40,343 nt of DNA. Origin: a virus. Lineage: Duplodnaviria > Caudoviricetes. Positions 1 to 40,343 of the stretch are shown here, piece after piece. How positions within the stretch are numbered: position 1 is the first letter of the stretch; every line of letters starts with the position of its first letter. Both the position numbers and the translations under genes were made by a program. Where the stretch lies: IMG/VR virus record IMGVR_UViG_3300022181_000124, positions 1-40,343 of that record, one strand, 5' to 3'. Below the pieces are notes generated by a model. That model saw only the letters and a list, made by a program, of their open reading frames with translations. It was not told where the DNA came from and ran no database searches.

Positions 1-1143
1 CTAGGGCATTTCACTCATGTTATCGTTTGTAAAAGCTTTCTCGCGCAGATCCGCGAGCGTTTTTTGTGCTGCACCCTCAATTAAAGCAAGATACTGTTGC
101 CTTTCATCGGTAGATATCGGCCTGATATGTTTTGTGTATTCATTTTTTTTGAAGTGAAGAGCACCATGAATGCCATACTTGAAACCCTTTCCGACTTCTG
201 GTTCGTCGAAATTAGCTTCGAACTCCACGATAGGGCTTGTGGTACTAATTTTTTTCGATCGCCAAGTAATAGAAGTAATGTAGAACCCCTTGCCCTTCAA
301 CTGCTGATATTCTGCTGATGTAAGTAAGCTCTTACCTTTAAGGGCTACGTTTTTTACCATAGCCAACGCAAGTTTTTCATGCTCTGACTGCTCCGCTTCC
401 TGATCATCATCATACTCATCATCGATGTCAAGATCATCATAATCTTCTTCCTTTATACCTGAATCTACCTTGACACTTGTTACGTCGTACAATGAGAAAC
501 CAGGTAAATTACTAATCAATGTTGTGAAAAACTCCGTTCTTTCCAAAGATGATTGAAGACCTGTTAATTCTATCTTGTCAGTAGGTATATCAGTTTTTAT
601 TATAGAATCAAGCCTATTTTTTATGTTATTGACCACCTCTTTCGCTTTTTCATTTGCCGGCATCCTTACGATAACCTGATCATCTTGAATTATGAATTCA
701 ATGTTGGCTTCTTTTTCGCGCCGTTGCACTAAGCGAGTTTTTGAATAGTCTAGTTCTGAATACTTCACTAACAAATTATATTTATTAGGACCGTGCTGAT
801 TATTTATAATGGTCTCTTCACTTTGAACATGTTCTTTGTACTCATCTGACACCTCTCTAAGGTCATCAATGGTAAGCTTCGCTTTAAGAATTATAGATGT
901 AGATTTCTCAACTCTATTAGATTGCCCACGCTGATCAAGAATATATGTTAGATCGTAATAATCATGCAACAAACATGAGATACTCCTCGCGAGGGTCTCG
1001 CGCGCATCTAAAGGAGAATATAATATTCCTCTATCTTTTGCGATTTCTAGCAAGATTGATTCTGTGATGCGCTGCTTTGAAGACATAAGCACATCATAAA
1101 TTTCTTTGTCCGTAGCGTAATAAATATGCTTTTTATCAGACAT
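1..1143 (-). CDS. Putative anti-phage defence protein, GAPS4b-like partner of the adjacent nuclease
   Basis: 380-aa AT-rich ORF overlapping the upstream nuclease gene by 8 bp; acidic tract; family call from pairing and recalled resemblance only. Confidence 0.5.
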   Translation of the reverse strand: MSDKKHIYYATDKEIYDVLMSSKQRITESILLEIAKDRGILYSPLDARETLARSISCLLHDYYDLTYILDQRGQSNRVEKSTSIILKAKLTIDDLREVSDEYKEHVQSEETIINNQHGPNKYNLLVKYSELDYSKTRLVQRREKEANIEFIIQDDQVIVRMPANEKAKEVVNNIKNRLDSIIKTDIPTDKIELTGLQSSLERTEFFTTLISNLPGFSLYDVTSVKVDSGIKEEDYDDLDIDDEYDDDQEAEQSEHEKLALAMVKNVALKGKSLLTSAEYQQLKGKGFYITSITWRSKKISTTSPIVEFEANFDEPEVGKGFKYGIHGALHFKKNEYTKHIRPISTDERQQYLALIEGAAQKTLADLREKAFTNDNMSEMP

Positions 1144-2116
1144 TTTCCATACCTATTTCGATTGCAGAAAATTTTGTTTGAACCTGATTAATCTGTGAAT
1201 ACTTAATTGAAGTAAGTATTTTTATGGTTTCCTCTGTTCCATGAATCTCGTCTATGTATTGGTCAATTGCTTTATTGAAATGCGCTGCCGAACTGGGGTG
1301 CGGATCTAAAGATTTGATTTGTATATCGGTGCCCTCATCCAATATTTGATAGTACATTAGATAATCAATAAGATAAAGAAACTCTTCAGTGCTATCCCCC
1401 CGCCGCTTATAGAAAATTATAAAGCCTTTGTGGTTTTGAATCTTTGGATTGTTATAGGAAAGAATGATCCATGGAGCAGTCAGCATTTCTAATGTCGCCG
1501 CTTTTGCTTGATCAAAATGAATCTTCTTTTTGAGAGTAAGATGAGGGTAGAAATATTTACAATATTCACTGTCTGGTAATTCTTTTGTTCCGCGCATTTG
1601 CACTATCTCATTGCGAACATTGTTGAGCCAAAAAATTTCCTTGGGACCAAGAACAACAATCTTTGATTTTTTGGGTATATTAAGTTTCTCATGCTGAATA
1701 GCATCCAAGTGTTTATTAAAATCCTTATCATATTCGCCATCATGATTATAAACGAAGAGAAGGCCATATATCTTTGCAGAAACATGATTATGAATGTAAT
1801 TGGTTCGCCATTCTTCGCTCTTCTCAGCACAAGTTAATGCACGAGCTAGGCTTTCGATAGCTGATTTAACGCTATTTGTGTTAATCGATCCCGTTCCATA
1901 ACTCTTCAAGTCGCAATTAATGTATGCTCTCTCGGGTGAGTATGGTTCATCGTAATAAAAGACAACATCTGATGGGTGAGTTTTCGAACTGTGCAACTCT
2001 CTCTCCTCACATGACCAACTATGATTATGTGGACCTACCTGTTTCCAAAAGAATACATCAAATAGTTCTATTGATAACTTTTCTGCCATTTTTGCTATAT
2101 TTGTTGTTTCTGGCAT
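1136..2116 (-). CDS. PD-(D/E)xK nuclease-family protein, GAPS4a-like putative defence nuclease
   Basis: N-terminal W-x-C…H…THPSDVVFYY…CDLKSY fits a PD…(D/E)xK active site; AT-rich; coupled to the downstream ORF. Confidence 0.55.
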   Translation of the reverse strand: MPETTNIAKMAEKLSIELFDVFFWKQVGPHNHSWSCEERELHSSKTHPSDVVFYYDEPYSPERAYINCDLKSYGTGSINTNSVKSAIESLARALTCAEKSEEWRTNYIHNHVSAKIYGLLFVYNHDGEYDKDFNKHLDAIQHEKLNIPKKSKIVVLGPKEIFWLNNVRNEIVQMRGTKELPDSEYCKYFYPHLTLKKKIHFDQAKAATLEMLTAPWIILSYNNPKIQNHKGFIIFYKRRGDSTEEFLYLIDYLMYYQILDEGTDIQIKSLDPHPSSAAHFNKAIDQYIDEIHGTEETIKILTSIKYSQINQVQTKFSAIEIGMENV

Positions 2117-2138
2117 TATTTAATCTTCTTTCGTAAAA

Positions 2139-3758
2139 TTAATATTGAAAAGTTTCTTGTTCATGGCCAATGACCCTGGCCTTTTTATGTGAAGGCAGTG
2201 TCGCAGGAATTCTTGGTTTTTTCCCCGCCAAAAGCTCTCCGATAGTCAAAATCTGGATCCTAGGAAAATCTTGATTCCAAGTCGCTGACCTGTATGATCC
2301 TTTTCCAATGGCTTCTGTCGTCATGTTTCGTGTTGGGTTATCCAGTGTGAGGAAGATGCCAATTTCAGCTTTCTCTCGATCTATAACATGGCCAAGATCA
2401 CGTATATCTTTGACGGATATAGAACCACTTTTTACCTGTACAATTGCCTTCTTGTATTCATTCTTCTCATCGCTGAAGTAAATAAAACCATCTATGCCAG
2501 TATCGGCTCCTTTTTTCCGATCTCCATAAGGCCTTGCATCGATTAGAGATAACGCCCACCACTGAAATTGGTACCTATTTTGAGTCGCAAGCTGTCGCGA
2601 TCCATTAAGATCCTGTGGTTCCCCAACTACTTTATAATCACGCCCGGGTTCAATTCCAAACGCATATTTTAGACGACCTTTAATGAGATTAATAGAGAGG
2701 TGTGTTACATCAATTCCAACCCATTTGCGTCTGAGCTTTTGTGCAGCTGATACTGCCGTACCACAGCCACAGAATGGATCAAGAACAATATCCCCATCAT
2801 TTGAACTTGCTTCAATAATTCTTTCAAGCAAAGCCTCTGGTTTCTGCGTCGGATATCCTAAACGTTCGTCTGCTCCTCCAGGTATATAGGAGATGTCGTC
2901 CCAAAAATCCTGCAGCGGTACTCCTGGCATTTCGTCAAGAAATACAATTCGACACCGCTTTGTTGGTTTTCCATTTCTCCCCAACTTAATACGACCGTGA
3001 CTTCCAGGAACTTCTGTTTGAGGCATATTCCATAAAGCCAGCATTTTATCGGGACCCGTTCTCCATCGAGCTGATGTTCCCATAAAGTCATAAAGTTCCA
3101 TTCGATTTTGTGGATCTAACATATTTTCTGCTTTATAATATCTGCCACTTGGAAGCTTTACCCATTCACTAGATATATATTTTTCAGTATATGGAGTATA
3201 TAATCTATTAAAAGTGTTTTTCTTCGTTTTCGTATAAAAAAATATAATATCTGATATTCGTCCGAATCGACTTGAGGGATCATTATGAGCGCTTGAGCGT
3301 TTCCATGTTATTTCATTACGAAAATATTGTTTCCCCATAATTGCATCCAATAGAATTTTTAAATAATGACTTGCAGTTGGGTCACAATGCAGATAAAGAG
3401 AACCAGTATCTTTTAGAACTCTGCGAAGTTCTATGAGGCGGATGCACATCATGGTCAGGTAGGCCATCATATCGTTCATTCCAATAAAGCCCTTCAGGGC
3501 TTTCATCATTTCAACAACATTAACAGGAGCCGTTTCAATAATCTCCTGAAAAACCCTTTGGGCCTCCTCTGTCCAGTGCCAAGTGTCTTCGAATGCGGTG
3601 ATCTGAGCAGATGATTTTTCGCCTGTGGGTTCTCGATAGAGGATATTGTAATCGGCCTTTGAATTAAAGGGCGGATCGAGATATATCAAGTCAACTGATT
3701 CATCAGGAATATACTTCTTAAGAATATCTAGATTATCACCATAATATAGTGTATTCAT
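2139..3758 (-). CDS. Beta-class N6/N4 DNA methyltransferase fused to a C-terminal Mrr-like endonuclease domain
   Basis: YLDPPF (motif IV) precedes LDPFCGCGT (motif I); YPTQKPEALL; C-terminal GADTGIDG…IVQVKSG is an Mrr-type D…QxK motif. Confidence 0.88.
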   Translation of the reverse strand: MNTLYYGDNLDILKKYIPDESVDLIYLDPPFNSKADYNILYREPTGEKSSAQITAFEDTWHWTEEAQRVFQEIIETAPVNVVEMMKALKGFIGMNDMMAYLTMMCIRLIELRRVLKDTGSLYLHCDPTASHYLKILLDAIMGKQYFRNEITWKRSSAHNDPSSRFGRISDIIFFYTKTKKNTFNRLYTPYTEKYISSEWVKLPSGRYYKAENMLDPQNRMELYDFMGTSARWRTGPDKMLALWNMPQTEVPGSHGRIKLGRNGKPTKRCRIVFLDEMPGVPLQDFWDDISYIPGGADERLGYPTQKPEALLERIIEASSNDGDIVLDPFCGCGTAVSAAQKLRRKWVGIDVTHLSINLIKGRLKYAFGIEPGRDYKVVGEPQDLNGSRQLATQNRYQFQWWALSLIDARPYGDRKKGADTGIDGFIYFSDEKNEYKKAIVQVKSGSISVKDIRDLGHVIDREKAEIGIFLTLDNPTRNMTTEAIGKGSYRSATWNQDFPRIQILTIGELLAGKKPRIPATLPSHKKARVIGHEQETFQY

Positions 3759-3763
3759 TTATT

Positions 3764-4024
3764 TCACAGATCCATTACTGAGCAATGTTTTATTTCGCCA
3801 TCAATAATCATTCTGCCTAATTCGAAACAATGCACAATAGCATTATCTTCTGTAGGAAATGACTTTGTTGTACCGAAATTTCGCATTGACACTCCTTGGC
3901 CTGTATGACGTTCAATTGTTATATCATGAGTCCAATAGCCTGTATCCGCTAGCTTCAACGGATATGCTACTATAATAAAACCTTTGTAAAATAATTCATT
4001 TCGTTCAGAAGTTGGTGGCGACAT
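3764..4024 (-). CDS. Small hypothetical protein (HlyU-like 'YKGF…IIDG' pattern)
   Basis: 86-aa ORF with AGGAG upstream, co-oriented in the cargo operon. Confidence 0.6.
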   Translation of the reverse strand: MSPPTSERNELFYKGFIIVAYPLKLADTGYWTHDITIERHTGQGVSMRNFGTTKSFPTEDNAIVHCFELGRMIIDGEIKHCSVMDL

Positions 4025-4135
4025 GATAAATGCTTCTCCTTTAGATACTTATCATTTCAAATCCCTCCCATGCAAAATTACCTTTGAATACATGTTGATT
4101 ATATAGTAAATAAAGAGGGGAGGGGGTTTTATGGG

Positions 4136-4294
4136 TTATTTTGATTTACATTCGTTACACTGTTCTTTTCCTGAAGGCACCGTATACACTTTCTGCCATC
4201 CTGGTGCCGGATAGTTGTTTTTCGAACATGATGTTTCCCAGTGATACGTGTCACTTCCATCTTTGTAATAATACGGAGCAGTTGGTTTCGACAT
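4136..4294 (-). CDS. 52-aa putative zinc-binding protein (H-x4-C…C-x2-C); not in the ORF track
   Basis: Manual translation MSKPTAPYYYKDGSDTYHWETSCSKNNYPAPGWQKVYTVPSGKEQCNECKSK*; GGAGG 5 nt before ATG. Confidence 0.75.
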   Translation of the reverse strand: MSKPTAPYYYKDGSDTYHWETSCSKNNYPAPGWQKVYTVPSGKEQCNECKSK

Positions 4295-4342
4295 TTTCGC
4301 CTCCGTCCCCCTCCCCTACAGGCAATCATGTGGAATCCTTAA

Positions 4343-5077
4343 CTACCGCTCTAAATCTCTCCCATACCAAATCACTTTACCATTGACGCGTACTTGATCT
4401 ACAGGTGCGTCGATTGGTTCGTACTGCTTATTATCGCTGATGATACGGAGCCGGCCTTCAAGGAAGAGGATCTGGACGCGCTTGATCATAATTTCGTGAT
4501 TGATGGAGATCGCATAGATGCCTCCCTGTGGCGCAATGGAGGTCTTGCTGTGGTCCACCAGGACAAGATCGCCGGAGAATAGTGTGGGCTCCATACTGTC
4601 GCCCTGGACCTTGATCAGGGACATATTCTCTGGCTTGCCCTTGCGCTTGATCCAATCCTTCCGGAAGGCAAGCATAAGGTCCACCGCGTTGTCGGGAGAA
4701 AGGCCTCCGCCGGCGCTGATCTTGCCCCGGACTTGGCGGATGAAGACGAAGTCATCAGACGGAAGGTCCGGGGCAGTTGGTGCCTTTATGGTTGATTCAG
4801 TGCCACAGACCTCCGGGTATTTTGCGCGGGCTCCCGGGAAAGGCTCACCATCACCTTTAAAAAGCCAAAGTGGATTAAACTGATAGTGTGCAACAAGACG
4901 CTCGATCACCTCACCCTTAAGAAGACCCTTTCCTCGTCGATATCCCGCTAGGGTGTCTTTATTCGTCCCAAGAACTTTAGCAAGATCAATGTCTGTAATA
5001 CCCTTATCGAGATCCCGGTCATCTTTAATCGTTTTTATCGCCCAGGCGATTTTATCGGTTAAACTTTCCAGCATCAC
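4343..5077 (-). CDS. Phage repressor, HTH plus S24 (LexA/CI-type) autopeptidase
   Basis: N-terminal HTH (DIDLAKVLGTNKDTLAGYRRG), SAGGG cleavage-type site, GDSMEP Ser and IKR Lys; divergent from ner. Confidence 0.92.
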   Translation of the reverse strand: MMLESLTDKIAWAIKTIKDDRDLDKGITDIDLAKVLGTNKDTLAGYRRGKGLLKGEVIERLVAHYQFNPLWLFKGDGEPFPGARAKYPEVCGTESTIKAPTAPDLPSDDFVFIRQVRGKISAGGGLSPDNAVDLMLAFRKDWIKRKGKPENMSLIKVQGDSMEPTLFSGDLVLVDHSKTSIAPQGGIYAISINHEIMIKRVQILFLEGRLRIISDNKQYEPIDAPVDQVRVNGKVIWYGRDLER

Positions 5078-5091
5078 TCGCTCATTTTTCT

Positions 5092-5216
5092 GGTTCCCGA
5101 TGACGAAAGTGACCGGGAACTAGATCGGGAACCGGTTCCCGATCAGAGATTAGCTCTTAAATATTAAGTAGATATTATCGATGACCGCCATGTATCGCTG
5201 CAAATAATCGGGAACC
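5092..5216. promoter_or_regulatory. Operator cluster of the immunity region (ATCGGGAACC half-sites)
   Basis: Perfect 22-bp palindrome GATCGGGAACCGGTTCCCGATC at 5123-5144; further half-sites at 5092-5101, 5114-5121 and 5207-5216. Confidence 0.7.
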
Positions 5217-5227
5217 GAGAAATTCGC

Positions 5228-5256
5228 TTGACTAGGCGATAATCTCGGTTTATAAG
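5228..5256 (+). promoter_or_regulatory. Early lytic promoter (Pe-like)
   Basis: TTGACT-17 bp-TATAAG upstream of ner; overlapped by a CCGAGA/TCTCGG inverted repeat. Confidence 0.65.
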
Positions 5257-5335
5257 CCTTATCCATAAGCCGACCGAAAATAGACAATGCCCCTTCCGGG
5301 AGGAAAGCCCGGAACGGGGAACCCCAGAATGGAGA

Positions 5336-5581
5336 ATGACCATGAAACCCCTGGATCGACAGTTTGCCCTGAAGAGAAGAGGCATCACCCAGCACCAGAT
5401 CGCCGTCGATCTTGGCGTGAAAGACATCTCCGTTTCTGACGTTATAAACGGTCACCGGGTTAGTGACCGAATCATGCGCGGTATCGCCGCGGCAATCGGT
5501 GAGGATGTGCGTCTGGTCTTCCCGGAATACTACCTCCGGGCGCCGAAGAGAAAGACGAGCAAGGCCGGTTTGGCGGCCTGA
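5336..5581 (+). CDS. ner: Ner/Cro-like DNA-binding protein
   Basis: ALKRRGITQHQIA…IAAAIGEDVRLVFPEYY Ner-family pattern; first early gene. Confidence 0.82.
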   Translation: MTMKPLDRQFALKRRGITQHQIAVDLGVKDISVSDVINGHRVSDRIMRGIAAAIGEDVRLVFPEYYLRAPKRKTSKAGLAA

Positions 5582-5646
5582 GCCGTGAGCATTCGGGATG
5601 CTTTATTCTTTTGGCGTATATCTAAGCTAACAAGCTGGGTAAGTCA

Positions 5647-6114
5647 ATGACAAAAAAGGGGAAAAGAATCGACAACCGGCAGCTTTCCCTCTTCGAGGTC
5701 ATTCGGAACCTCCAGAATGACAAGCCCGCATCCATTCCCATCGGCAGCTTCAATATAGACAGACCGTTCCGCGAAGCGATCAGCGAGGCACTCAGGAAGA
5801 CCCCCTTGTCGCGTTACCAGGTCACAGCCCGAATGTCCGAACTGACAGGCACCGATATCACAAAAACCATGCTGGATAGCTGGACTGCGGAATCAAAGGA
5901 GCAGCACCGTTTTCCGGCCATCTTTCTTCCGGCCTTCTGCGAGGCCGTCGGTACGAATGAACCCCTGAAGATGCTTGGCAGCCTGATCGGCGCATTCGTT
6001 CTCCCCGGTCCGGAAGCGCTCCGGGCGGAGATCCAACGGATCGAGGAAGAAATCGCCCGGAAGCAGAATGAAAAGCGGAAGCGGCTGCTGTTCCTCAAAG
6101 AGATGGAGGGATGA
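5647..6114 (+). CDS. Early phage protein, probable DNA-binding regulator
   Basis: 155-aa ORF between ner and transposase; SRYQVTARMSELTG…MLDSWTAESK helix-turn-helix-like segment. Confidence 0.7.
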   Translation: MTKKGKRIDNRQLSLFEVIRNLQNDKPASIPIGSFNIDRPFREAISEALRKTPLSRYQVTARMSELTGTDITKTMLDSWTAESKEQHRFPAIFLPAFCEAVGTNEPLKMLGSLIGAFVLPGPEALRAEIQRIEEEIARKQNEKRKRLLFLKEMEG

Positions 6115-6115
6115 G

Positions 6116-6262
6116 ATGAAACCGGAAACTCTGAGAGATGAAACGTTGGACTGGATGGACCGATTTTTCGAAAGCCCCGGCTTCGAGAGCGCTTGTTGGG
6201 CAATAATCATCCTGGCCGTCCTGTATTTCTCTCCGGCAGTTGTTCAAATCCTGTCGAGGTGA
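6116..6262 (+). CDS. Small membrane protein (48 aa)
   Basis: GGAGG upstream; C-terminal hydrophobic helix ACWAIIILAVLYFSPAVVQIL; fills the gap before transposase. Confidence 0.55.
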   Translation: MKPETLRDETLDWMDRFFESPGFESACWAIIILAVLYFSPAVVQILSR

Positions 6263-6266
6263 TGGA

Positions 6267-8612
6267 ATGACCGCTGTTGGGACATACACTGCCATCGAAA
6301 TCGCCGCGGCGATGGGAATCACGAAACGAGCCATCAACAAGCGGGCGGCTAAAGAGGCATGGGCCACCGCCGAAAACGGCAAGACGAAAAAGTATCCCCT
6401 TCCCTCCCTTCCGTCCGATATCCAGGAAGCCCTGGTTCAGGCTACCCTGACACCTTCCGTTGAACACAAGGCCGGGGACAGCGTTGCGGCTGGGCCGAAA
6501 ACCTCCCGGCAAGTTCCGGCCGCCGTCCCCGTCCCCCATAATAGTAAGGTTAATAAACCGGCATCCTTCGGCCGGATCGCCGAGATGCTTCCCGCCCTGA
6601 CGCCAGCGGCGGCTTCGCAAGCCCTAACCTCCATTGCCGGGGGCCAGATGATGATCCCCACTTTTTCCGAGGCCATCGCTGAGAAGCGCCCTTCCTGGAC
6701 CCCCGAGACGGCAATCAGCGAACAGGATCTGCAGGATCCCCGGGTCCGGCGGATCATGTCCATCCTCCGGGAGGCGGAGACGGTCCCGCGGATCTGGACG
6801 AAGGGTAAGCGGAAATGGATCGAGGCCGTCGCCTTCAAGCATGGCGTCACCTGGCAGGCCATCTATCGCTGGATGAAGAAGTACGACCAGCGGGGCATCG
6901 CCGGCATCTGCCACCGGAAATCATCGAAGGACCAGCCCCGGAAATGGTCCCCAGAAGCGGTGGACTTCTGGATCTCCCTCTGCGCGAAGCGGGAGCACAG
7001 GGCCATGAAGCGCCGGGACCTATACGATATCCTGGTTGTGGAGGCAACACGGCGGGGCTGGCGTATCGGCGGGTATGAGTCCGCCAACTGGTGGTTCGAG
7101 AAGCGCTGGAATCCCCTCATGGAGGCCATGCAGAAGGGCGGCCTCCGGGCTCTTGACAATGTCCTGCCCCCGGTCCTCCGGGATTATTCGGACTTGGCCC
7201 CCTTCGAAATCATCGTCGGCGACCAGCACCGTTTCGACCGCTGGGTGGTGGACGAAGAGACCGGCGAGGTCTACCGGCCTGAAGGTTACCTCTGGCAGGA
7301 TCTCCGTACCCGGACCATCTATGGCGCCGCGGTCGACCGCCGGTATGATGCCTGGCTGATCGGCCTGGCCCTCCGGATCGGCGTCGCCTGCTACGGCGCC
7401 TTCACCAGCGTCTACACCGACAACGGCAAGCCCGAGTGCTCGAAGTTTTTGACCGGGATCCTGGCGAACCTCCGCTCCCTGGGGATGGAATGGGAACGCA
7501 CCTCCGAGGTCATGATGGACGTCCTGGACCTGGACGGGGAGGACATCGCCCCGAACATCATCCTCCCAGGGACCCACCGGAAAGCCGTCGTCAAGAACGC
7601 CAAGGCCAAGATGATCGAGAAGACCTTCGACAACCTGGAGACGATCATGGCCAGCCGTCTCGCCCTCCCCGGGCACACGAAACGCCTCACCGACGACATT
7701 CATGCCCAGGACATCGATCACCAGGAAGCCCTGGCCCTGGCCAAGGCGGGGAAACTCCTGACCGCCCGGGAATTCGCCCTGGCGCTGTACAAGGCCTGCG
7801 ACCACTACAACCGGAAGAAGACCCACCGAGGCGTCCTCCGGGAATGGTCCTGGAAGCCGCGGCCTAAAGAGGCCACTCCCTACGACTGCCTGAAGGCCTG
7901 CTACGAAGAGGGATGGCGGCCCCGGATGATCTCCGCCGAGGCGGCGGACCTGATCTTCCTGGCCCGGGGCAGCCGGACCGTCCACATGGGCCGGATCGCC
8001 TTCGACAACGATTTCTACGAACATGACGCCCTCCTGGAGCTCCACAAGGAGAAGGTCGACCTGCGTTACAACCCCATGACGATGGACGAGCTCCACGTCT
8101 TCCGGGGCGGCCGGTACCTCTGCACCGCCGTCCCGGTGGAGCGGTCCAGCATGAAGGACATGGACCTGGCGGCCCGGAAGATCGCCGAGAAACGGGAGCG
8201 GCGGAAACGCTTCGCCGAGGAGTTCAAGCGGATCTCCTCCCTGGCCCCGGATTTCCGGGAATACTCCAAGGTCCCCGAGATGGAACGGGCGGCGGCGATC
8301 ATCGGCGAGGACCGGAAGCGCCGGGCCATCGAGCAGAAGGAATTCCACCGGCCTTTGAGCCAGGAAGAGCTGGACCGGGCGGTCGAGCGGATGGAACAGG
8401 GGATCCCCTTGCCGGCAAAGGCATCGAAACCCCTGCCGGGCCGTCCGACCTACTTCCTGGACGACTTCAGCCGATTCGAATGGATCATGAACTTCCTCCA
8501 GGCGGGGGGCACCCTGGCGGAGGAGGACGAGGCCTTCCGAACCCGCTACATGGCGGGACTCTCGGAAGGACAGCGGGACTATTGGGACTCTTACGTATCT
8601 TATGGAGGCTGA
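6267..8612 (+). CDS. Mu-type DDE transposase A
   Basis: N-terminal Mu HTH (YTAIEIAAAMG…NKRAAKEAW); catalytic IVGD, YTDNG, AKMIE; Mu C-terminal domain (VDLRYNP…LHVF). Start set at the ATG after GAGGTG. Confidence 0.95.
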   Translation: MTAVGTYTAIEIAAAMGITKRAINKRAAKEAWATAENGKTKKYPLPSLPSDIQEALVQATLTPSVEHKAGDSVAAGPKTSRQVPAAVPVPHNSKVNKPASFGRIAEMLPALTPAAASQALTSIAGGQMMIPTFSEAIAEKRPSWTPETAISEQDLQDPRVRRIMSILREAETVPRIWTKGKRKWIEAVAFKHGVTWQAIYRWMKKYDQRGIAGICHRKSSKDQPRKWSPEAVDFWISLCAKREHRAMKRRDLYDILVVEATRRGWRIGGYESANWWFEKRWNPLMEAMQKGGLRALDNVLPPVLRDYSDLAPFEIIVGDQHRFDRWVVDEETGEVYRPEGYLWQDLRTRTIYGAAVDRRYDAWLIGLALRIGVACYGAFTSVYTDNGKPECSKFLTGILANLRSLGMEWERTSEVMMDVLDLDGEDIAPNIILPGTHRKAVVKNAKAKMIEKTFDNLETIMASRLALPGHTKRLTDDIHAQDIDHQEALALAKAGKLLTAREFALALYKACDHYNRKKTHRGVLREWSWKPRPKEATPYDCLKACYEEGWRPRMISAEAADLIFLARGSRTVHMGRIAFDNDFYEHDALLELHKEKVDLRYNPMTMDELHVFRGGRYLCTAVPVERSSMKDMDLAARKIAEKRERRKRFAEEFKRISSLAPDFREYSKVPEMERAAAIIGEDRKRRAIEQKEFHRPLSQEELDRAVERMEQGIPLPAKASKPLPGRPTYFLDDFSRFEWIMNFLQAGGTLAEEDEAFRTRYMAGLSEGQRDYWDSYVSYGG

Positions 8613-9302
8613 ATGAAAAACGAATTTATCGACACAGCGAACGTCAACAAGTTCCGGTCCCTCTGCCAGGAGATGGAGGATCCCTCCTCCCTGGCGGGTC
8701 CGTCCCTGGCGATGGTCACCGGTCCGGCGGGGCGCGGGAAGACGGAGGCGGCCAAACACTACGCCGTCCATTCCAGCGCGGTCTACATCCCGCCCTTGAA
8801 CACCCGGACCCCGGCGATGATCCTCCGGGAGATCGCCTTCGAGCTGGGAAAGGTCCGGCCGGTCCGATCCGAGGCCTGCCTGGCCGTCATCGGCGAGGAG
8901 ATGGCCAAGGAACGCCGCCTGATCTTCATCGACGAGGCGGATCTCCTGCCCATGACCATCCTGGAGATGCTCCGGAACCTGAATGAGCGGTACGCCTGCC
9001 CCCTGGTCCTGATCGGCGAGGACGAGCTGAAGGGGAAGATCGAGTCCCGCCGGCGCCTGGCCAGCCGGATCCGCCGGCGGATGGAGTTCACCCCGGTGAC
9101 CCAGCAGGACGTGGCCTTCTTCTTCAAACGCTGCCTGGATCTGAAACTGACACCCGACGTGGCGGCCCTGATCCATAAGCACGGCCGGGGCGACTGGCGG
9201 CCGGTCCTGACGGCGGCCATCGGCGTCGAGCGGGCGCTGAAGGCCTCGGGTCTCGATGAATGCACCCTGGAGCTGGTGAAAGATGTCCTCCGGAACGCCT
9301 AA
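8613..9302 (+). CDS. Transposition B-type AAA+ ATPase
   Basis: Walker A GPAGRGKT, Walker B IFIDEAD, LASRI arginine finger; directly follows transposase. Confidence 0.93.
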   Translation: MKNEFIDTANVNKFRSLCQEMEDPSSLAGPSLAMVTGPAGRGKTEAAKHYAVHSSAVYIPPLNTRTPAMILREIAFELGKVRPVRSEACLAVIGEEMAKERRLIFIDEADLLPMTILEMLRNLNERYACPLVLIGEDELKGKIESRRRLASRIRRRMEFTPVTQQDVAFFFKRCLDLKLTPDVAALIHKHGRGDWRPVLTAAIGVERALKASGLDECTLELVKDVLRNA

Positions 9303-9786
9303 AACCGGCCTGACCCGGCGCATTCGGGAGTGGATGAAAGACCACAATGAGGCTTTCACATGCCGGCAGATATGCGACAGCCTGAACATTCCCCCCGGAC
9401 TTGAAAGAGGAAAGGTCCAGAGTGCGCTTCGGGAATTCCATATCCGGGGCGAACTGGTCCCTGTTCGGGACAAACGAATTCGGCGACAACCTGTTGCACG
9501 CTACCGCTACGTGTCTTCCAAAACATTCGGGAGGAGGCCTTCGGTGCTTCGCGGCAAAGTCCTCAAGGCCATGCGGATGATCAGCTTCCATGAGCCCTTC
9601 GCTGTGACGGACATCGAGCGTATCAGCGGAGCAAGAAAGAACTACATCCAAAGGATTATCTGCCGCCTCTGTGAAGAGGGGTATTTGAGGCAGGAAGGTT
9701 TCCGTCCCCACCCCTCCGGTAATGGACAGCAGCCTCTGTACCGGATCATCGACACGAACCGTTTCCGTCTGGAGGTCATGGAATGA
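9283..9786 (+). CDS. Hypothetical protein with tandem winged-HTH-like regions
   Basis: Overlaps both neighbours; basic; two wHTH-like segments. Confidence 0.65.
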   Translation: MSSGTPKTGLTRRIREWMKDHNEAFTCRQICDSLNIPPGLERGKVQSALREFHIRGELVPVRDKRIRRQPVARYRYVSSKTFGRRPSVLRGKVLKAMRMISFHEPFAVTDIERISGARKNYIQRIICRLCEEGYLRQEGFRPHPSGNGQQPLYRIIDTNRFRLEVME

Positions 9787-10271
9787 ATGCCGCAACGATC
9801 CCCGGGACGACCTTTCCCTTCCCTATTCACGAACGGAAAGGACCACCGCCCATCCGGTCGGACGCCCAGGCGAAGCAGCGCCGGGGGCTCCTGGCCAAGA
9901 TCCACATCGCCCGAAAGGAGATGGGGCTCAACGAAGGCGAGTACGAGATGATCCTCCGGGCGTTCAAGGTTTCCACGGCGGCGGATCTCACGCTCCCGCA
10001 ACTGGAAGACCTGGTGAAGCTCCTGAAGCATTATGGCTGGAAACCCGTCAAGACGCGGCGTCCCGCCGGCAGGGCGGAGCACATCGAGGCCCTGAGGTCC
10101 CGATGCCTGGAGCTGGCCGGCGAGATCCGGAACGGGGAGAAGCGCCTGGTGGGCCTGGCGGAACGGATCTGCGGGACCGGCCAGCTTGCCTGGTGCCGGG
10201 ATGCCGGCAAATTGGAGAGGCTTCTGGCTGTCCTGGGGAAGATCAAGGAAACAGAATCGGCGACAACCTGA
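9783..10271 (+). CDS. gemA: GemA/gp16 (DUF1018) family protein
   Basis: LLAKIHIARKEMGLNEGEYEMIL…STAADLT…GWKP signature. Confidence 0.88.
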   Translation: MNAATIPGTTFPFPIHERKGPPPIRSDAQAKQRRGLLAKIHIARKEMGLNEGEYEMILRAFKVSTAADLTLPQLEDLVKLLKHYGWKPVKTRRPAGRAEHIEALRSRCLELAGEIRNGEKRLVGLAERICGTGQLAWCRDAGKLERLLAVLGKIKETESATT

Positions 10272-10291
10272 CCGGAAAGGGAGGTTTCATC

Positions 10292-10690
10292 ATGACGGAA
10301 AACATCATCAACAGCCCGGACAATCGGATGCGGCTCCTGGGGAAACTGACGGAGCATATCGGCGCCCACAATGCTGTGGGCATGGCGGAACTATACGAGG
10401 CGGTCTTCGGCCGTCCCTGGAACCACAAGATCAACGACACCCGGGATCTGCGCCATCTCGTGACAATCCTGCGAGAAGAAGGGGTGCCCATCTGCTCCGT
10501 GTCTTCCCAGAGCGGCGGCGGGTACTACCTGGCCGCGGCAGGAAGCGAGCTGACAGACTACCTCCGCCGGGGGGAACGGCGGGCATTGTCCATCCTGTCC
10601 AGGAACGCCCGGATCAAGAAAATCTCTCTCCCCAATTACCTGGGGCAGATCAAGCTGGGCATGGAGGGGAAGCGTGAAGAAGCAGCCTGA
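10292..10690 (+). CDS. Hypothetical wHTH protein
   Basis: GGGAGG then ATG at 10292; HIGAHNAV…RDLRHLVTILREEGVPICS…GGYY pattern. Confidence 0.72.
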   Translation: MTENIINSPDNRMRLLGKLTEHIGAHNAVGMAELYEAVFGRPWNHKINDTRDLRHLVTILREEGVPICSVSSQSGGGYYLAAAGSELTDYLRRGERRALSILSRNARIKKISLPNYLGQIKLGMEGKREEAA

Positions 10691-11141
10691 ACCGATCGAC
10701 AAGGTCAAGAGCGAGGCCGAGGAGTTGCTGCTGGCCATCGCCGTCTCACAGACGGGCATCGACCTGCTGACGGAACAATTTAATGAGGAGCTCGAACGCC
10801 TGAAGGCTCATTACGAAGGGATGATGGCCCCGATGAAGGCCACAGTGGAACGGGACGGGAAAGCCCTCCAGGGTCTCATGAAGGCGAACAAGACGGTCCT
10901 CTTCGACGGGACGGACGTCGTTCGCCTAGTCAACGGCACCCTGATCCGGGAGGCCGGCGACAAGGTGACCATCCCCAAGACCGCCCTGGCCAAGTGCGAG
11001 GAGTTGGGCCTCACGGACGTGATCAAGACCGTCAAGAGCCTGGACCGCGATGCCGTTGAGAAATGGCCCGACGAGCGCCTCTTCCTGATCGGCGCCACAC
11101 GGAAACCCGGCGAGAAATTTGAGTACGAGCTGAAACGATGA
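10674..11141 (+). CDS. gam: Mu Gam-like host-nuclease inhibitor (DNA end-binding)
   Basis: Coiled-coil N-terminus then GTL…VIKTVKSLDRDAV…FEYE Gam-family layout; early operon position. Confidence 0.8.
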   Translation: MKKQPEPIDKVKSEAEELLLAIAVSQTGIDLLTEQFNEELERLKAHYEGMMAPMKATVERDGKALQGLMKANKTVLFDGTDVVRLVNGTLIREAGDKVTIPKTALAKCEELGLTDVIKTVKSLDRDAVEKWPDERLFLIGATRKPGEKFEYELKR

Positions 11142-11719
11142 AATTTCGGTGTCCCCACTGTTCCAGGGAATATGACTACCTGGAGATCCGGCTGGAGGAA
11201 GATCTCCTGGCCATCATCAAGATGCAGACCGTCTTCGGCAAGCACACCCACCTGGTCTGGGCCTACACAGAGCTTTTCGGCATCCGGCCCATGCGATCCA
11301 GGATGAAGAAGATCCGGGTCCTGCAGGAAGAACTGAAGAACCTCTTCCAGGCAGAAGCCTTCTTATATAATCGCCGGACGTACCGGATCAGCACTCAGGG
11401 TATCGCCGAGTCTCTGAATATTATCGTCCACCGCCACTTTGACGACCCCCTAGAGAACCACAACTATCTGAAGAAGATCATGATCACGATCGCCGAACGG
11501 GAGGCTCGGGAGGCTGGGCGATCAACTGAAAAGGGGCTGAAACACCAGGAGGAGATACAGAGGGCGGGAGGTGGTCGGAAGAACAACGACCACGTCTCCG
11601 AACAACGGGTGGAGCTTCCGTCCATCGGCTTGGACATGCCTGTGATTGCGCTCACAGATGAACAGATCGAGGAAAACAAGCGGCGGGTCAAAGGACTGCT
11701 CGCGTCCTTGGGCGGGTGA
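11138..11719 (+). CDS. Hypothetical phage protein with N-terminal CxxC
   Basis: MKFRCPHC…PLENHNYLKK; ATGA overlap with gam. Confidence 0.7.
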   Translation: MKFRCPHCSREYDYLEIRLEEDLLAIIKMQTVFGKHTHLVWAYTELFGIRPMRSRMKKIRVLQEELKNLFQAEAFLYNRRTYRISTQGIAESLNIIVHRHFDDPLENHNYLKKIMITIAEREAREAGRSTEKGLKHQEEIQRAGGGRKNNDHVSEQRVELPSIGLDMPVIALTDEQIEENKRRVKGLLASLGG

Positions 11720-11898
11720 TCATGAAGAGCAGGGTGAATTCTCTACCGAAAATTGGTAACTGCCTAAGGGTAAGCAAAGGACTCGCGGTTCTCCCTGAAA
11801 TCCGCTGTCCTCGCTGCCGACGTCTGCTTTTGAAGGGCGAGGTGAAGAGTCTAGAGATCAAATGCCCGAAATGCGGCTGTTATCTTCGACTGGTTTGA
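11716..11898 (+). CDS. com: Com-family zinc-ribbon regulator
   Basis: EIRCPRCRRLLLKG…LEIKCPKCG Mu-like Com signature; exact start uncertain. Confidence 0.82.
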   Translation: MIMKSRVNSLPKIGNCLRVSKGLAVLPEIRCPRCRRLLLKGEVKSLEIKCPKCGCYLRLV

Positions 11899-11966
11899 AA
11901 CTATGCATTAATTAGATATCTAAATTATTAATATTTATAAGAAGAGAACAACAAATCTACTCAGGA

Positions 11967-13040
11967 TTATACACTCGAACTCCTTGTAATGAATCTTCTT
12001 TGAAGCATTCTGATAGTCGGTTTCTCGATTTTATAATGAACAAATATAGCAATAATACATGACATGATGAGCGCAACAAACATTCCAATTATTGTGTCTG
12101 TCTTCAGGATAGGTATCATCTTAATTGAGAGAGGTTGTTGTATTCCTATCCATACGGTATGAGTAAGGTATAAGGCGTAAGAGGCATCGCCTAAAATTAT
12201 TGATGGCTTCCAAGCGTATCGTAAGCCAGATGAGTGTAAAAGTAATGCCATCAAAATGACACTGAATGGAATTATGTACGACGAATAATAACGATGACAC
12301 CCGAATGTATTTATAGCCAAATATGCACACAGTACAACAAAACCAATAGGAAAAAGGACAAGTTTTTTTCTTAGAAAATGAATTCTACCAAGTATCAACC
12401 AAGCGTAATACGAGAAAACACCAAGAATGAAGAAAGTTGTATAACCGTGGCTATAAAAATCAAGAACCTTGCTACTATGAGTTAATGAAAAATCAAGAAC
12501 CTTTATTCCAATGAGTACGAAGCATGCTAGTATTGTTGCCCTCTTTGTTTTAAAAAGCAACATAACTCCTATGATTAAATAAAAAAGCATTTCAAGATTC
12601 AGAGTCCATCCGACTTCTAAATAAGGATGTAAATTCCCTGCCTCATTCTGGTAAGGAATGAAGAAAAAGCTCTTTAATAAAACTAAAAAGTGTGATGAGA
12701 ATGCCCCTGCGTTGCCTACCAAAAGATTGATGAAACCCGCTTCATTCAGTGAATCACGATTGTGTAAAAAATGCCCCATGGTTGGAAACAGAAGGCTAAA
12801 GCAGAGAAACGCAACTGCAGTTATAATCCAATACAAAGGAACGATTCTTATTATTCGACGTATAAGGAATTTATTATCTGCATCTTGGGTAATATATGTC
12901 ATTATAAATCCGCTAATAACAAAGAAAATACTTACACCTTGAAAATCTGTATGAACATTTTTATAAAGCAAAAATCCTGTGTGGTAGTAAACAACGGCCA
13001 AAGCGGCCACCCCACGCAAGACTTGAATATTATGAATCAT
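11967..13040 (-). CDS. Acyltransferase-3 (OafA-like) membrane O-acyltransferase moron
   Basis: IQVLRGVAALAVVYYH, GVSIFFVISGFIM, RIVPLYW, GWTLNLEMLFY, LGDASYALYLTH, IEKP motifs; multi-TM; AT-rich, antisense. Confidence 0.92.
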   Translation of the reverse strand: MIHNIQVLRGVAALAVVYYHTGFLLYKNVHTDFQGVSIFFVISGFIMTYITQDADNKFLIRRIIRIVPLYWIITAVAFLCFSLLFPTMGHFLHNRDSLNEAGFINLLVGNAGAFSSHFLVLLKSFFFIPYQNEAGNLHPYLEVGWTLNLEMLFYLIIGVMLLFKTKRATILACFVLIGIKVLDFSLTHSSKVLDFYSHGYTTFFILGVFSYYAWLILGRIHFLRKKLVLFPIGFVVLCAYLAINTFGCHRYYSSYIIPFSVILMALLLHSSGLRYAWKPSIILGDASYALYLTHTVWIGIQQPLSIKMIPILKTDTIIGMFVALIMSCIIAIFVHYKIEKPTIRMLQRRFITRSSSV

Positions 13041-13091
13041 TGTTATCTTTCAGATGGATGAGATATTGTTATTTTGTAAACAAAAAACCGC

Positions 13092-13119
13092 TTGACTTAT
13101 GACAACAATATCGTAAAAT
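13092..13119 (+). promoter_or_regulatory. sigma70-type late promoter
   Basis: TTGACT-16 bp-TAAAAT with upstream A-tract, pointing into the lysis/head operon. Confidence 0.65.
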
Positions 13120-13199
13120 TACAATCACATTTTCGAGCGGTCAGACCGCCTATAATTGCGCAGCCGCCTGATTGATTCGGTGGCGGAGAGAGGCTCACG

Positions 13200-13247
13200 A
13201 AGCCCGGTTCCGGAGACAACGTCTCCGGGGCCGGGCTTTTTTGTTTT
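13200..13247 (+). terminator. Intrinsic terminator in the late leader
   Basis: AAGCCCGGTTCCGGAGAC-AAC-GTCTCCGGGGCCGGGCTT stem followed by a T-rich tract. Confidence 0.85.
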
Positions 13248-13253
13248 CTACAC

Positions 13254-13448
13254 ATGGCCGACGACGACACGATCAACATGCTCTACCAGGCTCGACTCAG
13301 CGCCCGCATTGCCCGGGATCACTTTGCCGGATCCGCGGTCTACACCCGGGAGCAGGTGCTGGCCGAGCTGGAGGACGCGGGAACCATCCTGACGTACCTG
13401 ATCCTGAACCACAAGCACCGGAGGGACGATGGCCAGCCGCAATCCTGA
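13254..13448 (+). CDS. Small hypothetical protein
   Basis: 64-aa ORF overlapping the endolysin start; phage-like codon usage; no clear SD. Confidence 0.45.
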   Translation: MADDDTINMLYQARLSARIARDHFAGSAVYTREQVLAELEDAGTILTYLILNHKHRRDDGQPQS

Positions 13449-13905
13449 AGACCTGACTCCGGCCCTGCAGGCAAAGTTCCGGCTCTTCGACGAGCGGATG
13501 AGGGCGGCGGGAATCCCCTACCGCCTCACCTGCACGGCCAGGACGGTCAAGGAACAGATCGCCCTGTATGCCCAGGGCCGTGAAGCACTGCCCAAAACGA
13601 ACTTGCTCAGGAAGTTGGCTGGGCTGCTCCCCATTAAATTATTCGAGAACCGGAAGAAGGTCACCTGGACCCTGGCTTCAAAGCACATCGTAGACCTGGA
13701 CGACGGGAACCCGGACAACGACAAGGCCCGGGCCTTCGATATCGCCATCGAGAAGGACCGGCAGCCCAGTTGGGATCTCAAGGCCGACGTCAACGACAAT
13801 GACATCCCTGATTACGTGGAAGCCGGCCGGATTGGAGAATCCGTCGGCCTCAAATGGGGCGGCCGCTTCCGGAAGCCCGACTACGTCCATTTTGAGCTGA
13901 CCTGA
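13429..13905 (+). CDS. Endolysin, M15 family peptidase
   Basis: RTVKEQIALYAQGR, SKH…AFD, WGGRF…DYVHFE motifs. Confidence 0.9.
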   Translation: MASRNPEDLTPALQAKFRLFDERMRAAGIPYRLTCTARTVKEQIALYAQGREALPKTNLLRKLAGLLPIKLFENRKKVTWTLASKHIVDLDDGNPDNDKARAFDIAIEKDRQPSWDLKADVNDNDIPDYVEAGRIGESVGLKWGGRFRKPDYVHFELT

Positions 13906-13919
13906 CGGGGGGGTGAATT

Positions 13920-14453
13920 ATGAAGGACCCGAACCGTGTTCTGACCATTGAAGACATCCTGGAGATCCAGACGTTCCCGATGATTGTCTTCTCGGATGCC
14001 CTCTGTTCCTGGATCGGGACAGCCATCAAGGTCCACCAGGCCTGGAGCTACAACCACGTCATGTGGCTCAAGGCGCCCGGCGTTCTGGCCTCCCAGGATG
14101 CGACGTTTAAGACGGTTCCCCTCTCTGATTATCTCCAGGGCGCCCACCGCTTGAAGTTCTGGACCAATCCCCGGTGGAGCAACGAAGAGCGGCTGCGGAT
14201 CCTTCATGCCATCGAAGCGGATCTTGAGCTTCCCTGGTACCGCCGCCTGTACGACCCCGTGGCGATCGTCGGCCAGGCCCTGCACCTGGACTGGATCCAA
14301 CTCCCCTGGGTCAACATCTGCTCCGACCGGGCCGGCTACCTCTCCCTGGTGGACCCCGAATACAACCTGAAGCACCCCGACCCGGCCGACGTGAACCGCT
14401 GGCTGGATTCCCGGGGCATTTACGACGTCTACGGCCGGTTTATCCCGGACTGA
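13920..14453 (+). CDS. Permuted papain-like (NlpC/P60, YiiX/YebB-like) protein
   Basis: N-terminal YNHV His precedes YD…NICS Cys, and HPDP near the end. Confidence 0.6.
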   Translation: MKDPNRVLTIEDILEIQTFPMIVFSDALCSWIGTAIKVHQAWSYNHVMWLKAPGVLASQDATFKTVPLSDYLQGAHRLKFWTNPRWSNEERLRILHAIEADLELPWYRRLYDPVAIVGQALHLDWIQLPWVNICSDRAGYLSLVDPEYNLKHPDPADVNRWLDSRGIYDVYGRFIPD

Positions 14454-14461
14454 GAACGATC

Positions 14462-14722
14462 ATGGACGACATCGACCTAGCCCAACAGCACGACGAAATG
14501 TACCGGCAGCAGGCCCTGAAGGCCCACTTCGCCGGACGGCCGAATACCCTCCTTGAAGAGTGCCAAAGGCCCGGCCCGCATCCGCAAGGGGCGGGACCGG
14601 GCCGGAGGCTGTGCCGGCGGTGCGGCGAGGAGATCGAGCCGGAGCGGCTGGAGGCGGTCCCCGAGGCAACCCTGTGTGTCGACTGCCAGCGGAGCCGGGA
14701 AAGGGGGCGCCGGCATGGGTGA
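14462..14722 (+). CDS. TraR/DksA C4 zinc-finger protein
   Basis: MDDIDLAQ…CRRCGEEIEPERLEAVP…CVDCQ. Confidence 0.9.
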   Translation: MDDIDLAQQHDEMYRQQALKAHFAGRPNTLLEECQRPGPHPQGAGPGRRLCRRCGEEIEPERLEAVPEATLCVDCQRSRERGRRHG

Positions 14723-15029
14723 GCAGTGGCCGCTCTTCCTGTTCCTGGCGGGCCTTGTGGCGGCCTGGAGCCTGATCCTTCTGGGAGTCGTGAAGGCATG
14801 GATGAACCGAAACCAGGAGGAGACCGACAAACGCTTCACCGGCGCGGGAGAGACCGCCAAGGACTATGCCCGGCTGGAACGGTCCTTCCTGGAGCTGAAG
14901 GCGGAGCTGCCGCTTCAGTACGTGCGGAAGGAGGACGACATCCGGCAGCAGGTGACCATCAACGCCAAGCTGGACCGGCTGGCGGAGAAGATCGACGAGC
15001 TTCGAGCAATGAGAGGATCCGATGAGTGA
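14715..15029 (+). CDS. Mu gp25-like membrane/coiled-coil protein
   Basis: N-terminal TM helix, ELPLQYVRKED motif, position upstream of gp26/gp27. Confidence 0.7.
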   Translation: MGEQWPLFLFLAGLVAAWSLILLGVVKAWMNRNQEETDKRFTGAGETAKDYARLERSFLELKAELPLQYVRKEDDIRQQVTINAKLDRLAEKIDELRAMRGSDE

Positions 15030-15336
15030 AATCGACCTGAAGAAGGTGCAGCGCGAGAGCACCCGCTGGCTGATCCTGGCGACCCTCGACGCGGCCCGGC
15101 CCATCGGCGCCAACGAGCGGCTGATCCTGTCTACGGTCCAGGAAGTGATCCGGGACGTGACCCTCCTCGATATCCGCCGGGAGCTCGACTACCTGGACCA
15201 CCGGAGACTCCTGGAGATCAAGGGAAAGGACACCTGCCACGGCTGGACCGCGGAGCTGACCCGGGACGGCGTTGATGTCGTCGAGTACACCGTGGAATGC
15301 GATCCCGGCATCGCCCGGCCGAAAAAGTGGTGGTGA
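15022..15336 (+). CDS. Mu gp26-like protein
   Basis: RWLILATL…ELDYL…LTRDGVDVV…PGIARP. Confidence 0.82.
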   Translation: MSEIDLKKVQRESTRWLILATLDAARPIGANERLILSTVQEVIRDVTLLDIRRELDYLDHRRLLEIKGKDTCHGWTAELTRDGVDVVEYTVECDPGIARPKKWW

Positions 15337-15338
15337 GC

Positions 15339-15860
15339 ATGCCGGCGCGATCGAAGATCACGAAACTGCCCCCGGAGGTGAAGGCCGAGCTGGACCGGCG
15401 CCTGATCGGCGGCGGCTTTGCCGACTACACCTCCCTGGCCGATTGGCTGGGGGAGCAGGGCTTCGAGATCTCCCGTTCGGCGATCCACCGCTACGGCCAG
15501 GAGTTCGAGGAGAAGCTCTCGGCCCTCCGGATCGCCACGGAGCAGGCCCGGGCCATCACCGAGGCCGTGGGGGACGAAGAGGGCGTCATGGGCGACGCCC
15601 TGACCCGCCTCTGCCAGGAGAAGGCCTTCCAGGTCCTGGTGGAGATGCAGTCCTTGGATCCGGAAAGCATCGACTTCAACAAGCTGACCGTGGCCGTGGC
15701 CAAGCTGAACAAGACCTCCGTGGATCAGAAGAAGTGGATGGCGGAAGTCCGGTCCAAGGCCCGGGCCGCCGCAGATGAAGTGGTCCAGACGGCCAAGCAG
15801 GGCGGGCTCTCGGAAGAGAAGGCCGAGGAGATCCGCCGGCGGATTCTGGGGATCGTATGA
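15339..15860 (+). CDS. Terminase small subunit (gp27/DUF3486)
   Basis: RSKITKLPPEV…ISRSAIHRYG…GLSEE…IRRRILGI. Confidence 0.88.
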   Translation: MPARSKITKLPPEVKAELDRRLIGGGFADYTSLADWLGEQGFEISRSAIHRYGQEFEEKLSALRIATEQARAITEAVGDEEGVMGDALTRLCQEKAFQVLVEMQSLDPESIDFNKLTVAVAKLNKTSVDQKKWMAEVRSKARAAADEVVQTAKQGGLSEEKAEEIRRRILGIV

Positions 15861-17404
15861 CAGTGGGCACCCTCCAGAACGATTTCGACCAGGCCCGGCA
15901 GGGGATGGGAATCCTCCTTCCCTACCAGGGGCGCTGGGCGGCCGATCGCGCCCCCGTCAAGGTCATGGAGAAGTCCCGCCGGATCGGGATCTCCTGGGGC
16001 GAGGCGGCGGACTCCACCCTGTACGCCTCCGAACGGGGCAAGGGGGAGAAACGGAACGTCTGGTACATCGGCTACACGAAGGACATGGCCCTGGAGTTCA
16101 TCAACGACTGCGCAAATTGGGCCAGGGCCTACAACCTGGCCGCCTCCGGGATGGAGGAATACGAAGAGGTCGACCAGGAGGAGTACGAAGGCGTCGTCCA
16201 GGAGAAGAAGATCCTGGCCTTCCGGATCACCTTCCAGTCGGGCTGGCGGATCACGGCGCTTTCCAGCCGGCCCTCGAACCTTCGCGGGAAGCAGGGCCGG
16301 GTGATCATCGACGAGGCGGCCTTCCACGACGACCTGGCGGGGCTCCTGAAGGCAGCCCTGGCGCTTCTCATCTGGGGCGGCGAGGTCCGGATCATCTCCA
16401 CCCACAACGGCGACGACAACCCCTTCAACGGCCTGGTCCAGGACATCCGGTCCGGCCGGAAGCCTTACAGCCTCCACCGGGTGGATTTCGACGAGGCCCT
16501 GGCGGACGGGCTTTATCGCCGGATCTGCGAGGTCCTGGGGCGGCCCTGGAGTCCCGAGGCCGAGGCGACCTGGCGCCAGGAGGTGATCGACTTCTACGGC
16601 GAGGATGCCGAGGAGGAGCTGTTCTGCGTCCCCAGCCAGGGGAGCGGCACCTTCCTGACCCGCGCCCTCATTGAGACCTGCCTGTCCGAAGAGATCCCGG
16701 TGATCCGGTACGAGCAGCCGAAATCCTTCGCCGAGCTGGCGGACCACCTCCGCTATGCCGAGGTCCGGGACTGGTGCGAGGAGACCCTGCTTCCCCTCCT
16801 GAAACCCCTGCGGTGGGAGTGCAATTCCGTGGTGGGCGAGGACTTCGGCCGGACCGGCGACCTGTCCGTCTTCATTCCTCTGGAGGAACAACAGAACGCC
16901 AACTGGAGGGCCGTCTTCCACCTGGAGCTCCGGAACATGCCGTTCCAGCAGCAGGAACAGATCCTCTACTACATCTGCGACCGCCTCCCGCGGTTCCGCT
17001 ACGGCGCCTTCGATGCCCGGGGGAACGGCCAGTACCTGGCCGAACGGGCCATGCAGCGCTACGGCGCCTCCCGGATCGCCCAGGTCATGCTGACGGAGCC
17101 CTGGTACCGGGAGAACATGCCCCGTTACAAGGCGGCCTTTGAAGACCGGGCCATCCTCCTGGCGAAGGACGCCGACGTCATCGAGGACCACCGGGCCTTC
17201 AAGGTGGTCCGGGGCGTGGCGAAGCTGCCGGAGACGAAGACTAAGGGCCAGGACAAAAAGCAGCGCCACGGGGACTCCGGCATCGCGGGGGCGATGGCCT
17301 GGCATGCCGTCCACACCGAATGGGGCGGGGACATCGAGTTCGAGTCCACCGGCGTCCGGCGCACGACCGCCGGGACCAGCATGGCAAACTACATGAGGCA
17401 GTGA
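15857..17404 (+). CDS. Terminase large subunit (gp28-like)
   Basis: EKSRRIGISW, VIIDEAAF, ISTHNG, DFGRTGD, HGDSGIA motifs. Confidence 0.95.
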   Translation: MTVGTLQNDFDQARQGMGILLPYQGRWAADRAPVKVMEKSRRIGISWGEAADSTLYASERGKGEKRNVWYIGYTKDMALEFINDCANWARAYNLAASGMEEYEEVDQEEYEGVVQEKKILAFRITFQSGWRITALSSRPSNLRGKQGRVIIDEAAFHDDLAGLLKAALALLIWGGEVRIISTHNGDDNPFNGLVQDIRSGRKPYSLHRVDFDEALADGLYRRICEVLGRPWSPEAEATWRQEVIDFYGEDAEEELFCVPSQGSGTFLTRALIETCLSEEIPVIRYEQPKSFAELADHLRYAEVRDWCEETLLPLLKPLRWECNSVVGEDFGRTGDLSVFIPLEEQQNANWRAVFHLELRNMPFQQQEQILYYICDRLPRFRYGAFDARGNGQYLAERAMQRYGASRIAQVMLTEPWYRENMPRYKAAFEDRAILLAKDADVIEDHRAFKVVRGVAKLPETKTKGQDKKQRHGDSGIAGAMAWHAVHTEWGGDIEFESTGVRRTTAGTSMANYMRQ

Positions 17405-17405
17405 C

Positions 17406-18986
17406 ATGGCCGAAGAGACGAAACGCCCGCCCGTTGTCACCGACGAAGTCGCCACCATCGAGAAGGACATCGACATCTTCGCCGGCTGGCTGAAGCGCCT
17501 GGAGAATCCGGACCCGGTCCTCCGTACCGAGGCAGCCGGAAAGGGCCTCAAGCTCTACGACGAGGTGGACCGGGACGCCCATGCGGGAAGCGTGCTGCAG
17601 CAGCGGATCCTCGCCGTTGTGGGGAAGGAATGGGACGTCATCCCGGCCAAATCCGCCCGGAAACAGGGCCGGCCGGCCGCCACGTCCCAGGAGCAGGTTG
17701 TCGCCGATTTTGTTTCGCAGGTCCTGGAGGACTGCAACTTCGACCAGGCCCGCCAGGAGATCCTGAAGGCGGTCCTCTACGGTTTCTACAGCTTCGAAAC
17801 CCTCTGGGAGCCGAAGGATGCGTCGATCGTCATCCGGAAGATCCTGGGCAAGCATCCCCGGCGGTTCGTTTTCACACCCGAGCGGGAGCCGCGCCTCCTT
17901 ACGACCGACAACATGGTGGACGGAGAGTCCCTTCCGGAGCGGAAGTTCGTGTTCCTCACCTGGGGCGACTCCGACAACCCCTACGGCCGGGGCCTTGGCC
18001 AAAAGCTCTGGTGGCCCGTCTGGTTTAAGAAGCACGGCGTCAAGTTCTGGCTCGTCTTCCTGGAGAAGTTCGGCATGCCCACGGTGAAGGGCAAGTACCC
18101 GGCGGGGACGGGTCCCGAGCAGAAGAAGGCGCTCCTGGATGCCATCGAGGCGATCCAGAACGATACAGGACTCACCATGCCCGACACGATGGACGTGGAG
18201 TTCCTGGAGGCCTCCCGGGCTGGCACGGTGACCCATGAGCAGCTCTGCAACTACATGGACCGCCAGATCTCGAAGGCCGTCCTGGGACAGACCGCCTCGA
18301 CGGAGGGGACCCCCGGGAAACTCGGCAACGAGGAGTCCCAGGAGAACGTCCGCCAGGAGCTGATCGAGGCCGACGCGGATCTCCTGGACGCCTGCCTGAA
18401 TGAGACCCTGGTCCGCTGGATCGTGGACTTCAACTTCCCCGGAACGGCAGCTTACCCGAAGCTCAAGACCTATGCGGCGGCGAAGCCAAACCTGAAGCAG
18501 CAGTCCGAGATCGACAAGACCCTGGTCGTGGACATCGGCCTCCCCGTGGGAACGGCCTACTTTTACGAGACCTACGGGATCCCGGCGCCCGTAGAGGGTG
18601 AGGAGTTGGTGAACGCGCCGCCGAAGGCGCCGGCGGTGCCCAAGGGCGGGGAGTTCGCGGAAGATCCGGATACAAAGGACGCCGCCGATCATATCGCCGA
18701 CCGGACGGCCCGTCAGGCCCTGAAGACGACCGATGCCGTCTACATGGTGCCTCTCAAGCGCCTGGTGGACGAGGCGGACTCCCTGGACGATCTCCGCGAC
18801 CGGATCCTCGATTTGTGGGGCGAGATGCCCTCCGACGAGTTGGGCGTCATCGTGTCCCGGGGGCTGATGTTGGCGGAGGTGAGCGGGCAATACGAGGTCG
18901 GGGCGGAGACGGGGACCCTCGGGGATAAAAAAAAAGCCCTGAATTCGCCGAAGACGCCATCGCGCCGGGACTTCTGGCAGCCCTGA
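17406..18986 (+). CDS. Portal protein (gp29/DUF935)
   Basis: NPYGRGL, FLEKFGMP, ISKAVLGQT motifs; follows terminase. Confidence 0.94.
   Translation: MAEETKRPPVVTDEVATIEKDIDIFAGWLKRLENPDPVLRTEAAGKGLKLYDEVDRDAHAGSVLQQRILAVVGKEWDVIPAKSARKQGRPAATSQEQVVADFVSQVLEDCNFDQARQEILKAVLYGFYSFETLWEPKDASIVIRKILGKHPRRFVFTPEREPRLLTTDNMVDGESLPERKFVFLTWGDSDNPYGRGLGQKLWWPVWFKKHGVKFWLVFLEKFGMPTVKGKYPAGTGPEQKKALLDAIEAIQNDTGLTMPDTMDVEFLEASRAGTVTHEQLCNYMDRQISKAVLGQTASTEGTPGKLGNEESQENVRQELIEADADLLDACLNETLVRWIVDFNFPGTAAYPKLKTYAAAKPNLKQQSEIDKTLVVDIGLPVGTAYFYETYGIPAPVEGEELVNAPPKAPAVPKGGEFAEDPDTKDAADHIADRTARQALKTTDAVYMVPLKRLVDEADSLDDLRDRILDLWGEMPSDELGVIVSRGLMLAEVSGQYEVGAETGTLGDKKKALNSPKTPSRRDFWQP
18927..18936 (+). other. 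Slippery A9G run, candidate -1 frameshift site (portal to MuF)
   Basis: GAT AAA AAA AAA GCC in portal frame; MuF frame is exactly -1. Confidence 0.7.
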
Positions 18987-21226
18987 ACCTGCCCTTCCGG
19001 GAGCAGGAAACGTTCTTTCAAAACAAGCTGAACATCCCGACCCGGAAGTGGACGGACCTCTGGAAGGACCAACACGCGAAGGGGTTCATGATCGCCGGGG
19101 CCTACAAGGCGGATCTCCTGGCGGACTTCCGGGGTGCCGTGGAGAAGGCCATCACCCAGGGCAAGACCCTGGAGATGTTCCGGAAGGATTTCGACGGGAT
19201 CGTCGCCAAGCACGGCTGGTCCTACAACGGGTCCCGGAACTGGCGGAGCGAGGTGATCTACTCCACGAACATCCGGACGTCCTATGCGGCGGGGCGCTGG
19301 GAGCAGCTCCAGGATCCGGACGTGAAGAAGTTCTACGGCTACCTGGAATACCGCCACGGCGACAGCCGGGTGCCGCGGCCCCAGCACCTGGCCTGGAACG
19401 GCATCATCCTCCCGGCGGACGATCCCTGGTGGGACAGTCATTACGTTCCCAACGGCTGGGGCTGCAAATGCCGGGTCCTGGCGGCGACGAAACAGGATCA
19501 CGCCCGGGCGTTAAAGGATGGGCTGGGAAAGGCTCCCCCCTCCCCCATCGATCCGAAGACCGGCGAGCCCGTCGGGATTGACAAGGGCTGGGGCTACAAC
19601 GTCGGGAAGGCCGCCCAGGCGAAATACAAGGTCCTCGAAAGCGCCTTGGAACGGCTACCGGAGGACATCGCCCAGGCGCTCCTCGGCGAGATCGAGGCCA
19701 GGGACAAGGAGGCGGCCAAGGTCGCCCGGCGCGTCCGGAGAACCGTGCAAAAGAAGGCGGCGCCGGCGGCCGGAGCGGCCGACGACATCCGCCTCTGGAA
19801 GAAGGTCGGGGAGCAGAAGGGATCGAATCCCGGCGGGCTGTACGAGGCCCCGGACAAGCAGCGCTACTACGTCAAGTTTTACACGGACGAAAACCAGGCC
19901 CGGACGGAATTTGCAGCCAATGCCGTCTACAAGATGCTTGGCGTTGAGATGCCCGAGCTGGCCCTTCGGGACTGGGACGGGAAGCTGGCCCTGGTGAGCC
20001 GGTGGAGGACGGATCTGAAGGCCATGAAGGCCGCCGACATGATCGTCCATCCCGACGATATGGCGAGGATCTTCCACGCCTCTGTCCTCACGAAAAATTG
20101 GGACGTGGTCGGGCTGGAATTTGACAACGTCCTGGTCGGGAAAAACGGGCGCCTCGTCATGATCGACGCCGGCGGGAGCTTCAAATATCGCGCCCGGGGT
20201 GGCGCGAAGGCATACGAAGCCGCTGTTGATGAAGTGAAGACCCTGCGGGATGCGAGGATGAATCCGCAGTCGGCCTCGGTTTTCAATGCCGTCTTCGGGA
20301 AAAACGTCTGGCTGGAGCGGGAGGGAGCGGAAGGACTCCTCAACCTGAACAAGGCGGAAGTGAAGAAGGTGTTCGAGCGGGCCGGCTTCGCCAAGGCGGA
20401 AGCCAAGGACCTGACGGACACCCTCTGGAAGCGACGCCAGGCGCTGATCGATCGCTATGACCTGGAGAACAGGCTGGTTCCCCCGGGATTTGGAAAGCAT
20501 CTGGAGGAGTTCAAGAAGTGGGGTGTGACGGCTCTATCGGAACAGGAAGCAACCGACTCGATCCCTCTCATCGTACGGGAACGATTCGAACAGTACATCG
20601 AACGCATGTTCGGCAAAGAGGGCGTTTCCGCCCTGCAGCGATGGTTCAACGAATGGAGCGGATCCTCGCAGAGCGTGGCGGCGGGCCTGGTCAAGCAATG
20701 GACTGAGGAGCGACTCGGGCTGAACGTAACGTACCATTCCGGCAGCAAGGGAATGACCGCACGAAACCTGGCACGAACGCATGCCGAGCGGGTTTCCAAG
20801 GCCTCGAAACTCCCGCGGGAGACCCTGTTCAACCTCCTCGATGCGGAGTTTGAGTTCCATCAGTACTACCTGCGGAGATTGCACGGCTACGAGGAGTTCT
20901 CGGTCGTCCGGGAGATGAGCAAGAAGGAGATGTCCCGCACATTCCGGAACGGGAAGTACCAGTACGGAACGGCGACGTGCACGGCTTACCCGGCCGGGAC
21001 GTACAGGAACACGGAGGCATTGGAGATCACGGCAAGGGTCGAGGACTTCATCAAAACCTGGAGGCAGGGTCCCCGGTACATGAGGTTCTATCACGCCGGC
21101 GAATACACGGGGAAAGAGGCTCTGCCGGATGCCGGCAAGGCGAACGGCATGGCCGAACACGAGTACATCTTCCTCGGCCGGCCGAGAGAAGCCCGCATCA
21201 TCAAGAAAAACGGCTCTTATTTCTGA
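18929..21226 (+). CDS. MuF (gp30) head protein with kinase-like and ADP-ribosyltransferase-like extensions; entered by -1 shift from portal
   Basis: Frame is open from 18929 (after TAA 18926-18928) and encodes LPFREQETFF…PTRKWTDLW…HAKGF before the first ATG (19088); MuF PNGWGCKCRV; GSNPGGLY…YVKF…NWDVVG…DN…IDAG kinase-like motifs; terminal EHEYIFLG. Confidence 0.85.
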   Translation, partial: KKSPEFAEDAIAPGLLAALNLPFREQETFFQNKLNIPTRKWTDLWKDQHAKGFMIAGAYKADLLADFRGAVEKAITQGKTLEMFRKDFDGIVAKHGWSYNGSRNWRSEVIYSTNIRTSYAAGRWEQLQDPDVKKFYGYLEYRHGDSRVPRPQHLAWNGIILPADDPWWDSHYVPNGWGCKCRVLAATKQDHARALKDGLGKAPPSPIDPKTGEPVGIDKGWGYNVGKAAQAKYKVLESALERLPEDIAQALLGEIEARDKEAAKVARRVRRTVQKKAAPAAGAADDIRLWKKVGEQKGSNPGGLYEAPDKQRYYVKFYTDENQARTEFAANAVYKMLGVEMPELALRDWDGKLALVSRWRTDLKAMKAADMIVHPDDMARIFHASVLTKNWDVVGLEFDNVLVGKNGRLVMIDAGGSFKYRARGGAKAYEAAVDEVKTLRDARMNPQSASVFNAVFGKNVWLEREGAEGLLNLNKAEVKKVFERAGFAKAEAKDLTDTLWKRRQALIDRYDLENRLVPPGFGKHLEEFKKWGVTALSEQEATDSIPLIVRERFEQYIERMFGKEGVSALQRWFNEWSGSSQSVAAGLVKQWTEERLGLNVTYHSGSKGMTARNLARTHAERVSKASKLPRETLFNLLDAEFEFHQYYLRRLHGYEEFSVVREMSKKEMSRTFRNGKYQYGTATCTAYPAGTYRNTEALEITARVEDFIKTWRQGPRYMRFYHAGEYTGKEALPDAGKANGMAEHEYIFLGRPREARIIKKNGSYF

Positions 21227-21459
21227 GGCCAGGCGAGCATGACGAGATCAACCAGGCGGGGATATTGGATGGCAACGTCGCCCACAGGATTTCCAAGGGA
21301 CAGGTCCAGCGCAAACACCGGACCGTACTCCAGGAACGATTCGAACGTGCTGCAGCGCCCTGCATACGACCGTTCGCCGATCGGCTCCTCGATCGGTCCC
21401 AGAGCCTCATATCTTCGCTTCAGCTCCTCCATTGGAAGGGTCGGTTCACGTTTGATCAT
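21217..21459 (-). CDS. Small antisense protein, candidate immunity to the MuF effector
   Basis: ~80-aa ORF, AAGGTG upstream of ATG, convergent with and overlapping the MuF 3' end; function inferred from position. Confidence 0.55.
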   Translation of the reverse strand: MIKREPTLPMEELKRRYEALGPIEEPIGERSYAGRCSTFESFLEYGPVFALDLSLGNPVGDVAIQYPRLVDLVMLAWPQK

Positions 21460-21531
21460 GTCCACACCTTTTCGAAGATCGATTCATGGAAAGAAAACCC
21501 CTGTTGGTGAAAACCCACATGGCGGCCGTTC

Positions 21532-21693
21532 TTACACCTCTCGTTTTCTGTCGGCGGTCTCCCGTCTGTTGTCCAGGCGGATCAACATGCGGATGTATGC
21601 CGCAACGCTGATGCCCAGCATTTCGGCTTTCTCAAAGGCCATGCGCCGCGTTTCCGGATCGACCCGGAGCGGGAGAGACTCCGTTTTCTTCAT
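21532..21693 (-). CDS. Ribbon-helix-helix (CopG/Arc-like) regulator
   Basis: MKKTESLPLRVDPETRR…AEMLGISVAAYIRMLI RHH pattern. Confidence 0.78.
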   Translation of the reverse strand: MKKTESLPLRVDPETRRMAFEKAEMLGISVAAYIRMLIRLDNRRETADRKREV

Positions 21694-21699
21694 GGCATA

Positions 21700-21727
21700 A
21701 CGATATACATTGTATTGCATTTGTCAA
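21700..21727 (-). promoter_or_regulatory. Antisense promoter with operator palindrome for the RHH cassette
   Basis: TTGACA-16 bp-TATCGT, 6 nt before the ATG (leaderless-type); ATACA-T-TGTAT inverted repeat at 21705-21715 in the spacer. Confidence 0.6.
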
Positions 21728-21755
21728 ACATTATTTCAGGGGTGGGAAGGAAGAC

Positions 21756-22274
21756 ATGACGGAAATCAGGCTGGAAATCCAAGACAAACCCGTAACCGAC
21801 GCCCTGGGCGAGCTGGCCGAAAAAGGGAGGAAACTCTCGCCGGTCCTGAAGGTCGTCGGGGAGTACATGGTGCGCTCGACGGAGGACCGTTTCCACCGGC
21901 AGGGACCGGCGCCGGACGGGACGCCCTGGGCGCGCCTGAAGCCGTCCACCCTCGCCCGGAAGAAGCACCACAAGATCCTGACGGAGTCCGGCCACCTGCG
22001 GGGTAGCATCCGATATCAGCTGGTGGGGGAGAACAGCCTGGCCATCGGGACGAACATGGTCCACGGGGCGATTCATCAGTTCGGTGGCCGGACGCCGGCG
22101 CGAACGATCGTTCCCACCCGGAAGAAGGCCCTGTTCTGGCCGGGAGCCGCCCACCCGGTGCATTCGGTCCGCCATCCCGGATCGGTGATTCCCGCCCGGC
22201 CGTTCCTCGGTGTGAGTGCCGGGGACAGCGAGGAGATCGTCGGCATCGTCAACCACTATCTGTCGAAGAGGTGA
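21756..22274 (+). CDS. Virion morphogenesis protein (Mu gpG-like)
   Basis: APDGTPW…L…SG.LR.SI…GTN…AIHQFGG…IPARPFLG. Confidence 0.9.
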   Translation: MTEIRLEIQDKPVTDALGELAEKGRKLSPVLKVVGEYMVRSTEDRFHRQGPAPDGTPWARLKPSTLARKKHHKILTESGHLRGSIRYQLVGENSLAIGTNMVHGAIHQFGGRTPARTIVPTRKKALFWPGAAHPVHSVRHPGSVIPARPFLGVSAGDSEEIVGIVNHYLSKR

Positions 22275-22277
22275 CCC

Positions 22278-23504
22278 ATGACGGAATTCAAGGGCTTTAA
22301 CGGCTGGATCGAGATCTTCAAGGGGGGCCGGCAGACCGACAGCCAGGGCGTCGAACACGACGGGAACGCCCTGATCGACAAGGCCGTCGCCACCTTCAAC
22401 GCCTCCCGGCACGAGCCGCCGGCGGTGATCGGCCATCCTGCCCATGACGCCCCGGCCTACGGCTGGGTCGAGGGGCTGCGGAAGGACGTCCGGAACGGGA
22501 CGGCGTTCCTGTCCGCCAAGTTCAAGCAGGTGGTCCCGGAGTTCGAGGAGATGGTCAAGAGCGGCCGGTTCAAGAAACGGAGCGCCGCCTTTTATCCCGA
22601 CGGATCCCTGCGCCATGTGGGGTTCCTGGGCGCAACACCGCCGGCGGTAAAAGGCTTGGCCGAAGTGGCCTTTGGTGAAGGCGATGCAACCGTCTTCGAG
22701 TTCGCCGAGGACGGCTATTTCCGGGGCGCCCTCGGGGACGTCTTCCGGCGGCTTCGGGAGTGGATGATCGAAAAATTCGACCAGGACACGGCGGACCGGG
22801 TGGTCCCCAACTGGACGATCGAGGATATCCGGGCCGCGCCGGCGGATCCGGTCAACAACATCGCAACCTATTCCGAAACCAGGAAGGAGGAACGAAGCAT
22901 GCAGTTTAAGGAATTCATTCAGAGGCTGAAAGAATTGGTCTCCAGCGTGGACACCCAGGCCGCGGATCCGCCCGCCGGGAAGACCTTCTCGGAGACGGAC
23001 ATCGAGGCGGCCCGAAAGCAGGCAGCCGACGAGGCGGCCCGCCAGGAGCGGGAAAAGCTGACCGCCGAATTCGCCGAAAAGGAGCGCACGGCGCGCCAGA
23101 ATGCCCGTAAAGCGGAGATCGCCGGCTGGTGCGAGTCCATGATCAAGGCGGGGAAGATGACGCCCGCGTGGGTCAAGTACGGCGTGCCGGACATGATGCT
23201 CGCCTTCGCCGGCATGGAGGGCGAGATCGAGTTCGGCGAGGGGGACGGCAAGGTCAAGGCCACCCTCTATGATCGATTCAAGGCCTTCTTCGAGACGGAG
23301 ATGCCGAAGGTGATCGAGTTCAAGGAGATCGCCACCCGGGACAAGGATCCGGGCGGCCAGGGGGATGCGGGAGCAAGGCTCAGCGCCCTCGTCGCCAAGA
23401 AACAGGAGGCCGACAAGACCCTGACGTACAGCGCGGCATTCGCCGAGGTCCAGCGGGAGAACCCCGACCTGGCCCGGGAATACCTCCAGGAGATCGGCGG
23501 CTGA
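22278..23504 (+). CDS. Prohead protease/scaffold (Mu gpI-like)
   Basis: IGHP…PAYGWV…KKRSAAF…LRHVGFLGATPPAVKGL. Confidence 0.9.
   Translation: MTEFKGFNGWIEIFKGGRQTDSQGVEHDGNALIDKAVATFNASRHEPPAVIGHPAHDAPAYGWVEGLRKDVRNGTAFLSAKFKQVVPEFEEMVKSGRFKKRSAAFYPDGSLRHVGFLGATPPAVKGLAEVAFGEGDATVFEFAEDGYFRGALGDVFRRLREWMIEKFDQDTADRVVPNWTIEDIRAAPADPVNNIATYSETRKEERSMQFKEFIQRLKELVSSVDTQAADPPAGKTFSETDIEAARKQAADEAARQEREKLTAEFAEKERTARQNARKAEIAGWCESMIKAGKMTPAWVKYGVPDMMLAFAGMEGEIEFGEGDGKVKATLYDRFKAFFETEMPKVIEFKEIATRDKDPGGQGDAGARLSALVAKKQEADKTLTYSAAFAEVQRENPDLAREYLQEIGG
22899..23504 (+). CDS. Nested in-frame scaffold protein (Mu gpZ-like)
   Basis: Strong internal SD AAGGAGG before an in-frame ATG at 22899; helical, charged sequence. 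Confidence 0.7.
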   Translation: MQFKEFIQRLKELVSSVDTQAADPPAGKTFSETDIEAARKQAADEAARQEREKLTAEFAEKERTARQNARKAEIAGWCESMIKAGKMTPAWVKYGVPDMMLAFAGMEGEIEFGEGDGKVKATLYDRFKAFFETEMPKVIEFKEIATRDKDPGGQGDAGARLSALVAKKQEADKTLTYSAAFAEVQRENPDLAREYLQEIGG

Positions 23505-23531
23505 GTCCCGCCGGGAAAGGAGCATTTCAAC

Positions 23532-24296
23532 ATGGCATCGGAAAACAAGATCTTGGACCTTTCCTTTCCGGCGGCGGAGGACCTTTCCAACGACCAGTAT
23601 CGGTTTGTGGTCCTCAACACTAGCGAACAGGTCCGCCGGCCCGACAGCGCCTCGGAGGTGGCCCTGGGGATCCTCCAGAACGCGCCGGTCGCGGGCGAGG
23701 CGGCGGCTGTACGGATCATCGGTATCTCGAAGTTCCAGGCCAACGCGGCCATTGGGGTCGGGACCTTCATCGGCCCGGAATACGTCTCCGCGGCGGATGC
23801 CGGCAAAGCCCAGGACAACGCTGGGAACCTGGCCTACGCGCGCGGCTATGTCCTGGAGGCCGCCGAGGCGGAGGACGGCCTGGGTTCCTGTCTGCTCCTA
23901 GGCATGGTGCCGGCCATCAACGACGCGGTGAAGGGGCTTACCACCGTTACGACCAAGAACACCGCCGACGTGGTCACCTACACGGCGGCGGAACTGGTCG
24001 GCGGCCTCATCCTGCGGGATCCCAACGGCTCCGGCCGAAGCGACGTCACGCCCGCGGCGGCCCAGATCGTCGGGGCCGTTGCCGGGGCGATCGCGGACTC
24101 CAGCTTCGAGTTCATCATCCGCAACACGGCGGACGGGGCCGAGACGATCACCCTCACGGCGGGTTCCGGCGTGAGCTTGAGCGGCACCATGACGATCGCC
24201 CAGAACAACTCCAAGCGGTTCCGGGCTGTCCTCACAAACGTCGGTTCCGGCACGGAGGCGGTCACGATCTACAGCCTGGGAACCACGGTCCACTAA
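23532..24296 (+). CDS. Capsid cement/decoration protein with C-terminal extra domain
   Basis: AAEDLS…YRFV…LGILQNAP.AGE.A.V DUF2190-like N-terminus; lies between protease and capsid. Confidence 0.7.
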   Translation: MASENKILDLSFPAAEDLSNDQYRFVVLNTSEQVRRPDSASEVALGILQNAPVAGEAAAVRIIGISKFQANAAIGVGTFIGPEYVSAADAGKAQDNAGNLAYARGYVLEAAEAEDGLGSCLLLGMVPAINDAVKGLTTVTTKNTADVVTYTAAELVGGLILRDPNGSGRSDVTPAAAQIVGAVAGAIADSSFEFIIRNTADGAETITLTAGSGVSLSGTMTIAQNNSKRFRAVLTNVGSGTEAVTIYSLGTTVH

Positions 24297-24363
24297 AAAC
24301 GGCGGTCCGTCCCCCCGCCTGCGCGCCGGGGAACGGACATCCCGATGAAAGGAGAACAAAGAC

Positions 24364-25350
24364 ATGCCGCAGCCGAACGTGAAGGAGCAGATCGTTGCGG
24401 GACCCCTGCAGAACGTCTCCATCCAGTTCCGCAACGAGGACTATATCGCCGACCGGGTCTTCCCCATTATTGACGGGGCGGATCCGAAGGCGAAGATCAC
24501 CATCTACAACCGCGCCGACTGGTTCCGGGACGAGGCGGGGATCCGCACGGCGGGAACCCGGGCGAAGCGGGGCGGGTACAAGCTGGACGAGGTGTCCTTT
24601 TCGACCAAGGAGTACGCCTTCGCCAAGGAAGTGACCGACGAGGACCGGAGGTTCGCCAAATCCAAGAACGCGCCGCCCCTCCAGCCGGACCAGGACGCCA
24701 TCGAGTTCGCCACCGACAAGGTCGATCTCAAGAAGGAAATCCGCACCGGCGAGTTGATCACGACCGGGACCTGGGCCGACGGCAATGCCGGCGGCGAGGA
24801 CGCGGAAGGGCTCTGGTCGCCGGCCGGGGCGACCAACACCTTCCTGGCGGACATCACCAAGGCCAAGAAGGCCATCAAGAGCAAGACCGGCAAGAAGGCG
24901 AACGTTCTCGTCCTGGACGAGGCGACCTACCTGGCCCTGAAGGAGTGCGAGGCGATCCTGGACAAGGTCAAGTACACCCAGCGGGGCGTCCTCGGCAAGG
25001 ACCTGCTGGCCGCTCTCCTGGAGCTCGACGAGGTCCTGGTCGGAGGGTCCATCAAGAACACGGCGAAGGAGACCAAGACCGGGACGGAGTTCACGGGCGT
25101 CAACATCTGGGAAGTCAATGCCGGCAAGGGCATGGGCTTCCTCTTTCACCGGCCGAAGAAGGTCGGGCTGAAGACGGCGACGGCGGGTCTGCAGGTCCGG
25201 CTGGCCTACGAGGACGGGCAGCCGCGGCGGGTAACCACCTGGCGGGAAGCCGCGGAACACCAGGACGTCTACGAAGCGGCGGAAGAGACAGACATCGTTC
25301 TGGTCCATGCCGATCTCGGTTACCTATTCAAGGATACCTACGCATCCTGA
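24364..25350 (+). CDS. Major capsid protein
   Basis: 328 aa, AAGGAG SD, LQNVSIQFRNEDYIADRVFP…GYLFKD pattern; synteny. Confidence 0.88.
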   Translation: MPQPNVKEQIVAGPLQNVSIQFRNEDYIADRVFPIIDGADPKAKITIYNRADWFRDEAGIRTAGTRAKRGGYKLDEVSFSTKEYAFAKEVTDEDRRFAKSKNAPPLQPDQDAIEFATDKVDLKKEIRTGELITTGTWADGNAGGEDAEGLWSPAGATNTFLADITKAKKAIKSKTGKKANVLVLDEATYLALKECEAILDKVKYTQRGVLGKDLLAALLELDEVLVGGSIKNTAKETKTGTEFTGVNIWEVNAGKGMGFLFHRPKKVGLKTATAGLQVRLAYEDGQPRRVTTWREAAEHQDVYEAAEETDIVLVHADLGYLFKDTYAS

Positions 25351-25357
25351 TTCATTA

Positions 25358-25393
25358 CCATCCCGGGGATGGCACAAAACCTCCCCGGGATGG
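25358..25393 (+). other. Perfect 12-bp hairpin after the capsid gene
   Basis: CCATCCCGGGGA…TCCCCGGGATGG with no U-tract; possibly an mRNA stabiliser or attenuator. Confidence 0.6.
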
Positions 25394-25445
25394 CGTGATC
25401 TGACCGGGAACGGGCGAAATGCAAGTCGAGGCACTGGAGGATGAG

Positions 25446-25883
25446 ATGGTTTACATCACGATTGCGGATTTGAAAAAGGTTGTGCCCGAGCAGGACCTGA
25501 TCCAACTCACGGACGATTCGGTGCCGGCAACGACTATCAATACGGACAACGTGGACCGGGCCATCGCCGACGCCGGAGAGCTGATGGACGGCTATCTCCG
25601 GGAGCGGTACAGCCTTCCCCTTTCGCCGGTTCCCGGCCTGATTGGTACCCTGGCCTGCGACATCGCCGTCTATCGCCTCTATGCCCGCCGGTCCCGTCTG
25701 GACCCGCCGGAAGGCGTCGCGGAACGCTATCGGAACGCCCTGAAGCTCCTGGAGAAGATCCAGGACGGCAAGATCACCCTGGGAGCAGGCTCCGCCGTAA
25801 CCCCGGAGACATCCGCGGACATGGCAGCCGTCAGCACACCCGGCGGGCGGATCTTTAACCGGCATACCCTGGGAGGCTACTGA
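25446..25883 (+). CDS. Mu gp36-like head-tail connector (DUF1320)
   Basis: AIADA…DGYLRERYSLPL…ACDIAVYRL…RYRNALKLLEKI; GGAGG SD. Confidence 0.9.
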   Translation: MVYITIADLKKVVPEQDLIQLTDDSVPATTINTDNVDRAIADAGELMDGYLRERYSLPLSPVPGLIGTLACDIAVYRLYARRSRLDPPEGVAERYRNALKLLEKIQDGKITLGAGSAVTPETSADMAAVSTPGGRIFNRHTLGGY

Positions 25884-25884
25884 C

Positions 25885-26403
25885 ATGTTGAGTGCCATCG
25901 AGGAAGCTGCCGTCGCACGGATCCAGTCGACGCTGGCCGAGGCGGCGGGCCACCTGGAGATCAAACGGGGCATCGAGGGGATCGCCCAGCCGGCGGTTTA
26001 TGTATCCGCCGAGGAAGGGAGCTTCCGGAAAGTCACGTCCGATACCTACGGCCAGGAGACGATTGTCTGGGTCGACATTGTCTTCGCCGACCTGCAGAGC
26101 GAGGCCCAGCGCCGGAAGGGCATCTACCCGATCCTGCAGGGGATCGTCCAATGCCTGCTCCTCCAGAAGTTGGACCTGGCAATCGCGCCCATCGTTCCTG
26201 TGGGTTTCTGGAACATGACCACGCAGGAACAGAAGGAGCGGGGGCTGATCGCGTATTCGCTCAAGCTGCGGACGGAATACAACATCAAGAAACTGGACGA
26301 GGAGACCGCGCTGGATCTGCTCAAGGTCGGCCTTGCCTATTATCTCGGCGAGGAGGAAGCCGCCGAGGACACGTTGACGCGAACGGCGGACACCGATCTG
26401 TGA
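25885..26403 (+). CDS. Mu gp37-like tail terminator (DUF1834)
   Basis: IEEAAVARI…PAVYV…GIYPIL; synteny. Confidence 0.78.
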   Translation: MLSAIEEAAVARIQSTLAEAAGHLEIKRGIEGIAQPAVYVSAEEGSFRKVTSDTYGQETIVWVDIVFADLQSEAQRRKGIYPILQGIVQCLLLQKLDLAIAPIVPVGFWNMTTQEQKERGLIAYSLKLRTEYNIKKLDEETALDLLKVGLAYYLGEEEAAEDTLTRTADTDL

Positions 26404-26422
26404 TCCGCGAAAGGAGGAACCC

Positions 26423-26614
26423 ATGAGAGTCAAGGCGGCGCCGGGCACGAAATGCCCCAAGGAAGGCAAGCCGAAAGAATACATCACCGACAGCGCCCCC
26501 GTCGACGTGAAGGACAGCGCCTATTACCGGCGCCTCCTCGCGGACGGATCCCTGGTCGAGGCCGGCGCCGACGCGGCATCCTCCAAGGCGGGCAAGAAGG
26601 GAGGAAATGAGTAA
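26423..26614 (+). CDS. Mu gp38-like protein (DUF2635)
   Basis: VKAAPG…SAYYRRLLADGSLV. Confidence 0.85.
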   Translation: MRVKAAPGTKCPKEGKPKEYITDSAPVDVKDSAYYRRLLADGSLVEAGADAASSKAGKKGGNE

Positions 26615-28050
26615 TGGCATCGGAAAACGTCTCTTTCGACCAGATCCCTGCGAGCATCCGCAAACCGGGGAAGTATTTCGAATTCAACACGAAGCTGGCC
26701 GTCCGGACCCTGACGACGAACGAGCAGAAGATGCTCGTCATCGCCCAGAAACTGTCGGCGGGATCCGTGGCGGTCCATACGCCCACGCAGGTCTTCTCCG
26801 ACACGGAGGCCGCGGCCTACTTCGGGGAGGGCTCCATCGCCCACCGGATGGCCCGGGCGGCCATCAAGGCGAATCCCTACATCGACCTGACGGTTTGCGC
26901 CGTGGCGGACGCCTCGGGAAGCCCCGTGGCCGCCGTGGAGACCCTCACCCTGACAAACGAGGCCACATCGTCCGGGATGATCACGATCTACGTCGGCAAC
27001 GACAAGATCCAGGTGGGCATTGCCTCCGGGGACACGGCCGTCGCGATCGCCACGGCCCTGGCGGCGGAACTGGCGAACCATCCGGACCTGCCGTTCACGG
27101 CGGCCCAGGGCACGGAGTCCAACACCCACAAGATCATCTTCACCGCGAAGAATGCCGGCACCGTGGCCAACCAGGTGGACTTCTCCGCCGAGGTCACCGC
27201 GGCCGGCACCACGGCATCCTTCGCCCAGACCACCCCGGGATCCGTGGATCCCGATCTCGCGTCGGCCCTGGCGGCCGTTGCCGGGGAGCAGTACCACCTG
27301 ATTGCAACGCCGTTCATCGACGCCGACTCCCTGGACGATCTGATCGACCACCTGGACAACGTGAGCGGCCCGCTGGAGCAGCGGCCCGGGGTGGGCGTCT
27401 ACGGTTACGACGGTTCCCTGGCAAGCTGCACGACCCTCGCCTCGGGCGTAAATTCCGGCCGCGTGGTCTGCGCCTACCTGCGGGGAACCCGGAGCCCGGC
27501 CTACGAGATCGCCGCGGCGATGGCCGCCGTCATGGCCTACGAGGAGGATCCCGCCCGGCCGCTCAACACCCTGGAGCTGAAGGGGATCGCGGCGGCGCCG
27601 ATCGGCCAGCGCTTCTCCCGGACGGAACAGGAAAACCTGCTGCACAACGGGGTCACGCCCCTGGAGATCGGCCCCGGCGAGAAGGTCCAGATTGTCCGGG
27701 CCGTCACGACCTACACGGTGGACGCCCAGGGCATCAGCGACGTCTCGCTCCTGGACGCGACCACCATCCGGACCCTGGACTACGTCCGGAAGGCCCTGCG
27801 GGAACGGATCGCCCTCCGGTTCCCCAGGGAGAAGCTCTCCTCGAAGACCCCTCCCCAGGTGCGGGACCAGATCCTGGATGTTCTGGAGAAGCTGGAGGAC
27901 CTGGAGATCGTCGAGGAGGTCGCGGCGAATGCCGACGGCGTCGTCGTCGAGCGCGACCTGCAGGACGTGAACCGGCTGAACGCGAAGATCCCCGTGGACG
28001 TGGTGAACGGGCTCCATGTCTTTGCCGGCCGGATCGACCTGCTGCTGTAA
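26614..28050 (+). CDS. Tail sheath protein (Mu gpL-like)
   Basis: FDQIPASIRKPGKYFEFN, DPARPLNTLEL, DVVNGLHVFA. Confidence 0.94.
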   Translation: MASENVSFDQIPASIRKPGKYFEFNTKLAVRTLTTNEQKMLVIAQKLSAGSVAVHTPTQVFSDTEAAAYFGEGSIAHRMARAAIKANPYIDLTVCAVADASGSPVAAVETLTLTNEATSSGMITIYVGNDKIQVGIASGDTAVAIATALAAELANHPDLPFTAAQGTESNTHKIIFTAKNAGTVANQVDFSAEVTAAGTTASFAQTTPGSVDPDLASALAAVAGEQYHLIATPFIDADSLDDLIDHLDNVSGPLEQRPGVGVYGYDGSLASCTTLASGVNSGRVVCAYLRGTRSPAYEIAAAMAAVMAYEEDPARPLNTLELKGIAAAPIGQRFSRTEQENLLHNGVTPLEIGPGEKVQIVRAVTTYTVDAQGISDVSLLDATTIRTLDYVRKALRERIALRFPREKLSSKTPPQVRDQILDVLEKLEDLEIVEEVAANADGVVVERDLQDVNRLNAKIPVDVVNGLHVFAGRIDLLL

Positions 28051-28074
28051 GCAACGAGAAGAAAGGAGGCTGTC

Positions 28075-28431
28075 ATGGCCGAAGAATACGTTTCCCAGGT
28101 GCTTCTGGAGATCGACGGCAAGAGCATCACCGACTTCAAGAGCGTCGAGGAGAAGGACTACGAGCTGCACAAGACGGTGAACCTCATGAACACCACGGGG
28201 CACATCACCACGAGGCCCCGCTACGGCGTCAACCTGGAGTACGTCCTCCCCAAGGATACACCGGAGTTCGATTTCAGCCAGGTCAAGGGCGGGAAAATCG
28301 TCATCGACTACCAGAACGGCACCCGCGTGTCCTACAGCGGCGTCTACGTCCTGAAGATCGGGGCCGCCAAGCACGACGGCGAGAAAGAAACCACCAAGAC
28401 CATCGAGTTCAGCGCGAAGGACAGAAAGTGA
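28075..28431 (+). CDS. Tail tube protein
   Basis: 118 aa directly after sheath, AAGGAGG SD. Confidence 0.82.
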   Translation: MAEEYVSQVLLEIDGKSITDFKSVEEKDYELHKTVNLMNTTGHITTRPRYGVNLEYVLPKDTPEFDFSQVKGGKIVIDYQNGTRVSYSGVYVLKIGAAKHDGEKETTKTIEFSAKDRK

Positions 28432-28438
28432 GGACACC

Positions 28439-28762
28439 ATGCTGACCGAGAAAGGAACACTGCCCGTCGGCGTCGAGTTTGAAGGGACGGTCCACCGGGA
28501 GTTCGAGATTCGCGAACAGCTCGTCCGGGACACCGTGGAGATTTACGACGATCCGGAGCTGGTCGCCCGGGCGGAAAAGAACGACGCCTACATGGGGCTG
28601 TGCATCGTCGCCAAGCAGCTCACGATCGGCACCATTCCCAGGGAAGCCGTCACGGCGGACATGCTCATGGAGATGCACCAGGCAGACATGGCCGTCATCA
28701 ACAAGGCGGAGAAGGTACTGGCGGCCCGCAGGGCCACCTTTCGCGGAGGCGAGGCGCAATAG
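28439..28762 (+). CDS. Tail assembly chaperone (short form)
   Basis: GTLPVGVEFEG…HREFEIR; between tube and tape measure. Confidence 0.8.
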   Translation: MLTEKGTLPVGVEFEGTVHREFEIREQLVRDTVEIYDDPELVARAEKNDAYMGLCIVAKQLTIGTIPREAVTADMLMEMHQADMAVINKAEKVLAARRATFRGGEAQ

Positions 28763-28919
28763 GCGGCGCCTGATCGTTTCCCTTCTGTCGATGGGACTCG
28801 ACTACCGGACCATTCTGGAGATGCCCGACGAGGAGGCCCGGATGCTGGTTGAGACATTCAACGATCTGAACGATCCGGAAGCCACGACCACCCGGAAGTA
28901 CAAGGTCCGGAGGAAGTAA
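28740..28919 (+). CDS. Tail assembly chaperone extension, reached by +1 shift at ACC TTT CGC
   Basis: +1 frame FAEARRNRRRLIVSLLSMGLDYRTILEMPDEEARML… fills the gap to the tape measure gene. Confidence 0.65.
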   Translation, partial: FAEARRNRRRLIVSLLSMGLDYRTILEMPDEEARMLVETFNDLNDPEATTTRKYKVRRK

Positions 28920-28923
28920 CGTT

Positions 28924-30804
28924 ATGTCCAACTCCCTCAAGCTCTTCCTGGAAATCGCTGGCGACGGCGCAAAGCTGCGCAATGCCCTGCGGAGATCCAG
29001 CGGGGACATCTCCAGTTGGGGAAAAGCGGCCCGGGACGAGGCGCGGGCGATCCGGAGCATCTACGATTCCCTGGCGGGCCGCGTGGCGGCGCTCGGGCTG
29101 TCCGTCGGCATGGGCGCCTCCCTGTGGCAGTCGGGGAAGCTGGACAAGTCCCTGACCCAGATCGGCCAGACGTCGGGAGAGACTGCGAAGGAGGTCGCCG
29201 GGCTTCGCGGCGAACTCTTCGGACACGCCAAGGACACGGGGCAGGAGGTGGACAATCTCAAGCAGGGGGTCGATGTTCTGATCCAGAGCGGCCAGAACAT
29301 GAAGGAGGCCCGGGAGACCATCAAGGGTGTCAACCTGGCGATGGCCGTCACGGGAGCGGAGGCCCGGACCCTGGCCAACGGCCTCACCGTGGCCGGGACG
29401 GCTTTCCAGTTCGACCTGGCCAAGCCCGGCAAGGCGATTGAGATCCTCGACAAGATGGTCGTGGCGGGGCGCCTGGGAAATGCGGAACTGGAGAACCTCT
29501 CCGACATCTTCGCCCGGACCGGCGTCAATGCAAATGCAGCCGGCATGAGCTTCGAGAAGACCCTCGCCTTCATCGAGGCGCTCTCGATGGTGGAACGGCA
29601 GCCGGAACGCCTGGCTACCCTCGCCGACTCGACCCTCCGGGTCTTCACGAATATGCGTTACATGGCCGAGGCCCAGAAGGCCACGGGCGTCCGGTTCTTC
29701 GACAAGGACGGATCCCGCCGCGACGCGGTGGCGGTCCTGAAGGACATCAAGGCGAAGTACGACACGATGAAGACGGACATGGCGAGGGCCGCCTTCATTC
29801 AGAAGGCCTTCGGCAAGGCCGACCTGGACACGATCAAGGGGCTCCGGACCCTCCTTTCGGGGGACGCCCTGGCCAAGATCGACAGCTTCTCGGGAAATAT
29901 CGCCGGCGCCAGCGGCACCCTGAAGCGTGACCTGAACGACGCCACTTCGAACCTGGTCGACCAGACGGGGCGCCTGAAGGCGTCCCTGCGGGAGGCGGCG
30001 GATAACTTCGCCCGGCCGATCAACCGGGTCCTGGCGGACCTGATCAAGTGGGGACTGGATTCCAAAAAGAACGGTGGCCTGGGTCTCTCCGGGAAAGAGA
30101 TTGTCGGTTACGGCACCGCCGGCGCCCTGGGGACCTGGGCGCTGGCCCGGTATGGCGCGAAAGCCTTCGAATGGCTCCGGGGAGTCCCGGGCGGCCAGAT
30201 TGCCGGGGGCGCTGCCGGCTTTCTGAAAGAGCGCGGCGCCACGGCGGGCCGGATCGCTGAGTTCCTGGCCGTCCAGGCGGGGGCGCAAAAGATCGGCGTC
30301 AACCTGCTGCCTGTCTATGTGACGAACTGGCCGGAGGGGCTGAAGGGAGGCCGGGGCGTCGCCGAAACGGCGAAGGATCTCGCAACCGGCGCCGGCGGGG
30401 CCGTGGCGGCGAGCCGGGGCAAGCAGATCCTGGAGGGGCTCAAGGCCTCGCTGCCCCGGATCAAGGACTGGCTGGCCATGCGGAACCTACCCTTCCTTCC
30501 CCGCCAGGTCCTCCTTCCTGCAGCGGCCGGATATGGCGCCGGCTGGCTCCTCAACCGCGGAGCCGGGGCGATTGCGGAACGGGCCTCCGGCGGAAAATAC
30601 GCCGGCGCCGGCTGGCTGGGGCAGATGGTCTACGACATGAAGCATCGGGACGCCGCACTGACAGCCGCCGTCTCGGCCATCAAGCCCGAGGTGAAGAACA
30701 ATATCCATCTGGAGATCAAGATCGACCGGGATGGTCGTCTTGTAGCGAACACGGGCAACATGAACACGGAGATCCATCCGACGCTGGAGCGGGGAGCCTT
30801 CTAA
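28924..30804 (+). CDS. Tail tape measure protein
   Basis: Ala/Gly-rich helical protein with TP901-type core; PVYVTNWP motif. Confidence 0.9.
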   Translation: MSNSLKLFLEIAGDGAKLRNALRRSSGDISSWGKAARDEARAIRSIYDSLAGRVAALGLSVGMGASLWQSGKLDKSLTQIGQTSGETAKEVAGLRGELFGHAKDTGQEVDNLKQGVDVLIQSGQNMKEARETIKGVNLAMAVTGAEARTLANGLTVAGTAFQFDLAKPGKAIEILDKMVVAGRLGNAELENLSDIFARTGVNANAAGMSFEKTLAFIEALSMVERQPERLATLADSTLRVFTNMRYMAEAQKATGVRFFDKDGSRRDAVAVLKDIKAKYDTMKTDMARAAFIQKAFGKADLDTIKGLRTLLSGDALAKIDSFSGNIAGASGTLKRDLNDATSNLVDQTGRLKASLREAADNFARPINRVLADLIKWGLDSKKNGGLGLSGKEIVGYGTAGALGTWALARYGAKAFEWLRGVPGGQIAGGAAGFLKERGATAGRIAEFLAVQAGAQKIGVNLLPVYVTNWPEGLKGGRGVAETAKDLATGAGGAVAASRGKQILEGLKASLPRIKDWLAMRNLPFLPRQVLLPAAAGYGAGWLLNRGAGAIAERASGGKYAGAGWLGQMVYDMKHRDAALTAAVSAIKPEVKNNIHLEIKIDRDGRLVANTGNMNTEIHPTLERGAF

Positions 30805-30813
30805 GGACACATC

Positions 30814-32445
30814 ATGGCGGACGAAATCAACGAAACCTTCTCGGCTTTGCAGAAAGCGATGGATCAGGCCCCGGGGCTGCTAAAGCAGGCCGAGAAGACC
30901 CTGGAGCCGGCCTTCATCAGCTTCTCAGGAACGGCTGCATCGATTGCCGGGGGGGCGGCTGAGAAGATGTCCGGAATGGCCGCGAAAGTGGAGGAGATGG
31001 CATCCCAGGCAGCCAGTTCTGCAAGCAGGATTGCTCAATCCGTCGTTGCCGGGTCATCCTCCCAGCCGGCGAAATCATCCTCCGCAAGCCTGACGCCTGC
31101 CCCCCGTCCCGCTCCGTACCCTGACGCCGGCGGCGCCACCATGCCGGCGAAGGCCGTGGAGGGAACGCTGCTCCAGCCGAAGGAGGCCCTGGCCAACGGG
31201 TATTCCCTGGCCATTGAAACCATCGAGGACACCTTCGAGAAGGCGATCGCCCGTTACGAGTATCCCTATGCCGACGGGGCCGACCTGGAAGATCTGGGGC
31301 AGAGGGCGCATGTGCTCCGTGTTCGCTGTTACTTCTGGGATGACGCGGAACAGGAGACGTACAATCACCATATCCTGCTGGTGAACGGCCTTGCATCCCG
31401 CGCCCTGGTCGATTTTGTCCATCCGAAGTACGGGCTTTTGAAGGGAAAGATCGAATCTGTTGTGGTTCGTCACGACGATCGGGAACGGTGCGCCGAGGTG
31501 GACCTGACATTCGTCGAACAGATGCGCGCCGCGCTGGAGCCCCTGCTGCAGCCGCCGCTTCTTTCTTCCCTGGAGGCGGCCTACCTGCAGGGCCAGGAGG
31601 AACAGCAGGAAAAGCTCGCCGCCGACGTCAAGCAGGATCTCCCGAAGGCCGACGCCGGCGCCGCGACGAAAACCCTGGATTCCTCCCTGGGTCTCCTGGA
31701 GCAGGTGCAGGGATATTCCGCCAAGGCCCGGTCTTACGTGGGCAAGGTGGAGGGATACATCGCCACGGCCGAGGCGCTTGTCAGCCAGGTCACAAGCCCC
31801 GTCGACAGCCTGCAGGCGACGATCACTTACGCCACCAGTCTCCCCGGGCGGATCCTGGGATCCATCACCGCCGCGGTCGAGAAGGTGGCGCGGACGTACG
31901 ACTCCCTGAAGAATTTTCCCACCCGGTTCCTCTCCGCCCTCGACGACGCCCTCGACGATCTCCAGGACGCCTTCAACGAGTTCGGCAGCGACGACACGTC
32001 GACCGCCGGCACGTCGGCCGGGGCGACGATGACGAACCACCTGTCGATCGCCTGCGCCCAGCGCCTGGCCCTGGAAGCGGCATCCTTGTATTCCGCCGAC
32101 GAGACGGCCTTCAGCGAGGGCGGCGAGGACTTCCAGGTGATGAACATGCGGGAGCTGGAGGAGACCCTGGCCCTGGTCCGGACACGGATCGAAGCGGCCG
32201 TGGGGAGCGCCCGGGAGATGGAAAGCCTCAAAATCATGGCGGCATCACTGCTTTCTCACGTCAACCGGGTTCGGCTGGAGCGGGAGAAGATGATCGCCGC
32301 GGATCTGGACAACCCGATGCCGCTCCACCTGGTCTGCCTGCGCCACGGCCTGCCCTACACGGACGCGGAACGGCTGCTCGCGGTCAACCGCGGGATCCGG
32401 AACCCCAATTTCACGAGCGGCGAGGTCCTCGTCTATGTCCGATAA
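30814..32445 (+). CDS. DNA circularisation protein (Mu gpN-like) with N-terminal extension
   Basis: ARYEYPYADGADLEDLG…FVHPKYG; C-terminal LLAVNRGIRNPNF. Confidence 0.85.
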   Translation: MADEINETFSALQKAMDQAPGLLKQAEKTLEPAFISFSGTAASIAGGAAEKMSGMAAKVEEMASQAASSASRIAQSVVAGSSSQPAKSSSASLTPAPRPAPYPDAGGATMPAKAVEGTLLQPKEALANGYSLAIETIEDTFEKAIARYEYPYADGADLEDLGQRAHVLRVRCYFWDDAEQETYNHHILLVNGLASRALVDFVHPKYGLLKGKIESVVVRHDDRERCAEVDLTFVEQMRAALEPLLQPPLLSSLEAAYLQGQEEQQEKLAADVKQDLPKADAGAATKTLDSSLGLLEQVQGYSAKARSYVGKVEGYIATAEALVSQVTSPVDSLQATITYATSLPGRILGSITAAVEKVARTYDSLKNFPTRFLSALDDALDDLQDAFNEFGSDDTSTAGTSAGATMTNHLSIACAQRLALEAASLYSADETAFSEGGEDFQVMNMRELEETLALVRTRIEAAVGSAREMESLKIMAASLLSHVNRVRLEREKMIAADLDNPMPLHLVCLRHGLPYTDAERLLAVNRGIRNPNFTSGEVLVYVR

Positions 32446-33529
32446 GATCGCCCTCAAGTTCGGAAAGCCCGGCGAGGCGTCTCTCGACCAGGTCGAGACG
32501 CATTTCCTCTCCTATCACCTCGATGCGGACATTTACACACCCGCGGACGCCTTCCGCCTGGAGTTGGCCAACCCGGAGGCGGAGATCCGCGCGGGGGGAC
32601 GCTGCGAGCTGTGGGTAAACGACCGGCTGGAACTGACGGGGATCGTCGACCGGATCGTCCACAAAACCACGAAACGGGGGAATTCCCTGATGGTGGAGGG
32701 GCGTGACCTGATGGGACTTCTCGTGGATTCGTACTGCGAGAAGTTTGTCACCGTGGCCGGGAAGACCATGAAGCAGTTGGCGGAGTTGCTCCTGGCCGAC
32801 GTCCCCTTCATCAATCGGTCCCAGGTCCTGTACGAGGAGAACCTCGTGGGGAGGCTGATGAAGGGCAAGGGGCGCCGGAAAGGATGTTCGGGAGGCTTCC
32901 TGGCGGCCCTGGACGCCCCGCAGAAGCTCTCCCAGATTGAACCGGGCATGCGGATCTTCGAGGTCCTGAAGGGCTACGCCGTCAGCCGCGGGATGATTTT
33001 CTTCGCCCTGCCCGACGGGACATTCATCTTCGGTCGGCCGAAGGCGGCGGGAGAGCCCCTGTTTTCGATCACCATGCGCAGGGACGGCGCGGGGAACACC
33101 GCCTTGGAAGGCGAGCGGATCGAGGACATCTCGAAACGCTATTCCAAGGTGACCGTGGTCGGCCAGCAGCAGGGGGCGGATTCCCTCTCGGGCGCCTCCC
33201 AGATCAACACGAAGGCCGTCCGGTCGGACGATTCCTTTCCTTTCTACAAGCCCTTCGTGACGAAGAACAACAACGACAGCCTGAGCCCGAAGGAGCATGC
33301 CAGACTCCTCCTGGAGAAACAGCGCCGGGAGGGGGACCAGCTCGTCTACCGGACGCCCCGCCACAGCCAGGACGGCCGGAACTGGACGATCAACGAGCTG
33401 TGCCGGGTGGAAGACGAAGTGAGGAACCTGAAGGGCACATACCTGATCTTCGGGAGAACGTTCGAACTGAGGAAAGAGGAAGGGCCGACGACGAGGCTGA
33501 AGCTCGGCCCCCTGGGGATGGTGGCGTGA
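32435..33529 (+). CDS. Baseplate hub (Mu gpP/gp44-like)
   Basis: GRDLMGLLVD, KRYSKVTVVGQ, WTINEL motifs. Confidence 0.88.
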   Translation: MSDKIALKFGKPGEASLDQVETHFLSYHLDADIYTPADAFRLELANPEAEIRAGGRCELWVNDRLELTGIVDRIVHKTTKRGNSLMVEGRDLMGLLVDSYCEKFVTVAGKTMKQLAELLLADVPFINRSQVLYEENLVGRLMKGKGRRKGCSGGFLAALDAPQKLSQIEPGMRIFEVLKGYAVSRGMIFFALPDGTFIFGRPKAAGEPLFSITMRRDGAGNTALEGERIEDISKRYSKVTVVGQQQGADSLSGASQINTKAVRSDDSFPFYKPFVTKNNNDSLSPKEHARLLLEKQRREGDQLVYRTPRHSQDGRNWTINELCRVEDEVRNLKGTYLIFGRTFELRKEEGPTTRLKLGPLGMVA

Positions 33530-33530
33530 G

Positions 33531-34121
33531 ATGATCCGGGGCATCGTCAAGAGTGTGACCGAAGGGCTCGTGAAATTGTTTTCCTGCTCCGGCCGGACGG
33601 GGGAAACCTTCGACAGCCGCGAGTACATGCAGCATTACGGCTTCACCTCCAGGCCCCTGGCCGGCGCCGAGATCATCGTCATCAACGAGGGGAACCACTA
33701 CATCGCCGTCGCCTCGGAAGATCGCCGCTACCGCCTGGCCGTCGAGGCCGGCGAGGTGGCCCTCTACACCGACGAGGGCGACAGGATCCACTTCAAACGG
33801 GACAAGACCATCCACATCGTGAGCGGGAACAAGCTCCTGGCAGAGGTGGCCAATGACGTGGAGATCACCACGACCCGGGCCGTCGTGACTGCGTCCGAAT
33901 CGGCCGCCGTGACAGCCCCCGTCGTCACCGCCAACGCCGAGACGAGCTGCACCGTCACAAGCCCCCTGATCAACCTCGGGGGGGATCGATCGGAACTTCG
34001 GGCGCTCATCGATGAACGGCTCGTCGCGTATTTTAACAGCCACACCCACTCCGGCGGAGCGGTTCCCGACACGCAGCTGAGCGTGGGGAACGTCGCTACC
34101 ACCGTGGTCAAGGGGAAGTAA
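33531..34121 (+). CDS. Baseplate spike (Mu gp45-like)
   Basis: QHYGFTSRP…GEVALY; C-terminal HTH iron-binding-type motif (NSHTHS). Confidence 0.9.
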   Translation: MIRGIVKSVTEGLVKLFSCSGRTGETFDSREYMQHYGFTSRPLAGAEIIVINEGNHYIAVASEDRRYRLAVEAGEVALYTDEGDRIHFKRDKTIHIVSGNKLLAEVANDVEITTTRAVVTASESAAVTAPVVTANAETSCTVTSPLINLGGDRSELRALIDERLVAYFNSHTHSGGAVPDTQLSVGNVATTVVKGK

Positions 34122-34495
34122 TGGATTTTGCACTATCGATCGACAACCGGACGGGCCTGGCCGCCATGACCTTCACCAAGGCGACGACGCTGATGAACAA
34201 CGTTTTCCTGTCCCTGATGGTGAAACGGGGGAGTTTCTTTGCAGATCCCTCCTTCGGTTCCCGGCTCCACCTGCTCCAGCGGGCTAAGAACACCGAGACG
34301 ACGAAGCGCCTGGCCGTGGATTATTGCCGGGAGGCGCTGCAGTGGATGCTGGATACCGGGAAGGCCATCAATGTCAACGTCTGGGCCGAGCGGGACCGGA
34401 CGGTGAATCTGTACCGGATGAAGCTCCTGGTGGAAGTGACGCCGGCGAACGGGGAAGAACCCGTGGCCTTCTCAACCTTCGTAAACGTCGTGTGA
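34121..34495 (+). CDS. Baseplate protein (Mu gp46-like)
   Basis: GSRLHLLQRAK…YCREALQWMLDTG. Confidence 0.88.
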   Translation: MDFALSIDNRTGLAAMTFTKATTLMNNVFLSLMVKRGSFFADPSFGSRLHLLQRAKNTETTKRLAVDYCREALQWMLDTGKAINVNVWAERDRTVNLYRMKLLVEVTPANGEEPVAFSTFVNVV

Positions 34496-34502
34496 GGGAA
34501 TC

Positions 34503-35492
34503 ATGTCCTTTGAGAAAGACTTTGACGACCTGTTCGCCGGGATCCTCCGGGACTGGCAGAACCAGTTTCCCGAGGCGGACCTGTCGAAAGGCAGCCTGAT
34601 CTACCTGAAAGTCGCCTGCCTGGCCTCCACCCTCTGGGGAATATACAAGTATCAGGATTGGATCGCCCGGCAGATCTTCCCGGACACGGCCGAAACGGCG
34701 CAGTTGGAGCATCACGCCTGGGTCCGGGGACTCTCCCGGAAGACCGGTGAGACGGACGAAGAACTCCTGAACCGGCTTCTGGACTACATCCGGCGGCCAC
34801 CGGCGGGGGGCAATCAATACGACTACATCAAGTGGGCGCTGTCGATCGACGGTGTGGAGAAGGCCTGGTGTTTCCCCCTGGCCCAGGGGCTGGGTACGGT
34901 GGACGTCGTGATCACGGCCGATGCGGACGCGACGGGCTCCGAGATCCCCAGCGGCCATGCCATGACGGGGACGGCGACCTCCCTGACGGAATCGAAGCTG
35001 GTCGATTCGGCAGCCGACTTCACCGCCTCCGGGGATCCCGTCCGGATCGGTGACATCGTCGTCAATGACGACCTGGCCACGGAGGCGGCGGTCACGGCGA
35101 TCGATTCCGCCACCCAGCTGACCCTGGCCGCCGACATCTTCACGGCCACCGGCCAGGCCTACACGATCCAGTCCCTGATCGCCCAGGTGCGGGACTACAT
35201 CGACGACGTCCGACCCGTCACGGCCTCCACGGTGCGCGTTCTGGCCCCGACGATTTCCGCCCAGGACGTTACGGTGACCGTCTCCGGCTCCGGTGTCGAC
35301 AAGGCGGCGATCGCGGCGGAGATTACGGCCATCCTGAACGCCATGACCCCGGGTGAAACGCTCTACCGGAGCCGCCTGATCGCCGCGGCGATCCAGGAAG
35401 GCGCGACGAACGCCGTGGTCGACCTGCCTGCGGCCGACGTCGTGCCGGATACTTACGAGATGATCCGGCCGGGCACCATAGCGGTGCAGTGA
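34503..35492 (+). CDS. Baseplate J-like protein (gp47)
   Basis: QIFPDTA, ETDEELL.RL…PPAGGN..DY..WA, GLGTVDV. Confidence 0.88.
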   Translation: MSFEKDFDDLFAGILRDWQNQFPEADLSKGSLIYLKVACLASTLWGIYKYQDWIARQIFPDTAETAQLEHHAWVRGLSRKTGETDEELLNRLLDYIRRPPAGGNQYDYIKWALSIDGVEKAWCFPLAQGLGTVDVVITADADATGSEIPSGHAMTGTATSLTESKLVDSAADFTASGDPVRIGDIVVNDDLATEAAVTAIDSATQLTLAADIFTATGQAYTIQSLIAQVRDYIDDVRPVTASTVRVLAPTISAQDVTVTVSGSGVDKAAIAAEITAILNAMTPGETLYRSRLIAAAIQEGATNAVVDLPAADVVPDTYEMIRPGTIAVQ

Positions 35493-35498
35493 GGCGCC

Positions 35499-36047
35499 AT
35501 GAATCACGCGGACGCATTGAAGCTGCTGTTTCCCATCGAACTGGCGGGAGTCTTTGCCCAGGACACGGCCCTGGAGGGCGTCGTCTTGGACGAGGCGGAA
35601 GCATCGGCCGCCCTGCTCCTTCGGGAGATGTTTCCGGATCGAGCCGATTCGCTCCTTCCGGATTGGGAACGGGTCTGCGGGCTCACTCCCGGGGAGACGG
35701 ATCCCCTGCAGGCCCGGAGGGATGCCGTCCTGAGGCTGCTGCGGAGCATCGGCGGGCTTTCCAGGCAGTATTTTATCGAGATGGCGGCAACCTTCGGCTG
35801 GACGATCACGATCGACGAGTTGAAGCCGTTCATGGCGGGCTGCAGCCGCGCCGGCGATACCCTGTATGAAGAATCGGCCTGCTTCATCTGGCGGGTCAAC
35901 GTGTCCGGAAATGCCGTTTACCGCTTCCGGTCGGGCGTGTCCGCGGCGGGGGAGATGCTCACTTGGTGGATTCCCTACGCCGACCTGGAGGCGTTGCTCA
36001 ACGAGCTGAAGCCAGCCCACACCTATGTTTTCTTCAACTATGAATAA
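35499..36047 (+). CDS. Baseplate protein gp48-like (DUF2313/YmfQ)
   Basis: LLPDWERVCGL, GGLSRQYFI, LKPAHT. Confidence 0.9.
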   Translation: MNHADALKLLFPIELAGVFAQDTALEGVVLDEAEASAALLLREMFPDRADSLLPDWERVCGLTPGETDPLQARRDAVLRLLRSIGGLSRQYFIEMAATFGWTITIDELKPFMAGCSRAGDTLYEESACFIWRVNVSGNAVYRFRSGVSAAGEMLTWWIPYADLEALLNELKPAHTYVFFNYE

Positions 36048-36056
36048 GGAGGCCCT

Positions 36057-36887
36057 ATGGGGAAGACAGTATTCGTAAACGGCGATCCCAGCCAGGGGAT
36101 CCAGGGAACCGTCGTAACGGCTGAGTTTCTTAATGCCGTTAACAATCACCGCCACCGCGGTCTTGACCAGGACGGTGACGGCGCCCTCGACTATGCGGTG
36201 GCCACGGGGAGTGGCGGGGCCTACGCGATCACCCTCACACCCGCGATGGACGCCTACATCGCCGGAATGCCCATCGTCTTCAAGGCCAACCATGCCAATA
36301 CCGGGGCGGCCACCCTGGCCGTCTGCGGCATGACGGCCCAGGCCATCAAGAAGAACATCGACGAGGACCTGGCCGCAGGGGACATCGAGAACGGTCAGCT
36401 TGTCGTCGTCATTTACGACGGCACGAATTTTCAGTTTGTCACGGTGGTCCCGGGATCCTCTGTTCCCGCCGGAGCCATCATGTATTGGCCGACGGAGACC
36501 CCGCCGGAAGGCTGGCTGGAGCGGGACGGCTCCGCTGTTTCCAGGACAACGTATGCCAGCCTGTTCGCGGCCATTGGGACGATGTACGGCGTCGGGGATG
36601 GAAGCACGACCTTCAACCTTCCGGACGATCGGGGCTTATTTGAGCGCGGCTGGGCGCATGGCTCCACGAACGATCCGGACCGTACATCCCGAACGAATCG
36701 GGGGGATGGGACCACGGGAGACCATGTGGGAACCATGCAGGCCGACGAATTCGAGAGCCATTCCAGTCACATCAAATCTGGTGGCTCGGTCAATTTCGGA
36801 GCGGCTGGAGCACTCACCTATGGCGCCCTTGGTGGCAATGAAACGCGGCCCATCAACCGGGCTTATATGCCCATCATCAAGTATTGA
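36057..36887 (+). CDS. Tail fibre protein with collar domain
   Basis: PEGWLERDGSAVSRTTYASLFAAIGT.YG.GDGSTTFNLPD.RG collar; ETRPINRA terminus. Confidence 0.88.
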   Translation: MGKTVFVNGDPSQGIQGTVVTAEFLNAVNNHRHRGLDQDGDGALDYAVATGSGGAYAITLTPAMDAYIAGMPIVFKANHANTGAATLAVCGMTAQAIKKNIDEDLAAGDIENGQLVVVIYDGTNFQFVTVVPGSSVPAGAIMYWPTETPPEGWLERDGSAVSRTTYASLFAAIGTMYGVGDGSTTFNLPDDRGLFERGWAHGSTNDPDRTSRTNRGDGTTGDHVGTMQADEFESHSSHIKSGGSVNFGAAGALTYGALGGNETRPINRAYMPIIKY

Positions 36888-36902
36888 AGGGAGGGCCTAT
36901 GC

Positions 36903-37460
36903 ATGCAGATCTACCATTACAGCGGTGAGACGGGCGAATTCCTGCGGGCTTCCGAGGCCCGAATCGACCCCCTGGAAACGAAAAAGACCGGGAGTCCTGT
37001 CTACCTCCGGCCGGCGAATTCAACTCCGGACGCCCCTCCGACTGCCGGCGAGCACCAGGCGGCCGTTTGTCGCGATGGGGCCTGGAGCCTGGTGGACGAT
37101 TACCGCGGGCAGAAATACTGGAACAAGGACACCGGCGAGGAGGTGACCATTCAGGATCTGGGCGCCCTCGACGCGGATTTCGTGGCGACGGAACCGACAT
37201 CCGGACTCTTTCAGCCCCAGTGGGACGGATCACAGTGGATCGAGACGGCCCTCGTTTATGGCGGAGTGGTAGTCGCATCGAAGGCCGACGTCGACCGGGT
37301 CACACGCCAGAGGATTGTGGATCTCGGCGAGGAAAAGGCCAAAACAGAGAAGATCCTTGCCGGGACGGAGGCATGCGCCATCTGGGACACCTTTATTGCC
37401 GCCCGGGCAGTCATCCTGCAGGAAGGTGAGGATTTCATCGCCGCCAACAGCCTGACCTGA
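36903..37460 (+). CDS. Tail fibre assembly protein
   Basis: IYHYSGETGEF…PANSTPDAPP…WSLVDDYRG…WDGSQW. Confidence 0.82.
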   Translation: MQIYHYSGETGEFLRASEARIDPLETKKTGSPVYLRPANSTPDAPPTAGEHQAAVCRDGAWSLVDDYRGQKYWNKDTGEEVTIQDLGALDADFVATEPTSGLFQPQWDGSQWIETALVYGGVVVASKADVDRVTRQRIVDLGEEKAKTEKILAGTEACAIWDTFIAARAVILQEGEDFIAANSLT

Positions 37461-37475
37461 GATCTTTAAATAAGA

Positions 37476-37618
37476 AGCGGACAGCATTCCAGGGAGTTGC
37501 ACCTCCCCAGACCATGTGTAGCAAGCACATGACGGGATGACCCGCTGCCATCCGCTGTGCGTGGGCACGCGCGCGGTTTATAGCAGGGTCCGTCCCGGAT
37601 TACAATCTGAGGAGGACC
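37476..37618 (+). ncRNA. Structured 5' leader of the methyltransferase gene (multibranch fold plus SD-sequestering hairpin)
   Basis: Stems AGCGGA/TCCGCT, CAGC/GCTG, GGGAG/CTCCC, CATGTG/CACATG, CGGG/CCCG; then GGTCC…GGACC hairpin covering the SD. Confidence 0.6.
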
Positions 37619-37619
37619 G

Positions 37620-38399
37620 ATGAAGAGCATGCTGGCTTATGTAGGCGGCAAATCGTTACTTGCGAAGCACATTATTGAACGGATCCCCGAGCACCGCTGC
37701 TATTGTGAAGTATTCGCCGGTGCAGCCTGGGTCCTATTCAAGAAGGAAGAGTCCCCGGTGGAGATCATCAATGACATCAACACCGACCTGGTGACCCTTT
37801 ATCGGGTGGTCAAGCATCACTTGGACGAGTTCATTCGCTATCTGCGGTGGCTTCTCGTATCGAGAGAGGAATTCGAACGCTTCAAGGAGGAAAGCCCGGA
37901 TACTCTGACGGACATCCAACGGGCCGTCAGGTTCTACTATCTACTCCGAAACGGTTATGCGGGCCATATAGTGGCGCCCAGCTTCAGTATGAAGGCAACC
38001 GGCCGCCCCAGCTTCAACCTTCTGCGGATTGAAGAAGACCTGTCGGCGGCCCATCTTCGCCTGGCCAGGGTTTATATAGAGAATCTGCCTTATGAGAAAT
38101 TGATAAGCAGGGTTGATAAGCCTTTTACTTTCTTTTATCTGGATCCGCCATACTACGGTTTTGAGGACTATTACGGCCCCGGGATCTTTAAAAGGGAAGA
38201 CTTCACTAAGCTGGCAGATGTTCTACGGGGAGTTAAGGGAAAGTTCATGCTCTCAATAAATGACGTTCCCGAGATCCGGCAGATATTTAGAGGATTTGTC
38301 CTGGAGGAAGTTTCGACTTCCTACACAATAGCCGGTGGAAACCATCAAAAGAGGGCAGCAGAACTACTGATTCGCAACTACGAGATCAACGGTCGCTGA
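37620..38399 (+). CDS. D12-class N6-adenine DNA methyltransferase (Dam-like), in the mom position
   Basis: YVGGKS, EVFAGAA, INDIN, FFYLDPPY, ELLIRNY. Confidence 0.93.
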   Translation: MKSMLAYVGGKSLLAKHIIERIPEHRCYCEVFAGAAWVLFKKEESPVEIINDINTDLVTLYRVVKHHLDEFIRYLRWLLVSREEFERFKEESPDTLTDIQRAVRFYYLLRNGYAGHIVAPSFSMKATGRPSFNLLRIEEDLSAAHLRLARVYIENLPYEKLISRVDKPFTFFYLDPPYYGFEDYYGPGIFKREDFTKLADVLRGVKGKFMLSINDVPEIRQIFRGFVLEEVSTSYTIAGGNHQKRAAELLIRNYEINGR

Positions 38400-38494
38400 T
38401 CGACCGTCTGAAGGCATAAAAAAGCACTTAACCTGCCGATTTCAGATCCCTTAATAAATCGGACAGGTTTTGTGCGCCCTTCGCACACCCGTGT

Positions 38495-38568
38495 TCAGGT
38501 TGTCGCCGATTCTGTTTCGTTGTCGCCGATTATATTAATTTGTGTCGCCGAATAGATTACGCCTGACA
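38495..38568. repeat. Right end (attR) with three transposase-binding repeats
   Basis: GTTGTCGCCGATT at 38499-38511 and 38519-38531, TGTGTCGCCGAAT at 38541-38553; terminal CA at 38567-38568. Confidence 0.85.
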
Positions 38569-40343
38569 CGATCCGCGAGCAGAAGAAGGCGGGGTCGCTC
38601 TTTCATGCCCTGGACGAGACGGTCACTCCCATGGGGGGAAGGCGTCTCCGCTGGTGGCTTTCCTACCCCCTGGTGAATCCCCTGCGAATCAACGAGCGCC
38701 TGGAGGCGGTCGATGCGATCCGGGAGCGGAACCTCCTCCGGGACCGCCTCCGCAAGTCCCTGGCGGGAGTGCAGGACCTGGAGCGCCTGGCGGCCCGGGT
38801 CTCCATGGGAGTGGCCAACGGCCGGGACCTGGCGGCCCTCCGCTCCTCCCTGGAGCAGGTGCCGGCGGTCCTGGCGGCCATGGAGGAATGGACGGCGCCG
38901 CTGGCCGCTTCCCTGAAGGCGGACGTCGACGAGATGGCAGACCTGCGGGAGCTGATCGGGAGGGCCATCGTGGACGATCCTCCCTTCACCGTCCGAGAGG
39001 GCGGGATCATCCGGGAGGGGTACGATGCCGACCTGGACGGGCTCATCGCCCTGAGCCGCGACGGAAAGCGGGGAATCGCCTCGCTGGAGGAGACGGAGCG
39101 GAGGAAGACAGGCATCTCCACGCTGAAAGTGGGCTACAACAGCGTTTTCGGCTACTACATCGAGGTGACAAAGGCCAACGCCGACCGGGTGCCTCCGGAG
39201 TACGTCCGCAAGCAGACCCTGGTGAACGCGGAGCGCTACATCAACCAGGAGCTGAAGGAATACGAGCACTCCGTTCTCCACGCGGAGGAGCGCCGGCGGG
39301 AGCGGGAATATGAGCTCTTCACGGCGGTCCGCGACGAGGCGGCCCGGCAGGTGCGGCGGATCCAGGCCACCGCCTCGGCCCTGGCCGACCTGGATGCCCT
39401 GGCCTCCCTGGCGGAGGTGGCCCAGCGAGACAATTTCTGCCGTCCCGAGGTGGATGACGGGGACGTCATCGACATCCGGGACGGCCGTCATCCTGTCGTC
39501 GAAAAGGCGGTCTTCCCCGAGACCTTCGTCCCCAATGACACCCGCCTGGATGGGAGGGAGAACCGCTTCCTCATCATCACGGGGCCCAATATGGCCGGCA
39601 AGTCCACCTACATCCGGCAGGTGGCGCTCATCGTGATCCTGGCCCAGATGGGGGGGTTCGTTCCCGCCGCCTCCGCCCGGATCGGGGTGGCGGACCGGAT
39701 CTTCACGCGCATCGGCGCCGCCGACAACCTGGCCCGGGGCCAGAGCACCTTCATGGTGGAGATGAACGAGGTCGCCGGCATCCTCCGGCACGGCACGCCC
39801 CGGAGCCTCGTCATCCTCGACGAGGTGGGGCGCGGGACCAGCACCTTCGACGGCCTGTCCATCGCCTGGGCCGTGGCGGAGCATCTCCACGACGCGCCGG
39901 GCCTCCGGTGCCGGACCCTCTTCGCCACGCACTACCACCAGCTCACGGAAATGGCCGCCGCGAAGGAGGGCGTAAAGAACTACAACATCGCCGTCCGGGA
40001 ATGGGGGGACCGGATCATCTTCCTCCGGAAGATCATGGAGGGCGGGACGAACCGGAGCTACGGCATCCAGGTGGCCCGCATCGCCGGCGTCCCCGAGGAC
40101 GTGATCCAGCGGGCCCGGGAGATCCTGCACAACATCGAGAACGGCGAGTTCGACGAGGGCGGGATGCCCCGCCTTGCCCGGGGAAAGCGGGCGTCTCGGA
40201 AGGAGTCGAACCAGCTCAGCCTTTTCGCGGGCGTCCGGGACGACCTCCTGGAGGAGATCCGGGCGGCGGATCCCCTGAACATGACGCCCCTGGAGGCCCT
40301 GCAGCGCATCCAGGAATGGAAGGAGCGCCTGGAAAAGGAGTAG
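38569..40343 (+). pseudogene. mutS: 3' portion of DNA mismatch-repair gene mutS, interrupted by the prophage
   Basis: MutS-like frame runs back to the junction ([26 protein letters not shown]); [37 protein letters not shown]; N-terminal domains absent. Confidence 0.92.

Follow-up and report, generated by a model that had tools for sequence, protein, structure and literature searches.

A conserved run of nine A at the 3' end of a Mu-like portal gene points to a recoded portal-MuF fusion

The window (the whole stretch of 40,343 nucleotides that was analysed) belongs to a Mu-like (transposable) prophage and holds its head module, with the genes in Mu-like order: Mu transposase, gp27 terminase, Portal_Mu, MuF, G and protease. 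Comparison of its portal-MuF junction with those of relatives indicates, with a probability of about 0.9, that the two genes are joined by programmed recoding on a run of nine A residues. Likely the RNA polymerase slips on the run, because the two frames overlap one base off on a conserved A9 run and the MuF frame lacks a start of its own; as the main recoding route, such slippage is given a little better than even odds. The features of the region are compiled in Table 1.

Table 1. Features of the portal-MuF region and its surroundings (window positions)
Feature	Position	Strand	Remarks
Mu-like portal gene	17406..18986	+	526 aa; Pfam PF06074 (Portal_Mu) 343.5 bits, aa 49-392; phrog_113
F-A-E motif preceding the C-terminal appendage of the portal (aa 417-419)	18654..18662	+	putative prohead-protease site
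TAA closing the -1 frame 5' of the run	18926..18928	+	
A9 slip run	18927..18935	+	three Lys codons in the portal frame
Start-less MuF-cargo frame	18929..21226	+	-1 to portal; 765 codons stop to stop
F-A-E motif of the linker (-1 frame), three codons 3' of the run	18944..18952	+	putative MuF release site
MuF core domain (PF04233)	19127..19477	+	50.5 bits vs cut-off 29.6; phrog_220
Predicted atypical kinase domain, CtkA/CotH/PI4K/HipA-like fold	19781..20482	+	predicted model
Predicted ADP-ribosyltransferase (ART) domain, DraT-like	20516..21223	+	Pfam DRAT 31.5 bits vs cut-off 25
82-aa ORF, candidate immunity gene, convergent with cargo	21217..21465	-	homologues behind kinase-ART MuFs
Small ribbon-helix-helix-like regulator, head of reverse cassette	21532..21693	-	NikA-like 24.6 bits, below cut-off 27
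Promoter-like site of reverse cassette	21727-21700	-	
Head maturation protease/scaffold	22278..23504	+	phrog_976; four F-[A/S]-E motifs
TAC-like gene	28439-28762		

The initial annotation had placed the opening of the MuF frame after a TAA at position 18929, exactly -1 to the portal frame and 16 codons before the portal stop, with no ATG, GTG or TTG in the 53 codons before the first ATG and a slip product of about 1273 aa; all of this was borne out by computation. Portal residues 1-510 are common to the plain portal and the predicted fusion (510+763 = 1273 aa), and 3' of the run the portal frame continues for 16 codons to a TGA. The LPF motif begins at 18989, and the first ATG/GTG/TTG of the MuF frame, ATG 19088, falls within the conserved N-terminal part of MuF. 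An A_AAA_AAA heptamer (X_XXY_YYZ type) is in register at 18929-18935. The A9 run is the only run of more than seven A in the 40-kb window, three related-host genomes of 2.8-4.0 Mb each contain only 14-22 A9G, and the portal Lys codons 5' of the run comprise 4 AAA versus 30 AAG. Regarding the length of the run, the Logan contigs X1 (depth 179) and X2 (depth 143) span 18300-19700 with nine A, no other letters and no gaps, in line with the initial reading, both being contigs possibly from the same source as the window DNA and of a kind in which rare variants get dropped. X3 and the RNA run X9 do not extend over the junction, and runs that share few words with the window were left out of the evidence. 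The junction of the 727,785-base metagenome contig L150 is identical to that of the window and may have the same source.

The expectation that related junctions carry a slippery run in -1 register held in 24 distinct sequences including the window, 23 with exactly A9 and one with A10; the 23 other junctions show 70-96% nucleotide identity in MuF. An A9/-1 junction was present in 17 of 80 loci of the MuF-seeded scan (8 rows unscorable), 15 of 80 of the portal-seeded scan (4 unscorable) and 2 of 39 of the genome scan (12 unscorable). Protein-seeded scans, and not the pattern alone, recovered 21 of the 23 other -1 junctions; pattern matches are skewed to A9 and FAE by design, and proportions are drawn from the protein-seeded scans only. 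All 18 viral pattern matches were portal-MuF junctions, and 12 of the 27 metagenome matches of a second pattern scan were excluded for want of a MuF hit. A locus with A7 in +1 register (L215), which resembles a CTG-started MuF, was left out of the counts. Three further junctions are in-frame portal-MuF fusions that keep 9 A and in which the -1 frame stops within 1-4 codons. Across the 27 distinct junctions (24 in -1 and three in frame) the run has 9 A in 26 and 10 A in one, and the length of nine is held in two codon phases; this agrees with the run of at least nine A or T at the frame transition in dnaX-type programmed transcriptional slippage. All nine run positions are A in 22 of 22 phase-0 junctions, whereas aligned Lys codon pairs elsewhere in MuF are identical in 1119 of 1762 cases (64%), and the run is accordingly kept at the DNA level beyond coding need.

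It counts against the recoding that most close portals in these scans lack the slip: among 80 portal-seeded relatives, 48 have separate genes and 10 are fused without the run (13 constitutively fused in all), and among the MuF-seeded relatives MuF has its own start in 51 of 80. The supposition of the initial annotation that a low ratio of fused subunits is fixed need not hold: close relatives have fully in-frame portal-MuF fusions, and shifting reaches 40% at a published 9-A cassette (PMC3711429) and about 50% for Thermus thermophilus dnaX (PMC5009743). Junction states are intermixed in the MuF tree (quick search), with 12 changes. In the portal tree, built before the portal-seeded scan, one clade (support 99) unites 20 slip rows with 3 in-frame and 3 separate ones; the purity of this clade was rejected as a sampling effect, many separate-gene portals at 53-75% identity having appeared in the later portal scan. 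No GenBank phage reached 60% identity to the portal or MuF.

The start-less linker between the run and LPF evolves as protein in the -1 frame only. For 16 equal-length linkers, third-position entropy in the -1 frame was 1.11 versus 0.49 and 0.38, 65% of the single-base codon differences were synonymous in this frame versus 15% and 14% in the others (the pairs are not independent), and stops occurred in 0/16 linkers in this frame versus 16/16 in the others. Six different run-to-LPF spacings all keep register. ATG, GTG and TTG are missing before LPF in 15 of the 24 -1 junctions, and the other nine have a canonical start 3-10 codons 5' of LPF. These nine junctions, a CTG at -17 in many junctions, in-frame ATC and CTG codons in the window and the own starts of the MuF-seeded relatives speak for separate translation of MuF from a near-cognate linker start or from ATG 19088, with an incidental run; this is very improbable, as no start position is common to all junctions (the CTG at -17 was rejected for this reason), all seven codon types are missing from two junctions (L011 and L087), the protein-level constraint on the linker reaches right up to an invariant run, and ATG 19088 would lose the conserved LPF region. 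Poly-A tracts are known sites of phase variation (PMC3711429), and rare variants are hidden in contigs, so the run might also switch length in the DNA itself, some phage genomes having A9 (off) and others A10 (fused). That too has little to commend it: the switched, A10-fused state was caught in no junction, junctions assembled more than once (in up to six records) do not differ between records, the only locus with A10 remains in -1, and 9 A are present in each of the three fusions that have the run. Homopolymers are also prone to error, but an assembly error or a decaying pseudogene is already largely refuted, and is hardly credible, given the two deep contigs without an indel and the same state in the 23 other distinct junctions.

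Regarding the route of recoding, the fixed run length, the two phases and the missing hairpin favour polymerase slippage rather than a -1 shift by ribosomes. Nine A/T are the documented threshold of bacterial polymerase slippage (PMC5009743). A stimulatory hairpin 3' of the run is not conserved within a model without pseudoknots (mean z -0.39; below -2 in 2/26 junctions at 60 nt and 3/26 at 90 nt), and the candidate was rejected. In the alternative, the fusion is real and the mRNA unchanged, and ribosomes would shift by -1 on A_AAA_AAA, aided by an upstream Shine-Dalgarno-like (SD-like) sequence. The out-of-frame junctions are -1 in 24 of 24 (the three in-frame fusions with the run could use either direction), and under the rule in PMC3711429 that both directions among orthologues mark transcriptional slippage and a single direction ribosomal shifting, the latter is therefore predicted. 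Both phases have the heptamer in register, a Lys-Lys-Lys requirement plus the heptamer would also give 9 A, which counts against polymerase slippage, an IS cluster has been proven to shift on A_AAA_AAA (PMC4066793), and SD-like words lie upstream in 17/24 junctions versus 117/408 background windows. The ribosomal route is nevertheless considered unlikely: besides the lack of a conserved hairpin, the SD-like signal is equalled in separate-gene controls (30/42, versus 20/24 junctions in that comparison), A_AAA_AAG, on which shifting is more efficient, never occurs in register even though Lys is encoded more often by AAG (821) than by AAA (511), no junction has only 7-8 A, and Glu codon use around the run is ordinary.

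A short motif, F-[A/S]-E, recurs on both sides of the slip site. After the slip it is present in 17/17 slip loci versus 0/51 separate-gene loci, and in 19 of 20 slip-locus portals it sits 78-110 aa from the end. The 408-aa protease holds four copies, as many as 17 other proteins of the census with 6,317 aa in all; it counts against a cleavage site that 9 of 39 protease ORFs, several of them truncated, have fewer than two. Judged by these motif statistics, F-[A/S]-E is likely a maturation-protease site that would free the cargo, and release of the MuF-cargo by the protease is moderately probable. In phage Mu the virion portal misses its last 124 residues, which is ascribed to protease I (PMC11915804), and the SPN3US protease cleaves after A-X-E (PMC10052503); on the other side, Mu itself repeats a different word, AALSA, in portal tail and protease. 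The initial annotation had the cargo sit at the DNA exit; the likely sites after the slip and before the portal tail instead suggest release in the prohead, not lasting tethering.

The region has the features of MuF polymorphic toxins as far as sequence comparison goes, with a MuF domain just 3' of the portal and a variable C-terminal, presumably enzymatic domain. The predicted kinase model matches CtkA (VIA Z 16.9, rmsd 3.0, 203 aligned), with K316, E327, D392, N400 and D413 invariant in the alignment. The predicted ART retains R661 and E743-x-E745, has a divergent central motif and an insert of about 19 aa, and reaches an Atlas TM of 0.66 to a DraT cluster, below the Atlas naming bar; the fold-search matches were taken up by the kinase. 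A PDB sequence search with the cargo gave no match below E 0.55. The 82-aa ORF has no Pfam family and co-occurs with the cargo, but on the opposite strand. MuF C-termini of relatives carry PBECR2, other extensions or none. The slip is also found 5' of short, cargo-free MuFs of 241-242 aa (L012, L014, L028), and the same type of kinase-ART cargo on separately started MuFs (L001, L007); slip and cargo are therefore independent. The core recoding idea of the initial annotation is thus strongly supported by conservation, whereas its toxin-specific loading route is not, as the slip would load MuF rather than a toxin specifically.

By the proposed mechanism, RNA polymerase would slip on A9 and add one A to some of the transcripts, so that the plain 526-aa portal and the predicted 1273-aa portal-MuF-kinase-ART protein are made side by side. 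Fused subunits would co-assemble in the portal ring and carry MuF into the prohead, where the phage protease may cleave at two F-[A/S]-E sites, one ahead of the portal tail and one directly behind the slip; the MuF-cargo would be freed inside the head and delivered with the DNA, and the kinase and ART would then modify host proteins. This explanation as a whole, from slip through co-assembly and protease release to delivery, is held to be reasonably probable on the sequence evidence. More tentatively, slippage at the portal end may act as a tunable valve on the number of MuF-effectors per head, with paired protease sites freeing the cargo, one portal family showing every setting, from separate genes through a minority of fused product (A9 in -1) and a majority of it, where the slip leads to a stop (A9 in frame), to full fusion.

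In the published literature searched, constitutive portal-MuF fusions are described and no recoded one was found. Such fusions, from Microbacterium clusters EA3/EA5/EA8/EB (PMC7302621), likewise have portal and MuF in one polypeptide and are single ORFs, whereas the fusion here depends on a slip and a plain portal is encoded as well; fusions of PBECR or 2H to MuF or to the portal are also reported (PMC5512222). In T. thermophilus dnaX, nine A/T in a coding region similarly yield two products with a common N-terminus in one complex (PMC5009743, PMC3711429), but there the shift shortens a polymerase subunit, whereas here, by sequence, the portal would be extended into a separate head gene. In the G/GT frameshift of tail assembly chaperones the ratio of short to fused product is likewise set by recoding in a virion assembly operon (PMC2628397, PMC5009743); G/GT, however, are tail genes before the tape measure, with ribosomal shifting and non-virion chaperones, whereas here a portal and a putatively packaged protein are concerned, and the slip site is at the portal 3' end and not between the tail tube and tape measure genes. 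MuF polymorphic toxins share the MuF domain 3' of the portal, the variable C-terminal enzyme and a small adjacent ORF, but in PMC5576092 they are described as separately started genes and the word 'frameshift' is absent, in contrast to the start-less frame, the predicted kinase-plus-DraT-like cargo and the reverse-strand immunity candidate here. The gene order terminase, portal, MuF, G, protease is that of the phage Mu gp29/gp30 module (PMC11915804; NC_000929), in which gp30, unlike here, is annotated as a separate gene that overlaps gp29 (NC_000929); the portal tail is absent from mature Mu virions (PMC11915804), and here a putative cleavage site precedes the portal tail.

For the loading of MuF in set numbers, the main known case is SPP1 gp7, of which one to two copies bind to the portal (PMC5576092). 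With a conserved slip, MuF or effectors would enter heads by a covalent, dose-setting route that is testable by one-base changes, and a pair of head genes would join the few sites of recoding in phages. Gene callers truncate such MuFs and miss the fusion, the database form of the window protein beginning at residue 54. For a Mu-like prohead protease, F-[A/S]-E supplies a cleavage rule that can be tested, and the valve, if true, would be a recoding-plus-maturation route for the loading of injected effectors.

The window is a Mu-like prophage with a Mu transposase, gp27, terminase, portal, MuF, G, protease and tail genes, and mutS lies at the right edge. Coordinates and register confirmed the initial annotation in that the MuF frame opens after a TAA, on an A9 run, -1 to the portal and start-less at first; its first ATG, GTG or TTG is at 19088, with none 5' of it in frame, and no other run longer than seven occurs in the window. 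A shift on A9 was recomputed to give the same fusion of 1273 aa (510+763). Two Logan contigs spanning the junction (X1, depth 179; X2, depth 143), both of which may derive from the window's own source, show no indel there, and the junction on a 727,785-base contig (L150), which may have the same source, is identical.

Features of the window
Feature	Coordinates	Strand	Remarks
Adenine DNA methyltransferase-like gene	2139-3758	-	near element end
Acyltransferase_3 gene	11967-13040	-	inside prophage
Portal ORF	17406-18986		
TAA	18926-18928		directly before MuF frame
A9 run	18927-18935		followed by 16 portal codons
Start-less MuF frame	18929-21226		765 codons; -1 to portal
Reverse-strand cassette	21217-21727	-	3' of cargo; promoter-like site, RHH-like gene, gene stub, 82-aa ORF
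Adenine DNA methyltransferase-like gene	37620-38399	+	near element end

A conserved -1 slippery run, which the initial annotation had proposed to seek in related junctions, was recovered in 24 distinct junctions including the window's. In a MuF-seeded scan of viral contigs (80 loci), 17 loci ('slip' loci) had A9 ahead of the portal stop and in -1 register; the rest were in-frame fusions still with A9 (4), separate genes with a start codon (51) and unscorable loci (8). The 80 loci of a portal-seeded scan, a set overlapping the former, comprised 15 slip loci (14 A9, 1 A10), four in-frame fusions to the window-type MuF (A9 kept in three), nine portals fused constitutively to a different short MuF-like domain, 48 separate genes and four cut loci. 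Slip was also found in two of 39 genome loci (contigs titled uncultured Smithella sp. and HGW-Deltaproteobacteria-12), and pattern scans added two further junctions. Among 27 pooled distinct junctions, three were in frame and all others -1, with MuF DNA identities of 70-96% (median 77%) across the latter.

Constitutive fusions of close portals to the different short MuF-like domain (L174, L198, L200, L202, L206, L211, L216, L217, L218) measured 660-716 aa over the matched part. In the portal and MuF trees, near-identical MuF genes lie beside portals just 30-35% identical to the window's, a pattern that suggests recombination where the two genes meet.

The linker between the run and the LPF motif of the MuF N-terminus appears to be translated. 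Across 16 junctions with the same run-to-LPF spacing, it is the third codon positions of the -1 frame that vary most (entropy 1.11 versus 0.49 and 0.38), and 65% of single-base differences (527/812, from pairs that share ancestry) were synonymous in that frame versus 15% and 14% in the others; stops were found in 0/16 in the -1 frame versus 16/16. Register was kept at all six run-to-LPF spacings. A canonical start before LPF was absent from 15 of the 24 -1 junctions and present 3-10 codons upstream in nine; no near-cognate start common to the 24 was found. All nine A were invariant in the 22 phase-0 junctions, with the 30 bases upstream variable, whereas Lys codon pairs elsewhere in MuF were identical just 64% of the time. 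Coding constraint, kept register, invariant A9 and missing starts together make programmed recoding joining portal to MuF very likely (probability about 0.9).

In one small group of loci whose MuF has its own ATG (L033, L041, L043, L051, L053, L054), the run near the corresponding position may be whole or interrupted, and FAE is missing; this probably reflects decay once the slip was no longer needed. This sister group, which comprises L033, L041, L043/L044/L048/L105, L051 and L053/L054 (L105 on a contig titled Smithella sp. SCADC), has a new stop/ATG overlap, the apparently decaying run lying within the MuF start.

Judged from the junction sequences, transcriptional slippage is on balance the more probable main route to the fusion. 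Run length is 9-10 at all junctions and 7-8 at none, nine A/T being the documented threshold for polymerase slippage (PMC5009743), and is preserved across two codon phases and three in-frame fusions; A_AAA_AAG was in register at zero junctions, and a search for a conserved hairpin at the junctions found none. A ribosomal -1 frameshift as the source is rather unlikely, although the heptamer sits in register and all 24 shifts have a single direction, a criterion of PMC3711429 (section 10); SD-like words occur in 17/24 junctions, a level matched by separate-gene controls. Both routes may be active together, giving the same peptide. Since a 9-A cassette gave 40% shifting (PMC3711429), by analogy several of the twelve portal subunits could be fused. 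In the three in-frame A9 fusions (L022, L029/L031, L032) the -1 frame stops within 1-4 codons, so that a -1 event would yield plain portal; polarity is possibly inverted there, with fusion as default.

Regarding the fate of the fusion, F-[A/S]-E was found in the linker of 17/17 slip loci, 0/51 separate-gene loci and 1/4 in-frame loci (F-A-S in the other three) of the MuF-seeded set, and 78-110 residues from the portal end in 19/20 slip-locus portals. The window's protease/scaffold (408 aa) holds four copies, as many as 17 other proteins totalling 6,317 aa, and 30/39 related protease ORFs have two or more. The Mu virion portal lacks its last 124 residues, for which protease I is held responsible (PMC11915804); Mu repeats a word other than F-[A/S]-E, namely AALSA, with one copy some 80 residues short of the portal C-terminus and three copies within the 315 residues of the protease that were retrieved. 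The SPN3US protease cleaves after A-X-E (PMC10052503). Probably, then, the protease would cut twice at these putative sites, releasing both the portal tail and MuF-cargo within the prohead. Such cuts would mean release there instead of the cargo fixed at the DNA exit of the initial annotation.

Elsewhere in the window, at 28439-28920, a gene with weak similarity to TAC (E 0.06) runs into an overlapping +1 frame that lacks a start codon, ahead of the tape measure gene; this is a candidate for a second site of recoding, of the Mu -2 kind. The Acyltransferase_3 gene is possibly a surface-modifying lysogenic conversion gene. The portal tail (18770-18793) shares a short near-identical stretch with a later tail-region gene (about 27318-27341).

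Constitutive portal-MuF fusions (PMC7302621, PMC5512222), MuF toxins (PMC5576092), tail chaperone frameshifts (PMC2628397, PMC7911831) and nine-A slippage (PMC5009743, PMC3711429) are already published. No recoded portal-MuF fusion was found in full-text literature, where subscription journals are thinly covered, nor by word look-up in PMC5576092 and PMC5512222, the first 300,000 characters of PMC5009743, and PMC3711429 (its main text plus two of the three supplements); passages of PMC4066793, PMC11445458 and PMC3447690 hold nothing on it. The junction is real and very probably recoded, a variant of a known recoding type at a gene pair where no description was found in these texts; mechanism and release are proposals.

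The window's cargo comprises a predicted atypical kinase (model pLDDT 77.5; best VIA match CtkA with Z 16.9, rmsd 3.0 and 203 aligned, next CotH, PI4K and HipA) and a predicted DraT-like ADP-ribosyltransferase (ART; Pfam 31.5 bits, Atlas TM 0.66). Although R661 and E743-x-E745 are retained in the latter, the central motif diverges from the relatives' in the alignment, which makes ART activity uncertain. The reverse cassette co-occurs with kinase-ART cargo, and its stub from 21520 is a remnant of a 103-aa gene whole in L001, L007, L010 and L018; the cassette is possibly lysogen-expressed immunity with one gene lost in the window. Slip MuFs without cargo have 241-242 aa, other forms 263-404 aa and kinase-ART forms 731-745 aa; one (L036) carries PBECR2 nuclease-like cargo, and kinase-ART cargo also occurs on separately started MuFs (L001, L007). 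The slip would therefore load MuF irrespective of cargo, so that of the initially proposed MuF-toxin loading route the loading of MuF by fusion remains the likely reading and the toxin specificity does not. By analogy with T4 Alt and the T7 kinase, precedents cited in PMC5512222, kinase/ART cargo would modify host proteins at entry.
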